From the IMG/VR virus record IMGVR_UViG_3300025326_000020: 64,000 nucleotides of DNA; one strand, written 5' to 3'. How positions within the stretch are numbered: position 1 is the stretch's first letter; every line of letters starts with the position of its first letter. A model generated the notes under the pieces. That model did no database searches, was not told the DNA's origin, and was given only the letters and a program-made list of their open reading frames with translations. The position numbers were made by a program, and so were the translations under genes. The DNA is from a virus. Taxonomy: Duplodnaviria > Heunggongvirae > Uroviricota > Caudoviricetes. Below are positions 1 to 64,000 of this stretch, in pieces.

Positions 1-31
1 TCTACGTACCTGGTCGTTTGCTTTCCGCAAC

Positions 32-325
32 TTGGTTGGTACTCAAGCTATTATACCTGATGACCCGCTAGAGGACTTCCTAAGAACTGAACTTGATCTA
101 CCACCAGCAGATCCTAGCACAGCACGAGTTATTGCAATGCCACAAGCACCGGGAGATTCTAGCTCTGGTGAAGGTGATGGTAATCCCAGTTCTAGGAATA
201 GCAAAGTAGATGAGCTTGCTAGTAATGTAGGACCACCCAGAGTTGGGCTTCCCCGCCAGAAAGCCAGCCCACCTGTGGGTACTCCTCAGCGTAATTCCGG
301 AACTGATCGTTCTGGTGGTAAGTGA
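32..325 (+). CDS. C-terminal part of an upstream virion/head-associated protein; the frame is open to the window edge and a TTG is the first in-window start
   Basis: ORF track; the reading frame has no stop back to position 2; Pro/Ser/Gly-rich tail. Confidence 0.4.
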   Translation: MVGTQAIIPDDPLEDFLRTELDLPPADPSTARVIAMPQAPGDSSSGEGDGNPSSRNSKVDELASNVGPPRVGLPRQKASPPVGTPQRNSGTDRSGGK

Positions 326-340
326 AGAAAGGAGTAGTAG

Positions 341-598
341 ATGCGGCAGAACGGCATTGTGTCAGCACGCCAACAGCGGCTGGAACAGCTAAAACCATCG
401 ATTGAATCAGTGCGTCAGAAAGCTGTCATAAGTCTGTCGGAGCGCACCAAAATGATGATAAAAAAGACTGCTAAGAGGATTGCCAAGCGTGGGCGGATGA
501 CCTACGATGAAGCCGTAGTCAGTCTCGTCGACACTCATCGTAGATCATCTGAGGTGGCGCGACGTAGAAATCCTCGACCTGATGATGAAAGAGGATAA
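341..598 (+). CDS. hypothetical small basic protein
   Basis: ORF with AGGAG-like RBS; Lys/Arg-rich. Confidence 0.45.
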   Translation: MRQNGIVSARQQRLEQLKPSIESVRQKAVISLSERTKMMIKKTAKRIAKRGRMTYDEAVVSLVDTHRRSSEVARRRNPRPDDERG

Positions 599-609
599 GG
601 AGATAACAG

Positions 610-1737
610 ATGACGAGAGCTAGTTATCTCGTTGACGTCGCAGGCTTAGCCTTCGATGAGCAAAATGGCGTAAAGTCATCTTGGGTACATGCACTTCCTA
701 TTGGTAGCTTTAAGCATCAAGTCTACGGTACTATTGATGTTAACGCAGAGCGAGCCAAGCGGTTTGCTGACAATGTTAATAACAATGTTCGTGGAATTGA
801 CCCAAGTATCAACTTCGTACACAACAACGCGGATGTTGCTGCTGGTTGGGTTAAGAAGGGTGAAGCTCGATCAGACGGTGTATGGCTGTTTGTCGAGTGG
901 ACCAATGATGCTGCTACTGCTATTGCAGAAAAGAAGTGGCGCTACTTCTCATCTGAATTTGAGGATGAGTGGGAAGACAACCAGGGTGTCAAGCACAAGG
1001 ATGTAATGTTCGGTGGAGCACTGACTAACCGACCATTCATGAAGAACATGGTACCAGTCAACCTAAGTGAAACTACGGTTGATATTGCCTTTGATCTCGT
1101 CTCTGCCATTACTGGCAAAGAAGTTGACGCCTTGAAGGGAGGGAATGGTATGCCACTAAGCGAAGATGATCTTAAGAAGATTGTGGAAGGTGTTGCTACT
1201 AAGTTGGCAGAAGGAAAACCGACTCCAACTCCAACACCAGAGCCTACTCCTAGCCTTCGAGAGATTCCTGAGCTAAAGCAGCTTGCAGAAGAGAACCCAA
1301 TGGTTGAACTTTTGATCAAGCACGTTGAAGCTCAGAAGGTTGAAGCTGCCCAGAGTGCAGTAGCACTTAAGGAAGCTGATGTACAGCGTAAGCTTTCTGA
1401 TTTCGACCGTTCCAAGATTGTGCTTACGCCGGTTGCGCGTAAGATTGCGGCTGAACTTGCAATGGAAATGCCAACCGCACTTAGTGAGCGGTTCTGGACG
1501 CTAATGACTGAGATGAAGCGCGGTTCTTCGTTCCTAGTGGAACTAGGTGAACGTGCTGGCGCTACGGTTAACTATGGCAACCAGAAGTCTGCGGTTAAGC
1601 TGTTCGAAGAACTATCTACTAGAGTTCGGGAAGAGCGTAAGATTTCTGCTGCGGATGCTTATGAAGCCGTTGCTAATGACAATCCAGAACTATACCGTCG
1701 CTACCGTCACGAGTTAATGGAAGGAGTGGCTAGCTAA
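610..1737 (+). CDS. prohead protease/scaffolding protein (Mu gpI-like fusion)
   Basis: N-terminal WVHALPIGSF...YGTIDV motif typical of phage prohead protease; coiled-coil Ala/Glu/Lys-rich C-terminus; sits immediately upstream of the capsid gene. Confidence 0.65.
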   Translation: MTRASYLVDVAGLAFDEQNGVKSSWVHALPIGSFKHQVYGTIDVNAERAKRFADNVNNNVRGIDPSINFVHNNADVAAGWVKKGEARSDGVWLFVEWTNDAATAIAEKKWRYFSSEFEDEWEDNQGVKHKDVMFGGALTNRPFMKNMVPVNLSETTVDIAFDLVSAITGKEVDALKGGNGMPLSEDDLKKIVEGVATKLAEGKPTPTPTPEPTPSLREIPELKQLAEENPMVELLIKHVEAQKVEAAQSAVALKEADVQRKLSDFDRSKIVLTPVARKIAAELAMEMPTALSERFWTLMTEMKRGSSFLVELGERAGATVNYGNQKSAVKLFEELSTRVREERKISAADAYEAVANDNPELYRRYRHELMEGVAS

Positions 1738-2147
1738 TGGCTAATTACATCGGCCTGGACAAAGGCTATCTAGTTCTTTCCACCTATAACACTTCGGCGG
1801 CTGCTGGTGTTTTAAACTATCGGTTTGTCAAGACTGGTGGTTCTCAGGGCGTCATTGACCTTAATGTGCTGGCAACTACAATTGTGCTAGGTGTGGTTCA
1901 GGAAAACATTGATGCGGCGAAGGTGCTAACTGGTAAGGCTGTTGCCAACGTTCGCATGGGTGGCATTTCTAAGATGGTTGCTGGTGCTGCTGTTACAGTT
2001 TACACCGAAATCATGTCAGACACCACAGGACGCGCAATTACTGCTGTTACTGCTTCTAACCGTGTGCAGGGTCTAGCGCTACAGACTGCTGGTGCTGCTG
2101 GCGACATTATTGATGTCTTCCTTGGTATCAACGGACGTATCATCTAG
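1737..2147 (+). CDS. small head protein (decoration/DUF2190-like) between scaffold and capsid
   Basis: gene order and size; start overlaps the previous stop (ATGA-style overlap). Confidence 0.5.
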   Translation: MANYIGLDKGYLVLSTYNTSAAAGVLNYRFVKTGGSQGVIDLNVLATTIVLGVVQENIDAAKVLTGKAVANVRMGGISKMVAGAAVTVYTEIMSDTTGRAITAVTASNRVQGLALQTAGAAGDIIDVFLGINGRII

Positions 2148-2170
2148 TTTTTGAAGGGAGGGAAAGGTAA

Positions 2171-3151
2171 ATGCCAGCTTACAATCCTACCGGTTCTGGC
2201 AACGTACACATTGATCAGGTTCTTACCCAGATCAGTGTTGGTTGGCCGAATAACGGATTAGTCGGAGAACGTTTGCTACCGAGCGTTAAGGTAGTAAAGC
2301 AATCTGACAAGTATTACATCTTTGGCCGCGAAGGTTGGCTGCCGGAGCAGGATGAGCGTGCGCCAGGTTCAGTGGCAAACGAGATTTCTGGACTTGCGGT
2401 CTCGCTTGACACTTACTATGCACGTGAGCACTCTCTTCAGATTGCAGTTACGGACGAGGAGCGGGAGAATGTAGATTCTCCTCTTGCACCGGACCGCGAT
2501 GCTACTGAGATGGTTACGTCTAAGATCATGCTCGGCCGTGAGGTTGCTATTAAGAACCTAGTTACCACAACTGGTAACTATGCTTCTACTCTTAGCACAA
2601 CTCTTGCCGGTGCCGCACAGTGGAACTCTGCCAACTACGCAACATCTGATCCTATTTCGGATTTGCGTACTGGTAAGGCTGCTGTGCACGCGCGTATCTT
2701 CATGGAGCCTAACACCCTAGTGGTGCCTTACCAGGTTATGACCGCACTAGAAGACCACCCGGACTTCCTAGAGCGTATTAAGTACAGTGAGCGCGCCATC
2801 TTCAGCCCAGAGCTTCTAGCTGCTGTGCTTGGATTTAGCTCGGTTGTTGTTCCTGGTGTTGGTATCAACACAGCAAACCTTGGTGCAACTCCTACCCTTG
2901 GTTACCTATGGGGTAAAGATGTTGTAATGGCATGGGTGCCACCACGAGCAGGACTCAAGATTCCAGCATTTGGATATGAGTATACTTGGGGTACGCAGTA
3001 TGTCGACCGCTGGCGCGAGGAACCACGTAAGTCTGATCTTATTCGGGCTGCGCGTCGTTATGACCTAAAGCTGGTGGCGCAAGGTGATACTGGTTCTGCG
3101 GACGCTGGTAAGGCTATTGCTGGTTACCTAATCAAAGCGGCCATCGCCTAA
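2171..3151 (+). CDS. major capsid protein (lambda gpE-like family)
   Basis: 326 aa with GGAAAGG RBS; N-terminal sequence and size resemble Phage_cap_E family; position follows protease/scaffold. Confidence 0.7.
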   Translation: MPAYNPTGSGNVHIDQVLTQISVGWPNNGLVGERLLPSVKVVKQSDKYYIFGREGWLPEQDERAPGSVANEISGLAVSLDTYYAREHSLQIAVTDEERENVDSPLAPDRDATEMVTSKIMLGREVAIKNLVTTTGNYASTLSTTLAGAAQWNSANYATSDPISDLRTGKAAVHARIFMEPNTLVVPYQVMTALEDHPDFLERIKYSERAIFSPELLAAVLGFSSVVVPGVGINTANLGATPTLGYLWGKDVVMAWVPPRAGLKIPAFGYEYTWGTQYVDRWREEPRKSDLIRAARRYDLKLVAQGDTGSADAGKAIAGYLIKAAIA

Positions 3152-3170
3152 TTGAAAGGGAGAAGCAATT

Positions 3171-3500
3171 ATGCCAAAGAAGCTCTTTGCAGTAACTAAC
3201 ATTAAAGTCGGAAATGATGCTGGAGAATTCTTCGTTGCAGGTACTGAGATTGATGTCGCAAAGTTTTCTCGTGAGACTCTATTAGAGTTGCACGAAGCTG
3301 GAGCAGTAGAAGTTCGTACAGTTGATGCGGAACCAGAAGCAGCACCACATGAGGATTTTGAGGCTGCTGTTGGTACTACTGAGACAGTAACCGCTACTAC
3401 TGGCGTTAATGTTACTACACCAGTAGTTCCTGCGGCAACCGTTGCAGCGCCTGCTACTCCTGCCAAGTCGACAGAAACGTCAAAGCCTGCTGATAAGTAG
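3171..3500 (+). CDS. hypothetical head protein with Ala/Pro/Thr-rich C-terminus
   Basis: ORF with RBS GGGAGAAG; low-complexity tail. Confidence 0.5.
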   Translation: MPKKLFAVTNIKVGNDAGEFFVAGTEIDVAKFSRETLLELHEAGAVEVRTVDAEPEAAPHEDFEAAVGTTETVTATTGVNVTTPVVPAATVAAPATPAKSTETSKPADK

Positions 3501-3516
3501 TAGAAATTGAGGAGTA

Positions 3517-3972
3517 ATGAGTATGCTGATTACTCCCTCTGACGCTCAAGGGTGGGCAGAGTCAACAAAGTTGGCTGTGTCCACTCTTGATGCGTCATTA
3601 GTGGGTCAAATTACAGCCGAGGTACTAGCTCGGCTAGCAACAACATACGATGTAACTACCTGGCTTGATCCTGCAAGTACTCCACTTGTGGTCAAGGTCA
3701 TTATTGCAAAGAGCTACGTTGCTTGGCTTTACGATAGACAATACAGTGAAAACCAGCAGGACGGCAATGATTACGCTGCGTTACTGCGTATTAACGCTGA
3801 AATGTTGATCACAGGTCTAATTGATGGAACCATTGATATTCCAGGTGTCCCGCCATCTGGTGGTTCTGGTGTGCCGTCATTCTATCCTAATGATGCATCT
3901 TCGGCTCAGGAACCAACATTTGATGATCCATCATTAGGCCCAGCCAAGTTCTCTATGGGTAAAGTGTTTTAA
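3517..3972 (+). CDS. head-tail connector/adaptor protein
   Basis: position and size in the head-tail joining block. Confidence 0.5.
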   Translation: MSMLITPSDAQGWAESTKLAVSTLDASLVGQITAEVLARLATTYDVTTWLDPASTPLVVKVIIAKSYVAWLYDRQYSENQQDGNDYAALLRINAEMLITGLIDGTIDIPGVPPSGGSGVPSFYPNDASSAQEPTFDDPSLGPAKFSMGKVF

Positions 3973-4701
3973 ATGCCTAAAACACCTGGATTTCCTAGAC
4001 CTAATGTTAGTACTATAGCTGCGGCAATTTCTGGTACTGGTCCTGGTGGTGCGGGTATTGGTAGAGGTTTTCGGGCTACCGGCATTGGAATGATGCATTT
4101 TCTAATCGATGATCATGGTAAATTTTATGGTGGCGCAGGGTTAAATGCAACCAGAATAGATAAACTCGGAATGAGTTTTAAGAGTTTTCAACCGGCTTTG
4201 AAAGCATCGTTAGATGAAGTCATCATTCCATCAATAAAACAGAACTTCATTGAACAAGGTAGACCAAAATGGCAAAAACTTTCGTCTAGAACAATAAAAA
4301 ATCGTCTATATGAAGGCTACCCAAGAGGACCTATTCTTGACAAAACAGGAGTATTGAAAAAGGCAGCAGGTAGAAAAAACAACTGGGAAATTCAAACACA
4401 TATACTTAAATTTCGATCTATATATTTCTCACAAAAGGTTCCATATGCTGGTTACCATCAAAAGGGATCAGCAACTAGAATGACTGGAGTCGCTGGATTT
4501 CTTAATGCCAGTTCGGCATTCCCAGAAGGAATGTGGAGTCATGCTAGTCAACGACCCAAAGGTGTACAAAGAATGCCAGCGAGGCCATTCCTACGGTTAA
4601 CAGATTCAGAAGTGACAGAAATTCATGGTATCTTCATAGCTTTCATGCTGGTGAAGGTAGAAAAATACTGGGGATCTGGAAGTGATGGTTTAGGCATATG
4701 A
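3973..4701 (+). CDS. virion morphogenesis/head-tail joining protein (gpS/Mu gpG-like)
   Basis: sequence resembles the phage virion morphogenesis family; gene order. Confidence 0.5.
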   Translation: MPKTPGFPRPNVSTIAAAISGTGPGGAGIGRGFRATGIGMMHFLIDDHGKFYGGAGLNATRIDKLGMSFKSFQPALKASLDEVIIPSIKQNFIEQGRPKWQKLSSRTIKNRLYEGYPRGPILDKTGVLKKAAGRKNNWEIQTHILKFRSIYFSQKVPYAGYHQKGSATRMTGVAGFLNASSAFPEGMWSHASQRPKGVQRMPARPFLRLTDSEVTEIHGIFIAFMLVKVEKYWGSGSDGLGI

Positions 4702-5156
4702 CTGGTCCACACACTGATGACGACACTGTGGTAGCAGAAGCTATCTATAACTTAATTGTGTCTAACCAGGCTGATCTCCAACTTGATGATGTATTATACG
4801 GAAATCATAATGTAATTCCTCGTTCTAGTGCAGCGGTGGTAACTGCTGCTGGACATCGACGGGAATTAGCTGGTGTATCTGCTCCAGGTGGTAGAACTGA
4901 AAATGGGTTAATGGTTATAATAGAACTACACTGGAGCAAAGTTGGCGATGAAGCCACAGAACGTCGGGCTTGTGATGCCAGAGGTAAATTACTAGAAAAC
5001 CTAATTCACACTGATACTACCATTGGTGGCCTCATTATTCACGGTTTTGTTACTGATGTTGACCGAGGCGAAACCCAAATTGCGAACAATAGTATGTTCA
5101 GATCAGTGCGAATGTCGTTCTTAGGAAAGACCAAGACATATCTATCTCCTAGTTAA
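4698..5156 (+). CDS. tail completion/neck protein (hypothetical)
   Basis: start overlaps upstream stop by 4 nt; position. Confidence 0.5.
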   Translation: MTGPHTDDDTVVAEAIYNLIVSNQADLQLDDVLYGNHNVIPRSSAAVVTAAGHRRELAGVSAPGGRTENGLMVIIELHWSKVGDEATERRACDARGKLLENLIHTDTTIGGLIIHGFVTDVDRGETQIANNSMFRSVRMSFLGKTKTYLSPS

Positions 5157-5165
5157 GGAAGTAGC

Positions 5166-5369
5166 ATGCATTTCGTGCTTGAGTCCGACCGTGACGTGCT
5201 TGTAGACGGTATAGGACTATTACCGGCTGGGCAGCCAGTAGATGTCACGGCTGAAGCTCAGCACATGTTCAAAACAATACATAATGTGCCTAAACTTGGT
5301 GGGGCAAACTTTCCACCATTTGTGTCAGTAACTGCGGTTATCGACACTGAGTCGGAAGGAGGAAACTAG
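5166..5369 (+). CDS. hypothetical small virion protein
   Basis: ORF with GGAAG RBS. Confidence 0.4.
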   Translation: MHFVLESDRDVLVDGIGLLPAGQPVDVTAEAQHMFKTIHNVPKLGGANFPPFVSVTAVIDTESEGGN

Positions 5370-6643
5370 TGACCATTGGCATTGGTGCGGGTGGTATAGC
5401 TGGACTGGCAATTGAACAATTGCCACCACCAGTACAAGCCACTGCCACAACCTCGACGTCTGGTGGTACTCTACCGACTGCATCACTATATCGGTACTAT
5501 GTAACTGCGATTAATGATAATGGAGAAACCACAGTCAGCAATGAGCAATCAGTTACTACTGGTGCTGGTGCTACTAACTCCAATACTGTTAACTGGGCTG
5601 CTGTAACTGGCGCAACCGGATATCGTATTTACCGCACGGCCGCCGCTGGTGCCTCAGGATCTGAGCTATTCCTGGTGGCTGTGGGTGTTGTGGTAACATA
5701 CATAGATACTGGTTCGTTGTCACCTGCTGGTGCTTATCCACTAACTAATACTGCGGTAACACCTGGTACCTATGTAGCTCCAACTAAATTCTTCCCATTC
5801 CTTAGTGAGTCAGTTAACTCTACCAATGAAACTGTTTGGCGTCGACCTATTCGTCAGTCAGCAGATATAATTGGTGCAGTGGCTGGCAATTATCACCCAG
5901 AGGGTGATCTGAGTATGGAAGCCATGGAGGATGTACTAATTTACTTCCTCTGGGCTAATCGAACAACTATTGTCAAAACTGGATCGGCGCCGGACTTTAC
6001 TTATACTATTACTCCGACCTCGGCCGCGGTAGCCAATAAGACGATGTCGTTAACAATCGTACGTAATGGCATCGTGTTTGGTTACACCGGCATTTGTACT
6101 TCTAACTTCAACTTTACCATTGAAGAAGGATTACTCAACTTCGGTACATCGCTAATGGGTAGGGATGAAGCGGTACAAGCAGTACCAATACCAACTTGGC
6201 CTACTACAGTGCCGTTCGGAGCTGGGCAGTATACTATTGAAATTCCAACGGGTAGCACGGTGCTTGACACTGATACCTTTGAATTCTCAGTTGAAGACAA
6301 CGCAACTCCACAGTTCCGACTAAAGTCTACTGGACGTGGGGCTCAGTTCATTCAGTATGGTGAGCGGTCTTCGACGATGACAATGGATCGAGACTTTGAA
6401 TCACGTGTTGATTATGACAACTTCAAAAATGTAACTGCGCAAAGTGTAACTTTGACCGCTAGCAAGGGCGCGAATAACTCGGTGTCGATCGTGGCTCCGG
6501 TGGCAATTAAAGACACGTTCGAGGTGAACCTGAGCGGTCAGGGCGACCTGGTTCGTGCATCCATTGCCTACCAAAATGTCATTGATGGTACTGGTAAGTC
6601 TTGGCAGCTTGTTATAAAAACGCAAGAGGACATTATTCCATAA
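5369..6643 (+). CDS. major tail protein with inserted FN3/Ig-like domain
   Basis: LYRYYVTAINDNGET...TGYRIYRT is an FN3-like motif; gene precedes the chaperone pair and tape measure. Confidence 0.6.
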   Translation: MTIGIGAGGIAGLAIEQLPPPVQATATTSTSGGTLPTASLYRYYVTAINDNGETTVSNEQSVTTGAGATNSNTVNWAAVTGATGYRIYRTAAAGASGSELFLVAVGVVVTYIDTGSLSPAGAYPLTNTAVTPGTYVAPTKFFPFLSESVNSTNETVWRRPIRQSADIIGAVAGNYHPEGDLSMEAMEDVLIYFLWANRTTIVKTGSAPDFTYTITPTSAAVANKTMSLTIVRNGIVFGYTGICTSNFNFTIEEGLLNFGTSLMGRDEAVQAVPIPTWPTTVPFGAGQYTIEIPTGSTVLDTDTFEFSVEDNATPQFRLKSTGRGAQFIQYGERSSTMTMDRDFESRVDYDNFKNVTAQSVTLTASKGANNSVSIVAPVAIKDTFEVNLSGQGDLVRASIAYQNVIDGTGKSWQLVIKTQEDIIP

Positions 6644-6652
6644 GAAGGCAAT

Positions 6653-7156
6653 ATGTTCGAAAAGGAAAACGTACTGAGTTGGCAGAATATTATTCATGTT
6701 ATAGAAATCTTGATTGCCTATTATTTTGGTAAGTATGTAGGTCGTAAGTACGCAGTAAGAGGAGCAAGAAAAATGCCTATCGGTGTTATAGTTAATAATG
6801 TGTCTGACAAGTTGCCATTGTTGACACTTCCGCCAGATGGATATGTTATTGTACGTAGGATGAACTACGGTGAAACCCTACAACGTTCTGCGATGGCTAC
6901 TAAGTTTATTGTAGGTAGCGACGCTAACAATAGCAAGAACTTCAGCGGTGAGATGGACATTCAAACTGAGGAAGTTGCGTTTTGGGATTTTGCTAACCTA
7001 GTTGTTGAGCACAACGTACAAGATAAGGATGGTAGAGTTCTAAACTTTAAAGATCGTCGAGATGTAGCTAAACTTGATGCCCCTGTGGGTACTGAGATCG
7101 GTAAGGTCATCGATGACTTTAATGCAGCAGAGGAATCAGATGCAGTAAAAAACTAA
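6653..7156 (+). CDS. tail assembly chaperone (G-like)
   Basis: immediately upstream of tape measure; ends in the slippery A_AAA_AAC-TAA sequence. Confidence 0.65.
   Translation: MFEKENVLSWQNIIHVIEILIAYYFGKYVGRKYAVRGARKMPIGVIVNNVSDKLPLLTLPPDGYVIVRRMNYGETLQRSAMATKFIVGSDANNSKNFSGEMDIQTEEVAFWDFANLVVEHNVQDKDGRVLNFKDRRDVAKLDAPVGTEIGKVIDDFNAAEESDAVKN
7147..7153 (+). promoter_or_regulatory. -1 programmed ribosomal frameshift heptamer A_AAA_AAC
   Basis: canonical X_XXY_YYZ heptamer with zero-frame codons AAA AAC followed by TAA; the -1 frame continues into 7156..7395. Confidence 0.6.
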
Positions 7157-7395
7157 TGCAAGAGCTACGCAAAATTATCTTAGTACCTAGTGCTAAGAAG
7201 GTAGCTCAAGAAACTATTGCAATCCTAAACATGGTTCGTATGTGTGAAAAATTTAATACATTTCCTCGTGCTGGTGGATTATTTGATCAGGATGCATTAT
7301 TTGTAACCATACTAAACTATATTATGGTATGCGATTACGAGCATGATCGGATGGAAGAGGCAAAGACAAACGCACGGGCCAGAAGTGGTCGTTAG
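7156..7395 (+). CDS. tail assembly chaperone frameshift extension (T-like); probably expressed as a -1 fusion with 6653..7156
   Basis: in the -1 frame relative to the upstream ORF; starts at the slippery site. Confidence 0.55.
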   Translation: MQELRKIILVPSAKKVAQETIAILNMVRMCEKFNTFPRAGGLFDQDALFVTILNYIMVCDYEHDRMEEAKTNARARSGR

Positions 7396-7407
7396 AGGAG
7401 AATCTTC

Positions 7408-10050
7408 GTGCCATTTAGCGCTACCCGCGATTTATGGTTGGTACTCAAAGCACGGGATGAAGGTACCCGGGCTATGCGAAGCTTTTCCCGAGATGTTCGT
7501 CAAGTTGGAGATACTGTAAGACAAGCACATTTGATGGCTGCCAGATCAGCACTACAACAGCAAATGGCGGTAGATAGATTAGCTGGTGCGTCAAGATCAC
7601 ATTTGCTGGTACAACAGCGTCAGTTGCAAACGATGGATGGTCAGATCTCCAAAGAGAAAATGGCCCGAGCCACGATGGAAGAACATCGTGTTTCGGCACA
7701 AAGACTATCTAGCACGTTTGGTGGTTTAGCAGCCGCAGCAGCAGCTATGGGTACAACAATGACGGTTGCTGGTGTACTTGGCTTAGTTGGTATGCATGGT
7801 CTTATCGAATCTGCAATTGACTATCAAAAACAATCATCGCTAACCAGAACACAGGTTGATAAATTTGCAGTTTCACTACGCGACATTGAAGATATTGGTC
7901 TTAGAGTTGCTGCTGCTATTGGTGTGCCATTTGAACAAATTCAAACAGCGTTGTTCGATATTTTCTCCTCAATGGAAGTCAATGCCAAAGATGCTGAAAA
8001 ACTTCTTATGATTTTTGCTAAGGCTGCTGTTGCTGGTCAAACAGATATTCAATCTGCTTCTAGAGCCACCATTGGTATTCTAAACGCGTTCCATTTGCCA
8101 TTATCTAAAGTTAACCATCTTATGGACTTGCAATTCCAACTAGTGCAGGAGGGTGTTGGAACATACGAGGAATGGACCCAACGTATTGGTCTAGTTACTC
8201 CATCAGCGGCTCGTGCTGGTCAGTCAGTTGAAACAATGCTTGCAGCTTTGGCTGCTACTACTCGTATGGGTATTTCGGCTGCTCGTTCTGGTACTGCTGT
8301 GGCTCGTGCCTTTGATGCCATGTCCAACCCAAAGACGGTAAAACAGTTAAAGCTACTTGGTGTTAACGCGGTTGACGCAAAGGGTAATTTCAGACCATTA
8401 ATTGATGTTCTTGGCGAATTTAGAACTGCAATTATGAAGTTGCCTAAGGCAGATAGAATTGCTAAGATTCTTGAAGTCTTCAAGGGTGCTGGTGGAACTA
8501 TTGAAGCTAGACGGTTCCTACAGAACATGCTATTGACGCCAGGAAACCTTGAATTATTCAAAACTATTTTTGATGAAATGAGCAAAGAGACTGGTTCATT
8601 CGAAAAAGCCTATGCAATTATGGCAGATACCGCTGCAACTAAGTCTGAGTTGCTAAAGAACAAGTGGCAGACTGTAAAAATTGCTGCTGGTGAAGCATTA
8701 ATTCCGACTTTCCTGAAGATCATAGATTTTATTGGTAGAATGCTAGACAAGTTCAACAAGCTTAGTCCAGCTACTAAAGAGTTTATTGTAAAAGGTTTGG
8801 CAATATTCGCTATATTCTCGTTGGTTGTTGGTGTGCTACTACTAGTTGTTGGTGGTATTCTAGCTTTTGCTGCCGCTATTGCGGTGGTTGGTGCACCAAT
8901 ACTGATTGCCATTGCTGCCGTTGGAGCGCTCGGTGCGGGTCTTCTTATCCTGGGTGGTTATTTTGTAACCGCCTATAAAAAGAGTCAAGATTTCCGGGAT
9001 AGGGTTTCTGAGGTATTTAAGCGTCTAAAAGCTGTTTGGGATGAAGTTGTCAAGCCAACTTTTGAGGGCATTAAGAAAGCCTTTGATGAACATCTAAAGC
9101 CCGTACTAGAATCATTGCAAAAAGTTATTAGAGAAAAGGTAATTCCGGTACTAGATGCACTATCAAAAAAGATTTGGGAAGAGTGGCTACCGGCACTTAA
9201 GGAACTAGGTCGTGATATTCAACAATATGCAATGGAAATTTTCCGTGCTTTTGGTATGCTGATCAAGCAATTCCTTATTCCAATCATCGAAAAGTTGATT
9301 GATTGGTACCATGAACATAAAGAAACTGTTGACATGGTTGTTGCTGGTTTGCTTTGGTTTATAAAGTGGATAATGAAGATAATTCTACTATTTATAGCCC
9401 TAACCATATTGATTAGTGGTAGTGCACTAATAGGTGCCCTAGCCGCTCTTATTACAATTTTTGGTCTTATTGCTGCGGCTGTCATTTGGGTCGTCGATCG
9501 AGTTCGAGATGTCATTACCTGGTTTAGGCGTTTAGGTGATCAGTCTCATCTAGTAAAAGCAAAAGTCATTACTGCCTTTGATGCCTTGGTAGCATATATT
9601 AAGAATATTCCTGGTCGCATTGTAGCGGTATTTGGCAGCGCAGCTACTATGCTTTGGAATGCCGGTAAAAACATAATTAATGGTTTGGTTGGTGGAATGA
9701 AGGAGGCAATTGCCGGAGGTGCTATTGCAAAGGCTGCCGCAGCAGCGGCTCAGCAGGTTGCCGACCATTTACCACACTCACCAGCCAAAATGGGACCCCT
9801 ATCAGGTAAGGGTAGTCCATTCAGATCTGGTCAGAATATTAGTAGAATGCTTTCTAATGGTATGATAAGTAAACTTGGTCTAATCAATAGAGCTAACAAT
9901 GCGGTAGCTGGTATGGCCGGCTTTGGTGCTGGTGGCGCAATTGGTGCTGGCGGCAAAAATATTCACCAAGAAATTACAATCAATACTCAGGAAATAAGTC
10001 CACGTCGGCAAGCTGCTGAGCTAGGTTGGCTTTTCGCGGGGAGAATGTAA
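7408..10050 (+). CDS. tail tape measure protein
   Basis: 880 aa; helical Ala/Gln-rich N-terminus; multiple hydrophobic transmembrane-like segments in the middle; Gly-rich C-terminus; classical position. Confidence 0.8.
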   Translation: MPFSATRDLWLVLKARDEGTRAMRSFSRDVRQVGDTVRQAHLMAARSALQQQMAVDRLAGASRSHLLVQQRQLQTMDGQISKEKMARATMEEHRVSAQRLSSTFGGLAAAAAAMGTTMTVAGVLGLVGMHGLIESAIDYQKQSSLTRTQVDKFAVSLRDIEDIGLRVAAAIGVPFEQIQTALFDIFSSMEVNAKDAEKLLMIFAKAAVAGQTDIQSASRATIGILNAFHLPLSKVNHLMDLQFQLVQEGVGTYEEWTQRIGLVTPSAARAGQSVETMLAALAATTRMGISAARSGTAVARAFDAMSNPKTVKQLKLLGVNAVDAKGNFRPLIDVLGEFRTAIMKLPKADRIAKILEVFKGAGGTIEARRFLQNMLLTPGNLELFKTIFDEMSKETGSFEKAYAIMADTAATKSELLKNKWQTVKIAAGEALIPTFLKIIDFIGRMLDKFNKLSPATKEFIVKGLAIFAIFSLVVGVLLLVVGGILAFAAAIAVVGAPILIAIAAVGALGAGLLILGGYFVTAYKKSQDFRDRVSEVFKRLKAVWDEVVKPTFEGIKKAFDEHLKPVLESLQKVIREKVIPVLDALSKKIWEEWLPALKELGRDIQQYAMEIFRAFGMLIKQFLIPIIEKLIDWYHEHKETVDMVVAGLLWFIKWIMKIILLFIALTILISGSALIGALAALITIFGLIAAAVIWVVDRVRDVITWFRRLGDQSHLVKAKVITAFDALVAYIKNIPGRIVAVFGSAATMLWNAGKNIINGLVGGMKEAIAGGAIAKAAAAAAQQVADHLPHSPAKMGPLSGKGSPFRSGQNISRMLSNGMISKLGLINRANNAVAGMAGFGAGGAIGAGGKNIHQEITINTQEISPRRQAAELGWLFAGRM

Positions 10051-10901
10051 TGGTTGTTAACGAACTAGAGTTCATGCTCAGTGCTACCGGAGTTGTGCTC
10101 AATGCTGACTCAGTATTACCGTATGTAGACATTATTCATGTTAGTGGCCTCGATTCACCGGAATTTCGTGAAACTATTAGAGATCATGAGGGTGTCGATG
10201 GTGGATACATGGATGCTGAATTTGAAAAGGGCAGAGATATAATTCTCGAAGGTGTTGTTTACGCTGATTCTGCCACCGCAGAGGTTTATCTAGATGCGTT
10301 AAAAGCGAATTTTGCTCCATCTACTGTACCAATTCCATTTTACATCTACCCACCTGGTGTTGGTGAAAGAGTTATCTTCGTCAAACCAAGGGGTGTAAGA
10401 TATGATTGGGAACAGCTACGTCGACTTGGTATTACTCAAGCTCAGTTCTTGATGTATGCAGAAGATCCGAGGGTATATACCAATTTACTTCAGGCAGTTA
10501 CAATTGCATTTGGTGGTCCAGCCACTACTGGTTTTGGCTTTAATTTAGGTTTTAACCTAAGCTTCGGCGCAACTGTACCAGTTACGGGCGGTACTGTGGT
10601 GGTTGGTGGCAATAGGCCCGTACCAGCTATTATGACTATTTCTGGACCAGTTACTAACCCACGAATAATTAATGTTACCGATAGCAAGTCACTAGATTTT
10701 ATTATAGAACTTGGTGCACTCGATACATTGTCCATTGATTTAGCAAATAGAACTGTAACATTGAATGGAAACATTAATAGACGTAATGCACTTCAAGAAC
10801 CTAACTGGTGGTTGTTTAATTCTGGTAGCACATTTGTTGTTTTTGGTGGCGGTGCTGGTACTGGCACCGTACTGATTGAGTATAGAGATGCTTGGAGATA
10901 G
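10026..10901 (+). CDS. distal tail protein (Dit-like)
   Basis: directly follows tape measure with overlapping start. Confidence 0.5.
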   Translation: MAFRGENVMVVNELEFMLSATGVVLNADSVLPYVDIIHVSGLDSPEFRETIRDHEGVDGGYMDAEFEKGRDIILEGVVYADSATAEVYLDALKANFAPSTVPIPFYIYPPGVGERVIFVKPRGVRYDWEQLRRLGITQAQFLMYAEDPRVYTNLLQAVTIAFGGPATTGFGFNLGFNLSFGATVPVTGGTVVVGGNRPVPAIMTISGPVTNPRIINVTDSKSLDFIIELGALDTLSIDLANRTVTLNGNINRRNALQEPNWWLFNSGSTFVVFGGGAGTGTVLIEYRDAWR

Positions 10902-12091
10902 TGATGGCTGTCGTTAATCCGCCAGGCTGGTTGCAAAATGCGGGCGCCACCCATACTGCTTCTCAGATGAGAAGTTACTTAGGTGGGATGATGGGTCCAG
11001 CTAGGGCTGCTCTATCACTTGTGCCAGCAGGAGGTGTTAATCAGCATCTTGGTAACAAACTTCAAGTTACTCAGACTGGTTCACCAACAATGGCCATTAT
11101 TGTAAAGTCTGGCATTGCCTGGCTACCTGGTACTGAGAATGGTACTCAAGGTCCATACGGAGCAATGAATGATGCCGACTTGACAATATCGGTTACTGCT
11201 GCTCATGCCACCTTGCCTCGAATCGATATTGTAGTCTTTAAGGTAGAAGACTCACAGTATTCTGGCGCGGTCGATACGGCATCCCTAGTGGTAGTAGCTG
11301 GTACTCCTGCTGGTTCTCCAACTGCGCCAGCAGTACCTGCAAATGGGCTAAAACTGGCTGATATTGCGGTGGCGGCTGCTGCTGCTAGCATCACTAATGC
11401 CAATATAACTGATCAGCGAACCTATCTTGGAACCGCTTCTGGGATTATCCTACCAGATGTTCAAGTGTTTACTGCTGGTGGAAGTTGGAACAAGCCCACT
11501 GGAGCACGATTTGTTCATGTACAGGTTCAAGGTAGTGGCGGCGCTGGCGGTGGTGGCGCTGCTGCTAGTGCTGGTCAGCATTCCAAAGGTTGTGGTGGCG
11601 GCGGCGGTGGCTACGCGGAGAGTATTCTAGATGCTAGCGTTTTAGCAGCTACTGTAACGGTCACTGTCGGTGCTGGTGGTGCTGGTGTTTCCGGTGGTGC
11701 TGGTAATGCCGGTAATACCTCATCATTTGGTGCTAGTGTTGTAGCTGCCGGTGGGTCTGGCGGTGCTACTTCCACTGGATCAGCAGCTTCGTATGGTACT
11801 GCTGGTGCTGCTGGTGGTATAGGTACAACTGGTCAAATTTTAACCAGAGGTGGCGCTGGAGGCAATGCCTATGGCGATGTACAATTATCAACTGGAGGCC
11901 CTGGCGGATCATCGCATATGGGTGGTGGCGGTATTGGTACCGCTACCGTTTCTGCTGGTCAATCAATTGCGGGTGGCACTGGTGGAGTATATGGTGGCGG
12001 CGGTGGGGGTGGATCAGTTGCAGGCACTGGTGCTGCCGCTACAGGTGGTACCGGCGGCGGTGGATTAGTAATTGTTACAACTTACTTCTAG
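10892..12091 (+). CDS. glycine-rich minor tail protein
   Basis: C-terminal two-thirds dominated by GGxGG/GGAGG repeats, as in actinophage minor tail proteins. Confidence 0.6.
   Translation: MEIVMAVVNPPGWLQNAGATHTASQMRSYLGGMMGPARAALSLVPAGGVNQHLGNKLQVTQTGSPTMAIIVKSGIAWLPGTENGTQGPYGAMNDADLTISVTAAHATLPRIDIVVFKVEDSQYSGAVDTASLVVVAGTPAGSPTAPAVPANGLKLADIAVAAAAASITNANITDQRTYLGTASGIILPDVQVFTAGGSWNKPTGARFVHVQVQGSGGAGGGGAAASAGQHSKGCGGGGGGYAESILDASVLAATVTVTVGAGGAGVSGGAGNAGNTSSFGASVVAAGGSGGATSTGSAASYGTAGAAGGIGTTGQILTRGGAGGNAYGDVQLSTGGPGGSSHMGGGGIGTATVSAGQSIAGGTGGVYGGGGGGGSVAGTGAAATGGTGGGGLVIVTTYF
11500..12080 (+). repeat. low-complexity GGN-rich coding repeats (Gly-rich tail protein)
   Basis: ggtggcggcggtgg-type periodicity. 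Confidence 0.5.
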
Positions 12092-12099
12092 GAGTAGTT

Positions 12100-12369
12100 A
12101 TGTCTGAGAACGTACAAGCGCTATATACAGGATTGTGCAGATACGGTCCATACCACACTCTAAGAATGACTTCTAAATATGTTGCCGGTTTCTACTTGGT
12201 TAGGCTGTCAGATAGTTGGGTGTGGGTTTATGACTACAATCAGCAACGAAAGTTGTTTACTGCACAATCTAACGAAGGTAGATTAGCAAACGAAGGTGAG
12301 ATAGACGAAGTAACATCTGGGGGCATTTGGGATTATAAGGTGTTCGCAGAACCTCCTGTTGGAGGATAA
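12100..12369 (+). CDS. hypothetical protein
   Basis: ORF with GGAG RBS. Confidence 0.45.
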   Translation: MSENVQALYTGLCRYGPYHTLRMTSKYVAGFYLVRLSDSWVWVYDYNQQRKLFTAQSNEGRLANEGEIDEVTSGGIWDYKVFAEPPVGG

Positions 12370-12371
12370 CA

Positions 12372-13466
12372 ATGGCTCAGTACCGGTATTACTTTGGCTC
12401 ACTACGGACCGAGGAGGTTATCGCAGAAATTGATTTATTTGGCACCTTCCTTGATCTAGAACTTAATATCGGTGGACAGTTCAATGGTTCTTATAAGTTA
12501 GATCAAACTGGCAAACGAAATAGAGATTTGTTAGAAGCTACCATTCCAGGCCGTTCGTTTGTAATATGTGAACGAAACGGTGTAGCTATTTGGGGTGGCT
12601 TTATTTGGAGTCGTACCTATCAAAGTCAAGCTAAAAACATTCAGATGTTTGGGTTGAGTTTTGAGCATTATCCATATTATCGAGTGTTGGAAAACGATTT
12701 CGCTCTATTTGGAGATCAAATTGATGTTTTTCGCCAACTGTGGCTTGACATGCAAGATGATTCATTATATCCTGGTGGTAATCTAAATATAATTGTGCCA
12801 TCGAATACATTCACTTCCACAGACAAATTCATTAATGCTCTTGGCACAGATAAAAGAATATTTGGTGAGTTGATGTCTGAACTTGCCGATGCTGTGGATG
12901 GATTCGATTGGTACATATCATGCAGTCGGAGTGGATCTACTTATAGAAAAGATTTGGTAATAGGATATCCTACTATAGGATCACCACTAGGACCTAATTC
13001 ACTAATCTACCAATACCCAGGTTCAGTACTGAACTACTACCAAGTCGAAAGCATGTCCGAAGCCGGTACTCATGTACAAGTTGTTGGTTCTGGCGAAGGT
13101 AATACGATGGTAGTTGGATATTCTAGAAATGAAGAAATGATTGCTCAGGGTTGGCCAAGATGGGACAAAGTTGTATCACGTAAGGATATCACCTCATTCT
13201 CTACAATTGATAAAATAGCAACTCAAGAGGGTATAACTAGACGACCACCAATGACAATGTTAAAAATTAGTATGAAAGCTGATGAAACACCAGAGTTTGG
13301 TGATTTTGGTATTGGTGATACCGTTAGGGTTGTCATTCAAGACGCTAGAAATGAAGACGAATTAGATTTTCCTGGTCGAATTGTAAAGTGGGAATTGAAT
13401 CCACCAACTACTGAGAATTCGGAAGAATATAATTTAATCTTCCAAGGCGATAACGAAACGGAGTAA
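12372..13466 (+). CDS. minor tail/baseplate protein
   Basis: 364 aa ORF in the tail module. Confidence 0.5.
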   Translation: MAQYRYYFGSLRTEEVIAEIDLFGTFLDLELNIGGQFNGSYKLDQTGKRNRDLLEATIPGRSFVICERNGVAIWGGFIWSRTYQSQAKNIQMFGLSFEHYPYYRVLENDFALFGDQIDVFRQLWLDMQDDSLYPGGNLNIIVPSNTFTSTDKFINALGTDKRIFGELMSELADAVDGFDWYISCSRSGSTYRKDLVIGYPTIGSPLGPNSLIYQYPGSVLNYYQVESMSEAGTHVQVVGSGEGNTMVVGYSRNEEMIAQGWPRWDKVVSRKDITSFSTIDKIATQEGITRRPPMTMLKISMKADETPEFGDFGIGDTVRVVIQDARNEDELDFPGRIVKWELNPPTTENSEEYNLIFQGDNETE

Positions 13467-13468
13467 CC

Positions 13469-14314
13469 ATGCCTGGCAAGTATAGGACAAATGAACCAGA
13501 TCTAATGAAGATAATTGCGGACTTAAGAAGTAGGATCTCTAAATTAGAGAGAACTCCACAAATACCTAATACTGGTATTAGTACCGGTGGTATTGTTGTA
13601 AATGGTGGATCTATTATTTGGTTTCGTCCAGGTGTGTTTGAATCTTTAGCCACTAACACTGAAGGTGTAATCAATATTGGCTCGAATATATCTATTAATG
13701 GTGAAGAAGGAATGGCTATCGTAATTAGTAGATCAGAAACTGTGTCAACTGATTATTTGTATCCAGATGGATCGCCAATACTAGGTGCATCACTAATGCG
13801 CATGGGCACAGTTGATGGAAGTATAATTGATCCGGATTTCGCTTTTCCTAGTTTTGAGATTTATGATAAAAGTGGTGATATATTAATAGCTGATAGTCTA
13901 AACGCCCGTAGAGGCTTTAGCGCTCCAGATTTTTCTATACCATTTACCGACAAAGTATTAGCCACAACCACAAGTGGTACTTACTCGGATATTGCTGGAT
14001 TAGAGTGGTATCAATATCATCCACACCTAAGATTCAGACTTGTTTACTTCAATGATGCTTCAACTACTGGTGAAATTTCCATCATTGAGGAAGACACGAG
14101 TCGAGAAGTTGTGGAAGCTATAATCACACCAGCTGGTGGACCAGCATATGTTGATATAGTTATGCGACGATCTAGATTGACAAATGGTGCAAGTCCAAAT
14201 GGTAATCCAACACTCTTAAATGTTAGGCATCGACGCGCCACCGGTGCTGGTACAGTAAGAACTAGAGTAGCTAGTATAGTTGGGATAGATTTATCTTGGT
14301 TCGAGGGCTTTTAG
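13469..14314 (+). CDS. minor tail protein
   Basis: 281 aa ORF in the tail module. Confidence 0.5.
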   Translation: MPGKYRTNEPDLMKIIADLRSRISKLERTPQIPNTGISTGGIVVNGGSIIWFRPGVFESLATNTEGVINIGSNISINGEEGMAIVISRSETVSTDYLYPDGSPILGASLMRMGTVDGSIIDPDFAFPSFEIYDKSGDILIADSLNARRGFSAPDFSIPFTDKVLATTTSGTYSDIAGLEWYQYHPHLRFRLVYFNDASTTGEISIIEEDTSREVVEAIITPAGGPAYVDIVMRRSRLTNGASPNGNPTLLNVRHRRATGAGTVRTRVASIVGIDLSWFEGF

Positions 14315-14363
14315 TATCTGTAGAGGTGTCTACATCCCTACGTCTCGGAAGTAAGAGGAATGA

Positions 14364-14579
14364 GTGTACAGGTGGGTAAAGAATGCGGTGATGCTTACCG
14401 CACTATGTATTTGGGCAGTATATATGCTCACATATCTCGTCAGAGGTATTCTACCTGACCCTGCACTATGGGGTGTGCCAGGTGCTATTTGGTTGGCCTT
14501 GAATCCGCCATTCATCAGTAACTTGGTGAGGAAGTCGAAGCAGACAACACCGTCGGAACCGCAGGAGTCAGAACAATGA
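14364..14579 (+). CDS. small two-transmembrane protein
   Basis: two hydrophobic helices with a charged C-terminus. Confidence 0.4.
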   Translation: MYRWVKNAVMLTALCIWAVYMLTYLVRGILPDPALWGVPGAIWLALNPPFISNLVRKSKQTTPSEPQESEQ

Positions 14580-14684
14580 CATATTTGTATCAAGCCATAT
14601 TATATACGATCATATTTGGTGTAGTTGGGGCAGGGGTAGGCGTAGGCGTAGCAAGTTGGTTCTTAGGAGGGAGACAAAAGAATA

Positions 14685-15053
14685 ATGGCCCTTGATACCA
14701 GAAAATGGCTTGGTAGTGATTCGGTAGAACTATTCCTCCGAATAATGGTTGCTGTTACAGTAATTATCTCTCTTATCCTTTTCATTCGACAAACTAGCTT
14801 TGCCGATTGTCAAACTAGATATAATCAGGCTCACGTTGAATATACATCCAACAATCAAGATATTGCTATATTAGACAATAAATTAGTTCATGATTTATTC
14901 AGATCTATCTATGATGCTGGTCAGCGACACAATGCACAAACAGCCAATGATATGAATGCAGCTTATATAAAGTACTTTACTACGGTGGATCTCATTGATA
15001 AGCAGCGATCAGCGAATCCACCCCCACCATTTCCAATAGACTATTGTGGGTGA
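14685..15053 (+). CDS. membrane-anchored hypothetical protein
   Basis: GGAGGGAG RBS; N-terminal transmembrane helix. Confidence 0.5.
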   Translation: MALDTRKWLGSDSVELFLRIMVAVTVIISLILFIRQTSFADCQTRYNQAHVEYTSNNQDIAILDNKLVHDLFRSIYDAGQRHNAQTANDMNAAYIKYFTTVDLIDKQRSANPPPPFPIDYCG

Positions 15054-15056
15054 AAT

Positions 15057-15425
15057 ATGACAATAACTACAGGTCTAGTAACAAAGCACGATATTGTTAT
15101 TAGACAGGGTTCTGTTTTCACTCTGAATATATCTGTGAAGAATAGCGACGGTACTATTATGGTGCTCACTGGTTATTCTGCTCAGATGCAGATAAGATCG
15201 ACAGTAGATTCTAGTATAGTTCTGCTGGAAGCATCAACAATTAATGGTATGATAACTATAAATGGACCTGCTGGAATAGTTATGATCAATGTCGATGCTG
15301 TTGTAACAGCAGCCTTGACCTGGAACACTGGTGTGTACGATCTAGAAGTATTTACTACCGCTGCCAATACTTTAAGAGTATTGGAAGGAGATGCGGCCTT
15401 GAGCCCGGAGGTAACAAGACCATGA
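15057..15425 (+). CDS. hypothetical virion protein
   Basis: ORF; beta-rich composition. Confidence 0.45.
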   Translation: MTITTGLVTKHDIVIRQGSVFTLNISVKNSDGTIMVLTGYSAQMQIRSTVDSSIVLLEASTINGMITINGPAGIVMINVDAVVTAALTWNTGVYDLEVFTTAANTLRVLEGDAALSPEVTRP

Positions 15426-16003
15426 TCGATGTAACCAAGATCCATGTTGTTGAACCAGATATGCGACGTTTGACTGATAATGGTGGGGATAGGGCTGAAC
15501 TCATTGATAACGTCCTCATCCAGTTGTTCGATAAGGAAGGCAAAATCAAGTATGAGCAGATGATTCACAATCTGATCACTGACGCTGGTGATCTATACTA
15601 CGCTGGTATGGCAATTGCTTTGGTCACGCCAGCAGCTCCTGCACAGCCGACAAAGATGACAGGTATGAAATTGGGTACGGGTGTCACTGCTGTTGCCAAG
15701 GCTGGCGCTGGCGCTGCTCTGGTTACGTATATTTCTGGATCGAACAATGCATTCGATGCGACATGGCCAGTAGTGCAAAACCTTGGTGCTGGTCTTGGTG
15801 TGAATGGTCAATATAAGACATCATGGCTCGCTGGCGATGTTACTAACGCAGCAATTACCGAAGCTGTCATCGTGAACGACGCTGGTACAGATGCCACCAC
15901 ATCGGCCGCAAACACAGCTCATCGAGTTGTATTCACTGCGATCAACAAGACAGCATCAGACTCGCTCGTGATCACGTGGAATGCTAAATTCCTTGGTGTG
16001 TAA
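15422..16003 (+). CDS. hypothetical structural protein
   Basis: ORF with overlapping start. Confidence 0.45.
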   Translation: MIDVTKIHVVEPDMRRLTDNGGDRAELIDNVLIQLFDKEGKIKYEQMIHNLITDAGDLYYAGMAIALVTPAAPAQPTKMTGMKLGTGVTAVAKAGAGAALVTYISGSNNAFDATWPVVQNLGAGLGVNGQYKTSWLAGDVTNAAITEAVIVNDAGTDATTSAANTAHRVVFTAINKTASDSLVITWNAKFLGV

Positions 16004-16026
16004 CAACTTAATGAGAGGACAGTTCC

Positions 16027-16293
16027 ATGGCATTACTGACGAACGATCAGGCCCAGATGGTCTACATGGATGGTGCATGTGGTCGTACCGCTTTGTACTC
16101 ACTGAAAAATGTCACTGCTGCTGATACAGTTGACGTCGCCGCCCATTTTAAAGTCGTCAAGAGAGCTGGAATTGTCAGTGATACTGGCACTACCATTGCT
16201 GCGATTGCTACAATTGTCGGAACGGTGATAACGATTCCGACTGGGCCTGCTGCTGATGGGGTGTGGCTGATTGTGGTGGGGGTGGCAACCTAG
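16027..16293 (+). CDS. hypothetical protein
   Basis: ORF with GAGAGGA RBS. Confidence 0.4.
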   Translation: MALLTNDQAQMVYMDGACGRTALYSLKNVTAADTVDVAAHFKVVKRAGIVSDTGTTIAAIATIVGTVITIPTGPAADGVWLIVVGVAT

Positions 16294-16724
16294 TGGCCCG
16301 TTTCGCGGTGGCCGGCCGCTCAACAGTGGCAGGGACAAACGTGCGCGCGTTAGCATCTATCTTTGCCACAACCGCTGTAACACCAATCATCTACGAGATT
16401 GGTGTATTCAATACGACCGCGACTGCTGTGGCTGTAGGTGTTGCGCGATTTACGAATGCGACTGGAGTTGGAGCTGGACTGACCGAAATAGCCCTGGGTG
16501 ACCCAGTTCATGTTGCCGTGGCTACTGGATTTGCTGGACATACTGCGGACGGGGCAATATCCGGCCTGGTCCGTGCAGCCGTTCTCGGTGCGGCAATTGG
16601 TTCAGGAGTTATCTGGACATTCGCTAATGGTCTAACAATTCCATCTGGCACTGCTAACGGCGTCGGAATCACCATTCCTACTGGAACCGGGCAGATTTGC
16701 GACTACTATATCGAGTGGGACTAA
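16263..16724 (+). CDS. hypothetical Gly/Ala/Thr-rich structural protein
   Basis: ORF. Confidence 0.4.
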   Translation: MADCGGGGNLVARFAVAGRSTVAGTNVRALASIFATTAVTPIIYEIGVFNTTATAVAVGVARFTNATGVGAGLTEIALGDPVHVAVATGFAGHTADGAISGLVRAAVLGAAIGSGVIWTFANGLTIPSGTANGVGITIPTGTGQICDYYIEWD

Positions 16725-16739
16725 GCCTGGAGGCAAGTC

Positions 16740-17492
16740 GTGTCGATCTCACACAGTGCATCATCTGGAATCGAGGCGGCCACTACTGCTAAAGGGTCAA
16801 CCTCGACAACGGTGGCGCATGTTGGCACGGCTGCTGGTCGACTGGCGATTCTAATGGTGACAGTCAAACCAGACACGGCCACGTGGGGAATTGACCCATC
16901 AGGTTGGCAGCAAGTGGTAAATACTACGGGTGGCACCGGCACTACTGGTGCTGATGTCGGGCTGACTCGTCTTGGCATATGGTGGAAGGTTCTCCTTGGT
17001 AACGAGGGCACCTCTAATGTAACCATCACCAACAGCGGTGGTAGCGCCACCGGCGGCGGGATGTCTGTCTATGCCGGCACTTTAGGTGCATGGGCCAATC
17101 CTATAGCTGTCACTGGAACAGATGCAGCTCATGGCACTGGTCGCACGTGTGTGTGCGGCGCGTGGGGATCTGCGCTCGCCGCTAGTGATTTGGTTGTAAT
17201 TGCTCACTCGTCCGACACCGACGCGGTTGGTGCAGTATCAGCATTCACAATTACCCAGACGTCGGCCACATTCGGAGCTACTGCAATTCGTAATCAACGG
17301 TTGTCTAGCAGTGGCAACGACTGCGGTTTGTACTCTGGTGATGCTGCTGTGACGGCTGGTAACGCTAATGCTCCTACCATCGGGTTTACCTACGCCACCA
17401 GCCAATGTGGGGCGGGGGCAACGGTTAGACTGCGTGAGCTCACACCTGGTGCAACTCCTAGTCTGGTCGCGGCAAGGTATGGCCGGCGGTGA
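16740..17492 (+). CDS. hypothetical structural protein (possible receptor-binding region)
   Basis: ORF. Confidence 0.45.
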   Translation: MSISHSASSGIEAATTAKGSTSTTVAHVGTAAGRLAILMVTVKPDTATWGIDPSGWQQVVNTTGGTGTTGADVGLTRLGIWWKVLLGNEGTSNVTITNSGGSATGGGMSVYAGTLGAWANPIAVTGTDAAHGTGRTCVCGAWGSALAASDLVVIAHSSDTDAVGAVSAFTITQTSATFGATAIRNQRLSSSGNDCGLYSGDAAVTAGNANAPTIGFTYATSQCGAGATVRLRELTPGATPSLVAARYGRR

Positions 17493-19246
17493 GTAATCTT
17501 CTACGAGTGCCCGTTGGTCGGGCTGCCCTACTTGTCAATGGTCCACCTCGGTTGATTGTACCACCGACTGAGTTGCCTGTTTACGATCCACCGACGTTTC
17601 CTGATGCTGTTGATTTAGCAGAAGCGGCAGGGACTAGGGCGTTTGGCTCGGTCACGACTGCTGCTGGTGACTATTTGGTCATAGAGATCATTGCCGAGCA
17701 GAATGGTGCTGGAGAGACATATCCACTCACTGGTGGAGGGCTAACCTATACTCAACAGACTGACAACGGAACTGGCAGCGGACACGTTCGTATTCTGCAA
17801 TCAACCGCTCCTGATGCTACAGGCGGCACCATAGTAGTCACCTGTACTCCATCCGATCCCAGCAGGTTGTGGCATGGTCGAGTTACCGTCGTACGAGGCT
17901 CTGCTGGTCCTAGTGGTGCTGCTGCTTCTTTGACCACGCAGACCGTGTCGATGGCTCGTACTGGTATTAACTCCGCCGTCTTTATGGCTGTTGGTGATTG
18001 GAACGTAGATGCTGTTGGAAGTCCTACGTGGATACCTGGTGGTGCGACCGTAGCTAGCCAGCAAGGTTCTGGAGCTACATACATTCTTGGTCGTTGGGAC
18101 AACGCGGGCGCTCCTGTCACTGAAGCACATGGTATCAGCTCACCGACATATACCACACCTTCATCAGCCGCACTAGAGATGCTAGGCATCTTGAATGAAG
18201 GTGACGGTACTACTTTTCCTGTTACTCAAACTGACTCCACAGGTCTCACTGACAATATACTAATTACACTAAACCTCGAACGTACCGATTCATCTGGCCT
18301 TACTGACAATCTAGCACTTACTCGCTCACTTGTTACCACAGACTCCGCAAACCTTGTTGACAGCGCACTCTTTACTCAAACACTTGAACGCACAGATTCT
18401 ATAGGACTTACAGACACATCAACACTAGAATTAGCCAAAACGGTTACGCAAACAGATTCTACAGGACTTACAGACAACGTACTGATTACTCAGAGTCTCA
18501 TACGAACTGACGATGTAGGGTTGACTGATACACCAATAGTACTACTAACTATTAATAGAACTTTTACAGATGATTCTGGACTGACAGATAATGTATCTGT
18601 TCAACTCGTTAAGCTTGTCACTCAGACTGATGACATTGGACCGACAGATAATATACTTTTCAGTGTTCAAAAGGTTATCACAGACGGTTCTGGATTAACT
18701 GATGTGGTTGTCTTCAATCAACAAAAATTAGTCACTGATAGTTCTGGTCTTACAGATACTGCTGCTATCCAGCTAGCTAAGCTCATTACACAAAGTGACA
18801 GTTCAGGTTTAACTGATAACGTTCTTCTCGGCATCCAAAAAGTTAATACAGATAGTAGTGGTCTCACTGATGTAACTACGACCTCATCAACATTCCCGAG
18901 AACCTTTACGGATTCCTCTGGATTAATTGATGATTTCGCAGCACTATTAACAAAAACTGTGACACAGACAGACAGTTCAGGTCTAACAGATACGTTCATA
19001 ACACAAATGGTAAAGATCATAACACAAACAGATAATGCTGGGCTTACCGATACGACGTTAATCGCACTAGTAAAATTAATCACGATCAATGATTCCGTCG
19101 GTCTGGTTGATACGTTTTCTGCTATAGGTCCACCAGTGGTGATAGACGTAATATCTAGAGTAGATAATAATACAGTTATAGTTACACTATCTTCTGATAT
19201 AAATGCAAGAATTCCAACAATAGATATAATTGCCACAATCAACTAG
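17489..19246 (+). CDS. tail fibre protein with ~17 tandem 19-residue repeats (TDSSGLTDN...)
   Basis: 585 aa; internal periodic repeat visible in both protein and DNA; last + strand gene before the terminator. Confidence 0.6.
   Translation: MSNLLRVPVGRAALLVNGPPRLIVPPTELPVYDPPTFPDAVDLAEAAGTRAFGSVTTAAGDYLVIEIIAEQNGAGETYPLTGGGLTYTQQTDNGTGSGHVRILQSTAPDATGGTIVVTCTPSDPSRLWHGRVTVVRGSAGPSGAAASLTTQTVSMARTGINSAVFMAVGDWNVDAVGSPTWIPGGATVASQQGSGATYILGRWDNAGAPVTEAHGISSPTYTTPSSAALEMLGILNEGDGTTFPVTQTDSTGLTDNILITLNLERTDSSGLTDNLALTRSLVTTDSANLVDSALFTQTLERTDSIGLTDTSTLELAKTVTQTDSTGLTDNVLITQSLIRTDDVGLTDTPIVLLTINRTFTDDSGLTDNVSVQLVKLVTQTDDIGPTDNILFSVQKVITDGSGLTDVVVFNQQKLVTDSSGLTDTAAIQLAKLITQSDSSGLTDNVLLGIQKVNTDSSGLTDVTTTSSTFPRTFTDSSGLIDDFAALLTKTVTQTDSSGLTDTFITQMVKIITQTDNAGLTDTTLIALVKLITINDSVGLVDTFSAIGPPVVIDVISRVDNNTVIVTLSSDINARIPTIDIIATIN
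18200..19140 (+). repeat. tandem ~57-nt coding repeats inside the tail fibre gene
   Basis: recurring gactc(c/t)(a/t)caggtct(c/t)actgacaa units. Confidence 0.6.
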
Positions 19247-19257
19247 TTTATAGATAA

Positions 19258-19300
19258 ATAGTGGGCTGGAACCTTTATGGTTCCAGCCCATTTCTGTGTC
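19258..19300. terminator. bidirectional intrinsic terminator between convergent modules
   Basis: 11-bp perfect stem gggctggaacc/ggttccagccc with loop ttta, flanked by T-rich tracts on both strands. Confidence 0.6.
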
Positions 19301-19753
19301 TCATCCTAGTTGCTCTTTTAGAACATAAAGTATTTCTTTGAACCATTTTTTATCATTCTTCATTCGATAGCTGAGTAATAATCTAGCTGCGTCCATGGCG
19401 TGAGGCTTACCAGGAACCCACAGGTGGAGCGACTTGATTTTTGTGTTGTCCCAAAACCCTTTACCATCACTAGGAGAAATCTCAAAAATTGGAATTTTCT
19501 TCTGTTGGGCATATAGTTTGAGGATGCCTATGTATTCAACGCCTGTAAATACTGCACCTGTTTGGCCTTGTCGGAATTGGAAAGCTTCATAGACAATGGC
19601 TTTAGGTTGTAATGAAACACATGACTCATAAAGCATATCATGCGGGCTTGGGTAATCATCAAATCTCATTTGGAAAGATCTGTATTTATCACCAGTTAGA
19701 GTAGTGATACCTGTGGTGACTCCAGGATCAAAGGCCGCAAGATCAACACTCAT
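19301..19753 (-). CDS. RuvC-like Holliday junction resolvase
   Basis: N-terminal DPGVTTGI motif similar to the RuvC/A22 resolvase start. Confidence 0.5.
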   Translation of the reverse strand: MSVDLAAFDPGVTTGITTLTGDKYRSFQMRFDDYPSPHDMLYESCVSLQPKAIVYEAFQFRQGQTGAVFTGVEYIGILKLYAQQKKIPIFEISPSDGKGFWDNTKIKSLHLWVPGKPHAMDAARLLLSYRMKNDKKWFKEILYVLKEQLG

Positions 19754-20088
19754 TGAATAGCATCCTGAAATAAATAGTTGAATGAGTCATCGTCAATAAT
19801 TGTTGCATCAACACCGTTTATGAGAACAATCCACTGACCTGGTTTGACCTTAGTATTTAAACCATTAACGTTAATAGTGAGCGTGATTTCACCAATGGTA
19901 GTTCCCTTTGGAGCAAAATCAATTTCAATCTTATTGAGCATTGATGAAATAGTTTCCATATAACTGTAACTAATTTCATTAACAGTTAACCATTCTAAAC
20001 ACTCAGTCTTGCGACTTTGATGCCATCTAAATGCTATTACGGAGCTTAATGGGTTGACGTCATAAACACCGGCATAACCATTGATCAT
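19750..20088 (-). CDS. hypothetical protein
   Basis: ORF. Confidence 0.4.
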   Translation of the reverse strand: MINGYAGVYDVNPLSSVIAFRWHQSRKTECLEWLTVNEISYSYMETISSMLNKIEIDFAPKGTTIGEITLTINVNGLNTKVKPGQWIVLINGVDATIIDDDSFNYLFQDAIQ

Positions 20089-20408
20089 TAAACCATATCC
20101 CTAGTCTTGGTGGAATAGAACACTCGACGGTTAACTATCCGCTGTGCATCACGTTCGTTATAGTCATTGACCTGTGCTTCACAGCTCCCACAACCACACA
20201 GTTCTGAAATGGGTTTAGTAACATGATCAGTCCAGCAGTGACCATCATTAGCTAGGCAGCACTTGCAGTTCTTGCACAAAGCCGTGAGAATTTCGCCATT
20301 CACAGTCTTAGTTACTTGCGGCTTCGGCTTTCTTGTCGACATTCTTATCCTCCTTCGTTGTGTCAACCCAACTAGGATCAGCACTGTTACCACCAAGCTG
20401 ACTACCAA
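20088..20408 (-). CDS. Cys-rich zinc-finger protein
   Basis: CKNCKCC...CGCGSC motifs. Confidence 0.4.
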   Translation of the reverse strand: MVVSLVVTVLILVGLTQRRRIRMSTRKPKPQVTKTVNGEILTALCKNCKCCLANDGHCWTDHVTKPISELCGCGSCEAQVNDYNERDAQRIVNRRVFYSTKTRDMV

Positions 20409-20850
20409 CTATGTTCTTAAGTAGAGAAGCTAAGGTAGTTGCTCCAACAGTGATGGCCTGAACCTTCCAATCCACATGGATGAACACACCACCAGTCAGC
20501 ACACCTAATACTGCCTGAGCAAAGGTTGATAGAACACGTTCTGCGGTGCGCTTCCAGAATGTCTTGGTGAATAGACCATTAACTGGTTCCATCTTGGCCT
20601 CCTTAATAATTGGACCGATGGCTTGAATCTTCTGAACATAACGTGCAAATTCTCCGGCCCCAGGATGTTCACGCCATGTTTCATAGAAAGCAAATCGGGC
20701 ATGGTCCTCGGTCAAACCCCACAGTTGGCTTGGTCTACTGACAAAGTGAATGGTATGATCGTTATGTGATACTTCATGTTGTCGACACCAAACACGGAAG
20801 TGATCATAATTCTTCGCAAAAACGTATGTGTGTTTAGTCATAGTACTCAA
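20308..20850 (-). CDS. hypothetical protein with hydrophobic C-terminal region
   Basis: ORF; overlaps 20088..20408 by 100 nt, so one start may be wrong. Confidence 0.4.
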   Translation of the reverse strand: MSTMTKHTYVFAKNYDHFRVWCRQHEVSHNDHTIHFVSRPSQLWGLTEDHARFAFYETWREHPGAGEFARYVQKIQAIGPIIKEAKMEPVNGLFTKTFWKRTAERVLSTFAQAVLGVLTGGVFIHVDWKVQAITVGATTLASLLKNIVGSQLGGNSADPSWVDTTKEDKNVDKKAEAASN

Positions 20851-21235
20851 CTACTCTTTCAATTATCAGATTAGCGTGTGGCAATCTTGGTCCACCGCCA
20901 TTACTCACTTTGTACCAGCCCTTACCATCTTCATCATAAAGATATGAGATGTGGTTATTGTAGTTGACTTCCACTGCTCGTACTAATTGCCCAACAAGAT
21001 ATCTGGCCCAGTATTGTGGAAACGCATTAGTATCCGCTACTTCTACCAGACATCGTTTTGCAATACAACGTTCGCCGTTCCACCTAGTAGTTGGAAACTC
21101 ACGTGGAATTGGTCGGGGCTGTGGGCACGGTGGAGTTGTGGATTCACCTAAGTGTACCCAACCAAACGCCTTTGTGCGATAGGCAGTTAGGTGACAATTG
21201 CGACATTCTGCTTCTTCATCATGTTCTACGCTCAC
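20834..21235 (-). CDS. hypothetical protein
   Basis: ORF. Confidence 0.4.
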   Translation of the reverse strand: MSVEHDEEAECRNCHLTAYRTKAFGWVHLGESTTPPCPQPRPIPREFPTTRWNGERCIAKRCLVEVADTNAFPQYWARYLVGQLVRAVEVNYNNHISYLYDEDGKGWYKVSNGGGPRLPHANLIIERVVEYYD

Positions 21236-21644
21236 GATTTACCACCAACTTCTCACCATTCCACATCATTCTGCATACCACTTTACTCAGTGATCTGGCA
21301 AGCTCAGCAGTCCAGCCAGAACCATTGGTTCTAGATTTGAAATGTTGAATGCATAGTAGATGAGTACAGGCGTTGGCAATAAGTATATTGCGTTGTCGAT
21401 AACCGTTAGGTTCCCACCGCTTGTTTGCAGGTAGTAATTCTTGCCAGCTGAATCCATGTTCCTTAGCAAGTTCAATGGCTAGCGTATCAATACCAATTGC
21501 ACCGCCAGAAATTACACAGTCAATTCTTTTGTCTGCTTTGATATAAAAATCATTAATGAATGTTCGTGCTACGTCAGTTGCAGTTTCGTCACCATCAAAT
21601 TTGGTGGCCCCCACTACAGCTAGAACAACTCTATTCGTCATCAC
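21219..21644 (-). CDS. SLOG/DprA-like Rossmann-fold protein (DUF2493-like)
   Basis: ISGGAIGIDTLA motif typical of the DprA/LOG/SLOG superfamily. Confidence 0.5.
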   Translation of the reverse strand: MMTNRVVLAVVGATKFDGDETATDVARTFINDFYIKADKRIDCVISGGAIGIDTLAIELAKEHGFSWQELLPANKRWEPNGYRQRNILIANACTHLLCIQHFKSRTNGSGWTAELARSLSKVVCRMMWNGEKLVVNRERRT

Positions 21645-21909
21645 CAGTCCTAGTGGTAATTTGATTATTTATTTGAAAATTGGCCATGTCTAGTAATCCT
21701 TGGATACGATACCAAGGAATGTCGCCATTTGGCATAAACATTGGGTAGCCAGTAGATACCGTGTCATTAGGACCGAGGCGTTCTACCGCAGTTACAATTA
21801 GATAATCACCGAGAATTGCGTTATCAATTCCATAAGCCTGCATACATTGTTGAATGGCATTGTAGATTGCATTGTCGGCTGCTACTTGTTTTTCAGTTCT
21901 ATTGTGCAT
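21631..21909 (-). CDS. hypothetical protein
   Basis: ORF. Confidence 0.4.
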   Translation of the reverse strand: MHNRTEKQVAADNAIYNAIQQCMQAYGIDNAILGDYLIVTAVERLGPNDTVSTGYPMFMPNGDIPWYRIQGLLDMANFQINNQITTRTGDDE

Positions 21910-22180
21910 TCTCTTCCTCGGTCCATGGTACTACATTCACCTTGTGATAGGTTACTAGACAATTAACCAACCAAGTATGAATGGTCTCATTTGGGCAAGT
22001 AGCTATTAATTCACGTCTACCCATCCAATCTTCGGTATAGATTTCTAAACCCTCAACTACTAGTTGCCGTATTGGCGTCATGAACATTTCCTCTCCTATA
22101 TTATAATAATCGGGTCTAGACTGAAGCTTAATAAAGTACTCATTACAGCTCCGACCATCTAGAACCAGTAGAAACATCAA
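21899..22180 (-). CDS. hypothetical protein
   Basis: ORF. Confidence 0.4.
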   Translation of the reverse strand: MMFLLVLDGRSCNEYFIKLQSRPDYYNIGEEMFMTPIRQLVVEGLEIYTEDWMGRRELIATCPNETIHTWLVNCLVTYHKVNVVPWTEEENAQ

Positions 22181-24464
22181 CTACGAATGGAACAAAATCT
22201 GTGAATATTAAACCAGCCGCAACCATTTCTTGCCGTGCAATCTCAATAACTTCTTCTTGATTGGCTCTATTGGTTTCGAAGATAAGAGCATCATGAATTG
22301 TTAGCCGGGTGGTAGCAAGGCTGTGTAGTCGCGGTTGCAGTTTAACAAGAGCGGAGACGCAGATATCACTAGCGATTGATTGTGGTAAAAAGCTGAGGGC
22401 TTCGTTGATAACTTCGGTTCGATTTTGGTCTGTAATAAGCCAGAAGGATCTTTTACGACCAAATGGAGTTGTAAGGTCTTGTCCGTCGAGTACTCTATGC
22501 TTGACAGCAGCTTGCCATGAGATGACGCTCGAAATGCGAGCGTTAAATTCCTGCATAAGAGTTCTAGTCTCTTCAAGCGTAATCTTTGAACCCTGCTGCT
22601 GTAGTTCCAAGGCAATTGCGGCCACTCCTCTACCATAAGCGTTACCATAGAAAATGGATTTCATACTAACACGATTCTCTTTAACCCATTGCCCGGCACC
22701 GTAGATGTCGTTACATAGTTCATCAAAGATATCGCGCTCTGGGTCTCGGAAGATGTTAGCTAAATACTCGTCGTGCGCCAGCGTTGTGATAACGCGACCT
22801 TCCGCTTGCTTGTAATCCAGTTGGATAAGTACATTATCTTCATGTTCAACGGTAAACTGATGCTTAATTCTCTTGTCCCGAACGATGTTTTGCATATTAG
22901 GATTCTTCGACGCAAGGCGACCAGAGGTAGTTCCATGTAGAGTATATGTCGTATAGACTTTCCCTTTGTGAAGTCTTTTTTGAAAGCCCTTGACGTAGGT
23001 ACCATTTAATTTAGTACGACGTCTATGAAGTAAAAGCTGATGGATGAATGTTTTGACTGTGCCATCAGGAATCCTAGCACTAAGAGTTTCAATAACATCG
23101 GCCTGGGTTGTTTTGAGATGTATACCCTGTTCGGTAAACCATCGTAAAATCTGCATGGGCGAACGAGGGTTGAGATCTCTACCAGTAGTTAGAGAAATCT
23201 CAGTCTCTAGTTTATCAAGTTCATCTTGAAGTAGTTGTTGTAATTCTAGACTATAATCAAGATCAAAGCTGATGCCTGCCATTTCCAAATTAACGATTGC
23301 GTTAGCTGCATTAACCAGGAATGCGTGCTGTTGGTGTTCACGTGCATTCATTCTCTTGTTGAACAAATCCCACAGGGTCCGAGTTACGTGCACGTCTTCG
23401 GCATTATATAAATACAATGCAGAACGTGGAGCGGTAGCATAGTTCTTGTGATCTTTCAATAATTTCTTAAATGCTTGCTTCCATGGTGGAGTACCAAGTA
23501 CTTCAATGCCCAACTTCTCTAGGGCATGCAAGCCTGGACGCTCATCCTGAGCATAAGATTGCAGCATGGTATCACCGGCTGCTCTTATGGCACCCATCAA
23601 TGGGAACAGTCCAGCGAGATCGGACTTAATATTATGTCCGACAACTTCCTTGGCAGCAAGTACTTGACCTAATGCTTTTATAACCGAGGCAAATTGTAAA
23701 GCATTATATCCAATGACAATGACCTTGCCAACAGCGTAGGATATACCTATACAAAGTAAGTCCTGTTGATCTGAGTGTTCGTACTCTTCGTCCTTATCGA
23801 ATCCAGTTTCGATGTCGATAACCAATGGACCATCGACTAACCACAAACGTCCGATAGCCTGTAGAGCATTGTCTTCACTATCGACTACTACATATTTTGC
23901 CGGCACCCAGGCGGAAACGTCGTACCTATTTCCGCGAAGCTTGCCAACGTCAGAAACGAACGATGGAAATGCATCCGGCGCGCGAAGACAGTAGGCAGGG
24001 TGCCAGGTTCCAACTACACTAACTTCAGAATTCTCAATGTACGGTTTGGGTGGTCCTATACGTAAGGACGAGATTTTCTTTTTCGGGTCGATTAGCACCG
24101 AGGCTGCGGTACCACCCACGGCTAAAATCTTCTCCACGCCGCTCTCAGCCAGCTCTGCGTCAAGCCTGGGCTTGCAGGCCACGATGGCTGCCTTAGGTGG
24201 ATCATCGTTATTTGCTGGTCTACATAAGCAAATGTTAGTTACCATCACATCTGCCCGACTGTAGCCATGGTGTGTAAGAACCTGGTCCAGCAGTCTACCA
24301 GATGGACCAGTGAACGGTATACCTTTAGCAGCTTCGTACGCGCCAGGTGCTTCACCACATACTGCTAGCTTCGCTCTTGGCTGTGGGTTCTGCGTAGGCA
24401 CGAACGGGGCTTTCTCGAATGGACAAGATTCACAGTTTGCCAATGGGGCTTTAGGTAATCCCAT
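22143..24464 (-). CDS. DNA polymerase I (family A) with N-terminal family-4 UDG-like domain and 3'-5' exonuclease
   Basis: N-terminal GEAPG...GIPFTGPSGRLL (UDG family 4 motifs); DIETG exo motif; DYKQAEGRV, FYGNAYG and IHDALIFE polymerase motifs. Confidence 0.8.
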   Translation of the reverse strand: MGLPKAPLANCESCPFEKAPFVPTQNPQPRAKLAVCGEAPGAYEAAKGIPFTGPSGRLLDQVLTHHGYSRADVMVTNICLCRPANNDDPPKAAIVACKPRLDAELAESGVEKILAVGGTAASVLIDPKKKISSLRIGPPKPYIENSEVSVVGTWHPAYCLRAPDAFPSFVSDVGKLRGNRYDVSAWVPAKYVVVDSEDNALQAIGRLWLVDGPLVIDIETGFDKDEEYEHSDQQDLLCIGISYAVGKVIVIGYNALQFASVIKALGQVLAAKEVVGHNIKSDLAGLFPLMGAIRAAGDTMLQSYAQDERPGLHALEKLGIEVLGTPPWKQAFKKLLKDHKNYATAPRSALYLYNAEDVHVTRTLWDLFNKRMNAREHQQHAFLVNAANAIVNLEMAGISFDLDYSLELQQLLQDELDKLETEISLTTGRDLNPRSPMQILRWFTEQGIHLKTTQADVIETLSARIPDGTVKTFIHQLLLHRRRTKLNGTYVKGFQKRLHKGKVYTTYTLHGTTSGRLASKNPNMQNIVRDKRIKHQFTVEHEDNVLIQLDYKQAEGRVITTLAHDEYLANIFRDPERDIFDELCNDIYGAGQWVKENRVSMKSIFYGNAYGRGVAAIALELQQQGSKITLEETRTLMQEFNARISSVISWQAAVKHRVLDGQDLTTPFGRKRSFWLITDQNRTEVINEALSFLPQSIASDICVSALVKLQPRLHSLATTRLTIHDALIFETNRANQEEVIEIARQEMVAAGLIFTDFVPFVVDVSTGSRWSEL

Positions 24465-24546
24465 TACTATCTCCTAGCATACTGTTCACCCACAGTTGGG
24501 AAATTTAGTGTTGCATATACACCAAATATTGTTAACTCAATTTCCT

Positions 24547-25089
24547 TCATCCACTTTCCCCGTGTTCGAATCTGGCGGATCGAGCTTTATTGTAAGCTAA
24601 TTGTATTACTGGTGACGCTTCTATGTCTTCTCTTAAGTTTAAATCATAATTATGTCCACATCCTAGATATGTTTTCCATCCGGCTCTAACAATATCTACT
24701 CTTCCGCATTCGATGCATGCATTCCATGCATCAAGTAAATCTATGTTGTCATGATTTCTTGGTATGTCTCCAGCAAATATAAAAGCCTTACTTCCGATAG
24801 TATGTTCCTTCACATATGCAAGTTTGTTGTACTCTTCCTGTGTTGGGAGTTCGCCCTTTATTTCTACCCAATATTGGTAGACTGAAAGCCAGAAATCTGG
24901 TAAGTAAAGTCCATATGGTGTTGCGAATCCCTGTGGCTCATATTGCCATTCAATGTGGAGAGTATCAAAAAATACTGCCCAACGTGCTTCTAGTCTTGAC
25001 CTAAATCTACAACCACCATAACTGGTTTCAATTGCCTTAATGGCCATTATTTGTCCAAACCAACAACGTGCATCCAATTCAAGAGCCAT
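24547..25089 (-). CDS. hypothetical protein
   Basis: ORF. Confidence 0.4.
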   Translation of the reverse strand: MALELDARCWFGQIMAIKAIETSYGGCRFRSRLEARWAVFFDTLHIEWQYEPQGFATPYGLYLPDFWLSVYQYWVEIKGELPTQEEYNKLAYVKEHTIGSKAFIFAGDIPRNHDNIDLLDAWNACIECGRVDIVRAGWKTYLGCGHNYDLNLREDIEASPVIQLAYNKARSARFEHGESG

Positions 25090-25171
25090 ATGGAGAAATG
25101 TGTACGGGCACTTCTGTTTCTCAGATTGAGACCAAAATTCACATATAGATTAAGCAAATCCATGGCACTCA

Positions 25172-25429
25172 TTATAGGTTCCAATGAAGTTGCCCTTCAT
25201 GTAGAATACAGTCACAACTTCCGTCAGAAAAGAATCTATGTCCAGTGCAATTATAATGAGGAAAATCACAAGTACAAGGCGGCCCAGGTGCAGGCCATGG
25301 TTCATTACATTCACTTGTTGGTTCGTGATGTTTGTATGATTGACGTACCCGTTTGGGTGCTAATCGTTCTCCACAGTTCTTACACAGACCATAGATCCAT
25401 TCTGTTTTGTTTCCCATAACCGTATCCAA
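25172..25429 (-). CDS. Cys-rich zinc-finger protein
   Basis: CKNCGERL...CTCDFPHYNCTGH. Confidence 0.4.
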   Translation of the reverse strand: MDTVMGNKTEWIYGLCKNCGERLAPKRVRQSYKHHEPTSECNEPWPAPGPPCTCDFPHYNCTGHRFFSDGSCDCILHEGQLHWNL

Positions 25430-25664
25430 AGATAGGATAGATCTTACCGAATAAGAATATCTTGATCATATCAACTACTGCACCTGCGTAGGCAATCGCG
25501 ATAGCTACTGGTGCTAGCAACATAATCAAAAGTTCAAAAACCTCGGCTTGGAAGTCTTGTTTAGATTTCGAATGCTTACTGGTGTGTAGATATCTTCTGT
25601 AATACCTGGTATCTAGATAATCTCCACCAGGCTTGTTAGCTATTGCATGAGTCATACTTGACAT
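25380..25664 (-). CDS. small membrane protein
   Basis: hydrophobic helix; overlaps the neighbouring ORF. Confidence 0.35.
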   Translation of the reverse strand: MSSMTHAIANKPGGDYLDTRYYRRYLHTSKHSKSKQDFQAEVFELLIMLLAPVAIAIAYAGAVVDMIKIFLFGKIYPIFGYGYGKQNRMDLWSV

Positions 25665-25975
25665 TCTTCATCTACCTTTGCTGCGCTAGCACTGTATATT
25701 GTTTCATTGTTGGAGTTAATTTCCACCTCCGCCCAGACCAACATGTTACCATCACAATAATGCTCTACGAGGTCATCTGCTAGCTTGTTGGCAGTGTCGA
25801 CCATATCGAAGGTGGAGTTGTATGTCCTCATTCTTTCCAAGACATACTTCTTCAAGAATGCCGGATCAGTGACAAAAGTATCTAATGGTCCGTGTAACTT
25901 GATCGTAATTAAATACTCTGCTTTAATCGTTTTATGCTTTACTCTAACACCTATATATGACATCTCAAGTCCCAA
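25652..25975 (-). CDS. hypothetical protein
   Basis: ORF. Confidence 0.4.
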   Translation of the reverse strand: MGLEMSYIGVRVKHKTIKAEYLITIKLHGPLDTFVTDPAFLKKYVLERMRTYNSTFDMVDTANKLADDLVEHYCDGNMLVWAEVEINSNNETIYSASAAKVDEECQV

Positions 25976-28178
25976 CGTATCTAGGTTGTCCGGCCAGTTG
26001 AATTACCATGACAAGCCTACGTTGTACGATAGTCGTAAGTAGGAGATCAGCACGTTTGGCATCCAACTTAAACTGTCTCATTATTGCTGATCGGTCAACT
26101 CCAATCTTGTCTGACTTAACTACCATATCAATAATAGCATCCATGGTACGCTCATCTGGACTCTTACCAACACCACTGACAATTTCACTAGCATAAGCGT
26201 GCCAGTGACGTCCGTAGTAAATTGCATGAATAACATCTTCTTCAGTTACAGTTATATTACCACCATCGCGAACTTGTGAGGCCGCGATCAGCATAGCTGC
26301 TTTCATAATAGATTTGGCTAGTCGGTCATATACTGGAGTAAGATGTGGGACACCCGTTTCAAGTGCAGCATTAGTTAATGAGCTTTCTAGTTTGTTATAT
26401 CTAGCCCATGCCTGTGGTGTCATTCGCGCATCAAAGTCTGGTTTGATGTGAGCTTGGGTTTTACCATCTGGCATTAGAATCAGACGCTCACGATTAAAGA
26501 AATCATAGATGTCGAATAGCTCATCTTTAATCTTTTGTTTGTCTTCTAGATTCACCACGGCCGGTGGACCTACAGGTCTAACTCTGGTTGGGTCAGCTAC
26601 GGCGGTAAGAAAGACAAACCGTGGAATGAATCCACTATTGATGTGCTCCTCGGTAAGCAGGTTTTGAGTCTTAGTTTTAATTCCACCAGCAAAGATAATA
26701 AAGACAGGATCATTTACTATGATCTCTTCTTTACGAAGAAGTCGCTTGATGGATTTACCATCATAAAGTTTGGTAAAATGCTCAGCCATACCTGCCATGT
26801 ACTCTTTGTGTGCAATGGCTTCTAGAAGTCCAGTAAACTCATCTCGTAAGTAGATAGATGGACGTCTAGCTCTACTCTTTAATGCTGTTAAAATACCTTC
26901 AGCCGAACCATCGTTTGCCATAATCGCATCTGGATTTATCTCGTAGAGCAAATCCATACCAATATCCATAGCGGTGGTCTTACGTGTCAAGGTGGTATCG
27001 GCAAGCAACATGAACCACATGTTAGGTCTTATGTTGCCGAATGAAGTTGGTAGTTGCACTGCACCAGCAACGATTGAACTAAGAATAATAAACGCGCCAG
27101 CTTGGTGATACTGTGGTGCAGCGTCTGTCAGTGAGGTTGCCCAGTTTATATAGCGTTCAACAAATGTTTCACGTCTTTGCACCATACGGATTTCTTCATC
27201 AGTGATAAAATCTGGAATGACTGTTGATGGTGTTGGTACCATATTGTGAGATTGCATGTGGAGCACAAAAGCTTTATTAACTTCAATCCACAGGGAGCTG
27301 TCTGGTCTGGAGTCGCGAGCATACTTGTTGCATTTTGCGTTCTTGACAATTGCAAAGACTTCGGCTGGAGTCATTCCAGCTTCGACGCAAATGTTAACAA
27401 GCTTCCATTGTTGTTTGCTCCAGTCCTCAACCATTTCTGGTTCTAGTGCATACAATCCGAATGCCTGTGGATTTAGCGTGGTGCGATATCTCTGTAGTAT
27501 TTCTGTTGGTTCTTCTTCTGGTGCATCGCCCAGGACGGGCATTGGGTTAGAAGCAAATTTTAAGGCATCATATTCTGGATAATCAACAAAGTCTTCAGGT
27601 CTATACAGCGCAGAGGTAGTAGTTAATACAACGACTATGGGTGCCGTCGTTAGATCGCCATACTTATAGTTAGGTGTGTATGGAACCCGAAGTAGCTGGG
27701 TTAAATCCCAACCACTACGATCGGCACCATGCTCGGCATGGTAATAAGCGATTCTTCTACTTAACGCTTCAGCCTCAATTGGCACCATGGTTTCTTGCAT
27801 GCGCCAAAGGGCTTGCCATCTTCCTGCGCTGGATTGAACCACAATAGAAGCGGGGACCTGCAACATTTGTGGATTACAGGTGTCTAGATCAGACCACAAT
27901 ACAGTGCACTTAGAAACGTTTTCCTTAATGCGTTTCTTGGTACTTAGTAATTGTGGACAGAAATAAACGTGTGTGAGAGTCTTGGAATTTGTGTCAATAT
28001 CCTCGCACATATCATCCAGTTGCTGTGGGTACTCAAAGTACTTCTCACGCATGGATCGGTCGAGGTGACTTTTATATGCTATGCAAACATAGCCCGTTTC
28101 ATTTCCAAAGACCAGTTTGAAAAAATCCTTGCGCCGCTCTGTTGTGTGTTCTACTGCATCCTGGAAGGTGGAGTACAT
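25965..28178 (-). CDS. DNA primase-polymerase (PrimPol) with C-terminal helicase-like domain
   Basis: N-terminal THVYF and LWSDLD (DxD) primpol motifs; long C-terminal DUF3987-like domain; adjacent to the polymerase. Confidence 0.6.
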   Translation of the reverse strand: MYSTFQDAVEHTTERRKDFFKLVFGNETGYVCIAYKSHLDRSMREKYFEYPQQLDDMCEDIDTNSKTLTHVYFCPQLLSTKKRIKENVSKCTVLWSDLDTCNPQMLQVPASIVVQSSAGRWQALWRMQETMVPIEAEALSRRIAYYHAEHGADRSGWDLTQLLRVPYTPNYKYGDLTTAPIVVVLTTTSALYRPEDFVDYPEYDALKFASNPMPVLGDAPEEEPTEILQRYRTTLNPQAFGLYALEPEMVEDWSKQQWKLVNICVEAGMTPAEVFAIVKNAKCNKYARDSRPDSSLWIEVNKAFVLHMQSHNMVPTPSTVIPDFITDEEIRMVQRRETFVERYINWATSLTDAAPQYHQAGAFIILSSIVAGAVQLPTSFGNIRPNMWFMLLADTTLTRKTTAMDIGMDLLYEINPDAIMANDGSAEGILTALKSRARRPSIYLRDEFTGLLEAIAHKEYMAGMAEHFTKLYDGKSIKRLLRKEEIIVNDPVFIIFAGGIKTKTQNLLTEEHINSGFIPRFVFLTAVADPTRVRPVGPPAVVNLEDKQKIKDELFDIYDFFNRERLILMPDGKTQAHIKPDFDARMTPQAWARYNKLESSLTNAALETGVPHLTPVYDRLAKSIMKAAMLIAASQVRDGGNITVTEEDVIHAIYYGRHWHAYASEIVSGVGKSPDERTMDAIIDMVVKSDKIGVDRSAIMRQFKLDAKRADLLLTTIVQRRLVMVIQLAGQPRYVGT

Positions 28179-28254
28179 AGGCTACCTACCTTTAGGATGG
28201 AATAGACAACGGCCCGTCGTTGACGAGCCGTTGTCTATTGTACTACATCACGGA

Positions 28255-28722
28255 CTATGGAAGAATGCTTGAGGTGGCAGCCTTAGCAGCACCTTGCTTA
28301 TTTGATGTCTTGTATCCCTTAATCTCAAAACGCTCAGGTAGATTAGTACCATCATCTAGCGTCGTTGGAGGGCGCTTAAAGCCCTTAACATTTACTGTCT
28401 TCCCAATGATGTCTTCTAGTGATGGAACCTCAAAGTCACCATCGTTTACGTCATAACCGAGGGCTCGCATCAACTGAGCAAAAGAGTAGAGTGCACCATC
28501 AAAGAGCATTACTGATGCATAGAAGCGCGAACCTGAGAACGCACCATCCTGTACGACTAGCTGTAGCTGCCAGAATGGACGGCCGACGTTCTTACGTCCG
28601 GGCTTTACAGACTTGATTTCGCCTTCAACAATGTTGACTACATACTCACCAGATGGTGGGACCTCACGTACAACGGAGGTAGCCTCTTCTGAGGTAAAAT
28701 TAACCTTCAACGGTGTTGTCAT
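28255..28722 (-). CDS. DUF669-family protein (Sak4 partner)
   Basis: size and position directly downstream of the Sak4-like ATPase. Confidence 0.5.
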   Translation of the reverse strand: MTTPLKVNFTSEEATSVVREVPPSGEYVVNIVEGEIKSVKPGRKNVGRPFWQLQLVVQDGAFSGSRFYASVMLFDGALYSFAQLMRALGYDVNDGDFEVPSLEDIIGKTVNVKGFKRPPTTLDDGTNLPERFEIKGYKTSNKQGAAKAATSSILP

Positions 28723-29461
28723 CGCTTGTCAATCCCCTGACTGCATTCCAGATACTTAACATTGTTGGGTCTTGTATAACCTGTGGTAGTTTGTCTGTGC
28801 GATCCTTGGCCACAATTCCTTCGGTAGCTCCACACAGTAGCATCCGCTTATTTTCGCCGTCAACCTCCTTGGTATACAGATAAGTCACGATATCAAGGAA
28901 GCCAGCAACTTCATCCGCTACTTTTCCTGATAGTGATGGTTTGCGTCGGGTGGCCCCTGTTCTTTTATCTTGGTCTGTTCTAGCTAGTGCCGTAAAGATA
29001 GTGTTTACAGGTAGATCACGGAATGCACGAACAAACTTCCTAGTCTGTTCAATGTTAATGTTCCATTCACGGATGCCGGGGACATCTGCATCACGTTCTT
29101 CATGCTGTTCTACAAGCCTTATCATTACTTGGTCCATCGACATTTTTTGTGTCTCAGTCAGACTGTCGATAACAATGGTGTTGTAGCCATGGCCACCAGC
29201 ATACAACTCATTGTATACTTCACTCATCTTGGCCCAAGTTTTTACACGTACAGATTCCACATTTGGGAATCTTGTCTTAAGCGAAAGAGTACCACCCTCA
29301 ACGTCAATGATTAACACACGACGCATCTCGGGGACCGCATCCGCTGATCCGGTTAATGTGGTTTTACCAGCCCCGGATTCACCATACACAAGCATGTTGA
29401 TGCTTATTGGTTGTTCCGCTACTTTGACAACTGGTAATCCTGCGATGGCAGCTAGAGACAT
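28700..29461 (-). CDS. Sak4-like RecA-fold ATPase (AAA_24)
   Basis: Walker A LVYGESGAGKTTL; Walker B VLIIDVEG. Confidence 0.7.
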   Translation of the reverse strand: MSLAAIAGLPVVKVAEQPISINMLVYGESGAGKTTLTGSADAVPEMRRVLIIDVEGGTLSLKTRFPNVESVRVKTWAKMSEVYNELYAGGHGYNTIVIDSLTETQKMSMDQVMIRLVEQHEERDADVPGIREWNINIEQTRKFVRAFRDLPVNTIFTALARTDQDKRTGATRRKPSLSGKVADEVAGFLDIVTYLYTKEVDGENKRMLLCGATEGIVAKDRTDKLPQVIQDPTMLSIWNAVRGLTSDDNTVEG

Positions 29462-29600
29462 CCAAAATCCTTAATAGGCGTTTTGTCCGAATTGCTACTT
29501 TAATCTTTCACTCTTAGTAGGTAGTCCAGTCTACCATCGCAGGATCTTGTGGCGCAAGAGTCAAGCAATTCAATTCTATCGATCGACCCAATGTCCGATT

Positions 29601-29891
29601 TTACTTAATTTCGTCGTCCGCATCTTCGTCATCATCTTCGTCATCATCTTCGTCTTCATCATAATCATCATCGTCTTCATCTTCAAGTTCAGTGGTAGGT
29701 TCTGTTCCCAAAACTACGTTTGGGTTTTCTTCGACCATTTTGTTGAAGATCTCTGGTTCTTCCATCTTGATATCCTCACCGATTTGATTTAATGGACCAC
29801 ACAGAAATGCATCTAAATCTTTTAGATCAATCTCGTTCTCTTTTAACAGGAGATCTTCCTGCACCTTGTCATCACTGAACAGGTTGCTCAT
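29601..29891 (-). CDS. hypothetical protein with poly-acidic C-terminal tail
   Basis: C-terminal EDEDDDDYDEDEDDDEDDDEDADDE. Confidence 0.5.
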   Translation of the reverse strand: MSNLFSDDKVQEDLLLKENEIDLKDLDAFLCGPLNQIGEDIKMEEPEIFNKMVEENPNVVLGTEPTTELEDEDDDDYDEDEDDDEDDDEDADDEIK

Positions 29892-30015
29892 CTATTGGTT
29901 CCTCTCGTTTGGTTACTTCGATTGGTAGTCTGTGAGCGCAATCGCACCACGTGCCACCACGACAGTTTTTTGGTTTACCATCATGAACAACACCAGTACA
30001 AGCCTTACACACCAT
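29872..30015 (-). CDS. small Cys-rich protein (start trimmed to internal Met to remove the overlap)
   Basis: MVCKACTG...CRGGTWCDCAH. Confidence 0.3.
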   Translation of the reverse strand: MVCKACTGVVHDGKPKNCRGGTWCDCAHRLPIEVTKREEPIDEQPVQ

Positions 30016-30034
30016 AACCGTGCTCCTTAGATTT

Positions 30035-30253
30035 TTATGGGGTTCGCATAACTGGTGGCTTTGTCCCAATTTTATCTCGTATGGATGTGACGTAGTAAGA
30101 CGTACCATCACCTTTTTGATTATCTGGAAGTTTACCAACTCCAATTGACAATTGATGGTGGTCGAAACTTGCTATATCTACACCGCTTGGCAGATTAGCC
30201 AATTTATCCAGTGCATCAGCAATGGAGCGTAGGTCATGAGGATATAGTTGCAC
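30035..30253 (-). CDS. hypothetical protein
   Basis: ORF. Confidence 0.35.
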   Translation of the reverse strand: MQLYPHDLRSIADALDKLANLPSGVDIASFDHHQLSIGVGKLPDNQKGDGTSYYVTSIRDKIGTKPPVMRTP

Positions 30254-30527
30254 TGGTGCCTCTTCTCTTTTTTAAATCATCACTCTGTGCTTTGCAACAT
30301 GTATGGCACCGACATGCATAGTTGTTGTATCCATTTAATCCATGCCTTTTATCGCCATCCTCCAATGTTGTTCGCATTCGATGGTAGAGTCTAAGATAGT
30401 ACTTAGCTGTAGCATGAGCCTCCTTACATCGTACACAACGACACTTGTGATTGTTGTAAGCATTATCGGTACCATGCCGCTCGTCACCATCACCGGGTTT
30501 GATCCGATTTACGACTACTCTTGGCAT
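30234..30527 (-). CDS. protein with two tandem HGxxNxYNNxxCRCxxC zinc motifs
   Basis: HGTDNAYNNHKCRCVRCK and HGLNGYNNYACRCHTCCK. Confidence 0.5.
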   Translation of the reverse strand: MPRVVVNRIKPGDGDERHGTDNAYNNHKCRCVRCKEAHATAKYYLRLYHRMRTTLEDGDKRHGLNGYNNYACRCHTCCKAQSDDLKKRRGTSATISS

Positions 30528-30732
30528 CCAATTGCGACCTTAACTTAGTTATCTCCTGACTCATATCAACAACAAGATTTGCCAGAGCATCTATGGGAGT
30601 TAGACCATCAGCAACATTATCTGATGCGCTTCGCGCTATCCAAAATGGTGTTGTATATCTTCCTGATGGCTCAGCATACTGTAGGGTGAAGTGTTCCCAT
30701 GATCTAAGTTCAGTCATTCGATGCTCACCCAT
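30490..30732 (-). CDS. hypothetical protein
   Basis: ORF. Confidence 0.4.
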   Translation of the reverse strand: MGEHRMTELRSWEHFTLQYAEPSGRYTTPFWIARSASDNVADGLTPIDALANLVVDMSQEITKLRSQLDAKSSRKSDQTR

Positions 30733-30859
30733 TGCTCCAACAAAGAAATTATAACTGACGATAGACTAAGCCCTTTAGATCTCGCCTTCACCTTTGCTCT
30801 ATCTATTATTTCGTGATGAACTTCTTTTATGTATAAGTTCAATGTTCTTGTTGGTTTGT

Positions 30860-32179
30860 TCATTCTGTACTCGCCGCTTTGATCTCCCAGTAGTATTGTG
30901 TCTCCTTGACGAACATAGTATCAAGTGTGTACTGATAATCTTCTCCCATATTCATTCCTAGACATGGTTGCTTAAAGAGGCACCAGTTACAGGAAAATCT
31001 ACCAGGTTGTGGGTAGATAGCAGGATCATTAATCATATCCAGAACTTCACGAGCAATAACTTCTCCAGCCATCTTAATCTCGTGTTCATTCTTATGGATC
31101 TGATGGCGCTGAGTAAACTTTGGACCTTCAAACTTGAGCCAGTCTAAGTAATCATCATACAAGCCCATTTGCCAGCCATCATGGTCATGGTGTTGGATTG
31201 ACTTGAGTGCAAGCTCTGGCGTAGTGAGGAATTGCTTATTTGTTGATACTATGCGTCCCTTGTATTTGCGTGACAGTACCTCTGGTGCCTGTGGGAAAGC
31301 CTTTTTAATCTCGACGTAGATGAAGCCCGCGCAGTGAATACCATACTGCTCAAGAGCCCACAGGTAGCCAGCAATTTGGTCATCTAATTGCAAGAAGGAT
31401 GCCTCCGCATCTTCATCTAACATCCTAGCTGTCGTTTTCCAGTCAGCCACCCAGTATCTTGCAAGCTCATCTTGGAACAACGCATCGAGTCTGCCGCCAT
31501 ATGTTACTGGAAGTCCATCCCATACAACCTCACGATATATTTTATCACTTAATCCTATTTCTCGTTCTTCCTCAGGTAGGCTTTCCTGCCACTTGTCGTG
31601 ATGTTCTATGCCATCCTTAGATTTCTTCCATCGCACCCAACATGGATTGCACTTGCACCACAATTGCTGTCCAGTATCAGGATGCTTGATTGGTACCTCA
31701 AAGGATACCTCGACCCGAATTGGAGTCCAGCGACGATCGTAGTGCGGTGACATGTTGTTGCAGTAATACCGAATCATGTTCAGACCCAATTCAAGACGTT
31801 CCTTGTATGAGTCTAGAACAGTTACATCAGGATCAGGGTTTAGCTTCATGTACTCTTTTAGCTGAGCACTACACTTACGTCGGAACGCGACCAAGGCTAG
31901 GTCAGTACGAATTTCTAGCGCTGAGCCCCACGTGCGTGGCTCGTAGAACACTTCCATTGCCTCATGGAAAGCAATACCAAACTCTAGCGGTGCTGCCTGC
32001 GTAACAGGCTGATACATGTCCCGATAAACCCAGGACCAACGACGTCGACAACTACGGAACGCACGCCGAGTAGAGTTGTGGGTCTGATGTGATAGATGTC
32101 TGTCTAGATACCATTGGATTTCTGGTTCAACTACTAATGTCATGTTCCATCCAAATCGTTGTGCCAAAAACCATCCCAT
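30860..32179 (-). CDS. PD-(D/E)XK exonuclease with C-terminal Cys cluster (Cas4/RecB-like)
   Basis: C-terminal CNWCLFKQPC (CxxCx5C) plus upstream CKCNPC; next to Sak4/DUF669. Confidence 0.55.
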   Translation of the reverse strand: MGWFLAQRFGWNMTLVVEPEIQWYLDRHLSHQTHNSTRRAFRSCRRRWSWVYRDMYQPVTQAAPLEFGIAFHEAMEVFYEPRTWGSALEIRTDLALVAFRRKCSAQLKEYMKLNPDPDVTVLDSYKERLELGLNMIRYYCNNMSPHYDRRWTPIRVEVSFEVPIKHPDTGQQLWCKCNPCWVRWKKSKDGIEHHDKWQESLPEEEREIGLSDKIYREVVWDGLPVTYGGRLDALFQDELARYWVADWKTTARMLDEDAEASFLQLDDQIAGYLWALEQYGIHCAGFIYVEIKKAFPQAPEVLSRKYKGRIVSTNKQFLTTPELALKSIQHHDHDGWQMGLYDDYLDWLKFEGPKFTQRHQIHKNEHEIKMAGEVIAREVLDMINDPAIYPQPGRFSCNWCLFKQPCLGMNMGEDYQYTLDTMFVKETQYYWEIKAASTE

Positions 32180-32733
32180 GATCTGCTGGCTGTTGGTCCC
32201 GATTGATCTTGATAGTGTGACCCTAATTCTTTATTTCCATATGAATTCCTAGCCCGTGAAGACAATTTTAGTACACACAATTGTCCAATTCTCATGTTTG
32301 GCCAGAGCATTATTGGAAGTCTAGATACATTTGATAATTCCAACGTAACGTTTCCCTTGAATCCGGGATCAATAAATCCAGCAGTCGAGTGTATCAATAG
32401 TCCAATTCTACCCAGACTGGATACCCCACCGATCATACCAGCAATACTTGTTCCCATCCTTATTGCTTCTAGCGTAGAAGCTAGTACGAATTCGCCCGGA
32501 TGTAGAATAAACGGCTTACCTATTACTATTATCTCAGAAGTCATGCCAGGTTGGGTTACAGATGGATCAATATGAGTATAGAAGTGGTTGTTGAAAACCA
32601 GAAACTTGTTACCAAGGCGCAAATCTATACTTGCAGGTTGCAACAGTCTGGGATTCCAGGGTTCTATTGACAATTCATCAGAATCCATGTGACCTAATAT
32701 CTCATTGTCAGAGAGTAACATCATCATAACCAA
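32140..32733 (-). CDS. dcd: dCTP deaminase/dUTPase-family protein
   Basis: beta-rich dUTPase fold signature GNVTLELSN...RIGQL. Confidence 0.6.
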   Translation of the reverse strand: MVMMMLLSDNEILGHMDSDELSIEPWNPRLLQPASIDLRLGNKFLVFNNHFYTHIDPSVTQPGMTSEIIVIGKPFILHPGEFVLASTLEAIRMGTSIAGMIGGVSSLGRIGLLIHSTAGFIDPGFKGNVTLELSNVSRLPIMLWPNMRIGQLCVLKLSSRARNSYGNKELGSHYQDQSGPTASRSWDGFWHNDLDGT

Positions 32734-33427
32734 ACGGCTTAGTAGGGAAATCTTGCATCATGTTTGGGACAAGTCTATTAAGCTCATTTAGTATGATTTC
32801 ACTAAACGCTAGGATTTCTAGATCGGCCGCTTCGTGCCAACGCTTCTTTAATAGATCGCGCCATGCTCGCACGTTAGCTGTTACTACAAATTTTGTCTCT
32901 GTCATGTTTGGTAACACCGCTCTGGCGGCCTCTCTGGCACGCTTTCTAGAAAGCCCAAGATCGGTGAGGGTTTTCACAATGTGTTTGTATGAAATCAAAA
33001 CTCTTTCGGCCACATCGCTTAGTGATAAGAGAGCTGATTGAGAAATGAGTTTAATACTTGGAGGTATAATTATTGATGCATCAGATTCATCTACGTAACG
33101 CTGTGACAGCACTGAGAGTGAGACATGTCGATGACGCTCTAATTCCGTTAACAACGATCGAGAGACGCCAGTTACATAGAACGTAGCTACTGCATGTTCT
33201 AGTACAGATTCATGTTGCTGCTTAAGAATCCTAGCGAGATAACCTTTGTTGGTTGCTGTAATAGGGTTTGGTTTTGACCACGATTGGTAGCAAGCTCGAC
33301 CAGCAAACTCTGCTAGTGCTTGCCCACCAGCAGCGTCTGTATTCCAACCAGTTAATTCATGCATAAGGTCGGAATCAATCTGTGTCCAGCCTATTAGGCG
33401 AACACTAAGATCAGCTACATTAGACAT
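32708..33427 (-). CDS. thyX: flavin-dependent thymidylate synthase
   Basis: ThyX signature RHRHVSLSVLSQRY (RHRxxSxxxxSxRY). Confidence 0.8.
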   Translation of the reverse strand: MSNVADLSVRLIGWTQIDSDLMHELTGWNTDAAGGQALAEFAGRACYQSWSKPNPITATNKGYLARILKQQHESVLEHAVATFYVTGVSRSLLTELERHRHVSLSVLSQRYVDESDASIIIPPSIKLISQSALLSLSDVAERVLISYKHIVKTLTDLGLSRKRAREAARAVLPNMTETKFVVTANVRAWRDLLKKRWHEAADLEILAFSEIILNELNRLVPNMMQDFPTKPFGYDDVTL

Positions 33428-33621
33428 GTTTCTCCCTAGTTAACAAAATTTTGAGTATGTACGTGCACATCTGTTCCAATGGGAACGTACATGCTCATGA
33501 TCTTGTCAGCAAGTGGCTTGATTGAGAAATGCACCGAATGTTACTAAAATCAGAGACATCGCATAAATGCATATCATGATAGTGATAACTATTGATAGCC
33601 AATCTTTTTCTTTCTTGTTAT

Positions 33622-33822
33622 CTATAAACTTAACCAGCTTTTAACCTTATTGCGTATGAACGATGTACTCCATAACAAGTACCATCCAAGTCCAAACCCA
33701 ATAAATAGTAAATACGCAGGAGCTTCATTATATGTAATTTTGGCCAGGACCCAGTTGGTCACCATTAATACAGTGAGCAGCCAACCAAGAAATCTCAGGA
33801 AGGCTATGTCTGTGTTGTTCAT
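33622..33822 (-). CDS. small membrane protein
   Basis: two hydrophobic helices. Confidence 0.4.
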   Translation of the reverse strand: MNNTDIAFLRFLGWLLTVLMVTNWVLAKITYNEAPAYLLFIGFGLGWYLLWSTSFIRNKVKSWLSL

Positions 33823-33922
33823 CTGCTCACTACTCCAATAATGTTTACTATCGCACTCACTATAAGTACTCCCATTGCCAATGCCAATACCGCTATAGCA
33901 ATCTTGAATATCAAATCATTCA

Positions 33923-34189
33923 TTAGTACAACTCACTATTATGACCCAGTGGTTCATCATCAAATACCGACACATCGTCTGCCTCACTGATTGGTACTTT
34001 GTGCTCAACGTAAGACTTGTATCCCTCACAAACGATTGGATCGGTAGCCCAAAAGTATTGACAATCGCAACCAGATTCGTTTCTCAGTGGGTTCCAGTTG
34101 CGAACTATATGTTCAAACCAATCATCCGACATGTTGTCGATCTTGAAGAATGATCGAATAAAGTCACGCCAAAGTTCCTGTGTTATCAT
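33923..34189 (-). CDS. hypothetical protein
   Basis: ORF. Confidence 0.4.
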   Translation of the reverse strand: MITQELWRDFIRSFFKIDNMSDDWFEHIVRNWNPLRNESGCDCQYFWATDPIVCEGYKSYVEHKVPISEADDVSVFDDEPLGHNSELY

Positions 34190-34508
34190 CTGGAGTTACC
34201 TCCTTCCAAACTATATTAGTTTCAGCCACATACAATCTAACATTCCTTATATATTCACCTGCTCTTACTAGGTCCATTAGTCCTCTGTATTGACTCATAC
34301 TGGCATGTTCACTAATTATTGTTTTCCAGTATTCATCGGGAATTTTATCTGGGTTATATGCTGGACTCTCACCATTATAGAATTGTGGATGGGAAACAGC
34401 GCTAACCATTTCCCACGTCACCTTTACACGTTGCTTTTCCATTGCTCTTGCTATTCCTTCATCGCAGACTTCGCAGGAAGAACGACCACAATGCTTAGGC
34501 AGCGACAT
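34164..34508 (-). CDS. hypothetical protein
   Basis: ORF. Confidence 0.4.
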   Translation of the reverse strand: MSLPKHCGRSSCEVCDEGIARAMEKQRVKVTWEMVSAVSHPQFYNGESPAYNPDKIPDEYWKTIISEHASMSQYRGLMDLVRAGEYIRNVRLYVAETNIVWKEVTPDDNTGTLA

Positions 34509-35910
34509 CTAAATCATCATCCATTTCCATTTGTGGATCAATATTTGTGTCACCAATTAGCCTTTTTATCCAGGCCCATTTGTTTTGAATTACCTTAATA
34601 CGACGAGCATCAATCGTGTCGTTGGCAATTATATCAATGACTTGTACCGCTGACTTTTGACCAATGCGATGTAGTCGATCCTCGGCCTGTAGATTGAGGG
34701 CGTTAGACCATGATCTATCAGTAAATATAATGGTACGCGCCGCCGTGAGCGTGATGCCAACCCCACCGGCGGCAATAGTTCCAGCAAATACTTGAATTCT
34801 ACCATCTTGAAACGACGATAATATTCTTGCGCGCTCATCAGTGGGGGTTGCTCCGATAAATTTTCCACAGGTGATGCCTTTCTTCTCCAGCCGTTTCGCC
34901 AGTAATTCAATTACCTGAGCAAATTGGCTGAACACGACTACCTGTTGCCCTGTGGATTCTATAACCTCCATGACTGCATCGAGCTTACTTGATGGTTCAG
35001 AGAGAATCATTTTTTCTTCTATACTACCATCACGCTTGGAATATTCAATTACCTCAGCGAACGCGGTAGCGAACTGTTGCAGCCTGGTGAGTTGCGCGAT
35101 AACGATTGGTGCCACCACAGGGGTGTGTTCGTTATCACCAATCCATGCGAGCATATTGTTTTTCATTGAGTTGTATGCTCGACGCTGCAATGGGTGAAGA
35201 TCAACGCGAATTTCGGTGTAATATTTTTCTGGCAGATCCAACAAAACATCCTCTTTACGACGGCGAACATAAAAACCCGCCATCTCTCTTTGGAGTTTCT
35301 CTGGATTGTTTACACCAATGACTGTCTTGTAGCCATTGTAGTTGTCAAAAATAATGTGGTCATTGTAGTACTTCCAATAGCTAGACCAATATCTGGGATA
35401 CAGCCAATGCAGAATACTCCACAGATCGTCCGGCTTGTCAAAGGCTGGCGTACCAGTAAGCGCACTCTTGTAACCAGCTTGCATTTCCTTGATAGCTACT
35501 GTTTGTTTTGACTTACGGTTCTGCATTGCATGTGCTTCATCAGCAATAACGTGAAACCATTTTACCTCAGCCAACTCAGGAATTCTACGAAGAATTGGCC
35601 AGTGACAGATGAACACATCATAGTTATCATCAGATAGCTCATCCACGAAGTGACTACGATCCTTGTTATTAATTGGTAGAATACGCAAGTCGGGTGCCCA
35701 CTGGAACCATGCCTTTGTCCAAGTAGATACCATAGACAGTGGGCACACGACTATTGTCTTTAAATGGTGATTCGGAAACTGCACTCTTCTTCTAACATCC
35801 AAGACGATTGCCTCTATAGTCTTCCCGAGGCCCATATCGTCTCCTATAAGTACTGCCTGTACTTTTTCCAGCTTATCAACACACTCAATTTGAAATGGAT
35901 AAAGCTGCAT
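34495..35910 (-). CDS. SNF2-family DEAD/H helicase
   Basis: LIGDDMGLGKT Walker A; DEAH box; helicase C-terminal motifs. Confidence 0.8.
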   Translation of the reverse strand: MQLYPFQIECVDKLEKVQAVLIGDDMGLGKTIEAIVLDVRRRVQFPNHHLKTIVVCPLSMVSTWTKAWFQWAPDLRILPINNKDRSHFVDELSDDNYDVFICHWPILRRIPELAEVKWFHVIADEAHAMQNRKSKQTVAIKEMQAGYKSALTGTPAFDKPDDLWSILHWLYPRYWSSYWKYYNDHIIFDNYNGYKTVIGVNNPEKLQREMAGFYVRRRKEDVLLDLPEKYYTEIRVDLHPLQRRAYNSMKNNMLAWIGDNEHTPVVAPIVIAQLTRLQQFATAFAEVIEYSKRDGSIEEKMILSEPSSKLDAVMEVIESTGQQVVVFSQFAQVIELLAKRLEKKGITCGKFIGATPTDERARILSSFQDGRIQVFAGTIAAGGVGITLTAARTIIFTDRSWSNALNLQAEDRLHRIGQKSAVQVIDIIANDTIDARRIKVIQNKWAWIKRLIGDTNIDPQMEMDDDLDVAA

Positions 35911-35923
35911 GATTCACCTCCCT

Positions 35924-36226
35924 TTAAGGTTCTTTGCAATCACATGGTGATAGTTTGTCCAAGTCGAAATTAACTTCCTTCAGATATATTCCAAAGTTAA
36001 GAATTTTTTCCATTACATCAGTCATTACAACGATTATGCGTTCTGTGTCTGTCCATTCTTCTGGTAGTTCTTTAGTAACCAGAGCCGTGGCTAACGCATC
36101 TTTGATTATTCCCTTAAATGCGTTAGCCACGGCTGGCTTGACGTGCGCTTGAATACGCTGTTGATTAAACCTTTGCCATAATTCAGATAATAGCAACCCT
36201 TCAGCTTCAATCGTAGTTTCATCCAC
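35924..36226 (-). CDS. hypothetical protein
   Basis: ORF. Confidence 0.4.
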   Translation of the reverse strand: MDETTIEAEGLLLSELWQRFNQQRIQAHVKPAVANAFKGIIKDALATALVTKELPEEWTDTERIIVVMTDVMEKILNFGIYLKEVNFDLDKLSPCDCKEP

Positions 36227-36527
36227 GACGTGTTTCGCCGCCTTTTAGTGTTTGCTCCAGTAGCCACTGATTATAGCTGTTAACAGCTTCGTCCGACCGT
36301 TCTGGTAGTGTTGGGAAGTTCTTTGGTCTACTGGTTACAGGTGGAGGAATGCTGCCATCTGCGTTTACTTGTACAACCCAAGTGGTAGCATTCCAACTGC
36401 ATCGATTATTTTCACACATGATGGTTCGAATAGAACTACCACGTGGACCTTTTACTGTACCAACTTCCTTACCAGGAAGTTCACATCTGGGGCAGCGTCT
36501 AGCTTCCTCAAAGGTAGTATCTGCCAC
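36219..36527 (-). CDS. zinc-ribbon protein
   Basis: CPRCE...CENNRCSW. Confidence 0.4.
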   Translation of the reverse strand: MADTTFEEARRCPRCELPGKEVGTVKGPRGSSIRTIMCENNRCSWNATTWVVQVNADGSIPPPVTSRPKNFPTLPERSDEAVNSYNQWLLEQTLKGGETRRG

Positions 36528-36535
36528 AATGTCTC

Positions 36536-37033
36536 CTACATTGATGAAGGTGGAAGATGCAAAGCAACTATAGATTCTAGTTTTGCAACTCTATCCTTTA
36601 GTTCAGCCAGTTCGTTCAATACCAACTGGGTCTTGCTTGGGGCAATTCGCTGACTAAGTTGACCAGATCTTTCTTTGAATTCTAGAAACTGTTCGTCGGT
36701 TGGTCGATATGATAGCAACACTATGCTAGGATGTTCTATCGCATTGTTGCGCCCGCCGCTGGCTTTAAGCATTGTTGCTGCTCGCATCGCATAAAGGATT
36801 GTACTAGCTTGCGTTGCGTTTGCTTTACTCAAACCAACTTCAGTGCCTGCTCTACTAATAAAACCTTTAAAAACTCGGATAGGTGTTTGATCTCCTTGTG
36901 GAAATCCCAAATCTAGTAGTTCCATTGGTGGGATTAATTTTGATTGCTCAAACATTCTATCATATAGAAGTAGAGCGTATCGAAGTGCCGCAGTATTAAG
37001 TCGTGGCACTCCATTTTCGTCATATTTTGGCAT
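36536..37033 (-). CDS. hypothetical protein
   Basis: ORF. Confidence 0.4.
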   Translation of the reverse strand: MPKYDENGVPRLNTAALRYALLLYDRMFEQSKLIPPMELLDLGFPQGDQTPIRVFKGFISRAGTEVGLSKANATQASTILYAMRAATMLKASGGRNNAIEHPSIVLLSYRPTDEQFLEFKERSGQLSQRIAPSKTQLVLNELAELKDRVAKLESIVALHLPPSSM

Positions 37034-37917
37034 TATTCAGAAACTTCCAATTCTGCTGCCTCAAGTGGCTTTGGGAAGATCTCCGTATTCCGCCAAGAAA
37101 TGCTAGAACGCCGTCGACCCAAGCAGAAATCATTCCAAGTCTTGATATATAGTGCCAAGTGCAGGTAAGCATCGCGACGGATGTTCTTAGCATTACGTGA
37201 TCTACCAAGATAGTTTCGTAGAATAAGTACAGGACTATCGGAAGCCAGTCCGGCACCCAATTCTAGAGCCTCAATGAAGTTTTCGTGCTCTCCACCAGGT
37301 AGAGCACGCTCACAAACAAAGTAGCCAGCGGCAGCAGCAGACCCGATAAAACCTATCGGAGTTAATTTGCTTACAGTAGGCATATATTCTTCTAGACGAT
37401 TGGATCGTACTGTATCTAAAACCTGACCGTTGGTGATTCCAGTCTTGCGCCAGTACTTATACTCGTAGTTATCGAATAGGTATACAAGTCGACCAACTGC
37501 TGCAAGCTTAAGTTGGTTCGAGTAACCAGCCATAGCCAATACTGTTGCACTGGTTCGGTTCTTACCTATGTCTAAGACTGGGAAGATGTCATCATCTAGA
37601 CCCCAAGTAACTTGCATCTTGATTGCGATTTTTGGTTGTGGTGGGATGATCTCATCACCATCAAAGGCACCCTCTTCTGATGCTTGTACAATAGCCAAAA
37701 GTCGGTGCTGTCCATCCTTAAGCTTACCATTGACCGAAAAAGCAATACCTTGGTGGGTTAGGCGCCAATTGCCTCTAAGCATTTCTTTGGCGTAGTTGTT
37801 GATCAAAGCCCTACTTAGTGGTCGGTTAAGATCCAATCCACCTTGTTCAAATGGTACATTGAGTTCAAGAAACTCACGTGCTTTCTTTGCGTTGATAACC
37901 GTTGTTTGGGTTTGCAT
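37033..37917 (-). CDS. ParB-like nuclease domain protein
   Basis: DGQHRLLA motif of the ParB/Srx N-terminal domain. Confidence 0.55.
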   Translation of the reverse strand: MQTQTTVINAKKAREFLELNVPFEQGGLDLNRPLSRALINNYAKEMLRGNWRLTHQGIAFSVNGKLKDGQHRLLAIVQASEEGAFDGDEIIPPQPKIAIKMQVTWGLDDDIFPVLDIGKNRTSATVLAMAGYSNQLKLAAVGRLVYLFDNYEYKYWRKTGITNGQVLDTVRSNRLEEYMPTVSKLTPIGFIGSAAAAGYFVCERALPGGEHENFIEALELGAGLASDSPVLILRNYLGRSRNAKNIRRDAYLHLALYIKTWNDFCLGRRRSSISWRNTEIFPKPLEAAELEVSE

Positions 37918-38113
37918 TCTTTGTACTCCAAGTTCTAATTAGCCAATAGATTGTGGTTCTATTAATTTTTGTAAGTTCTGCTAGCCGTGTTACTTGTTGA
38001 GTCTTAGCCGCAATTTCTAATAAGTCGGCAACTTCAGTTCTTGCTTCTTCAAATTCCTTTTCAGCTTTTCGTAATCTGTCAACAGCCTCCACAAGTGCGT
38101 GATTACTATACAT
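37874..38113 (-). CDS. hypothetical protein
   Basis: ORF. Confidence 0.35.
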   Translation of the reverse strand: MYSNHALVEAVDRLRKAEKEFEEARTEVADLLEIAAKTQQVTRLAELTKINRTTIYWLIRTWSTKNANPNNGYQRKEST

Positions 38114-38118
38114 TTCAA

Positions 38119-38886
38119 TCAGCTCCCATAAGCTTGCAGGAGATTTTGTACTGACTTCTTTACATCTTTTTCTGACATCGCCGCCACAGTAGCAAGGTAG
38201 CTAAACCTAAATGCATCTAGGTGATGTGATCCATTCATCCTCTGACGATCTGATAACATTCTTTGCCTGCGACCATGACGCATTTCCATATCAAGAGTTG
38301 TCACTTGATATGGAGCAATACCAAATTCGGTGAGATCAGCCATTGGATAATTATTCACTAGATAGTCATAGTCATTGTAATACTCTGCTGAATATACTGC
38401 TGCTGCATGACGCAGTCTTCTCTGTGTATCATATGAGTCGTATGTGTCCTGGTCACTAAACAAGAATGGAGCAAGGGCAATAATTCTAGCCTTTTCGGCT
38501 TTGAAACCTCTAGTGCCGAGAATTATCTTACCAGATGCTTCCACTACACCGGCCATTATGGTAGCTCCATACCAGCCTGGCACCGCATTGGGTGTATTCC
38601 CTATCAGATCTTCTAGATCTGATGGGTTGTATCTAGCGTGAATCCCACAGGTACAACCATGGACAGGAATCTGATCCTCCGGCCCATGTTCACCAACCGT
38701 ATCCCCGTTCCAGTTTATTCTAAGTGAACCAAGTATGCTGTTTAGACACTTGGCGACCATTTGATCATCTTTAGGCCAAATTGATTTTTGTACTAGGGCC
38801 TTAAGACCAGCACTGCTCAACTGCCACAAACGGAAACCACGCAGAGTGCTAGGCACCAGCGCTGGATCATGTACATTAGACGACAA
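38119..38886 (-). CDS. hypothetical protein
   Basis: ORF. Confidence 0.45.
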   Translation of the reverse strand: MSSNVHDPALVPSTLRGFRLWQLSSAGLKALVQKSIWPKDDQMVAKCLNSILGSLRINWNGDTVGEHGPEDQIPVHGCTCGIHARYNPSDLEDLIGNTPNAVPGWYGATIMAGVVEASGKIILGTRGFKAEKARIIALAPFLFSDQDTYDSYDTQRRLRHAAAVYSAEYYNDYDYLVNNYPMADLTEFGIAPYQVTTLDMEMRHGRRQRMLSDRQRMNGSHHLDAFRFSYLATVAAMSEKDVKKSVQNLLQAYGS

Positions 38887-39018
38887 CTGGTTCCTCCTGT
38901 AGGACTTCTTCCACTTCCTCTTCTACAACAAGAGGTTCAGTCTCGTCAATAGGTGCAAAGATTACTGTAGTAACTGTACTTCCGGTATCCATATTTTCTC
39001 CTTGTTGTAACAATAAAG

Positions 39019-39090
39019 TACCCCTGGTCAGAATCGAACTGACGACATTCTTATTAAGAGTAAGAAGCTCTACCACTGAGCTACAAGGGC
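39019..39090 (-). tRNA. tRNA-Lys (anticodon CTT)
   Basis: hand-folded cloverleaf: D-arm GCTCAGTGGTAGAGC, anticodon arm TCTTA-CTCTTAA-TAAGA, T-arm GTCAG-TTCGATT-CTGAC; 72 nt. Confidence 0.7.
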
Positions 39091-39308
39091 ATTTCGTTAG
39101 GAGCACAATACGATTGTGACAGATCTCCGTCACCGTGTCAAGCCCCCAACAATATTGATGTTTATCGATGGACACTAGCTAAGGACGAGACATAGTAGCA
39201 CAACCAACACAGTTAATACAATAGCTGTGACAGGAATTCGAACTACGTGTTCCTCACCTGTTTCTTTATTACGAAAACCAACTTCAATGTACTGCAATTT
39301 AGAACCAG

Positions 39309-39794
39309 TCACTTTACTTCTGGAAAATTAAGTTTAGCATGTTCCCCAAAAGCAATTATTGCTGCTCTATCATATGCCAATGCGGCCTCTTCTTCCAATA
39401 AATAATAACCTATATGCTGTCTTTTACCATTTACTTGCACTCTTACATACCACATCCTGTTTGTATTCGACCAAGTTACACCTTTGTACTTAGATAATCC
39501 TGGTCTACGTTTGATGCTATTGGCTCTATTCAACATATAGGTTGTTGGTCGAAGATTTATACGTCTGTTGTCAAGACCATCACCATTTTGGTGATCAGTC
39601 ATTTTAAATCCTGTAAGTAATATATGCATTTTTTGCATAGATTTTAAACCAGAAATTTTAGTTATACTTCTTAATGCATAAAAGATATTACCTTGTAGAT
39701 TACAATACCATTTATACTGTGATACCAGATCGTAGTCTTCATCGTCTACAAGAGCTGACTTATCACTCCTAAAGAGTTCAACTTGTTTTACCAT
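39309..39794 (-). CDS. HNH homing endonuclease with AP2 DNA-binding domain
   Basis: DHQNGDGLDNRRINLR HNH motif; C-terminal AP2-like YKGVTW...WYVRVQVNGKRQHIGYYLLEEEAALAYD. Confidence 0.75.
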   Translation of the reverse strand: MVKQVELFRSDKSALVDDEDYDLVSQYKWYCNLQGNIFYALRSITKISGLKSMQKMHILLTGFKMTDHQNGDGLDNRRINLRPTTYMLNRANSIKRRPGLSKYKGVTWSNTNRMWYVRVQVNGKRQHIGYYLLEEEAALAYDRAAIIAFGEHAKLNFPEVK

Positions 39795-39806
39795 AAGGAT
39801 TGCTCC

Positions 39807-40286
39807 TTAAAACCATGAGTAGTACGACCAACGGTCGTCATAGTGGATCAGTGTTGGTTCTATACCATTCTTAATTTCATGGCACCACATAAGCATTCGA
39901 CCAACCCTACCGTTACCGTCACGGAATGGATGAATGCGCTCGAATGATATGTGTGCCACTCTTGGACTAAGCTCTTGGCAATCCTCAATCCAATCCTTCA
40001 TTAGTTGTGGTACATATAGTGGGTTTGGACATGTGCGTCCACCAACTTCTACCCAACAATCGCGCCATTTACCAGGATCTTTCATCAGACTGCGCATAAC
40101 ATTCCAATGTAAATTCTTGATAGAAGTTTCAGTAACATCAAGATTTAACAATTCTTCAAACGCTTCCATTGAAGCTTGGTCTTGCGTTTTGTGATTTACA
40201 CCTTCAATAAGGTTTGATTGTCTAATATGTTCCATTGTAATTTCAGTCATTGTCATCCCAATCGAATCCATCGTCCGGGTCATCAT
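39807..40286 (-). CDS. Fic-domain protein (putative AMPylating/adenylyltransferase toxin-like)
   Basis: canonical Fic motif HPFRDGNGRVGR. Confidence 0.7.
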   Translation of the reverse strand: MMTRTMDSIGMTMTEITMEHIRQSNLIEGVNHKTQDQASMEAFEELLNLDVTETSIKNLHWNVMRSLMKDPGKWRDCWVEVGGRTCPNPLYVPQLMKDWIEDCQELSPRVAHISFERIHPFRDGNGRVGRMLMWCHEIKNGIEPTLIHYDDRWSYYSWF

Positions 40287-40548
40287 CGTCAGCCCAGTCT
40301 AATTCTTTACGTACCTCTTGCTTTGCTGCGTAATGTGCTTCGATCTCCACAATATCCTCTTCCTGCTTTGGCTGTGGGATTTGCGTAAGACCAAGCACGA
40401 GTCGATCATAGTTCATTTTACTAGGCTTGCGGCATCTAGTGCAAACCCACAGACCTGATGGTGGATCAAGTGAGAAACCATCTTGCTTTTGCCATTTACC
40501 AGTTGAGTGGCAGTTACACCACGGCTTAATGTTCATCTGAGTTATCAT
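40243..40548 (-). CDS. hypothetical protein with acidic C-terminus
   Basis: ORF. Confidence 0.4.
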   Translation of the reverse strand: MITQMNIKPWCNCHSTGKWQKQDGFSLDPPSGLWVCTRCRKPSKMNYDRLVLGLTQIPQPKQEEDIVEIEAHYAAKQEVRKELDWADDDDPDDGFDWDDND

Positions 40549-40579
40549 TGTTGTCCATTTCTAGTAATATTTGGAGGAG

Positions 40580-40652
40580 TACCCCTAGAGAGATTCGAAC
40601 TCCCAACCTACGCGGTAGAAACGCGCTGCTCTGTCCGTTGAGCTATAGGGGC
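40580..40652 (-). tRNA. tRNA-Arg (anticodon TCT)
   Basis: acceptor GCCCCTA/TAGGGGT; D-arm GCTCAACGGACAGAGC; anticodon arm GCGCG-TTTCTAC-CGCGT; T-loop TTCGAAT. Confidence 0.7.
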
Positions 40653-40655
40653 ATG

Positions 40656-40729
40656 TCTCATTGGAGAGATTCGAACTCTCAATCACCACACTTTGAATGT
40701 GGTCGCTTTGCCAGTTAGCGCACAATGAG
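40656..40729 (-). tRNA. class-I tRNA with leucine-type anticodon CAA (identity uncertain)
   Basis: perfect acceptor CTCATTG/CAATGAG; anticodon arm CCACA-TTCAAAG-TGTGG; 5-nt variable loop; T-arm GAGAG-TTCGAAT-CTCTC; discriminator A. Confidence 0.6.
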
Positions 40730-40736
40730 GATTCAA

Positions 40737-40991
40737 TTATGGGCATGTCCAACCATGGGGACCAGTTGGCATGCCCGCTTTTATGTAGCAACTATCACAG
40801 AGGAAGTGTCCATTATTTGGATTATAAGTACCTTCTTCTCTGATAACAGCTTTTATTCTCTTAGCTTGACGTTCCTCTTCCGTCGTTGCATTGTATGAAT
40901 CTTCATCTTCTGCCCATGTTCCATCATATGAAGTCATATCTCTTGCGTATCGTTCGCACATCGGATCGTATGGTTCAGGTATTTCATCCAA
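40737..40991 (-). CDS. hypothetical protein
   Basis: ORF. Confidence 0.4.
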   Translation of the reverse strand: MDEIPEPYDPMCERYARDMTSYDGTWAEDEDSYNATTEEERQAKRIKAVIREEGTYNPNNGHFLCDSCYIKAGMPTGPHGWTCP

Positions 40992-41172
40992 GGGTTTTTA
41001 TCAGCTCCTCAGTAGCCTTACAGTGTTCTAGTACAGCATCCATAGCTTCCTCTTGACTAGCAAGATCAAATCCTGATGTCTTATGAATTCGGCATAGCCA
41101 ACACCAACCACGATATTTCCATACTCGTAGCGGTCGGGCGACCTTATAGTTCTTCACACTGGTTTCATCCAT
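40984..41172 (-). CDS. hypothetical protein
   Basis: ORF. Confidence 0.35.
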   Translation of the reverse strand: MDETSVKNYKVARPLRVWKYRGWCWLCRIHKTSGFDLASQEEAMDAVLEHCKATEELIKTLG

Positions 41173-41378
41173 TGACCTGGTGTACTCTTTCCACAGTATA
41201 GACAGTAATCATGGTCTGGTATGCCACATTGGTCACGTTCTGGAAGATGTCCAGCGAATACGCAAAGTAGCTTTGGCAACCACGTTATGTGGTCATAAAT
41301 ATAATTAGTTAACCACTCTGGTTTACCATCCCAGATCCATAGCATTATTCTACGTCTTATTATGATATTCGCTCCCAC
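41154..41378 (-). CDS. hypothetical protein
   Basis: ORF. Confidence 0.35.
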   Translation of the reverse strand: MGANIIIRRRIMLWIWDGKPEWLTNYIYDHITWLPKLLCVFAGHLPERDQCGIPDHDYCLYCGKSTPGQWMKPV

Positions 41379-41541
41379 ATTACGCCGGAATCTTGGCCCA
41401 GATTAATAAATATCTTGTTCCAACGACCAGTGCAACGTCGACATCTATATAATGAGGTGCTACAAATCAATACTGGCTGTCTAGGTTCCATTATTCGTAT
41501 GCGAGCGTGTAGCCCAACCAGACAGAGAAGATTTGTCATAG

Positions 41542-41901
41542 TTATACCCGCTGAGGATCATATTCATCAGCAAACTTTTCCATCACACGGATAACTTCTT
41601 CCTTAGAAGAAGCCTTATGATCATTCCAGCCTGCAATACCGGAATCACTAATACCTGATGTTCTCATCCAGGTTTGAAATATTTGCATGGCTTGGTTTGC
41701 AAGACCAGTTCTAAAAAGATCACCATTGAAACCGTCTATATGTCCAGTAAGAGCAAACGCAATGACACCCATGGCACACATACCATCAGTAGGTGTACCT
41801 CGTGATCCTTTGATCCATTTTCTATCTGTTAGAACCTGAGCAGCCTTGCGGATAGCCCGACCAGCATTTTCCTCAATTGTTGGCTTCTTACGTCTAGTCA
41901 T
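41542..41901 (-). CDS. hypothetical protein
   Basis: ORF with RBS. Confidence 0.45.
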   Translation of the reverse strand: MTRRKKPTIEENAGRAIRKAAQVLTDRKWIKGSRGTPTDGMCAMGVIAFALTGHIDGFNGDLFRTGLANQAMQIFQTWMRTSGISDSGIAGWNDHKASSKEEVIRVMEKFADEYDPQRV

Positions 41902-42083
41902 TTTGTCTCCTAAGTTTTTAGATGGACACGGTGGGCGATGTCACTAAGTTGTGACGCAGACCATGATCGGTGCCCGTGAACTAATCATGCTGCCATTCCA
42001 TCCCATCCGTGCCCGTGATCTCTGGGTAGGGATTAGCCAACCGTTGACGTCATTGGTTTGGCCATCGTAGGGCGCCTCCCAGC

Positions 42084-42158
42084 GTTCTAGCGCAGAGGTT
42101 CGAACTCCAATTTCCAGATTCAGAATCTGGCGTCCTGCCAATTAGACGATGCTAGAAT
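42084..42158 (-). tRNA. tRNA-Gln-like (anticodon CTG); acceptor/D-arm registration is ambiguous
   Basis: anticodon arm CCAGA-TTCTGAA-TCTGG and T-loop TTCGAAC present; acceptor pairing TTCTAGC/GCTAGAA. Confidence 0.45.
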
Positions 42159-42164
42159 ATTTAG

Positions 42165-42389
42165 TTATTGTTCTCTCACATCTGGTAGTATTCCATGGTC
42201 CCTGTGGTTCTTTGCTACTTCAACCACAGCAACCAAATCATCTAGTTGCTCAGCATCTATAGTGATGTGCATGCCATGCGTAATTATCATATATGCGTTG
42301 CTAGCTAAATCATGAAATAGTCCGACTTCTTTCTTCCAAAAGAGACGAGTATAATTACGCATCGTAACACTTCTTTCCATCTTGTTCAA
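42165..42389 (-). CDS. hypothetical protein
   Basis: ORF. Confidence 0.35.
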   Translation of the reverse strand: MNKMERSVTMRNYTRLFWKKEVGLFHDLASNAYMIITHGMHITIDAEQLDDLVAVVEVAKNHRDHGILPDVREQ

Positions 42390-42600
42390 TGACGATAGTG
42401 TCTACCTGGCTTAGTCTATAAAATCCACTATCCTCATTGTATGGCATACCAGATGTTATATAATCTCTAGCTTCTTTTATGGTTTTGAACGATTTTATAG
42501 TTCGTCCACAACTTACTTGAAATGTTCTGAAATGCCACGGTTCTGGCGTTGTATATTTTGCATTGTGAGTCGTCACGAGCCAAGCGAGTGATTCGAACAC
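42355..42600 (-). CDS. hypothetical protein
   Basis: ORF; N-terminus overlaps tRNA-Thr by ~20 nt. Confidence 0.35.
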   Translation of the reverse strand: MFESLAWLVTTHNAKYTTPEPWHFRTFQVSCGRTIKSFKTIKEARDYITSGMPYNEDSGFYRLSQVDTIVIEQDGKKCYDA

Positions 42601-42649
42601 TCTACTCCTGTTTACAAGACAGGTGCTTTTCCCATTAAGCTAGCTTGGC
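42578..42649 (-). tRNA. tRNA-Thr (anticodon TGT)
   Basis: acceptor GCCAAGC/GCTTGGC; anticodon arm CCTGT-CTTGTAA-ACAGG; T-arm GAGTG-TTCGAAT-CACTC. Confidence 0.7.
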
Positions 42650-42657
42650 ATATTCAA

Positions 42658-43161
42658 TTATTCAAGCACCTTTTCGTATTGCTGTGGAAGTGTCCAACCT
42701 AGCAGTGATAGTCTACGCAGTGAGGTAGCAACCATACCACTACCTTGACCCGTAATTGGTGTATTGCCCATGACCTCTTCCATAATTCTTACGTAGTCAC
42801 GATCAATGATTAGGTATGGCAATAGGTTACTGACAATTACAACCATACCAGCACCAGTAACAGTCCATCGAGCTATTGCTGGAAGATAAAGATTTTCTAC
42901 TGGGACTTCACCTACGTGAGTGTGTGCATGTGGACAATGTTCTGAACATCCACGACGCATAAAATCTCTTACAGGTTGTGGTTTCTTTGCGTCAGCCTTT
43001 AAACCAGTTAGTACGCCAAGCTCTTGAATAACTGCAATCTCTTTACTTTCAACAGATAGTATAATTTGTGGAGTCGCTCGTTGCTTGTTGTGTTTACGCA
43101 GAAATCTTCCTTTTAAATCTATGACTCCTGCCATCCATCCTAGTTTAATATCTGGTATCAT
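42658..43161 (-). CDS. hypothetical protein with a degenerate LAGLIDADG-like motif
   Basis: GWMAGVIDLKGRF near the N-terminus; His/Cys cluster CSEHCPHAHTH. Confidence 0.4.
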   Translation of the reverse strand: MIPDIKLGWMAGVIDLKGRFLRKHNKQRATPQIILSVESKEIAVIQELGVLTGLKADAKKPQPVRDFMRRGCSEHCPHAHTHVGEVPVENLYLPAIARWTVTGAGMVVIVSNLLPYLIIDRDYVRIMEEVMGNTPITGQGSGMVATSLRRLSLLGWTLPQQYEKVLE

Positions 43162-43186
43162 CTTTATTCCTTTTTGTTGTCATGTG

Positions 43187-43261
43187 TACCGACGGTCAGA
43201 CTTGAACTGACAACCACTAACTTATAAGGTTAGCCGCACTGACCAATTGGCGTACGTCGGC
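43187..43261 (-). tRNA. tRNA-Ile (anticodon TAT)
   Basis: acceptor GCCGACG/CGTCGGT; anticodon arm CTAAC-CTTATAA-GTTAG; T-arm GTCAG-TTCAAGT-CTGAC. Confidence 0.6.
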
Positions 43262-43289
43262 TCGCCCCGAAGGGCTTTGTGCTTTTCTA

Positions 43290-43676
43290 TCAGGTGACTT
43301 CGACCCAGTACGACTCAACATCATCGTTGTGCCAGAATCCGAAGTTTGCAGACTGGTTTGGTGAAAGCGTCACAGAACCCTGACCAAACTGGTTCGAACA
43401 ACCAAGATTGTCGTGGAAGGTAATGTAGATTCCATTTCCGCCAGTCATCTTGTTAACAGCACTAGAGATAATGTTGCGCCATCCAGATGGAAGATTGGAA
43501 CATCCACCACCGCCAACGGAAATATCGTATCTACTGCCGTTACCACCAGAGTCAACATAAATGCAGGCCCGACCTGATGGGCAGGCAGAATATGATGCAC
43601 TAGCCGGTGACGCAATTACAATTACAAGTCCTAGTGAAACCAGGAGTGTTGCTAGAACTGCACGTACCTTGCGCAT
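43290..43676 (-). CDS. secreted small Cys-containing protein (beta/gamma-crystallin or I36 inhibitor-like)
   Basis: N-terminal signal peptide ...ASPASAS; paired Cys; Gly-rich beta strands. Confidence 0.5.
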   Translation of the reverse strand: MRKVRAVLATLLVSLGLVIVIASPASASYSACPSGRACIYVDSGGNGSRYDISVGGGGCSNLPSGWRNIISSAVNKMTGGNGIYITFHDNLGCSNQFGQGSVTLSPNQSANFGFWHNDDVESYWVEVT

Positions 43677-43740
43677 TTAAGCTCCTATTGTTATTATACG
43701 GATAACGGTGGTGTAATCCCACCCAAAGTTTACAGACTTC

Positions 43741-43953
43741 TCATATTAATTTTTCTAATTCTTCTCGAAAATATTCTGCTATTTCATCAATTGTTATTGT
43801 GCCTGCGTAGATAGCTTCTTCAATAGAACCCACAGGTAGCACAGTATCCTGTTTTCTGTCATCGTGTAACAAACTCCAGACTAACTGTGCTACCGTGCGC
43901 AATATTAATTCATGCTTTGTTCTACTCGCCCAGTTCTTTTTGTTCGAACTCAC
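43741..43953 (-). CDS. hypothetical protein
   Basis: ORF. Confidence 0.35.
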   Translation of the reverse strand: MSSNKKNWASRTKHELILRTVAQLVWSLLHDDRKQDTVLPVGSIEEAIYAGTITIDEIAEYFREELEKLI

Positions 43954-44122
43954 GCGAACCCATCACGAGTGTGTTGATTCTAGCTGCAAAATCTTGTGCC
44001 TCATGATCTCGCATTCTTAGAAATCCAGCATAAGCTCGGTGTTCCTCGTCAGGTCCGATATATACTCTAACCTCACGATGTTCACCTTGCAACTCAGTTA
44101 ACACTGCATGCATACTTGTCAT
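43922..44122 (-). CDS. hypothetical protein
   Basis: ORF. Confidence 0.35.
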   Translation of the reverse strand: MTSMHAVLTELQGEHREVRVYIGPDEEHRAYAGFLRMRDHEAQDFAARINTLVMGSREFEQKELGE

Positions 44123-44125
44123 GTG

Positions 44126-44413
44126 TTACTTCTTGCAGGTCGGATCATTTGGCACTACGGCAATGGCGCCATAGGGACTGTCACTATGGAAGAGTACATA
44201 CAAACGATTGCCATGATCACACTTAGTGGCCGCATTCGAGAATCCATCAGGCATGACAATAATATCGGCTGATTCAGTATTTTCAGTACCTGATCGTGGA
44301 GCATCGTTAAACGGTTCCTTTGCTTTGGCCCCACAACTAGTGGACAAGGCAACCGCAAGAATCCCAACAATTAGGCAAGCAAATAATGGTAGCAAAGACT
44401 TAATTTTAGTCAC
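44126..44413 (-). CDS. lipoprotein
   Basis: signal peptide with lipobox LSTSC. Confidence 0.55.
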   Translation of the reverse strand: MTKIKSLLPLFACLIVGILAVALSTSCGAKAKEPFNDAPRSGTENTESADIIVMPDGFSNAATKCDHGNRLYVLFHSDSPYGAIAVVPNDPTCKK

Positions 44414-45429
44414 TACTTGCCTCCGGCATTAGCACTAACAAGTACACCGCCACCAGCGGCCAAACATAGACCCGGCGGAACTCCCATCTTAACCGATTCC
44501 TCTATGCACTTGTTTTGTACATAAAGAGGTGTCAAAACCTGGGCTAGAAGGTCAGAAACGGCCTTTTCAGCCAGGGCGTTTGTCTTCTTCTGTGCTAGTA
44601 CTCTAGCCTGCGCGATAACATCCTGGAACTGCTGAATGTTCTTTTCAGTTTGTGCATCATGGTGTACTAGTGGAATGGATACAGTCTTGACATCTACCAG
44701 ACCGTCAAATGCCGTTACCAGCTTGTTCTTAACATCTGTTTGTAGCTGGGTACCATCAAACCCAACCTGACCAGTCTGTAGATTTACCTGAGACAGGGGG
44801 TTATAGGTTGCAAAAACGTCGTTAAGCGCGTTCTGAATAACTGTTTCATACAGATTGTTCTTAACATTATTGAAATCACCCTTGTAGTCAAGGAACAACT
44901 TAGGTGCACCAGTCTCAGTAACCTGTAGCTGGATCCTATTCTCTACACATGCAGTAGCAAGTGAGCCAATACGTACGGTAGTACAACCTTCCTTCCAATT
45001 ACCAAGATGGTTGATTGTGACTACAGACGCATCGAAGTCCTCAACACTCTGCCAAGGCCAAACGAAGTGCAAACCGCTACCTGTGGTGTCTCCAGTAGGA
45101 CGGTTGAACGTGCTAACAATACCAACATTCCGTACTGGCACAGTGTATGCACTAGCAAAGAACATTAATATAGCAGCTAACGAAGCTAGTGCAATTGTTA
45201 CTACCTTAGAGGAATTATGTTCAGCAGCAGCAGCAGATTCCATATCCTTCTTTGATGGGCGATCAACATAAGCTCGATAGTCGCTACTTGCGGTATCTGC
45301 TGCCACAGCCTTATCGTATTCACTTTTTGCCTCAATGAAATCTTTCTTTGCTGATTTCTTCCACAAAAAAGCAAGAACAGCAAGAACAGCAACAGTGATG
45401 CCTAGTACAAATTCCCAGCTCAATTTCAT
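44413..45429 (-). CDS. membrane-anchored SPFH/band-7 domain protein
   Basis: N-terminal transmembrane helix; VRNVGIVSTFNRP...GLHFVWPW resembles the SPFH core. Confidence 0.5.
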   Translation of the reverse strand: MKLSWEFVLGITVAVLAVLAFLWKKSAKKDFIEAKSEYDKAVAADTASSDYRAYVDRPSKKDMESAAAAEHNSSKVVTIALASLAAILMFFASAYTVPVRNVGIVSTFNRPTGDTTGSGLHFVWPWQSVEDFDASVVTINHLGNWKEGCTTVRIGSLATACVENRIQLQVTETGAPKLFLDYKGDFNNVKNNLYETVIQNALNDVFATYNPLSQVNLQTGQVGFDGTQLQTDVKNKLVTAFDGLVDVKTVSIPLVHHDAQTEKNIQQFQDVIAQARVLAQKKTNALAEKAVSDLLAQVLTPLYVQNKCIEESVKMGVPPGLCLAAGGGVLVSANAGGK

Positions 45430-45461
45430 TCCTTAAATAGTTGTCATTTTGACGTGTTACG

Positions 45462-45532
45462 TTCAAGCACCTAGATTCGAACTAAGACTACCATATCCAA
45501 AGTATGGTGGGCTACCCTTACCCCATGCTTGA
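45462..45532 (-). tRNA. tRNA-Gln (anticodon TTG)
   Basis: perfect acceptor TCAAGCA/TGCTTGA; anticodon arm CCATA-CTTTGGA-TATGG; T-arm CTTAG-TTCGAAT-CTAGG. Confidence 0.65.
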
Positions 45533-45710
45533 TTATATTGCAGAGTTAAATGCGGATATAACACGTGCTGGTTTACCATCTTCATTTGGGTCAGACACGC
45601 GTCTAATCGCTTCTGACAAAACACTGTCAGGATCTAACTTCCACAACTCATTGAGTGGAAGCTTAGTTATATCAACCAAACCATCAGGTTGATGTTCCAT
45701 ATGACACTCC

Positions 45711-46202
45711 TCACTTTATGTCGATGAGCTGATTTGTTATTGGTGACAGCACCTGTACTTCCAAGACACCATCACAACCAGAAACATATGCACGTAATCT
45801 ACCAAGAGTTATGTACCAAATGTCTTCTTTAATTTCCATTCTAGATATATCAGAAATCTCCGACCGTCGACTAAGAGCACGCTGAGTTAAATTGGCTGCT
45901 TCTCTAAGATTGACTATATGCTTAACTATCTCACCATTAAGATCGAATGCTCTGGCTCTGAATCTGTAGCCGAGTCCAATAGAATAACGTTTGATGTCGA
46001 CCATGAATAAATTATTGGGATCAGTGGTTTCTATTCTACCTATAGTGTACTTAGACACACCAATCTTAACCCCAAGTTCGGGCTGTGTTGGTATTTTTGG
46101 CGTTAGTGCCCGACGAAGTTCGCCGAGTAACATTTCTATCCTTTCACTAGGACCAAGAATTGGGCTGGTGATATGAAATTTCAAATTCCATAGTCTTGCC
46201 AT
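45711..46202 (-). CDS. helix-turn-helix DNA-binding protein
   Basis: HTH segment ELGVKIGVSKYTIGRIE. Confidence 0.45.
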   Translation of the reverse strand: MARLWNLKFHITSPILGPSERIEMLLGELRRALTPKIPTQPELGVKIGVSKYTIGRIETTDPNNLFMVDIKRYSIGLGYRFRARAFDLNGEIVKHIVNLREAANLTQRALSRRSEISDISRMEIKEDIWYITLGRLRAYVSGCDGVLEVQVLSPITNQLIDIK

Positions 46203-46329
46203 GGAACTGCGTGTTATATTCTATATCTTTAATATCAATACCGTCATTGTTTAACATAGCATGAAATATGGCTTCCGAAACAATCAACCATTCAGCAGCA
46301 CCGAATGGTTTTACGCTAAATACTTTCAC
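46147..46329 (-). CDS. hypothetical protein
   Basis: ORF. Confidence 0.3.
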   Translation of the reverse strand: MKVFSVKPFGAAEWLIVSEAIFHAMLNNDGIDIKDIEYNTQFHGKTMEFEISYHQPNSWS

Positions 46330-46330
46330 G

Positions 46331-46403
46331 TCCCCCCGACAGGACTCGAACCTGCGTCTATGCCTTAAAAGGGCACAGCTAATTCCATCTCAGCTACGGA
46401 GGG
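46331..46403 (-). tRNA. tRNA-Lys (anticodon TTT)
   Basis: acceptor CCCTCCG/CGGGGGG; anticodon arm GTGCC-CTTTTAA-GGCAT; T-arm GCAGG-TTCGAGT-CCTGT. Confidence 0.65.
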
Positions 46404-46411
46404 CTATTCAG

Positions 46412-46774
46412 TTATAATACTTCCCATAGTGCGCGGTGACGATGTCGAGGATTAATAGGTACCACGTCCTCGACATCGTCTTTGTCCATCTTGATTATAT
46501 CACGTGCCTGCATGCGCCAGGTATTACGTGCCTTACCGTTGTCTTCCTGAACATATGAATCAAGCCAACCGCCAGGACGACCATATAGTTTGCTGCCCAG
46601 AGTACTGTAGTAACCATATGCTGGTTTGTATCCACAGGTGATGTCACTGTAAAACTTGATGACCTGACCGTCGAAATCACAATCTTTGTTATGGTGATTG
46701 TGATGTTCAATACGGAGATTAGGATTCTTAGCAACCTGAATCTCCCAACGATCCGTCTTGTCTGTCATTGACAA
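46412..46774 (-). CDS. hypothetical protein
   Basis: ORF. Confidence 0.4.
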   Translation of the reverse strand: MSMTDKTDRWEIQVAKNPNLRIEHHNHHNKDCDFDGQVIKFYSDITCGYKPAYGYYSTLGSKLYGRPGGWLDSYVQEDNGKARNTWRMQARDIIKMDKDDVEDVVPINPRHRHRALWEVL

Positions 46775-46804
46775 GATTACCTTTCCACGTTGGACCTTCC
46801 AACG

Positions 46805-47188
46805 TTACCTTACAACATCATCGTCTCCTTTACCATCGAAGGCATCCTCTTGTAGGTGCCAGCAGTGTTCACAACCATCTTTCCAGCATGGTTCGTCTTT
46901 TTTAAAGATTGCCTTGGCAGCAACACATCCTGCTTCTACTGGTAGTACTAGCAATTCCTCTTGTTTTTTGCTCATCCAGTGAAATGTCTCTGTATATGAG
47001 CTATACCACCAAGATTGAAATTTTGTGTTCTCTTCTTTATTTCCAAGATGTTCGAATATCCACCCTGATACTCCACAGCAAGGACATATACGATCTGTTA
47101 GCCACTCATAGATATTAGACCACCATGGTGCTTCAACTATAGCAACGTGGTCGCCATCTTTGTGATACCAAACATGAACTCTTAACAT
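46805..47188 (-). CDS. Cys-rich hypothetical protein
   Basis: ORF. Confidence 0.4.
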   Translation of the reverse strand: MLRVHVWYHKDGDHVAIVEAPWWSNIYEWLTDRICPCCGVSGWIFEHLGNKEENTKFQSWWYSSYTETFHWMSKKQEELLVLPVEAGCVAAKAIFKKDEPCWKDGCEHCWHLQEDAFDGKGDDDVVR

Positions 47189-47225
47189 GTGTCCTCCTCG
47201 GACTTAGATACTGTCATTGTCCATG

Positions 47226-47432
47226 TTATATCACCACCTCACTACTGAAAGGATGACTTTCTCTAAGGTGAGCCTGCACAGCTTCCACAAGTCCTCTTAC
47301 ATAGTAACCACCAAGAACAGCAGGTAAGTCCTGTTCGAAATCTGGACATTCATCACAATATAAGAAGACCATTAATTCATCAAATTTACTTGACCATGGA
47401 ACTATTCGCATTGTATCTAAAATACTTGACAT
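47226..47432 (-). CDS. hypothetical protein
   Basis: ORF. Confidence 0.35.
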   Translation of the reverse strand: MSSILDTMRIVPWSSKFDELMVFLYCDECPDFEQDLPAVLGGYYVRGLVEAVQAHLRESHPFSSEVVI

Positions 47433-47433
47433 G

Positions 47434-47504
47434 CTCCCATACCTGGAATCGAACCAAGATCATGTGATTAACAGTCACAGGTTTTGCCATTAAACTATAC
47501 GGGA
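47434..47504 (-). tRNA. tRNA-Asn (anticodon GTT)
   Basis: acceptor TCCCGTA/TATGGGA; D-arm GTTTAATGGCAAAAC; anticodon arm TGTGA-CTGTTAA-TCACA; T-arm CTTGG-TTCGATT-CCAGG. Confidence 0.7.
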
Positions 47505-47533
47505 TTGACCACCACCGTAGTGATGGCTTGAAA

Positions 47534-48502
47534 TTATTCTGCGTGTAGTGAGGTGCTATTCAATGCAGCCTTACAAGCTGTAGTCACATCGTCAACAGTT
47601 AGACTGGTTGTTGGCAGCTTTGCGACGATAGCTGCCGCCAATGCTTCGATGTCTATTTCTATTGATTTTTCTGTGTTTAAATATGTACCATTCAACACAC
47701 CTAAAGTGGTCATTTCTGCTGGTATACCACGACCAGCATATTGCCACGGAATAGCCCGAAGTTGAGTTCTAATTATGTCATTGATTTCCTCTTTGCCAAT
47801 TAAGGCTCCAGCAAGAAACTTGTTGAACTCATCCTGTGTCATATTATCCTCCGAAGCGGCAATGAATTCCTGTAGTTGCACAAGCGTACCACGATATGCA
47901 TTGGCATCGCAAGTTGTTTGGTTGCCAATAGTTGTCATAGATCCATACTGTAGAATTTCTACCTTTTTACCTACAACAGGGTTCCAGCGCGAGGATGTGT
48001 CACCAGGGTAAGTCTTCTTATAGTGTGCTGTTGGGTTAGTTCCGTAGTTACTAGACCATAAAGGATACTTTAAATCTTTTAATTTATCGCCGTACAGCCA
48101 CGGGGGCGCGTACGCAAATATCGACGACGCAGGGCTGCCTGTACGGGCCTGCAAGGCCACTCCGAACGCGTTGACTTCCGCTATCGTCGGAGCGCGATCC
48201 ATGTACGGAAACTTCTCAGCATCAATTTGCCATATCCACGATACGTCTTTCCACCATGGTGTTTCAGCATTGACGATCTGTAAAAACCAATCTATCTGGT
48301 CAGTTACCGAGCCAGGATGATTAACATAGTAGGCACCAAGAACAGGAATACCAAGTCCTTTAGCTGCATTGAGTGCGGCTTTGTATTCGCTATCCTTGTA
48401 GCTGTGGTGACCCTCTGCACACTTGTGCGTGTAAAAGTCAATGCCATCTCTGACTGTTGGTGGTGCATCATAGTGACTAGTTTCGATCCCAGCCGTAAAC
48501 GG
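47534..48502 (-). CDS. endolysin, GH25 muramidase N-terminal domain + C-terminal domain; the annotated Met (48202) is internal and the catalytic region extends upstream without a canonical start in frame
   Basis: upstream in-frame translation ...GIETSHYDAPPTVRDGIDFYTHKCAEG...GLGIPVLGAYYV matches GH25 motifs; an ATG at 48504-48506 is in the +1 frame (MTVYGWDRN-stop). Confidence 0.55.
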   Translation of the reverse strand, partial: PFTAGIETSHYDAPPTVRDGIDFYTHKCAEGHHSYKDSEYKAALNAAKGLGIPVLGAYYVNHPGSVTDQIDWFLQIVNAETPWWKDVSWIWQIDAEKFPYMDRAPTIAEVNAFGVALQARTGSPASSIFAYAPPWLYGDKLKDLKYPLWSSNYGTNPTAHYKKTYPGDTSSRWNPVVGKKVEILQYGSMTTIGNQTTCDANAYRGTLVQLQEFIAASEDNMTQDEFNKFLAGALIGKEEINDIIRTQLRAIPWQYAGRGIPAEMTTLGVLNGTYLNTEKSIEIDIEALAAAIVAKLPTTSLTVDDVTTACKAALNSTSLHAE

Positions 48503-48522
48503 TCATGGTGGCATCACCTCTC

Positions 48523-48966
48523 TTAAGATAAGCCTCTGTGCTTATCACGTCTGATTTTAGCACACTTCTTACAAGTGCGCTTGTTCTTACTGTTCATCAG
48601 ATTGTCCTCGGTTAGAGGATGTCCACGCAGACAGAATTCTTTTTCAGAATTTATTTTACTGATACCATGTAAACCTTCGCGTGAAGCGTTGGCATTAATT
48701 GTTTTAGGTTCCATATGATATGGATTACAGCATATCGAGTTGTCGCACAGATGATCGATAACCAAACCATTTGGTATATCACCAATTAATAACTCATATG
48801 CAACACGATGAGCGTAGTAATGAAAACCTCTTAATCTAAAGTCGCCATACCCTTTACCTGCTGAGACTACACTCTTAGTCCAAGGCCAACAACCCTCTGG
48901 ACCAGTGAGATCTACCTTAGACCAAAAGGTAGAAATCTCAATGTACTCAATAGGAAAGGTCGTCAT
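48523..48966 (-). CDS. HNH endonuclease
   Basis: GLVIDHLCDNSICCNPYHMEP HNH core. Confidence 0.65.
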   Translation of the reverse strand: MTTFPIEYIEISTFWSKVDLTGPEGCWPWTKSVVSAGKGYGDFRLRGFHYYAHRVAYELLIGDIPNGLVIDHLCDNSICCNPYHMEPKTINANASREGLHGISKINSEKEFCLRGHPLTEDNLMNSKNKRTCKKCAKIRRDKHRGLS

Positions 48967-48967
48967 C

Positions 48968-49153
48968 CTACTCCTCGCTTGGCGCTGGAGTATGTCTGTT
49001 CCCGTCAGTCAGTACTTTGTGACAATTCACGCAGTCAAAGTAAGTTTCATCTGTTTCGTCTAAAGCTTCTTCTAATGTAATTGCTTTGTCGCCTTCAACT
49101 TCTTCGGTGCATAGAGCATGTAGCTTTGGTTCATCTAGTACATGAATTGTCAT
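48968..49153 (-). CDS. small zinc-ribbon protein
   Basis: CVNCHKV...C. Confidence 0.35.
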   Translation of the reverse strand: MTIHVLDEPKLHALCTEEVEGDKAITLEEALDETDETYFDCVNCHKVLTDGNRHTPAPSEE

Positions 49154-49159
49154 GTGTTA

Positions 49160-49235
49160 CCTCCTTGATTCAGTAGCAAGAATCGAACTTGCACATTGAC
49201 GCCGAGTAACCAGCCGCCTCTTCCATTTGGGCTAT
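49160..49235 (-). ncRNA. tRNA-like element or pseudogene with no foldable anticodon arm
   Basis: perfect acceptor TTCAGTA/TACTGAA and T-arm GCAAG-TTCGATT-CTTGC; 74 nt; central region fails to form a 5-bp/7-nt anticodon arm. Confidence 0.4.
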
Positions 49236-49368
49236 ACTGAACTTAGTAAGTTAAGGTTACTGCTAGCGACCTCCACAGCATACGTACGATACTGACGGAA
49301 CCCATTCGCCTGACCCGTATAGTCCTACTGCCATCGTGCCCGTCGACACTCCCTCACCTTAACTTACG

Positions 49369-49441
49369 CGCGATCGACCGGATTCGAACCGGCATACCCC
49401 ACCTTGACAGGGTGGTTCATTAACCATTATGATACAACCGC
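49369..49441 (-). tRNA. tRNA-Asp (anticodon GTC)
   Basis: acceptor GCGGTTG/CGATCGC (two G-U pairs); D-arm TCATAATGGTTAATGA; anticodon arm CCACC-CTGTCAA-GGTGG; T-arm GCCGG-TTCGAAT-CCGGT. Confidence 0.65.
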
Positions 49442-49557
49442 AAGTGAGTACTTCCGAATGATATGCCACAGTCAAACACATTCGGATTAGCATGACAATC
49501 GTACCTAGCTGTGGCCGGTATTCATGCCGTGACGGTACTCGCGCCAACTCTTAGGTG

Positions 49558-49854
49558 TTACTGGAATTTCTTGTGAAGCTTTATCTTAGCTAGTGTGTTA
49601 TTCCTGTTGACCATAGGCCCTGTGGTGCTTACGTGCAGGTCAGACAGAATCTCATCTATTACATCGTTGCGAATTTTATCCTCAACTCTGCTCCGATATG
49701 CTTTCATCACTGGTGTTAGTTTATCCAACATGTGATCACCTATACCAACAAAAAAGTCAGCTAGTGCATCAGCTTCTTCCGTTGTCATATCAGTATCACG
49801 GTGTGCATTTACCAGGAACTTGTTGCGTATCGCATCGGCTGTAACAGTTAACAT
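49558..49854 (-). CDS. hypothetical protein
   Basis: ORF. Confidence 0.4.
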   Translation of the reverse strand: MLTVTADAIRNKFLVNAHRDTDMTTEEADALADFFVGIGDHMLDKLTPVMKAYRSRVEDKIRNDVIDEILSDLHVSTTGPMVNRNNTLAKIKLHKKFQ

Positions 49855-50046
49855 TTATAACTCCACTAGTTCTATTCGTGTACTATAGTTGAATCATCAT
49901 ATTCAGTTGGCCCGTCCTTGTACAACTCACGGTACTGTTTGAGTCCAATTGAAAACTCGAACGCGCGGTCGCTATCACCTTTGATTTCCGCACGCTTTAT
50001 TTCAAGTAAGTATTCACGTTCAATAGTATCAAACTTCTTGCTCATG

Positions 50047-50119
50047 TGGACAGTATCGGATTCGAACCGATCGCCTTCGCATTGCAGGTGCGATGCTCTA
50101 CCTAATGAGCTAACCGCCC
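50047..50119 (-). tRNA. tRNA-Ala (anticodon TGC) with unusual C33
   Basis: D-arm GCTCATTAGGTAGAGC; anticodon arm TCGCA-CCTGCAA-TGCGA; T-arm ATCGG-TTCGAAT-CCGAT. Confidence 0.6.
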
Positions 50120-50216
50120 TAGTGAGTGCTGTTCTATGTAGTTAACACTACAGATCTCAAACTTTATGGAATACCTCGCGAGTACCCAATGGCTAGCACT
50201 CATAGCCAAGATTATA

Positions 50217-51218
50217 TCAGTTGATAAGCAGCAACTTAGTACCAGGAACCAACTTGCGGTTCACCGATGTTGATTGCACAAATACGTCGAACTTGTCATT
50301 ATCTTCTGGTGAAACTCGAACTTCTTCTGGACGCAAACCAAGCATATCACGAACCTGATCACCTGAGAAGACTCTGCCTGTGGATTTTTCTAGTACAGCA
50401 ATGTTCTTTTGTGGTTGAATAGATTCTCTCTTTGTAAGTTGGTAGTAAGCAATACCAAGGTAAAAGTTGTGTCCCTTGCCAATTACCCACTCACGAATAG
50501 GAGCAGCTTCATCAACATCAAGCATAGTGAATTTGGTTTTAGGCAGTGCCTTAAGCTTCGCTGCCTTGATGGTAGCCTTGTTTAGTGCAGTTGCATCCAT
50601 CTGGAATAAAGATCTGGAACCACGCACACCCGATGTTCGACTAACCATGAAATTTTCAGTTGCTTGTCTGATAGTCTTACCAACTTCAACAACACCTTGT
50701 GCACTGGTAGCATCCCAAATTGCGATGTTGTCTGCTGGGAAACCAAACTTCTTAGCTTCAAATTTGCACCGTTGATCAGGTACTAAGACAGCCACAGTCC
50801 AATGATCTGGTTGTGTTGCCAATCGGTTGAGTAGATCTGATGGACGTCGATGACTTGCATTTTCCTGTCCATCAGTAAGAACGTATGTTAGGAACGCGTG
50901 ATCTCCATAAAGTTCAGGAGTATGTCCTAGATCTTCTTGTGACTTTAGAGTTGCATCGATCAGTGCAGTCATTCCCGCCGTACGGTAGTGCTTTGCAATA
51001 GATGGCAGACGAAGAACATCCTTGTCGTATACCACGCACTGTACAGCATCGGAAAAGACATAAACACTAACTCTAGTTTCTTGATCCAATTCCTTAGATC
51101 GTTGTGCTAGGTATGCGGTTTGTGCATCTGCCACCTGAACAACTTCTCTTGACAAATCTCTCATGGAGTCAGATGCATCAAGAACAAGAGCAATGTGATT
51201 AATATAATTTGCTGACAT
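50217..51218 (-). CDS. von Willebrand factor A (vWA) domain protein
   Basis: N-terminal MIDAS-like LVLDASDSM...VYVFSD; 333 aa. Confidence 0.6.
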   Translation of the reverse strand: MSANYINHIALVLDASDSMRDLSREVVQVADAQTAYLAQRSKELDQETRVSVYVFSDAVQCVVYDKDVLRLPSIAKHYRTAGMTALIDATLKSQEDLGHTPELYGDHAFLTYVLTDGQENASHRRPSDLLNRLATQPDHWTVAVLVPDQRCKFEAKKFGFPADNIAIWDATSAQGVVEVGKTIRQATENFMVSRTSGVRGSRSLFQMDATALNKATIKAAKLKALPKTKFTMLDVDEAAPIREWVIGKGHNFYLGIAYYQLTKRESIQPQKNIAVLEKSTGRVFSGDQVRDMLGLRPEEVRVSPEDNDKFDVFVQSTSVNRKLVPGTKLLLIN

Positions 51219-51247
51219 GATATCCCTTTTGTTATAGTTTAATTGAG

Positions 51248-51319
51248 TAGTCCCATAGGGAATCGAACCCTATCCTACGCGGTGAAAGCGCGCAAAGCTA
51301 ACCAATACTCAATGGGACC
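51248..51319 (-). tRNA. tRNA-Glu (anticodon TTC)
   Basis: acceptor GGTCCCA/TGGGACT; anticodon arm GCGCG-CTTTCAC-CGCGT; T-arm TAGGG-TTCGATT-CCCTA. Confidence 0.65.
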
Positions 51320-51520
51320 GAATGCTCAGATGTACTTATTACCTACCATACCTTGTTGAGCTAGCTTACCTAACCGTCGCCAGGTAGAATGTACTTTCTG
51401 CAACTGATCTGGACGGTTAATTGTACTGGTAAACTTGTTCAGGAACTCACGTTCGATGGTACTATATGGCGTTTTAGTGCTGTATACCAGCGTGTTGTCT
51501 ACCATGAGCCCATTTCCTGT

Positions 51521-51709
51521 CTAGTCGAATACCTTGTTACAATTGGTACAAACCCATCGCCTCTTACCATTAATTGGTGGCAATGATTTTATATAGCTAA
51601 CAACCGGTATGGCATTGGGATCATGATGCCAACATCTTTGTTGAATTCTTTTTATAGTTGATATAGCAGTAATTGCGAATTTATACTTGAATACAACAAA
51701 TTCCATCAA
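51521..51709 (-). CDS. small zinc-ribbon protein
   Basis: C-terminal WVCTNCNKVF. Confidence 0.35.
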   Translation of the reverse strand: MMEFVVFKYKFAITAISTIKRIQQRCWHHDPNAIPVVSYIKSLPPINGKRRWVCTNCNKVFD

Positions 51710-52092
51710 GAACCAACCTGTTGACCGTCATTGTCCCAGTGAAACTCAACCACTGGTCGGTGCACACGACAGTTAACACAGTAAGTGGCACCGTAAAATT
51801 TTGGGTCACGAGCATAGGTTTCTGAAATCGATTGTGACATTGTTGTTACAACACCACAGTAATCGTGTACATAGCTGTTGCGGTAAGGTCTAACAAAACC
51901 CTTACCACGTTCCTCTTCGGACAGAACCAAATAAACCTCAGCCTGTGGTACTGGCGGCCCATCTAATGATTCTGCCCCACGTGTTAATCTAGGATCGCTA
52001 GGATCAGATGTTGTTCCTGTCATCGTATCTCCACTGGTGTCAGGTTGGCATGACCTCATCCCATACCAGCTTCTTAGTTCAGTGTTCCGCAC
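51706..52092 (-). CDS. hypothetical protein (YCVNCRVHRP motif)
   Basis: ORF. Confidence 0.4.
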   Translation of the reverse strand: MRNTELRSWYGMRSCQPDTSGDTMTGTTSDPSDPRLTRGAESLDGPPVPQAEVYLVLSEEERGKGFVRPYRNSYVHDYCGVVTTMSQSISETYARDPKFYGATYCVNCRVHRPVVEFHWDNDGQQVGS

Positions 52093-52175
52093 CTGAATAA
52101 TATAAGAAGCCGCTCTTTGAACCTCTAGTACTTATGCGGTCCGTACTGTGTTACGAGTCTAAGCTACACCTGACG

Positions 52176-52247
52176 TCGGGATAGAAGGAATTGAACCTTC
52201 TGCCTCTCGCTCCCAAAGCGAGCGTTCTTCCGATGAACTATATCCCG
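52176..52247 (-). tRNA. tRNA-Pro (anticodon TGG)
   Basis: perfect acceptor CGGGATA/TATCCCG; anticodon arm CTCGC-TTTGGGA-GCGAG; T-arm GAAGG-TTCAATT-CCTTC. Confidence 0.7.
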
Positions 52248-52387
52248 TATGTATTAGGAGGGGAATTAGTTTTGCTGGCGCTAGCAATTCCATGGATACC
52301 ATTGCACTCTTTGAGGAACCAGACAGCGATCAACTTGCTGGCGATGCATAGTCGTCAACTACATCCCCTGTCTAACACGACTACCTG

Positions 52388-52460
52388 TCGACTACTCAGG
52401 AGTTGAACCTGAATCTCCCATGTTATCAGCATGGTGCTTTACCTGTTAAGCTAATAGTCG
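52388..52460 (-). tRNA. tRNA-Ile (anticodon GAT)
   Basis: acceptor CGACTAT/GTAGTCG; D-arm GCTTAACAGGTAAAGC; anticodon arm CCATG-CTGATAA-CATGG; T-arm TCAGG-TTCAACT-CCTGA. Confidence 0.7.
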
Positions 52461-52631
52461 TTGGATGGTGATGAAAATTACCTCACATCCATGTTTCTAT
52501 CTAATCGGCCAGATCGTATAGCATGGATTCTTTTGGCTCTAATCAACGGAGTATGAACAGAACGGCTCACTTGTTAACATACTCTTTTACCATCTAGGTT
52601 TCCTATAGATCGTGCACTATCTACTGGTCCC

Positions 52632-52712
52632 GTGGGTCGGAAGGATTCGAACCTTCATCACCGGCATTGCTGCCCGCTCTACCATTTGAGCTACTAACCC
52701 TCGAACAGCGCA
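52632..52712 (-). ncRNA. tRNA-like element: canonical D-arm and T-arm, GNRA tetraloop hairpin (GGCA-GCAA-TGCC) in place of the anticodon arm, mismatched acceptor; 3' side ends in the CGACCCAC repeat
   Basis: D-arm GCTCAAATGGTAGAGC; T-arm GAAGG-TTCGAAT-CCTTC; no anticodon loop; 5'/3' acceptor strands not complementary. Confidence 0.45.
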
Positions 52713-52853
52713 ATCTTCGTCTTCCAGGACTAGGATACTATTGCTGCCGGTCCCCTGGAAAGGACTTGCACAGAACAGGATTATGAGTCCTGCCCAGTAC
52801 CTTTATCGTGGAGAGTGGTTAGCTCTCCACGCCCGGTTACCAGCCGGGAGCTA

Positions 52854-53087
52854 TTATGGCTTTACTACACCGTGCACAGTAATCTGCATTTGATCACTGT
52901 CTGTCGGTGTGTACTCTTTATGTTCCTGAACAGATACTCTACTTTCTGGAACCATGTTCTTACATTGTTCTACTAACCAACGTAGATCTTCTAGAGTTAT
53001 AGGTTCGTTTATAGATATATCAGTTTGTATTTTTCTACTCACGTGGGGAATCATGGATTTGAACCACTCGTTTGGATTCCGGCCCAA
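52854..53087 (-). CDS. hypothetical protein
   Basis: ORF; partly overlaps a degenerate tRNA-like element. Confidence 0.3.
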   Translation of the reverse strand: MGRNPNEWFKSMIPHVSRKIQTDISINEPITLEDLRWLVEQCKNMVPESRVSVQEHKEYTPTDSDQMQITVHGVVKP

Positions 53088-53122
53088 ACTTTACCGTGCG
53101 TGCACGTCTGCACATCCCCTAT
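53045..53122 (-). ncRNA. degenerate tRNA-like element (T-loop TTCAAAT, GGGG/CCCC ends)
   Basis: T-loop and partial acceptor only; no canonical D or anticodon arms. Confidence 0.3.
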
Positions 53123-53165
53123 GTCGTTGACATTCAGCCTAGCAAGCATGAGCAGCAATGTCAAG

Positions 53166-53381
53166 CTAGATTTCCTCTTGATCACTAGGCTGTCTATGTT
53201 GCTTACGCTTGTTCTTAATTGCGTAGAATGTCCTATTTAACCGTTTTGCTAGTTGCTGGATGCTTAGATCACCAGTGGCTATCAGTGCAATCTCCCAGTC
53301 TTCCCACGGTTGGTGGTTTCTGGTTGCATATGCTAACGATCTGGCTTGACGTGATTGCTCTATTGCTTTTCTTCTAGCCAT
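53166..53381 (-). CDS. small HTH DNA-binding protein (start moved to internal Met to clear the tRNA)
   Basis: LSIQQLAKRLNRTFYAIKNKR helix-turn-helix-like. Confidence 0.4.
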   Translation of the reverse strand: MARRKAIEQSRQARSLAYATRNHQPWEDWEIALIATGDLSIQQLAKRLNRTFYAIKNKRKQHRQPSDQEEI

Positions 53382-53411
53382 AATTTCCAAAGTTTCTACT
53401 ATTTTACGAAG

Positions 53412-53484
53412 TGCTCTCAGAGGGATTCGAACCCTCACTTATCAGGACTTAAATCTGATGCCTCTGCCGTTGGGCTATGAGAGC
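53412..53484 (-). tRNA. class-I tRNA with leucine-type anticodon TAA (identity uncertain)
   Basis: perfect acceptor GCTCTCA/TGAGAGC; anticodon arm TCAGA-TTTAAGT-CCTGA (one A.C mismatch); T-arm GAGGG-TTCGAAT-CCCTC; discriminator A. Confidence 0.55.
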
Positions 53485-53626
53485 TTGTGTTGGAATCATC
53501 GAACTTCTTAAAACATGCTTGACATTGTATAAACCTAGTATTATTTATTGCGACCCCTAAATAATACACCTCATCTTGACCACATTGCGGACAAGAGTAG
53601 GACATCTTCTTCATTTGAGTCTCCAA
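53435..53626 (-). CDS. small zinc-ribbon protein (C-terminal 16 codons run through the tRNA)
   Basis: CPQCG...CQAC. Confidence 0.35.
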   Translation of the reverse strand: METQMKKMSYSCPQCGQDEVYYLGVAINNTRFIQCQACFKKFDDSNTSSHSPTAEASDLSPDK

Positions 53627-53835
53627 TTCTTTTTACGTTGTGCTGCTCGTGCGCTCAGAATACCACCTACCGTAACTAGAACGTCATAGTTAGGTTCCTG
53701 CACTATGGCAACAATTAAGTTAGCTGCTTGTTGCTGATCCATACCATCTTCTATTAGCGCGATGAAACCAGCTATGACTTCATCAGTCATCCCCATCTGT
53801 CTGGCCTTAGCCACTATGTCATCAGTGCCTTGCAT
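53611..53835 (-). CDS. hypothetical protein
   Basis: ORF. Confidence 0.4.
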   Translation of the reverse strand: MQGTDDIVAKARQMGMTDEVIAGFIALIEDGMDQQQAANLIVAIVQEPNYDVLVTVGGILSARAAQRKKNWRLK

Positions 53836-53855
53836 GATTTCTCCTGATCATTGTC

Positions 53856-53936
53856 GGAACGGCGTAGGCCCCGGACTACATGCGGCTCTGGTGACTCGCC
53901 AGCAGCAAAGCTCCTGACACTTTCCTAGCCGTTCCT
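53856..53936 (-). ncRNA. candidate structured RNA: 8-bp terminal stem GGAACGGC/GCCGTTCC with bulged extension and internal hairpin
   Basis: inverted repeats enclosing ~65 nt in an ORF-free interval 3' of rsr. Confidence 0.3.
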
Positions 53937-54221
53937 TAGTTGACCTAACCCCTATCAACATGTTAGCCCTTTAACGTGGTGACCACTGGATCTATAAGCT
54001 AACTTCCCCACGGTGTTAAGGTGCTTGGCTCCATCGGTGAGTCAATATGCCAAGCCGCACGCTCATCGTGCCCGTCGTGATATAGCATCAGCAATCGTAG
54101 CTTTGCTGCCTCAGCCCCCAAGGCTACTATACCAGCCGTGTCAAACGCAGTTTTGAGTCTCCCTTCAAGGACCAACTCTAACTGGCTCACTAACCTATCC
54201 TATGTAACAAATAGGATAGAC

Positions 54222-54363
54222 TGCCTCGATCGCTGGACTTGAACCAACAACCTCCAACTTAGCATCCCAGATCACTGTGGCCACAGCTCCCCTTTGTCTA
54301 AAACATGTGTGTACACACATGTTTTAGTTTTGTCGGTGCTCTATCCAATTGAGCTAGATCGAG
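54222..54363 (-). ncRNA. candidate Y RNA (YrlA-like tRNA mimic): tRNA scaffold with ~75-nt insertion replacing the anticodon arm
   Basis: perfect 7-bp acceptor CTCGATC/GATCGAG; canonical D-arm TAGCTCAATTGGATAGAGC; T-arm GTTGG-TTCAAGT-CCAGC; insertion contains a 14-bp perfect hairpin CTAAAACATGTGTG/CACACATGTTTTAG and the 12-nt palindrome CTGTGGCCACAG; ~290 nt 3' of the Ro60 orthologue on the same strand. Confidence 0.5.
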
Positions 54364-54434
54364 TAGTGGCTCTCCTTTTTCTCACCAGTGGCGAGAGCCG
54401 TTCCACTAACCGGAATCAGTGCAGTCGCTGAACA

Positions 54435-54653
54435 CTAACCCGGGAGACTAGTTGTTATAGTACGTGAATACAATTCATCCAGCCTTGTATCAATAGGACG
54501 CTTGAAATAAAAACGAACACTACCAATGTGGGTTGCGAGTGGATGAGCTGATACCAATTCCCAACCCTGTAGACCTAAAGAATCTAAGATCTCTTGCTGG
54601 TTATCAGGGTGACGAGCAACTTCGGTTTTGTATTCCCACAACACGTGAATCAT
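54435..54653 (-). CDS. small DUF4177-like protein
   Basis: LGLQGWELVS motif; overlaps the rsr stop. Confidence 0.4.
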   Translation of the reverse strand: MIHVLWEYKTEVARHPDNQQEILDSLGLQGWELVSAHPLATHIGSVRFYFKRPIDTRLDELYSRTITTSLPG

Positions 54654-56281
54654 ATGTTACCAGCCGAGAATTGTGATACCAGTGCTGGTAGATTAGCGTC
54701 GCCACCAACTACGTCTAACATTCCACGATCGCTAGGATCTGCAATCGTAAAGTTGGTAGCAGATGCAGCCGCAACAATCAGCTTAGCATCAATACCTGTC
54801 TTCTGTCGGTACTGCTTTATTGCCTGGAATGGATGTACGTCACCAAACCAAGTCTCATTGTCAGTGTATATCATAAAGGTATCGACTGCAATGTTGTGCT
54901 TGGCAGCGTAAAGCATCGGCTGTGCACAATCCGTACGACCAAACGACATACTGTTAGTAATTCGCAGAACATCATCTAGACGCATTCCAGGAGAAATACC
55001 TAGATCCTTCATTACATCTGAGAAACCAAAGGCTAGATAGAATGGCTCAGTCTTAGCAACTGAAAGGACCATTGCCGCACCAAGTTCAGCAGCAGTCAGA
55101 TCTAGTCCTGATGCAGCCTGCTTCATTGAACCAGAAACGTCAAGACCAATGAAGAATCTCTTGTTCGATGGCTCAACATAACTAAAGGACTTGTAGAATG
55201 CATCGTTCAATGCATCCACAATTACTGGTGAAGTTGTCCAGTCCTTAGGCTTATAAGCTGCTGGACCACCGAAGCCCATAGGGTATTTATATCCACCCTG
55301 TGTCTCACGAGCAATTTGACCCTTAGTATGCACCATTAGTGCAAGCAAGAACTGAATAGGGTGTAGTCTGGTCTTCTGAATCATTGTCTCGTTAGTGAGC
55401 GCGGTTGCAATCTCACGAGCGAACACCATATCGTTGAACATACCCAATCTTGCAAAGCGAGTAATGTTACGAACAAGTGCCTGACCAGTGAGCTGTCCAT
55501 TGCGGTAAAGCTGATGCCAGACTCTCGGTTCCTTATGGTACTGAGTTGGCACAACTTCCCATGGTAGACCAGGAACAGCTTCTAGTACATTCAAAAGTTC
55601 TTCAACATTTGGTGCTGCCTGTGCAATCTTAAAACCTGCAACTAGTTGGTGTTCACCACTATCAAAGCCAGTCTTACCAAGGATGAACTCACCAATACCT
55701 GGTACAAAACTGCCCTTAACGTGTGATAGTCTAAACATATCACGATGAGTCCAACCGTCGCGCTGGCGATACTTAACCGCCTGGTAGGCTAGCTGGTCTG
55801 GCGTCTTGTGGGTGTACCAGTCAGCTACCGCACGGCGCTTGGTCTTGCCCCAACCACCACCACCGTAATAAGTTCCTAGGTACTTTGCGAACTCATACAG
55901 CATAGTAGATGTACGGCACACACGCTGCACCAAGCTAGATAGGTCACGCTTCTTACCATATTTACCAAGTGCCGCCACTACAAAGACAGCGTACTTGTTA
56001 CGGAAAGCACGACCAGATTCTGAAACTTCCAGAACTGTGTCAATAACTAGCTGCTCATCACGATCAATTAGATCAATTAGGAAGTTCACGTTTTCACGTG
56101 TAAGAGGCTTCTCATCCTGGTAGTAGGTACCTTTCTCAGTACCAACAATTAGGAATCTTTCAAGTCTAACCTTGTCTGATACAGCGAAGACAAACCCACC
56201 AGCATTGTTCTTAACCTGATCTAGTCGAGCCTGCTCACGCTGTGTTGATGCAGTAAGGCTGCGAGAAAATACGTCACTCAT
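54650..56281 (-). CDS. rsr: Ro60/Rsr orthologue (TROVE domain + C-terminal vWA domain)
   Basis: N-terminal VRLERFLIVGTEKGTYY aligns with the human Ro60 RLHRFLCFGSEGGTYY region; C-terminal vWA with MIDAS FFIGLDVSGSM; 543 aa, typical Ro60 size. Confidence 0.8.
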   Translation of the reverse strand: MSDVFSRSLTASTQREQARLDQVKNNAGGFVFAVSDKVRLERFLIVGTEKGTYYQDEKPLTRENVNFLIDLIDRDEQLVIDTVLEVSESGRAFRNKYAVFVVAALGKYGKKRDLSSLVQRVCRTSTMLYEFAKYLGTYYGGGGWGKTKRRAVADWYTHKTPDQLAYQAVKYRQRDGWTHRDMFRLSHVKGSFVPGIGEFILGKTGFDSGEHQLVAGFKIAQAAPNVEELLNVLEAVPGLPWEVVPTQYHKEPRVWHQLYRNGQLTGQALVRNITRFARLGMFNDMVFAREIATALTNETMIQKTRLHPIQFLLALMVHTKGQIARETQGGYKYPMGFGGPAAYKPKDWTTSPVIVDALNDAFYKSFSYVEPSNKRFFIGLDVSGSMKQAASGLDLTAAELGAAMVLSVAKTEPFYLAFGFSDVMKDLGISPGMRLDDVLRITNSMSFGRTDCAQPMLYAAKHNIAVDTFMIYTDNETWFGDVHPFQAIKQYRQKTGIDAKLIVAAASATNFTIADPSDRGMLDVVGGDANLPALVSQFSAGNI

Positions 56282-56329
56282 TCTCCGACCCCTTCCGGGA
56301 TATTTTAGTGTTAGTTTTGTTTGGTTAAG

Positions 56330-56422
56330 TGGAGGTATAAGGATTCGAACCTTATCTACACAGTTAGCTAAACTGCGCTCATTAGGTGGCTATCCTAATG
56401 GCCCGTGACCCCCAAGGTACGT
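56330..56422 (-). ncRNA. tRNA-like structured element 5' of rsr (T-arm plus two hairpins; acceptor not closable)
   Basis: T-arm TAAGG-TTCGAAT-CCTTA; hairpins CATTAGG-ATAGCCA-CCTAATG and CAGTT-TAGCT-AACTG. Confidence 0.35.
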
Positions 56423-56454
56423 TGGATATAATTTAAATATAGGCGTGCGCAGGA

Positions 56455-56560
56455 TCATGGGTTCCGATTTGAACGGAAGTTTCACATCTACGATGTGTGT
56501 CTTGCCACATTAGACGACCCTTGATAACCTATACTCGTCCGACCCAACGTAATGTTAGTA
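56455..56560 (-). ncRNA. tRNA-like member of the GTGGGTCGGA repeat family
   Basis: 5' GTTGGGTCGGA-CGAG-TATAGGTTATC; 3' T-arm-like TCCG-TTCAAAT-CGGA followed by ACCCA, which pairs with the 5' TGGGT. Confidence 0.35.
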
Positions 56561-56684
56561 TTCCCAACCACACCAACAATCTACTATTTCTTCTTTAGTC
56601 CATGGTGTGGTGTCATGCTTCAAAATCTTTTTTATCAGTTCAGTTTTACCTGAATTTGGATGGCCAATAACACCTATTGTTTGT

Positions 56685-57959
56685 TCAGAAGTTGAACGGA
56701 GTGGTTGTTCCGTTGGCGTTGAGGTAGGCATTTCCTGATTCCTCGTATCCTACGTTGCTTGGATACCATGAGTGCACTGGTCCTGAGTTACCACATCTAG
56801 CATGCCACAGCTTACCAAATCTGTTATCGAAATACCTTACATTCTTAGCGGTTGGACCACCAGTGTATGTGCAGTATTCGCCAGCAGCATTAAGCAAATT
56901 GTACCGGACTAGCACACCATCCATTGCACCTTCATCATACAGTGACAATGCTGACGAGCAGCCCTGTGGGCCTGGATCAGCAAATACCGCACGATAGCAG
57001 TTTAGGTTGTTGTGCCAAATCACAATGTTCTTGCCATAGTTCATCCCAACAGCCGCTTGGTGAGCACCTGTAGTGTAAACCATTCGCGTCACGTATGAGT
57101 CCGTGATACTTACGTTGTTTCCACCACCAATACCTGTTGAGGTATCATGTACGTAGCAACGTAGACAAGAGTAGTTATCACCATCAGCCACCGGCGCCGC
57201 ATTTGTAACGGCACTAGTGATCTCAACATCTATCAGCTTCAAACCACGATAGTTCTTGCTTGCTGACCAATGTGGTGAGATTGCACCAACAATAAGCGAA
57301 TTACGAATGGTGATGTTTCCTGCTACATCGTGCACCCGAAGAAATCCTTGACTACCTTGGAAAATGCAACCATCAAAAATCAGGTTGCCCTTTTCAAAGT
57401 GACCATCAAAGTTATCTGGGTTACTTGCCGGTGTGGCATCCTGCTCACTACAACGCTTAAGATCTGTCTTCGTCAATCCCGTATGCACATATCCAGTGCA
57501 ATTCTCATCCGGGAACGCTGGCCATGGAGCACAGAATAACACAGGACCAGGACCCGGAGGATCTGTTGGCGTAGGAGTTGGGGTCGTCGTTACTGTGGGT
57601 GTTGGTGTTGCTGTCGGGCTTGGTGTAATGGTAGGACCCACAGTAGGACTGGGTGTCGGAGTAGCAGTAACCGTAGGAGTTGGGGATGGTGTAGGTGTTA
57701 CCTCAGGCAGAGTAAATGCACTGACACAACGAACTAACCATTCTCGATCCGCTGCTGATAATGGTGCAGGATTATCAAGACGGTCCTGACAATCCTGACG
57801 GGCACTATCAGCAGTCGCTGCACTACTAGCACTAGCTCCGAACGACAGCGTGTTTGCGGTCGCTCCGACTACTAGAAACGCAGCGGCTACTGTTGTTACT
57901 AATTTTGCTTTTGTCAGCACTTGCTTGCCTCCTAATGTTGGCATCCCGTGACATGGCAA
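56685..57959 (-). CDS. secreted protein: signal peptide, Pro/Thr-rich linker, right-handed beta-helix (pectate-lyase-like) domain
   Basis: N-terminal hydrophobic signal; TPTPSPTPTVTATPTPSPTVGPTITPSPTATPTPTV linker; repetitive NxxIxN beta-helix-like C-terminal domain. Confidence 0.55.
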   Translation of the reverse strand: MPCHGMPTLGGKQVLTKAKLVTTVAAAFLVVGATANTLSFGASASSAATADSARQDCQDRLDNPAPLSAADREWLVRCVSAFTLPEVTPTPSPTPTVTATPTPSPTVGPTITPSPTATPTPTVTTTPTPTPTDPPGPGPVLFCAPWPAFPDENCTGYVHTGLTKTDLKRCSEQDATPASNPDNFDGHFEKGNLIFDGCIFQGSQGFLRVHDVAGNITIRNSLIVGAISPHWSASKNYRGLKLIDVEITSAVTNAAPVADGDNYSCLRCYVHDTSTGIGGGNNVSITDSYVTRMVYTTGAHQAAVGMNYGKNIVIWHNNLNCYRAVFADPGPQGCSSALSLYDEGAMDGVLVRYNLLNAAGEYCTYTGGPTAKNVRYFDNRFGKLWHARCGNSGPVHSWYPSNVGYEESGNAYLNANGTTTPFNF

Positions 57960-57969
57960 AATTGTTTAC

Positions 57970-58054
57970 GCGGTGAAGGTAGGATTTGAACCCACGGTGC
58001 TTTTACACACTTCCGCTTTCAAGGCGGATGCCTTAAGCCTCTCGGCCACTTCAC
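57970..58054 (-). tRNA. tRNA-Ser (anticodon TGA), type II
   Basis: perfect acceptor GGTGAAG/CTTCACC; anticodon arm TCCGC-CTTGAAA-GCGGA; long variable arm GTGTGTAAAAGCAC; T-loop TTCAAAT; 85 nt. Confidence 0.7.
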
Positions 58055-58105
58055 CAAACTTTATATATGTTTCCATGTTCTTCTAGCTATAAGTTCTCTT
58101 ATTAA

Positions 58106-58453
58106 TTACCAATCATGATCATCGGTTATCGGTGATAGATCATCAGGATCAGCACCAATGAGTTTACAAAGCTTAGTCCAAATTTTGAGCAAACAAATTT
58201 CACAATAATCACGACGGAACTGCTGGTGTACACATTGATCAGGATTGAGATAGATTGATAACTCAGACAGTTCAACATCACCGTCAGGTATTACTAAACC
58301 ACAACCATCGCATGTATAGTGTACAATCTGTATTGTCTGACTTACTTCTCTAGTTTCAACCCTTGTACTGTACCGTCTAGACATGATGCTCCTAGAGTGC
58401 TTTGGATATGTTATCGCAATCGTAAATGAGGCCCCACTTATACAACTATCCAC
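58106..58453 (-). CDS. hypothetical protein
   Basis: ORF. Confidence 0.4.
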   Translation of the reverse strand: MDSCISGASFTIAITYPKHSRSIMSRRYSTRVETREVSQTIQIVHYTCDGCGLVIPDGDVELSELSIYLNPDQCVHQQFRRDYCEICLLKIWTKLCKLIGADPDDLSPITDDHDW

Positions 58454-58578
58454 CGTGGTTAACGCTATCTTCCGTAGCTCCCACCAAATGATGCATAATC
58501 TAGTGTTAGAGTATGATCTCAGGGCTCTCTCGCGATGTAAGTTAAACGATTACTGCCGACCCAAAGCGAGTCTAGAAG

Positions 58579-59370
58579 CTAGCAGCTACGAATGGCAATA
58601 CCTCGTGCTCTAAGCCAAGGTGCTGGATTAATCTGATTCCATAGTCCCTTGTGCACTTCAAAGTGCAGATGTGGTCCGGTCGCATGACCAGTTGCACCAA
58701 CATAGCCTATGATTTGACCAGCCTTAACCCTTTGACCGTTGCTGACAATTTCACGGCTCATGTGTGCATAGTGAGTATATACGTTGCCACCATGATTAAC
58801 AAACACCGAGATACCATAGCCGGAATAAATCCAACCCGACTTATATATTGTACCGGCGGATACCGCACGTATCGGCGTACCTGTGGGCTTTGCCAGGTCT
58901 ACTCCCTGGTGCATACTACCCCATCGCATTCCGAAACATGAGGTAACGGCCGCACCCTTTAGTGGGTTGACCCATTTTGCTGAGCTAATCGTTGGTTTTG
59001 GCTTGGTTGCCGGTGCGACTGTCTTAACGGTAACACCTAATTTGGGAATCCACAACCGTTGGCCGTCCAAAATTATATTCGGATCGGCAACTCTACTCTT
59101 GTTTGCCTTGTAAATGGTGGGCCATAAACTAGCCTTACCATAGTAATGCTTAGCCATTCCAGACAAGGTACCATTAATAGACGGATAAGCTGTAACATTA
59201 GCCCAGAAGCCATCGGCTGATTGTGCTGCACTTATCTTTTCTACTGTGAATTCAACATTCGTTGGTTGTGCTGTGATCGATGCTGCGGTTGCGCTAGTTT
59301 CTGTTAGTAGGAGTGTGCCAATGGCGATTAAACCTGCAATAGTAATTGCGGCTAATCTGGTTCTCTTCAT
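58579..59370 (-). CDS. secreted LysM + M23 (LytM-type) peptidoglycan endopeptidase
   Basis: signal peptide; LysM-like HYYGKASLWPTIYKANKSRVADPNIILDGQRLWIP; M23 motifs HQGVDL and GPHLHFEV. Confidence 0.7.
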   Translation of the reverse strand: MKRTRLAAITIAGLIAIGTLLLTETSATAASITAQPTNVEFTVEKISAAQSADGFWANVTAYPSINGTLSGMAKHYYGKASLWPTIYKANKSRVADPNIILDGQRLWIPKLGVTVKTVAPATKPKPTISSAKWVNPLKGAAVTSCFGMRWGSMHQGVDLAKPTGTPIRAVSAGTIYKSGWIYSGYGISVFVNHGGNVYTHYAHMSREIVSNGQRVKAGQIIGYVGATGHATGPHLHFEVHKGLWNQINPAPWLRARGIAIRSC

Positions 59371-59736
59371 TAGATTCCTAACACTGTGCAGAAACAGACA
59401 GTAGTGCTAGGAATCGAATAAGAAGTCTGTTTCCGCTCCTATATGATTATTAAGTTGTAGCGAAACCTCTCAGCCCTTATGGTTTCATGGGAGCCCTCAA
59501 CAATTGTGCCGCTCCTACTACACACCATACCATTTCAGTGGCATCTGGTATGGCAGCCACCAACGTTAATACCTAACAAGTTCGGCGAAATCCTACGGGG
59601 GAGGAGCCGAACGATTCAGGTATTTCTACAGCCACCGTGACTCTAATAATAAGAACACATTAGTTGTTTCACACACTGATCCCTAAGGAGAGAGTTGTGT
59701 ACAGGTCTCCTGTACCACCATGACTAATGTGTTCAG

Positions 59737-59808
59737 TGCTTTCAACAGGACTCGAACCTGTGCACTCCCGGCTTCAACGGGATGCTCTACCAGCTAAGCT
59801 ATGAAAGC
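59737..59808 (-). tRNA. tRNA-Phe (anticodon GAA)
   Basis: perfect acceptor GCTTTCA/TGAAAGC; D-arm GCTTAGCTGGTAGAGC; anticodon arm TCCCG-TTGAAGC-CGGGA; T-arm ACAGG-TTCGAGT-CCTGT. Confidence 0.75.
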
Positions 59809-59950
59809 ATAACATTAGCTTCTCTTTTCAGAACTCTATGGAAGCTCTTGATGTCTCCAACATCTGTGATCGTATGTTTGACCACGTAGACACCAACGTT
59901 TGATACATAATCTTTTGTGTGGAAATTTTCTATTGAACCATGCTTTCACG

Positions 59951-60022
59951 AGACGCCAGTAGGATTCAAACCTACGTAGATTGGATTTGCAATCCAATGC
60001 CTAATCACTCGGCCATGACGTC
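59951..60022 (-). tRNA. tRNA-Cys (anticodon GCA)
   Basis: acceptor GACGTCA/TGGCGTC; anticodon arm TTGGA-TTGCAAA-TCCAA; T-arm GTAGG-TTTGAAT-CCTAC. Confidence 0.6.
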
Positions 60023-60029
60023 ATTCTTA

Positions 60030-60167
60030 CTAATCGTCAGTAAATGCAGTTGTTGCTAGTTCATCAAACTTCTCTACAATTTCTTTGCGCTTCTTAACTA
60101 CGACTAGAACTAGTGCAACTGCTGCTGCTGCTGTTGCCCCTGCTACTAGCCATACTACCTTAGGCAT
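60030..60167 (-). CDS. unannotated 45-aa single-transmembrane peptide (below the ORF-track size cutoff)
   Basis: ATG at 60167; hydrophobic WLVAGATAAAAVALVLVVV followed by KKRKE. Confidence 0.3.
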   Translation of the reverse strand: MPKVVWLVAGATAAAAVALVLVVVKKRKEIVEKFDELATTAFTDD

Positions 60168-60225
60168 AACTCTCCAATTGATTATAGCGTATGGATATGT
60201 TTATTGATATCGGATATCTTATGTC

Positions 60226-60251
60226 GTTAACCGATTTCATCCGACCCATAC
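60226..60251 (+). repeat. GTTAACCGA-N6-TCCGACCCA repeat copy
   Basis: matches 63892..63916. Confidence 0.5.
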
Positions 60252-60280
60252 GTGAGATACCATTCCCGTGGTTGATCTCG

Positions 60281-60352
60281 TGGTCATAGAAGGAGTCGAA
60301 CCTTCAGGGCTATTGCTTTACAGGCAACGCCAGACACCATATCAGTACGACC
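60281..60352 (-). tRNA. tRNA-Tyr-like (anticodon GTA) with short variable loop and atypical D-arm
   Basis: acceptor GGTCGTA/TATGACC; anticodon arm GTTGC-CTGTAAA-GCAAT; T-arm GAAGG-TTCGACT-CCTTC. Confidence 0.4.
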
Positions 60353-60531
60353 AATTTATTACGTAGTGTGAGGCCATATCATGTTCGGACAAGAACAAAG
60401 AATACACCGAAAAGGTGTCCCTGGATCAGTTGGATCAAGATTGAGTGTGTCATCTAGACGGTGATCATCGCTGCTATGTTCACAGCTTGTACAATTTTCA
60501 GGTTCCATAATCAACACTCACTTTCTTATAG

Positions 60532-60604
60532 GGTGTATGACGGGATTCGAACCCGCGAATGAATAGGATCACAACCTATTTCCTGATGCCCCCGGATCAT
60601 ACAC
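60532..60604 (-). tRNA. tRNA-His (anticodon GTG)
   Basis: acceptor GTGTATG/CATACAC; anticodon arm ATAGG-TTGTGAT-CCTAT; T-arm GCGGG-TTCGAAT-CCCGT. Confidence 0.55.
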
Positions 60605-60606
60605 AG

Positions 60607-60679
60607 TACCAACGGTGGGACTTGAACCCACACTTTACGGCACCTAAAGCCGTTCCCTCTGCCATTGGGGTACGTTGGC
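60607..60679 (-). tRNA. class-I tRNA with leucine-type anticodon TAG (identity uncertain)
   Basis: acceptor GCCAACG/CGTTGGT; anticodon arm ACGGC-TTTAGGT-GCCGT; 5-nt variable loop; T-arm GTGGG-TTCAAGT-CCCAC; discriminator A. Confidence 0.6.
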
Positions 60680-60968
60680 ATATGTACTGTCATCTGGCCT
60701 TCATCTTCCGATTAAGACTTCCACTATGTCACCAAGTGACAGTACACATCTAACACTTCGATTACAATGTACTTCCATGCCACGCATGGGACGAATCTCT
60801 GTGTCTACAACAACCTATGTTAGTTCAGTTGCGGTACAGGCCCTCGCCTATTGTAATCGACATTTATTGGTAACGAATACGTTGACAGTCAATACAAGCA
60901 AAACACCAAACACGCTTGTGCTGCCAACAAATACCTAAGTTACTTAGTCTACGGAAGAAGCGCATTTG

Positions 60969-61526
60969 TTAACTCCTCGTTGCAACGATTATAGTTATTA
61001 CTGTTGCAATGAAGCTTATTAAGCCTACGAGGTATCCCCAACCATCTTTCAGACCCGTGCCTCGTCCAGCGCGTGAAATGCTGTCATTCTTTAGTTCATC
61101 AATAGAAACCATTATACCTCTTACGTCTCTATCCATTCTTTCGGATAGAGATGTTGTTTCCCTGCCAATTCTTTCCGTCAATGAAGTAAGTCTTTGCTGA
61201 GCTTCTGATCTAGGCATTTGTTGTGAAATAACATCATTAACTAATTGACGGAACTCATTAACAGAATCAAAGCGCTTCTCAGCAGCAACTTCAGCTTTTG
61301 TTACAGCTTTTTCAGCAGCAGTTAAAGCTGTTTGCACCGCTTTTTCGGCAGCAAGAAGTGCAGCATCAAGAGCCTTAATTTGCGCATCATACCTTTGTTG
61401 ATAGCGCAAATCCATTTCACTCAGTAATGCCGTTATGTGCTTATCACGCTCGTCCAGTAATACTTTTACGTGGCTAAATACAGAAATTACATTACCAACT
61501 GTATCACTGGCGTCGGGAAACACCAT
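60969..61526 (-). CDS. coiled-coil protein with C-terminal transmembrane anchor (ElaB/DUF883-like architecture)
   Basis: start set at the internal Met preceded by GGAGAG; Ala/Glu/Lys-rich helical region; C-terminal GWGYLVGLISFIATVITIIV. Confidence 0.45.
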   Translation of the reverse strand: MVFPDASDTVGNVISVFSHVKVLLDERDKHITALLSEMDLRYQQRYDAQIKALDAALLAAEKAVQTALTAAEKAVTKAEVAAEKRFDSVNEFRQLVNDVISQQMPRSEAQQRLTSLTERIGRETTSLSERMDRDVRGIMVSIDELKNDSISRAGRGTGLKDGWGYLVGLISFIATVITIIVATRS

Positions 61527-61725
61527 TTTTAACTCTCCAATTAAGGGGAGCAAAAAGAAAAATGGTTCCGATTTGTTAACTAGAGTTTGGGAACCAAAAA
61601 CCATTTCTCCATCTACACTGAATTTTTACAGGCGCTTTAACGTCAGCCCAAAAATTATGTAGACTCAAACGTGGCGACGGTTAACCTTTACAAACCCGAA
61701 GGTTACAGTGTTAACAAACTGGACG

Positions 61726-61810
61726 CGAAAGATATAGGATTCGAACCTATGGAGGTTTTACCCTCAACGAGTTAGCAACTCGTCCCATTAAGCCACTCTG
61801 GCAATCTTTC
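61726..61810 (-). tRNA. tRNA-Ser (anticodon GCT), type II
   Basis: perfect acceptor GAAAGAT/ATCTTTC; anticodon arm ACGAG-TTGCTAA-CTCGT; variable arm GAGGGTAAAACCTC; T-arm ATAGG-TTCGAAT-CCTAT. Confidence 0.6.
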
Positions 61811-61896
61811 TCACTGGTATAGAATAATCTATACCAGCTAGTCACAAATGTTTGTCAGAATTTGTGACAACTCTATGCGCGGGTGCGAGCCTATCG

Positions 61897-61967
61897 AACG
61901 GCCTACCAGGATCGAACTGGCATACTCTGGGTGGAGGCCAGATTCCTTACCATTAGGATAAGGCCGC
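61897..61967 (-). tRNA. tRNA-Gly (anticodon TCC) with unusual C33
   Basis: acceptor GCGGCCT/AGGCCGT; D-arm TCCTAATGGTAAGGA; anticodon arm TCTGG-CCTCCAC-CCAGA; T-arm GCCAG-TTCGATC-CTGGT. Confidence 0.6.
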
Positions 61968-62149
61968 AAGTCCAAGGTAACACTGGCTCCAATGTTACCT
62001 TGGAGTAAAGTCCAGAGTAGTACAAGGGACGAGAAGTGTGGATGGGCAACCCGCCCAATACTACTCTGGAGTAAAGCCTAGCTAGTCCCAGAGGACAGCT
62101 AGGAGCTATGGAGTGTGGATATGTTATGAGATCGGGTTTGGACTAGGCG

Positions 62150-62223
62150 CCATGCCTTTTCGTCAGGAATCGAACCTGAATCGTCTGATTAATAGTCAGA
62201 TAACCAATACTCTTCCGACCCAC
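62150..62223 (-). ncRNA. tRNA-like member of the GTGGGTCGGA family (anticodon-like loop CTATTAA; no closable acceptor)
   Basis: 5' GTGGGTCGGA-AGAG-TATTGGTTATC; hairpin TCTGA-CTATTAA-TCAGA; T-arm TCAGG-TTCGATT-CCTGA. Confidence 0.4.
62199..62223 (+). repeat. GATAACCAATA-N4-TCCGACCCAC repeat copy
   Basis: matches 63577..63601 and 56523..56548. Confidence 0.5.
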
Positions 62224-62359
62224 ACTCTGAGTCACTAAATTGATAATGATGCATGACATTGGCTTATTAACGCATACTCCTCACATACTGCAAGGTATCT
62301 GTGTCCTGGGTCATGACTCCAGTTAGGCACCCCGGGCACCTATCATATACCAACATCAT

Positions 62360-62445
62360 CCGCAAAGGTGGAGAGATTCGAACTCTCATAATCGGTTTTG
62401 GAGACCAATCAGCACAACCTACGCTCACCGATAAGGTGGCCATCC
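62360..62445 (-). ncRNA. tRNA-like structured element (T-arm GAGAG-TTCGAAT-CTCTC plus long-range 8-bp helix TAATCGGT/ACCGATTA)
   Basis: no canonical cloverleaf. Confidence 0.3.
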
Positions 62446-62842
62446 ATTTGGTTAGCAAGGCGATGGCCTATTCCTTGTATTATAGCTTATCTACAGATCG
62501 CGTTTAGTTTTTTCAGTAGAGCTGACGTTTCATCATGGCTCAGCTAATTCCATGACTTCTATAGATAAACTGTTTTGAATAGTACAATCGAACGATCTGA
62601 CTAACCTTTAACAGGGCCAACTGTTTGCGTTCAGATAGTATGGTTACTCCGGCTAAGAGCCATAGCGTTTGATTGTACAATAGACTCGCCATTTCTGGCG
62701 TCGCAGTACAATCTTGTTTGCCAAGACTATACTACTAAAAGCTTTTCGTGGCCGGGGACGAGATCCCACGCTTCCACAACCATACACTGCAACTAATCGG
62801 CAAACTAGTGTTGCAAATGTACCAAGCCTCTTACTGGTTCCG

Positions 62843-62915
62843 TACCATTAGTAGGATTCGAACCTACAACCTCATGCTTCGGAAGCATTTGCTCTATCCA
62901 TTGAGCTATAACGGT
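62843..62915 (-). tRNA. tRNA-Arg (anticodon CCG)
   Basis: acceptor ACCGTTA/TAATGGT; D-arm GCTCAATGGATAGAGC; anticodon loop TTCCGAA on ATGC/GCAT stem; T-arm GTAGG-TTCGAAT-CCTAC. Confidence 0.6.
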
Positions 62916-63050
62916 GTACGCCCACCAACATTCTACAGCGTAAAGCTTGACAGGCTTCATATGCTTATGAATGGTAGGTAAAGGCAGGTCTCCATAAACC
63001 CTACGTTGCTCACTGCCTCTTTGCCCGTCACGGCATACCAACAGTGCATG

Positions 63051-63137
63051 TACCATCGGTAGGACTCGAACCTACATACCGTACAGCCGTCGCTGGCCTG
63101 CTAATACGCAGGTGCTCTGCCATTGAGCTACGATGGT
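63051..63137 (-). ncRNA. type-II tRNA-like gene with aberrant 6/8-nt anticodon loop (GTATTA)
   Basis: perfect acceptor ACCATCG/CGATGGT; D-arm GCTCAATGGCAGAGC; stem CCTGC/GCAGG; 21-nt variable region; T-arm GTAGG-TTCGAGT-CCTAC; 87 nt. Confidence 0.4.
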
Positions 63138-63195
63138 ATAAAAGCGGAGGCCAGAGGGAATATAAGCTAGACATCCGACTGGACCTCCGTTTAAG

Positions 63196-63267
63196 CACGC
63201 TTAGTAGGAATCGAACCTACATCCTTAGTTCCGTAGACTAAAGCTCTCTCCGTTGAGCTATAAGCGT
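63196..63267 (-). tRNA. tRNA-Arg (anticodon ACG)
   Basis: perfect acceptor ACGCTTA/TAAGCGT; D-arm GCTCAACGGAGAGAGC; anticodon arm TTAGT-CTACGGA-ACTAA; T-arm GTAGG-TTCGATT-CCTAC. Confidence 0.75.
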
Positions 63268-63394
63268 ATAGGCAGTGCAACATTCACAGTGCGGGATTGT
63301 TGCCCCGACTAGGTTCGTCAACCTCCCCTAGTTTATACGTTGCACTGGCTAGAAATCTTCCCTGCCAGGGAAGTTTGGTAGTTCGGATATATGT

Positions 63395-63530
63395 TTGTAA
63401 TCGAAAATGCCTTTCGGCAATGACAGTCGCTCTTCCACTGAGCTACAAGGAAGGATTCGAACCTCCGACATACTGTTTATCCGTTAATCGATTAGCTCCG
63501 ACCCGAACCAAAGCTAGATCCTGTGGATAT
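63395..63530 (-). ncRNA. composite tRNA-like region: D-arm GCTCAGTGGAAGAGC with GNRA hairpin TGCC-GAAA-GGCA, adjacent T-arm GGAGG-TTCGAAT-CCTTC
   Basis: tRNA modules present but not assembled into one canonical cloverleaf. Confidence 0.3.
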
Positions 63531-63576
63531 GTAACCTTCTATCAGAATTATTGTTGCCGCAAATTTTGTCGCGGTA

Positions 63577-63601
63577 AGATAACCAATAGAAGTCCGACCC
63601 A
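63577..63601 (+). repeat. GATAACCAATA-N4-TCCGACCCAC repeat copy
   Basis: matches 62199..62223. Confidence 0.5.
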
Positions 63602-63891
63602 CAGGGTACTTAACGATGTAATGACAGGCGACATCTACTGTTCGTTTAAGACTACCTTCTAAGGGAGAGGAATCCCTGTCATTACATCTTGTGGGTGGGA
63701 TTGGCTATTTCCCAACGATAATCGTCCAGACATGCCGGTGCTGGCCCACGTGGTTGTACTGTAAAAGCAATGGCGATGACCAATGCTTGTTAAATTTGTT
63801 CATAAGTGTTGTGGATATAAAGTAGACATCGGGTTATTGTGCTGACGTATCCGATAAATCAGATACGTTCAACATCATATCATCCCTATGA

Positions 63892-63916
63892 GTTAACCGA
63901 CGTCAATCCGACCCAC
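63892..63916 (+). repeat. GTTAACCGA-N6-TCCGACCCAC repeat copy
   Basis: matches 60226..60251. Confidence 0.5.
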
Positions 63917-64000
63917 AACTAATAAGTCCAGTGAACATGTTTGAGAATTGGAAATTTTTTACACCGACTACGTCGATGTTGTCACTCCCATGTGACTATT

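What the first reader, a model, noticed from the sequence alone, without database searches (positions are those of the whole stretch)
53836..54434. ~600-nt ORF-poor interval 3' of rsr packed with long-range helices
Besides the tRNA-like element, 53856..53936 forms an 8-bp terminal stem (GGAACGGC/GCCGTTCC) extended by a bulged 4-bp helix with an internal hairpin (CUGG-CGAGUCA-CCAG). Another hairpin, ctatcctatgtaacaaataggatag, lies at ~54197. The only ORF (53999..54190, 63 aa) has no RBS or informative composition. Salmonella encodes two Y RNAs (yrlA, yrlB) 3' of rsr, so a second Ro60-associated RNA is plausible here.
Basis: inference. Interest (0 to 1): 0.5.

Follow-up and report, generated by a model that had tools for sequence, protein, structure and literature searches.

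The report
New structured RNA downstream of phage Ro60

Summary
All genes here are on the minus strand (rsr/Ro60 54650-56281).

The interval does contain conserved RNA elsewhere:
- An H-type pseudoknot (54368-54407), 4 nt upstream of the tRNA-like element. It recurs in related phages, usually 4-5 nt before a tRNA.
- The tRNA-like element (54224-54363), a class-I cloverleaf interrupted by a 66-nt palindromic insert.
- A ~200-nt multi-helix RNA (54020-54219). It overlaps the 63-aa ORF, which is therefore almost certainly spurious.

The ~200-nt RNA occurs in nine divergent Ro60-encoding phage lineages, always just 3' of rsr on the same strand. In five of them it ends 2-12 nt before a tRNA. On the model-fitted nine-sequence alignment, 95% of cells pair, 25 of 33 pairs show compensatory changes, and a long-range pseudoknot occurs in four covarying versions.

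It matches no Rfam family. It fails the YrlA tests that could be run, although the YrlA model does detect mycobacteriophage Bxz1.

Best reading: a new Ro60-linked non-coding RNA, probably cut out by tRNA-processing enzymes. Ro60 binding is untested.

The parts
54650..56281 (-). rsr (Ro60 ortholog, 543 aa). This is the context gene; everything below lies 3' of it on the same strand.
   Evidence: Pfam TROVE and vWA_Ro60 domains. The nearest cultured relatives are Streptomyces phages (Moab, Comrade) at 51% amino-acid identity.
54435..54653 (-). 72-aa ORF overlapping the rsr stop codon (ATGA). It has a weak, sub-threshold DUF4177 match.
   Evidence: It has no homolog in related loci.
54368..54413 (-). 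5' pseudoknot module. Layout: CCGG-UU-[P1a AGUGG]-AAC-[P2a GGCUCUC]-G-[P1b CCACU]-GGUGAGAAAAAG-[P2b GAGAGCC]. It is an H-type pseudoknot with an A-rich third loop.
   Evidence: Homologous copies occur in L084, L085 (two), L289, L206, L008, L002, L010 and L013, plus a second copy in the window. On alignment A7, 94.3% of cells are paired and 8 of 12 pairs carry compensatory changes, reached by at most 1 of 500 shuffles. Coordinates.
54364..54367 (-). 4-nt spacer (ACUA) between the pseudoknot and the 5' end of the tRNA-like element. This is the inferred RNase P cleavage position.
   Evidence: The spacer is 4 nt in the window, L085a, L010, L013 and L008, and 5 nt in L002. Cleavage itself is inferred.
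54224..54363 (-). tRNA-like element: a class-I cloverleaf with anticodon loop AUGCUAA (GCU), interrupted between positions 32 and 33 by a 66-nt insert (54266-54331). The insert contains a 30-nt perfect palindrome (54298-54327) and a 12-nt palindrome.
   Evidence: Rfam tRNA model, 38.8 bits, with a 73-nt unaligned insert. ARAGORN finds it only with introns allowed. With the insert removed it resembles the window's tRNAs (z up to 8.3). The palindrome is unique in the window.
54020..54219 (-). Conserved ~200-nt structured RNA ('core RNA'). Parts in order:
- P0 hairpin, 54195-54219
- pseudoknot strand GUGAG, 54186-54190
- Pa hairpin, about 54146-54184
- CUGCGUUUGACACGGC, 54135-54150
- Pb domain, 54079-54133
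- hp1, 54057-54071
- hp2, 54023-54055, whose loop CUCAC (54037-54041) pairs with GUGAG
- single-stranded ACC, 54020-54022
   Evidence: Covariance model R2 scores it 101.7 bits. The same model finds two members that were not in its seed: L001 (E 1e-22) and L533 (E 3e-13). RNAalifold, run on the unfitted MAFFT alignment, recovers Pa, hp1 and hp2. Helix table; coordinates.
53999..54190 (-). 63-aa GTG ORF. Judged spurious: it lies entirely inside the conserved RNA, and its GTG start is the first three bases of the pseudoknot strand GUGAG.
   Evidence: No Pfam hit. No tblastn match in the homologous segments, and the longest open frames there differ in strand and frame. Automatic gene callers did call it on the three identical contigs.
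53939..53984 (-). Two small hairpins with the conserved loop AGGGGUUAG. They resemble a block that lies just 5' of tRNA-Glu(CUC) in L289.
   Evidence: A local alignment to L289 6679-6729 with compensatory changes (GUUGAU/GUCAAC against GAUGGU/GCCAUC). There are only two instances, so this is weak.
53856..53935 (-). It is lineage-specific and of unknown status, either a 5'-UTR structure of the next ORF or a very decayed tRNA-like relic.
   Evidence: z = -1.6. No homolog. No similarity to the window's tRNAs (maximum z 2.2). ARAGORN calls it only at 80% of its normal threshold, alongside two plainly spurious calls. No tRNA-model hit at E<=10.
53611..53845 (-). Ribosome-binding site (AGGAG) and the 74-aa ORF that closes the interval. 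The tRNA-Leu(UAA) that follows the core RNA directly in relatives lies further on, at 53411-53484.

Best explanation
The interval is a composite non-coding locus in the 3' region of the rsr transcription unit, not a single Y RNA gene.

**Shown**
- It contains a 40-nt H-type pseudoknot, placed 4 nt upstream of a tRNA-shaped element. That element carries a 66-nt palindromic insert in its anticodon loop.
- Four nucleotides after the tRNA-shaped element comes a ~200-nt RNA of five conserved helices plus a long-range pseudoknot.
- That RNA is shared by nine divergent Ro60-encoding phage lineages. It always lies immediately 3' of rsr on the same strand.

**Inferred**
- The modules are co-transcribed with rsr. 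In several relatives only 3-10 nt separate the preceding stop codon from the RNA, which leaves no room for a separate promoter.
- The modules are then separated by the host's tRNA-processing enzymes. RNase P would cut 4 nt after the pseudoknot, and a 3'-processing enzyme would cut after the tRNA-like element, freeing the core RNA.
- In five relatives a genuine tRNA starts 2-12 nt after the RNA's terminal ACC. RNase P would therefore set its 3' end and leave a tail probably too short for 3'-exonucleases to engage.
- The freed ~200-nt RNA is the best candidate for the Ro60 partner of this phage clade. It would fill the role that YrlA-type Y RNAs fill elsewhere.
- The 80-nt hairpin at 53856-53935 is not part of the conserved unit.
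For: **Homology and structure of the core RNA**
- On the plain MAFFT alignment, 90.3% of cells are paired and 21 of 33 pairs have changes on both sides. No shuffle of 500 reaches this, and slid controls give 31-43%.
- On the nine-sequence, model-fitted alignment, 95.2% of cells are paired and 25 of 33 pairs have changes on both sides. Hairpin hp2 is 100% paired, with 10 of 12 pairs compensatory.
- The loop-to-strand pseudoknot is 97.8% paired and occurs in four versions: GUGAG/CUCAC, GUUGG/CCAAC, GCUGG/CCAGC and GUAGG/CCUAC.
- RNAalifold independently recovers three of the helices.
- The model finds two members that were not in its seed, L001 and L533.
- G-U pairs are present and non-standard cells are few, which fits the rsr strand.

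**Pseudoknot module**
- Covariation in both helices.
- A fixed 4-5 nt distance to the next tRNA or tRNA-like element in six instances.

**Linkage to rsr**
- All nine members lie 3' of rsr.
- In L287, L288 and L290 the RNA begins 3-8 nt after the rsr stop codon.
- In L533 the following tRNA is Asp(GUC), not Leu(UAA). The constant neighbour is therefore rsr, not one particular tRNA.

**Terminators:** no terminator-like site on the gene strand in 53300-54800.

**An empty YrlA slot**
- No YrlA hit near rsr in the window or in four loci that carry the core RNA.
- Weak YrlA hits do occur upstream of Ro in Streptomyces phages Gilson and Comrade, which lack the core RNA, and in Bxz1.

**Precedent:** in D. 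radiodurans and Salmonella the Y RNAs are encoded within 2 kb of rsr, and the best candidates elsewhere lie on the same strand within 4 kb (PMC4201824).
Against: - No expression, processing or binding data exist. All members come from uncultured metagenomic contigs.
- Synteny cannot separate 'works with Ro60' from 'belongs to this clade's tRNA array'. Within the sampled loci the RNA occurs only in the clade whose Ro60 is about 54-60% identical to the window's.
- The RNA lacks the Ro60-binding hallmarks known so far: a terminal 5'/3' stem and the CGAA / GNCGAAN0-1G motif.
- In the window, L084, L085 and L290 the RNA is 98-535 nt from the next tRNA, so a 3' end set by RNase P is not universal.
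- The pseudoknot also occurs 3 kb from rsr (L008), about 6 kb from rsr in this window, and in front of an ORF (L206). It is therefore not specific to rsr.
- The alignments were fitted to the model and lean towards the structure. One search is the unfitted control.
Confidence: 0.55

Rival explanations
1. The ~200-nt RNA is a cis-acting leader of the tRNA that follows it, usually the phage copy of the rare-codon tRNA-Leu(UAA). It would control that tRNA's processing, stability or timing and have nothing to do with Ro60.
For: - In L001, L287, L288 and L289 the RNA ends 2-12 nt before tRNA-Leu(UAA), and in L533 it ends 9 nt before tRNA-Asp.
- The separate pseudoknot module is clearly a tRNA-leader element.
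- Phage tRNA-adjacent structured RNAs have precedent: theta ribozymes that process tRNA 3' trailers (PMC10879173).
Against: - In the window the RNA is 535 nt and two ORFs away from tRNA-Leu(UAA). In L290 an ORF intervenes, and in L084 and L085 the gap is about 100-230 nt and includes a promoter-like site.
- The downstream tRNA's identity is not constant (L533).
- In five loci where tRNA-Leu(UAA) is not next to rsr (L003, L010, L013, L018, L030), model R2 finds no such RNA.
Confidence: 0.2
2. The structured region is simply the 3' untranslated end of the rsr mRNA. It would be a folded cap, trimmed by RNase P, that protects the message from 3'-exonucleases or lets Ro60 regulate its own mRNA, with no function as a free RNA.
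For: - The RNA or the pseudoknot starts within 3-30 nt of the preceding stop codon in every member.
- The 3' tails left after an inferred RNase P cut would be short.
- This is analogous to the MALAT1 3' end, which is made by RNase P at a tRNA-like structure (my own knowledge, not checked here).
Against: - A five-helix fold with a conserved long-range pseudoknot and conserved single-stranded motifs (CUGCG..UGAC, terminal ACC) is far more elaborate than end protection needs.
- In the window and in L085 a tRNA or tRNA-like element lies between the mRNA and the core RNA, which would detach the two.
Confidence: 0.15
3. One reading: the 53856-53936 stem structure is a second YrlA/YrlB-type Y RNA bound by Ro60.
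For: - It lies on the rsr strand, 715 nt downstream of rsr.
- It has a 12-bp bulged closing stem.
- An 11-nt perfect complement links it to 54099-54109 inside the core RNA (I4; about 0.1 expected by chance).
Against: - Folding energy is within the range of shuffles (z -1.6).
- It has no homolog in any related locus.
- It has no YrlA or other Rfam hit at E<=10 and no GNCGAAN0-1G motif.
- It sits 10 nt upstream of the ribosome-binding site of the next ORF, as a 5'-UTR hairpin would.
Confidence: 0.07
4. The interval is debris of a decaying tRNA array (a tRNA gene broken by an inserted palindrome, relic hairpins) and/or it encodes the 63-aa protein.
For: - The window carries 27 tRNA genes and several degenerate tRNA-like sequences.
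- The tRNA-like element is interrupted at a non-canonical position by a 66-nt palindromic insert, and no bacterial splicing route is known for that.
- The tRNA-like elements of the window, L084 and L085 differ greatly from each other.
- Gene callers predicted the 63-aa ORF.
Against: - Debris does not keep 25 of 33 base pairs through compensatory changes across nine lineages whose Ro60 proteins are only about 54-60% identical to the window's.
- The ORF's reading frame is not conserved in the homologous segments.

This rival remains reasonable only for the tRNA-like element's insert and for the 80-nt hairpin.
Confidence: 0.03

Closest known systems
YrlA / bacterial and phage Y RNAs (Rfam RF02553; Chen et al. 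2014, PMC4201824)
   Same: - Non-coding RNA encoded next to rsr on the same strand, apparently co-transcribed with it.
- A modular locus that includes a tRNA-shaped domain.
- Likely dependence on tRNA-processing enzymes. M. smegmatis YrlA is cut by RNase P.
   Different: - No GNCGAAN0-1G motif, and no terminal stem formed by the 5' and 3' ends.
- The tRNA-like element has the normal D / anticodon / T order with open acceptor ends. YrlA has the order T / closed acceptor / D.
- The conserved unit is a ~200-nt pseudoknotted RNA with no tRNA features.
- No YrlA model hit, whereas the model detects Bxz1 (32.5 bits).
Thermus phage phiLo Yrl1/Yrl2 with phage Ro60 (PMC12135203)
   Same: Phage-encoded Ro60 with phage-encoded partner RNAs next to the gene.
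   Different: - Yrl1 and Yrl2 lie upstream of the gene.
- They are stem-bulge-stem RNAs identified by a CGAA motif.
- Here the RNA is downstream, larger, pseudoknotted and lacks that motif. Only the L010/L013 version of the pseudoknot contains CGAA.
MALAT1 / MEN-beta 3' ends made by RNase P at a tRNA-like structure (mascRNA). Cited from my own knowledge.
   Same: A structured RNA lies directly upstream of a tRNA or tRNA-like element, so RNase P cleavage would create its 3' end. An A-rich strand is packed against a helix next to that end.
   Different: - That is a eukaryotic nuclear system whose protective element is a U-rich/A-rich triple helix, not an H-type pseudoknot.
- Cleavage here is inferred, not shown.
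Theta (minimal HDV-like) ribozymes next to phage tRNAs (PMC10879173)
   Same: Small pseudoknotted RNAs placed beside tRNA genes in phage genomes, with a proposed role in tRNA transcript processing.
   Different: - Theta ribozymes sit downstream of tRNAs and cut at their own 5' end.
- The pseudoknot here sits upstream of the tRNA and lacks the P3 and P1.1 helices of the HDV fold (by inspection).
- No ribozyme family matched.
H-type pseudoknot riboswitch aptamers (preQ1-I, guanidine-III). Compared from my own knowledge plus the Rfam scan.
   Same: Same strand order (P1a-L1-P2a-L2-P1b-L3-P2b), similar size, A-rich third loop.
   Different: - P2 is 6-7 bp with a 1-2-nt second loop, so the fold should be stable without a ligand.
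- It sits in front of tRNAs, not ribosome-binding sites or terminators.
- No Rfam match at E<=10.

Membership tests
YrlA (Y RNA-like, RF02553) | GNCGAAN0-1G motif near the 5' end (proposed Ro60 contact) | tested here: not met
   There is no match on the gene strand inside 53836-54434. The nearest match on that strand is GACGAAG at 52715-52721. The pseudoknot carries GUGGAACG, which matches 7 of 8 positions.
YrlA (Y RNA-like, RF02553) | Arm order of T arm, closed acceptor-like stem-loop, D arm, with the Ro60-binding stem formed by the RNA's two ends | tested here: not met
   The tRNA-like element aligns to the tRNA model end to end in the normal order with open acceptor ends. The core RNA has no T or D arm.
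YrlA (Y RNA-like, RF02553) | Match to the family covariance model | tested here: not met
   No hit at the gathering score anywhere in the window, at E<=10 in 53400-54700, or at E<=5 in 50500-60500. Positive control: Bxz1 scores 32.5 bits, E 1.5e-4.
YrlA (Y RNA-like, RF02553) | Encoded within 4 kb of rsr on the same strand | tested here: met
   The interval starts 216 nt after the rsr stop codon, on the minus strand.
Y RNA in the functional sense | Bound by Ro60 | not testable with these tools
   This needs a pull-down or gel-shift experiment. Only synteny in nine lineages is available.
tRNA (RF00005) | Cloverleaf with a 7-nt anticodon loop, scoring above the family threshold | tested here: inconclusive
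   54224-54363 scores 38.8 bits (threshold 29), but only with a 66-73-nt insert skipped in the anticodon loop. ARAGORN finds it only with introns allowed. 53856-53935 gives no hit at E<=10 and is called only at 80% of the ARAGORN threshold.
tmRNA | tRNA-like ends plus a tag reading frame and pseudoknots, as detected by ARAGORN or Rfam | tested here: not met
   ARAGORN finds no tmRNA in the window or in the interval at a lowered threshold. There is no Rfam tmRNA hit.
Any Rfam 15 family (riboswitches, ribozymes, RNase P, large ornate RNAs such as ROOL/GOLLD) | Covariance-model match for the core RNA or the pseudoknot | tested here: not met
   Only tRNA hits and noise at E<=10 in the window interval, in L287 and in L289.
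Protein-coding gene (63-aa ORF) | Reading frame and protein sequence conserved in homologous segments | tested here: not met
   tblastn finds nothing at E<=1 in the related loci. The longest open frames there differ in strand and frame. No Pfam domain. The large protein database was not searched with this ORF.

The most novel reading that the evidence does not exclude
A clade of uncultured Ro60-encoding phages, distantly related to the Streptomyces-phage family Stanwilliamsviridae, has replaced the YrlA-type Y RNA with an unrelated ~200-nt pseudoknotted RNA as the Ro60 partner. That RNA, together with a portable 40-nt pseudoknot, is matured by placing it directly in front of tRNAs or tRNA look-alikes, so that RNase P makes an exonuclease-resistant 3' end. 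This would be a bacterial-virus counterpart of the MALAT1/mascRNA strategy.
Probability: 0.25. Interest if true: 0.8.

Novelty: new variant of a known kind. Interest (0 to 1): 0.6.

Why it matters
**For Ro60 biology.** What Ro60 does in bacteria and phages, and which RNAs it uses, is largely unknown outside a few species. Chen et al. (PMC4201824) noted that some Ro60-encoding genomes lack a recognisable YrlA.

**What this locus offers.**
- A concrete, sequence-defined candidate: nine members, a covariance-supported fold and defined ends.
- It can be synthesised and tested for Ro60 binding, for RNase P processing and by structure determination.

**Wider implications.**
- Phage tRNA arrays may carry non-tRNA structured RNAs that use neighbouring tRNAs as processing signals.
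- Automatic annotation currently reads these RNAs as small hypothetical ORFs. Here a 63-aa ORF was called on three identical contigs, and a 179-aa reverse-strand ORF was called across the homologous region in L085.

Tried and rejected
**Searches that found no close relative**
- Megablast of the locus against cultured phages: no match. A blastn of the L289 copy also found nothing.
- A Ro60 single-protein scan of viral contigs and an exact-protein look-up both found nothing. Only three 100%-identical contigs exist, so they give no substitutions to analyse.
- blastn of the interval against 80 viral Ro60 loci found nothing. Homology appeared only after fetching the contigs of the closest Ro60 proteins.

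**Pattern scans**
- Degenerate DNA patterns for the pseudoknot and for the core RNA, run on viral and genome contigs, were too unspecific.
- An nhmmer screen of all 532 loci then held, including the 240 from the core-RNA scans, added no member.
- Because of this, the genome scan says nothing about the host.

**Alignment problems**
- MAFFT mis-registers the pseudoknot loops, hp1 and Pb.
- I therefore used model-fitted alignments, with the unfitted alignment as a control.

**Ideas considered and dropped**
- RNase P RNA, T-box, cobalamin riboswitch, group I intron, HDV-like/theta ribozyme, guanidine-III or preQ1 aptamers, and tmRNA. None gave an Rfam or ARAGORN match, and the architectures do not fit.
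- TTGACA within CUGCGUUUGACAC as a promoter -35 element. No -10 hexamer lies at 16-18 nt, and the motif is conserved as RNA sequence in relatives where it is not TTGACA.
- The 80-nt hairpin as a paralog of the pseudoknot or as a decayed tRNA-Ser. The shared 9-mer is at chance level, and there is no similarity to any tRNA in the window.
Full report
**Context.** All 27 tRNA genes and all the long ORFs in this part of the window lie on the minus strand.
- The 543-aa ORF at 54650-56281 is a Ro60 ortholog with TROVE and vWA_Ro60 domains.
- Its closest named relatives are the 'Ro-like RNA binding proteins' of ~130-kb Streptomyces phages such as Moab and Comrade, at 51% identity. Comrade is classified in Stanwilliamsviridae.
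- No cultured phage is closer. Only three 100%-identical metagenomic contigs carry this locus.
- Reading 3' from rsr on the minus strand: a 72-aa ORF overlapping the rsr stop codon, the 599-nt interval (54434 down to 53836), a 74-aa ORF with a good ribosome-binding site, a 63-aa zinc-ribbon-like ORF, and tRNA-Leu(UAA) at 53411-53484.

**Checking the observation.**
- The featured 80-nt structure (53856-53935) is not more stable than chance. Its z-score is -1.60 on the gene strand and -1.91 on the other strand.
- Perfect 8-nt inverted repeats are expected several times per kilobase.
- The element has no counterpart in any of about 170 related loci.
- The interval as a whole folds at z -3.18. This is carried by the tRNA-like element (z -3.99), which holds a 30-nt perfect palindrome.
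- The central 260 nt give only z -1.18. Energy alone would therefore not have flagged what is actually there.

**Finding relatives.** DNA searches failed. Fetching the contigs that encode the most similar Ro60 proteins gave loci in which parts of the interval could be aligned.

**Module 1: a pseudoknot (54368-54407).**
- Sequence: CCGG-UU-AGUGG-AAC-GGCUCUC-G-CCACU-GGUGAGAAAAAG-GAGAGCC.
- It forms an H-type pseudoknot with P1 of 5 bp, P2 of 7 bp, a 1-nt second loop and an A-rich third loop.
- Copies with different helix sequences occur in L084, L085 (two copies), L289, L206, L008, L002, L010 and L013. A second copy lies in this window at 62436-62475.
- On the alignment of these copies, 94.3% of cells pair and 8 of 12 pairs show changes on both sides. 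At most 1 of 500 shuffles reaches this, and slid controls give 25-64%.
- Six copies end exactly 4-5 nt before the first base of a tRNA or tRNA-like element:

| Copy | What follows it |
|---|---|
| window | tRNA-like element |
| L085a | tRNA-Leu-like (AAG) |
| L010 | tRNA-Glu(UUC) |
| L013 | tRNA-Glu(UUC) |
| L008 | tRNA-Glu(CUC) |
| L002 | tRNA-Leu(UAA) |

- Other copies precede the core RNA (L289, L085b) or an ORF (L206).
- The pseudoknot is therefore a portable element of these phages' tRNA arrays. It is not specific to rsr.

**Module 2: the tRNA-like element (54224-54363).**
- The Rfam tRNA model scores it 38.8 bits while skipping 73 nt.
- ARAGORN, with introns allowed, draws a regular class-I cloverleaf. 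The anticodon loop is AUGCUAA and a 66-nt insert sits between positions 32 and 33.
- With the insert removed it resembles the window's tRNAs (z up to 8.3).
- A class-I body with a serine anticodon, plus an insert at a position with no known bacterial splicing route, argues against a working tRNA.
- The elements in the same position in L084 and L085 are very different from it.
- The simplest role they share is as a processing signal.

**Module 3: the conserved core RNA (54020-54219).**
- It then runs through GUGAG-CC, hairpin Pa, the motif CUGCGUUUGACACGGC, a long hairpin domain Pb, hairpin hp1 and a two-tier hairpin hp2. In hp2 a 7-bp outer helix and a 5-bp inner helix close a 6-nt loop.
- It ends in single-stranded ACC.
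- The hp2 loop pairs with the GUGAG strand about 150 nt upstream.
- Seven lineages were aligned. Covariance model R2, built from them, then found L001 (89.8 bits) and L533 (53.2 bits), neither of which was in the seed.

| Alignment | Cells paired | Pairs with changes on both sides | Shuffles reaching this | Slid controls |
|---|---|---|---|---|
| Unfitted MAFFT, 7 sequences | 90.3% | 21 of 33 | 0 of 500 | 31-43% |
| Model-fitted, 9 sequences | 95.2% | 25 of 33 | 0 of 500 | 27-42% |

- In the fitted alignment hp2 is 100% paired, with 10 of 12 pairs compensatory.
- The long-range pseudoknot is 97.8% paired and occurs in four versions: GUGAG/CUCAC, GUUGG/CCAAC, GCUGG/CCAGC and GUAGG/CCUAC.
- RNAalifold on the unfitted alignment recovers Pa, hp1 and hp2 on its own.
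- No Rfam family matches the core RNA in three different members at E<=10.

**The 63-aa ORF.**
- It lies wholly inside the core RNA, and its GTG start codon is part of the pseudoknot strand.
- Its protein finds nothing in the homologous segments, whose longest open frames differ in strand and frame.
- I therefore treat it as a false gene call, although automatic pipelines did call it.
An AGGA does lie 9 nt upstream, so the argument against coding rests on comparison, not on that point.

**Genomic logic.**
- All nine members lie just 3' of rsr on its strand.
- In L287, L288 and L290 the RNA begins 3-8 nt after the rsr stop codon, and in L001 3 nt after a small ORF. This leaves no room for a separate promoter.
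- No terminator-like site is predicted on the gene strand of the window interval.
- In L001, L287, L288 and L289 a tRNA-Leu(UAA) begins 2-12 nt after the terminal ACC. In L533 a tRNA-Asp(GUC) begins 9 nt after it.
- In L084, L085, L290 and the window the next tRNA is 98-535 nt away.
- In five loci where tRNA-Leu(UAA) is not adjacent to rsr, the model finds nothing.
- The constant neighbour is therefore rsr, while a following tRNA of variable identity is frequent.

**Inferred mechanism.** None of the following steps is shown.
- The modules are co-transcribed with rsr.
- RNase P then cuts at the 5' end of the tRNA or tRNA-like elements.
- This would leave the pseudoknot with a 4-nt tail, and the core RNA, where a tRNA follows closely, with a 5-15-nt tail. 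Such tails are probably too short for 3'-exonucleases to engage.
- The tRNA-like element would detach the core RNA from the message.

**Is it a Y RNA?** By family membership, no.
- The GNCGAAN0-1G motif is absent.
- The arm order differs from YrlA.
- The Rfam YrlA model finds nothing within 5 kb of rsr. As a positive control it detects mycobacteriophage Bxz1 at 32.5 bits.
- By function, possibly. Four loci carrying the core RNA have no YrlA-like hit at E<=1. Streptomyces phages Gilson and Comrade lack the core RNA and show weak YrlA-like hits upstream of their Ro genes.
- This partly complementary distribution, the conserved synteny and the precedent of Y RNAs encoded beside rsr (PMC4201824) make the core RNA the best available candidate for the Ro60 partner.
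- I put that specific claim at about 0.3. That a conserved structured RNA exists here I put at above 0.9.

**The remaining 3' part (54019-53836).**
- A two-hairpin block at 53939-53984 resembles a block just upstream of tRNA-Glu(CUC) in L289, with compensatory changes.
- The 80-nt hairpin begins three nucleotides later, at the position where a tRNA would be expected.
- It has a 7-8-bp closing stem and tRNA-like length. However, it shows no tRNA-model hit and no similarity to any tRNA in the window, and ARAGORN calls it only at a relaxed threshold.
- It ends 10 nt before the ribosome-binding site of the 74-aa ORF.
- Its status is open: a 5'-UTR hairpin, a very decayed tRNA relic, or chance.
- An 11-nt perfect complement between it and the Pb domain (53902-53912 with 54099-54109) is unexplained. 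About 0.1 such matches are expected by chance.

**Verdict.**
- A second rsr-linked structured RNA exists, but elsewhere in the interval and of a kind not described before.
- It is a new RNA family in a known genomic niche.
- Limits: nine lineages, all metagenomic; no expression or binding data; unknown host; collection-wide searches could not be made specific with the tools available.

Noticed in passing
window 62436-62475 (-), with 62363-62421 (-): A second copy of the pseudoknot module (CAAGG-AAUA-GGCCAUC-G-CCUUG-CUAACCAAAUG-GAUGGCC) lies upstream of a degenerate tRNA-like sequence. That sequence has a canonical tRNA-Trp anticodon loop (CUCCAAA) and scores exactly at the tRNA threshold (29 bits). 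ARAGORN calls no tRNA-Trp in the window.
   Followed up: partly
window 52461-52853 (-), especially 52633-52700 and 52715-52721: Another ORF-poor stretch of about 400 nt, 1.9 kb downstream of rsr. It contains a 68-nt tRNA-like sequence (35.3 bits) whose anticodon arm ends in a 4-nt loop. It is preceded by GACGAAG, the only nearby same-strand match to the YrlA GNCGAAN0-1G motif, and by a CAU anticodon-arm-like hairpin. No YrlA model hit.
   Followed up: partly
window 54298-54327: A 30-nt perfect palindrome (CTAAAACATGTGTGT/ACACACATGTTTTAG), with a 12-nt palindrome (CTGTGGCCACAG) nearby, makes up most of the 66-nt insert in the tRNA-like element. It is unique in the window. Its origin (small mobile element, protein-binding site or deliberate arm extension) is unknown.
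   Followed up: partly
window 53902-53912 and 54099-54109: An 11-nt perfect complement links the 80-nt hairpin to the Pb domain of the core RNA. About 0.1 such matches are expected by chance in this region, and no comparative data exist to test it.
   Followed up: no
window 54435-54653 (-): A 72-aa ORF overlaps the rsr stop codon (ATGA) and has a sub-threshold DUF4177 match. It is absent from all related loci examined.
   Followed up: partly
L291 2190-2250; L006 1476-1589 and 2703-2760: Sub-threshold YrlA model hits (27-31 bits) lie upstream of the Ro gene in Streptomyces phages Comrade and Gilson. The Comrade hit lies in an unannotated gap between annotated genes. These may be unannotated Y RNAs of cultured phages.
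   Followed up: no
L063 5199-5608: In one Ro60-encoding viral contig, ARAGORN calls a tmRNA starting about 145 nt after the end of the Ro60 match. The Ro60-tRNA-tmRNA neighbourhood seems to recur in these phages.
   Followed up: no
L080 6997-7123; L084 2756-2863: Further tRNA-model hits of 108-127 nt, that is, tRNAs with inserts of about 35-55 nt, occur in other Ro60-encoding phage contigs. Interrupted tRNA-like genes are therefore not unique to this window.
   Followed up: no
L206 3201-3254: Here the pseudoknot follows the Ro60 stop codon directly and is followed by a ribosome-binding site and an ORF of about 70 aa, not by a tRNA. The module also occurs in an mRNA leader context.
   Followed up: partly
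window 49167-49241 (-); L085 5765-5852: tRNAs with A at the first anticodon position are present: Ser-ACU in the window, and Leu-AAG directly after a pseudoknot in L085. This is unusual for bacteria outside tRNA-Arg(ACG).
   Followed up: no
window 53435-53626 (-) against 53411-53484: The 63-aa zinc-ribbon-like ORF, as listed, runs 50 nt into the tRNA-Leu(UAA) gene. Automatic gene callers use a 59-aa version on the identical contigs. The annotation of this ORF's ends needs care.
   Followed up: no
L085 5794-6333: A 179-aa gene was called automatically on the opposite strand, across the tRNA-like element, the second pseudoknot and the core RNA. It is very likely a false call caused by the ORF-free structured RNA region.
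   Followed up: no

What the first reader, a model, noticed from the sequence alone, without database searches (positions are those of the whole stretch)
54222..54363. Candidate Y RNA: tRNA scaffold with a 75-nt hairpin insertion replacing the anticodon arm, 3' of rsr
On the rsr strand, ~290 nt downstream, a perfect 7-bp acceptor (CTCGATC/GATCGAG), canonical D-arm (GCTCAATTGGATAGAGC) and T-arm (GTTGG-TTCAAGT-CCAGC) enclose an insertion where the anticodon arm should be. The insertion holds a 14-bp perfect hairpin and the palindrome CTGTGGCCACAG. Bacterial Y RNAs (YrlA) are tRNA mimics encoded next to rsr, so this is the best candidate for the cognate Y RNA. The alternative is an intron-bearing or disabled tRNA.
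Basis: partly seen in the sequence, partly recalled or inferred. Interest (0 to 1): 0.85.

Follow-up and report, generated by a model that had tools for sequence, protein, structure and literature searches.

The report
Insert-bearing tRNA-like gene beside phage rsr
The reported element is a real tRNA-shaped gene whose anticodon loop is replaced by 73 nt of palindromic sequence, but it is most likely a non-decoding tRNA derivative in a conserved "tRNA slot" after the phage Ro (rsr) gene, while the phage's true Y RNAs lie upstream of rsr.

Summary
At 54224-54363(-) there is a canonical tRNA body (7-bp acceptor stem, D-arm, T-arm, 5-bp anticodon stem) enclosing 73 nt that hold a 30-nt and a 12-nt perfect palindrome. 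Rfam tRNA scores it 38.8 bits.

The Y-RNA reading is not supported as stated.
- There is no Rfam YrlA hit even at E<=10.
- The Rsr-contact motif GNCGAA is absent.
- The topology is not the permuted YrlA one.
- The window holds a strongly covarying YrlA-type RNA at 63378-63512(-), with 31 of 40 pairs compensatory across 12 phages, plus four weaker paralogues. All five lie upstream of rsr.

rsr sits inside a dense tRNA array with about one tRNA per 0.9 kb. A follows a conserved H-type pseudoknot (54364-54413) that abuts ordinary tRNAs in relatives; the inferred ancestral layout is rsr-pseudoknot-tRNA-Leu(UAA). The insert and the flanking ORFs are specific to this lineage, and the four sampled copies are identical, so covariation cannot be tested.

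The most likely reading is a tRNA-derived, non-decoding element that is still cut by RNase P and RNase Z. A minority reading remains open. A previously unremarked "tRNA-ordered" Y-RNA design exists next to rsr in distant phages, but A lacks its defining Y stem (39 bits against 59-115 for members).

The parts
54224..54363 (-). Candidate A: tRNA-like gene. It has a 7-bp acceptor stem, D-arm, 5-bp anticodon stem, 73-nt insert, 5-nt variable loop, T-arm and discriminator G.
   Evidence: Rfam tRNA scores it 38.8 bits against a gathering score of 29, with a 73-nt insertion.
54259..54331 (-). 73-nt insert between the two strands of the anticodon stem. It contains a 30-nt perfect palindrome (54298-54327) and a 12-nt perfect palindrome (54275-54286). 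Its last 7 nt, AUGCUAA, resemble an anticodon loop.
   Evidence: Located. No homologue in INPHARED, IMG/VR or GTDB genomes. No Rfam family hits it at E<=10.
54364..54413 (-). Conserved H-type pseudoknot leader that directly abuts the 5' end of A. Layout: CCGG-UU-[S1 AGUGG]-AAC-[S2 GGCUCUC]-G-[S1' CCACU]-GGUGAGAAAAAG-[S2' GAGAGCC]-ACUA.
   Evidence: CM R1 scores it 64.8 bits. Eleven distinct copies were found. On the alignment, 91.1% of cells pair against 74.5% in shuffles, 9 of 12 pairs change on both sides, and the covariation score is 0.432 against 0.165 (0 of 500 shuffles reach it). The motif abuts tRNA-Leu(UAA), tRNA-Leu(AAG) and tRNA-Glu(CUC) in relatives.
54435..54653 (-). 72-codon ORF between rsr and the pseudoknot. 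It is specific to this lineage.
   Evidence: Listed. Pfam gives only a weak DUF4177 match below the curated cut-off. It has no tblastn homologue in about 160 related rsr loci.
54650..56281 (-). rsr, the Ro60 orthologue, 543 aa.
   Evidence: Pfam TROVE (E = 5e-35) plus vWA_Ro60 (E = 2e-58). It is 51.6% identical to the Ro-like protein of Streptomyces phage Moab.
54195..54219 (-). 9-bp hairpin (CUAUCCUAU-UUGUUAC-AUAGGAUAG), 4 nt 3' of A. Role unknown.
   Evidence: Seen. It has no U-tract, so the terminator scan does not call it.
63378..63512 (-). Candidate B: the phage's YrlA-type Y RNA. It has a basal stem with GUCGGA at the 5' end, stems 2 and 3, a T-arm, a 2-nt linker in place of the acceptor hairpin, and a D-arm.
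   Evidence: Rfam YrlA gives a full-length match at 32.2 bits against a gathering score of 69. The family CM R2 scores it 116 bits. RNAalifold on 12 phages gives 40 pairs, 31 of them compensatory.
53411..53484 (-). tRNA-Leu(UAA). In relatives this tRNA directly follows the rsr pseudoknot. Here it is displaced 879 nt downstream.

Best explanation
Candidate A is a tRNA-derived gene that can no longer decode. It has a complete, canonical tRNA body. Its 7-nt anticodon loop has been replaced by, or interrupted with, 66-73 nt of lineage-specific sequence dominated by two perfect palindromes. It occupies the conserved 'rsr - leader pseudoknot - tRNA' slot of this phage group.

Proposed mechanism:
- It is transcribed with the minus-strand array.
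- RNase P (5' side, at 54363/54364) and RNase Z (3' side) recognise it, because these enzymes need only the acceptor/T-arm stack and the D/T elbow, all of which are intact.
- Cleavage leaves the rsr-orf72 mRNA ending in the compact A-rich pseudoknot.
- A roughly 140-nt tRNA-like RNA is released that cannot read a codon.

Shown: the scaffold; the insert; absence of YrlA features; presence of true YrlA-type RNAs elsewhere in the window; pseudoknot covariation and its abutment to tRNAs; lineage-specificity of the block.

Inferred: transcription; RNase P/Z processing; the 3'-end-protecting role of the pseudoknot; loss of decoding.

Whether the excised RNA has a further role, such as binding Rsr, is open.
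For: 1. The tRNA body is intact. Rfam tRNA scores 38.8 bits with a 73-nt insert, and the enforced cloverleaf is within 2 kcal/mol of the MFE.
2. It is not YrlA. There is no Rfam YrlA hit at E<=10. The B-family CM run with filters off gives only fragments of 5-7 bits. No GNCGAA, GNCGRA or GGUCCGA-like motif occurs in 54150-54480.
3. True YrlA-type RNAs exist upstream of rsr. B scores 116 bits and four paralogues score 36-41 bits. B has 31 of 40 compensatory pairs. The family CM gives 279 hits across 85 sources, almost all on the rsr strand.
4. A sits in a tRNA slot. The pseudoknot 5' of A directly abuts tRNA-Leu(UAA) in L012 and L092, tRNA-Leu(AAG) in L010 and tRNA-Glu(CUC) in L018. Both pseudoknot stems covary.
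5. The slot is a rearrangement hotspot. L093 has a tRNA 5' fragment plus an insertion. L010 has a duplication of the rsr 3' end and the pseudoknot. L007 has a degenerate tRNA-like element.
6. The ORFs flanking A have no homologue in about 160 related loci.
7. The window carries other aberrant tRNA-likes at 63050-63137, 62363-62421 and 52633-52700.
8. tRNA density is one per 0.9 kb, so proximity to rsr is expected by chance.
Against: - No expression or processing data exist.
- All tertiary-interaction nucleotides and a perfect acceptor stem are preserved. That could mean selection for a tRNA-shaped function rather than simply a recent insertion.
- Non-permuted tRNA scaffolds carrying a Y-type stem in the anticodon position do occur right next to rsr in distant phages, so the 'tRNA plus insert equals Rsr partner' design is real in nature.
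- MAFFT aligns A's GGGGAGCUGUGG...GUGAUCU over their GGGCCGNNG...GUUAUC, which may be remote homology.
- The four sampled copies are 100% identical, so selection on the insert cannot be assessed either way.
Confidence: 0.55

Rival explanations
1. A is a genuine Rsr-associated Y-like RNA of the 'tRNA-ordered' design. In this reading a tRNA scaffold keeps free acceptor ends, and its anticodon arm has been replaced by the protein-binding or effector module. Here that module would be a divergent one (a 13-bp perfect hairpin plus a second hairpin) that lacks the usual Rsr motif. It would tether Rsr or recruit tRNA-binding enzymes as YrlA is proposed to do.
For: - It is on the same strand as rsr, 286 nt 3' of it.
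- The tRNA elbow nucleotides are intact.
- A class of self-contained non-permuted tRNA scaffolds with a Y-type stem in the anticodon position lies 60-500 nt from rsr in L160, L158, L063, L060, L146 and L126. The class has 26 consensus pairs, 20 of them compensatory.
- Rfam scores L160 the same way as A, as tRNA plus insert at 45.1 bits.
- A's insert loosely aligns to the class motif region.
Against: - The class CM R3 gives A 39.3 bits, within the range of ordinary tRNAs (20-50 bits in the window). The Y-stem segment is skipped as a local insertion. Members score 59-115 bits.
- There is no GNCGAA-type motif.
- Hairpin 1 is a perfect bulge-free duplex, unlike Y stems.
- The phage already has five YrlA-type RNAs.
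- The orthologous slot holds ordinary tRNAs in relatives.
- No conservation is seen beyond one clonal lineage.
Confidence: 0.2
2. The tRNA-like body is incidental, and the functional unit is the DNA palindrome pair inserted into a tRNA gene. The palindromes could be a dimeric-protein operator or recognition site, an antisense-strand terminator, or the scar of a foldback or template-switch event.
For: - Both palindromes are perfect through their centres (GTAC and GGCC). RNA hairpin selection does not require this. By inference, the chance of both centres being palindromic is about 1/256.
- The 30-mer is the longest close-armed inverted repeat in the 64 kb.
- On the plus strand it is followed by TTTTGT and is the only terminator-like call in the region.
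Against: - It is a single copy in the window and absent from IMG/VR and GTDB genomes, so there is no repeated operator and no mobile family.
- The terminator call is not above chance (1 found against 0.5 expected).
- No plus-strand genes lie nearby that would need termination.
Confidence: 0.12
3. A is an intron-containing functional tRNA. The 66-nt insert would be removed at the RNA level to give a 75-nt tRNA with anticodon loop AUGCUAA (anticodon GCU).
For: - ARAGORN with introns allowed parses it this way.
- The residual loop has U33 and a purine at position 37.
Against: - Known bacterial and phage tRNA introns are group I and at least about 200 nt long (established knowledge). No Intron_gpI or ribozyme family hits at E<=10.
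- Bacteria have no bulge-helix-bulge splicing machinery (established knowledge).
- The product would be a type-I tRNA(GCU), which bacterial SerRS should not charge because it needs the long variable arm.
- A normal type-II tRNA-Ser(GCU) already exists at 61725-61810.
- The insert sits before position 32, not at the canonical 37/38 site.
Confidence: 0.04

Closest known systems
YrlA (Rfam RF02553; Chen et al. 2014, PMC4201824)
   Same: It is a tRNA mimic with D- and T-arms and intact elbow nucleotides. It is encoded on the rsr strand close to rsr, in a phage whose relatives carry YrlA-type RNAs.
   Different: - YrlA's 5' and 3' ends form the Rsr-binding basal stem with GNCGAAN0-1G, and the order is T-arm, closed acceptor hairpin, D-arm.
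- A has free acceptor ends, D-arm before T-arm, no motif, and no Rfam YrlA hit at E<=10.
- The real YrlA-type RNA of this phage is at 63378-63512(-).
'tRNA-ordered' Y-type RNAs found here (L160 2327-2450, L158 2398-2522 and 2528-2653, L063, L080); I know of no description in the literature
   Same: They have a non-permuted tRNA scaffold with an acceptor stem that closes within the unit, and a large structured replacement of the anticodon loop. They lie within a few hundred nt of rsr on its strand. Rfam sees them only as tRNA plus insert.
   Different: - Members carry a two-part Y stem (CUUGCCCG-loop-CGGGCCGNNG...GGUUAUCG) that covaries.
- A has a bulge-free perfect palindrome instead.
- A scores 39 bits against 59-115 bits for members.
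Deinococcus radiodurans Yrn1
   Same: The D-like and T-like arms are in tRNA order, with a stem-loop in the anticodon position (Chen et al. 2014, section 'Functional implications').
   Different: In Yrn1 the terminal stem is the bulged Rsr-binding helix with both conserved strands. A's terminal stem is a plain 7-bp acceptor stem without the motif.
MALAT1 / MEN-beta 3' end: triple helix followed by the tRNA-like mascRNA, cut by RNase P
   Same: A compact A-rich tertiary structure (here an H-type pseudoknot with an A-rich loop 3) directly precedes a non-decoding tRNA-like element. This suggests that RNase P creates a structured, exonuclease-resistant 3' end on the upstream RNA.
   Different: This is an analogy only. 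mascRNA is eukaryotic and there is no sequence relation. Processing and stabilisation are untested here, and the same pseudoknot also precedes ordinary tRNAs.
tRNA genes with group I introns in the anticodon loop (for example cyanobacterial tRNA-Leu(UAA))
   Same: An insertion lies within the anticodon loop of an otherwise canonical tRNA gene.
   Different: The insert is only 66-73 nt, has no group I core (no Rfam hit), sits at a non-canonical position, and would give an implausible spliced tRNA.

Membership tests
YrlA (RF02553) | Reaches the Rfam covariance-model gathering score, or at least gives a detectable hit | tested here: not met
   There is no YrlA hit over 53400-54900 at E<=10. Candidate B, by contrast, gives a full-length match at 32.2 bits.
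YrlA (RF02553) | The 5' and 3' ends pair into a long basal stem carrying the Rsr-contact motif GNCGAAN0-1G (PMC4201824) | tested here: not met
   No strict or relaxed motif occurs in 54150-54480(-). The terminal helix is a plain 7-bp acceptor stem.
YrlA (RF02553) | Permuted module order: T-arm, closed acceptor stem-loop, D-arm | tested here: not met
   A has the order D-arm (54354-54338), insert, T-arm (54248-54232), with open acceptor ends.
YrlA (RF02553) | Encoded adjacent to an rsr/Ro60 gene on the same strand | tested here: met
   A lies 286 nt 3' of rsr. This is weakly informative, because there is one tRNA per about 0.9 kb in this array.
YrlA (RF02553) | Bound by Rsr in vivo | not testable with these tools
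   This needs RIP or EMSA.
   With filters off, only T-arm (5.3 bits), D-arm (5.4 bits) and generic hairpin (7 bits) fragments are found.
tRNA (RF00005) | Cloverleaf scaffold scoring above the gathering threshold | tested here: met
   It scores 38.8 bits against a gathering score of 29.
tRNA (RF00005) | 7-nt anticodon loop with U33 presenting an anticodon | tested here: not met
   73 nt lie between the stem strands. Default ARAGORN does not call it. Only a cryptic AUGCUAA lies next to the 3' strand.
   A scores 39.3 bits and the Y-stem segment is skipped as a local insertion. Members score 59-115 bits and ordinary tRNAs up to about 55 bits.
Group I intron-containing tRNA | Group I catalytic core within the insert | tested here: not met
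   The insert is 66-73 nt, and no Intron_gpI or ribozyme family hits at E<=10.

The most novel reading that the evidence does not exclude
A could be a new kind of Rsr partner or effector RNA. In this reading it is a tRNA-ordered Y-like RNA in which the usual Rsr-binding stem has been replaced by a perfect 13-15-bp duplex. It would possibly act together with the conserved 5' pseudoknot as a bipartite rsr-linked RNA. That would make it an independent, recent case of tRNA-to-Y-RNA evolution caught in one phage lineage.
Probability: 0.15. Interest if true: 0.7.

Novelty: new variant of a known kind. Interest (0 to 1): 0.45.

Why it matters
Taken alone, A is a lineage-specific oddity: a tRNA-shaped RNA that cannot decode. 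Its value lies in what it exposes about these rsr-encoding actinophages.

1. Their Y RNAs are YrlA-type RNAs in arrays upstream of rsr, which genome annotations do not list.
2. A covarying H-type pseudoknot sits as a leader directly in front of tRNAs, and preferentially right after rsr. This suggests a 3' end on the rsr mRNA that is defined by RNase P and protected by structure.
3. Circularly permuted, "tRNA-ordered" Y RNAs exist next to rsr in distant phages.

Together these make the question of how Y RNAs arise from tRNAs, and what their tRNA module is for, testable in a tractable phage system. If A turned out to bind Rsr, it would be a snapshot of that transition.

Tried and rejected
- Blastn of A against INPHARED found only chance D-arm and T-arm matches to tRNAs.
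- A single-protein Rsr scan of IMG/VR found nothing. The exact window Rsr is not on record.
- Exact palindrome searches found nothing in IMG/VR or GTDB genomes, so a mobile-element or host origin has no support.
- The palindrome is not part of a repeat family within the window.
- A brute-force pseudoknot scan in Python timed out and was replaced by a covariance model.
- The ARAGORN 'intron' calls sharing the GGGCCGA...GGUUAUC motif first looked like a conserved tRNA-intron class. In L054, L076, L132 and L152 they are chimeras spanning tandem permuted YrlAs. L160, L158, L063 and L080 are self-contained units.
- The 'i(33,66)' tRNA-Val calls in Gilson-like phages overlap ordinary tRNAs, so they too are chimeras.
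- With the insert removed, A's scaffold has no clear tRNA orthologue; it is 70-74% identical to Asn and Arg tRNAs.
- The promoter and terminator scans gave nothing above chance.
- Literature searches found no description of leader pseudoknots in front of phage tRNAs, and none of Streptomyces-phage Y RNAs.

Full report
**1. Observation**

On the minus strand, 54363-54224 reads CUCGAUC-UA-GCUC-AAUUGGAUA-GAGC-A-CCGAC-[73 nt]-GUUGG-AGGUU-GUUGG-UUCAAGU-CCAGC-GAUCGAG-G. This is a complete tRNA body:
- a perfect 7-bp acceptor stem;
- U8 and A9;
- a 4-bp D-stem with G18G19;
- a 5-bp anticodon stem;
- a 5-nt variable loop with an A15:U48 Levitt pair;
- a 5-bp T-stem with a UUCAAGU loop.

Rfam's tRNA model scores it 38.8 bits against a gathering score of 29, with the 73 nt treated as a local insertion. 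Default ARAGORN skips it. With introns allowed ARAGORN calls tRNA-Ser(GCU) i(33,66). The fold is more stable than shuffles (z = -3.95), and the enforced cloverleaf is within 2 kcal/mol of the MFE.

The insert holds a 30-nt perfect palindrome (54327-54298) and the 12-nt palindrome CTGTGGCCACAG (54286-54275). The 30-mer is unique in the window and is the longest close-armed inverted repeat in the 64 kb.

The ORF at 54650-56281(-) is an Ro60 orthologue with Pfam TROVE and vWA_Ro60 domains. An anticodon stem exists, so only the loop is replaced. A 72-codon ORF and a conserved pseudoknot lie between rsr and the element.

**2. Context**

The window is part of a large actinophage-like genome. It has 27 or more tRNAs, all on the minus strand, within 24 kb, which is one per about 0.9 kb.

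Its Rsr is at most 51.6% identical to those of the roughly 130-kb Streptomyces phages such as Moab and Gilson. The same phage (99% Rsr identity) occurs in four metagenome assemblies, where A and 511 nt around it are 100% identical. The next relatives are only 55-60% identical. Covariation within A's insert therefore cannot be assessed.

**3. The phage's real YrlA-type RNAs are elsewhere**

Rfam YrlA (RF02553) gives no hit at A even at E<=10. It does give a full-length sub-threshold hit at 63395-63494(-) (32.2 bits).

Homologues of this element, here called B, occur in many related loci, always on the rsr strand. An RNAalifold consensus on 12 phages has 40 pairs, 31 of them with compensatory double changes. 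The structure is:
- a basal stem with a GGGU/AUCC core, whose 5' strand carries GUCGGA or GUCGAAG (the GNCGAAN0-1G Rsr-contact motif of Chen et al. 2014, PMC4201824);
- two further stems;
- a T-arm;
- a closed acceptor hairpin, which is deleted in the window and in L007;
- a D-arm.

A CM of this family (R2) gives 279 hits at E<=0.01 in 85 sources. Most are in tandem arrays just upstream of rsr. In the window it scores B at 116 bits and finds paralogues at 63806-63922, 62110-62229, 60186-60255 and 58397-58570. With filters off it finds only fragments of 5-7 bits in the A region. None of the Rsr-contact motifs occurs in 54150-54480.

A is therefore not a YrlA-family member and is not the best Y-RNA candidate in this window.

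**4. What A's position says**

Immediately 5' of A (54413-54364) is an H-type pseudoknot: CCGG-NN-[S1]-AAM-[S2]-G-[S1']-(A-rich loop 3)-[S2']-ACUA. A CM (R1) recovers 11 distinct copies.

On the CM alignment:
- 91.1% of cells pair, against 74.5% in shuffles;
- 9 of 12 pairs change on both sides;
- the covariation score is 0.432 against 0.165 (0 of 500 shuffles reach it);
- every slid register collapses.

S1 was not part of the model's structure, so its support is independent.

Six or seven copies lie directly after the rsr stop codon, or after rsr plus a small ORF. Wherever the motif abuts a downstream element, that element is a tRNA:
- tRNA-Leu(UAA) in L012 and L092, with zero gap;
- tRNA-Leu(AAG) in L010;
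- tRNA-Glu(CUC) in L018;
- a 5' fragment of tRNA-Leu in L093;
- a degenerate tRNA-Trp-like remnant in the window itself, at about 62476-62363.

The inferred ancestral layout is thus rsr - pseudoknot - tRNA-Leu(UAA). In the window, A occupies that slot and tRNA-Leu(UAA) lies 879 nt further on.

The stretch is a rearrangement hotspot. L010 has a duplication of the rsr 3' end with a second pseudoknot. L007 has a 644-nt spacer with a degenerate tRNA-like element. L093 has an insertion. The five small ORFs flanking A have no homologue in about 160 related loci. With the insert removed, A's scaffold is a generic type-I body (70-74% identical to Asn and Arg tRNAs) with no clear orthologue.

**5. The insert**

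It has no homologue in INPHARED, IMG/VR or GTDB genomes, and no Rfam family, ribozyme or intron model hits it.

Both palindromes are perfect through their centres (GTAC and GGCC). RNA-level selection does not require that, which points (by inference) to a DNA-level origin or constraint, or to a very recent event.

The only terminator-like call is on the antisense strand and is not above chance.

Removing 66 nt would leave a type-I tRNA(GCU). This is an implausible Ser tRNA, given the normal type-II tRNA-Ser(GCU) at 61725-61810. Self-splicing is implausible at this size.

**6.

While chasing ARAGORN 'intron' calls I found that several were chimeras of tandem permuted YrlAs, in L054, L076, L132 and L152. 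Others are self-contained units: L160 2327-2450 (117 nt 3' of rsr), L158 2398-2522 and 2528-2653 (the latter with an encoded CCA), L063 1663-1791 and 1882-2018, and L080 13497-13624.

Each has one D-arm followed by one T-arm, and an acceptor stem that closes within the unit. In place of the anticodon arm there is a two-part Y-type stem closed by a small loop...CUUGCCCG-loop-CGGGCCGNNG...GGUUAUCG. The consensus has 26 pairs, 20 of them compensatory. This design is a circular permutation of YrlA. Rfam sees L160 only as tRNA plus insert at 45.1 bits, exactly as it sees A.

A CM of this class (R3) finds further members at 59-83 bits: L085, L060, L146, L066 and L126. A scores 39.3 bits, inside the range of ordinary tRNAs (20-50 bits in the window), and the Y-stem segment is skipped. 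A shares the topology and the neighbourhood but lacks the defining module, so membership is not met. A loose MAFFT alignment of A's GGGGAGCUGUGG...GUGAUCU over the class motif is noted but carries little weight.

**7. Verdict**

Best explanation (about 0.55): A is a tRNA-derived, non-decoding tRNA-like gene in the conserved post-rsr tRNA slot. It probably still serves as an RNase P/Z processing unit that leaves the rsr-orf72 mRNA ending in the pseudoknot. The MALAT1 triple helix followed by mascRNA is a functional analogy, by inference only.

Rivals:
- a divergent tRNA-ordered Y-like Rsr partner (about 0.2);
- a DNA-level palindromic element that happens to sit in a tRNA gene (about 0.12);
- an intron-bearing functional tRNA (about 0.04).

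Novelty: a new variant of a known kind, namely a tRNA-like element or tRNA mimic.

Interest is moderate for A itself. It is higher for three by-products: the phage YrlA arrays, the tRNA-leader pseudoknot, and the tRNA-ordered Y RNAs.

Noticed in passing
window 63378-63512 (-); paralogues at 63806-63922, 62110-62229, 60186-60255 and 58397-58570 (-): These are YrlA-type Y RNAs upstream of rsr. The best one (116 bits with the family CM) lacks the closed acceptor hairpin that most relatives have. Across 85 related sources the family CM gives 279 hits, mostly as tandem arrays just 5' of rsr, and the phage records inspected (Moab L001, Jollison L002) do not annotate them.
   Followed up: yes
window 54364-54413 (-) and about 62438-62476 (-); L007 11632-11679; L010 11717-11764 and 11951-12003; L012 1371-1418 and 10783-10824; L018 11087-11133; L014 1370-1417; L092 5100-5145; L093 3204-3250: A conserved, covarying H-type pseudoknot with an A-rich loop 3 lies preferentially right after the rsr stop codon and directly abuts the 5' end of tRNAs. 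No Rfam family matches it. Its function is unknown. One idea is that it protects the 3' end of the upstream mRNA after RNase P cleavage.
   Followed up: yes
L160 2327-2450; L158 2398-2522 and 2528-2653; L063 1663-1791 and 1882-2018; L080 13497-13624; also L085 3532-3663 and 3671-3808, L060 9715-9886, L146 3659-3802, L066 8155-8278, L126 1232-1390: These are 'tRNA-ordered' Y-type RNAs. Each is a self-contained tRNA scaffold, some with an encoded CCA, whose anticodon arm is a Y-type stem carrying the GNCG motif and closed by a small loop. The design is a circular permutation of YrlA. They lie within tens to hundreds of nt of rsr. I found no description of this in the papers searched.
   Followed up: partly
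L063 1590-1660 and 1806-1880; L160 2255-2320 and 2455-2530: These are stand-alone Y-type basal-stem hairpins (GGGCCGGA... or GGGUCGGA... paired with ...GCCC) that have no tRNA-like domain, reminiscent of YrlB. They alternate with the tRNA-ordered units.
   Followed up: no
window 63050-63137 (-), 62363-62421 (-), 52633-52700 (-), 49167-49241 (-): The array contains other aberrant tRNA-like genes: an 88-nt element with a 6-nt 'anticodon' loop and a 21-nt variable region (ARAGORN calls it tRNA-???); a tRNA-Trp(CCA)-like remnant lacking a normal D-arm (29.0 bits); a weak tRNA hit (35.3 bits); and a 75-nt type-I 'tRNA-Ser(ACU)'.
   Followed up: partly
L010 11853-12003: About 40 nt of the rsr 3' end (...LISEFSAGRI*) are duplicated after tRNA-Leu(AAG), together with a second, diverged copy of the pseudoknot. 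This suggests that the rsr 3' end and the pseudoknot duplicate as one unit.
   Followed up: partly
L093 3251-3531: After the rsr pseudoknot there is a roughly 26-nt 5' fragment of tRNA-Leu (acceptor strand plus D-arm). An insertion of about 255 nt with a possible small ORF follows, and then an intact tRNA-Leu(UAA).
   Followed up: no
L007 about 12040-12160 and L010 about 12170-12290: The two loci share a conserved stretch upstream of tRNA-Leu(UAA): GACCAACCUGUGG..CC.UACCACCC..AUGUCC ... GUUGACAG.GGA.GACACCACAGGUAC. It is probably a structured RNA. Rfam gives only a weak DUF2693-RNA match (25 bits).
   Followed up: no
L026 15364-15493, L030 14843-14970, L032 15065-15194, L033 14212-14337, L056 14711-14837 and others (BE-cluster Streptomyces phages): A conserved tRNA-like element of about 125 nt (GAGGAAC-AUAGUUUAAUGG...GUCGGUUCGAAUCCGGC-UGUUCCGCU) lies 4-5 kb 3' of rsr. 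ARAGORN does not call it as a normal tRNA.
   Followed up: no
window 53166-54653 (-): Five small ORFs (72, 63, 74, 63 and 90 aa) lie between rsr and tRNA-Leu(UAA). None has a homologue in about 160 related rsr loci, so this is a lineage-specific ORFan block in a rearrangement hotspot.
   Followed up: partly
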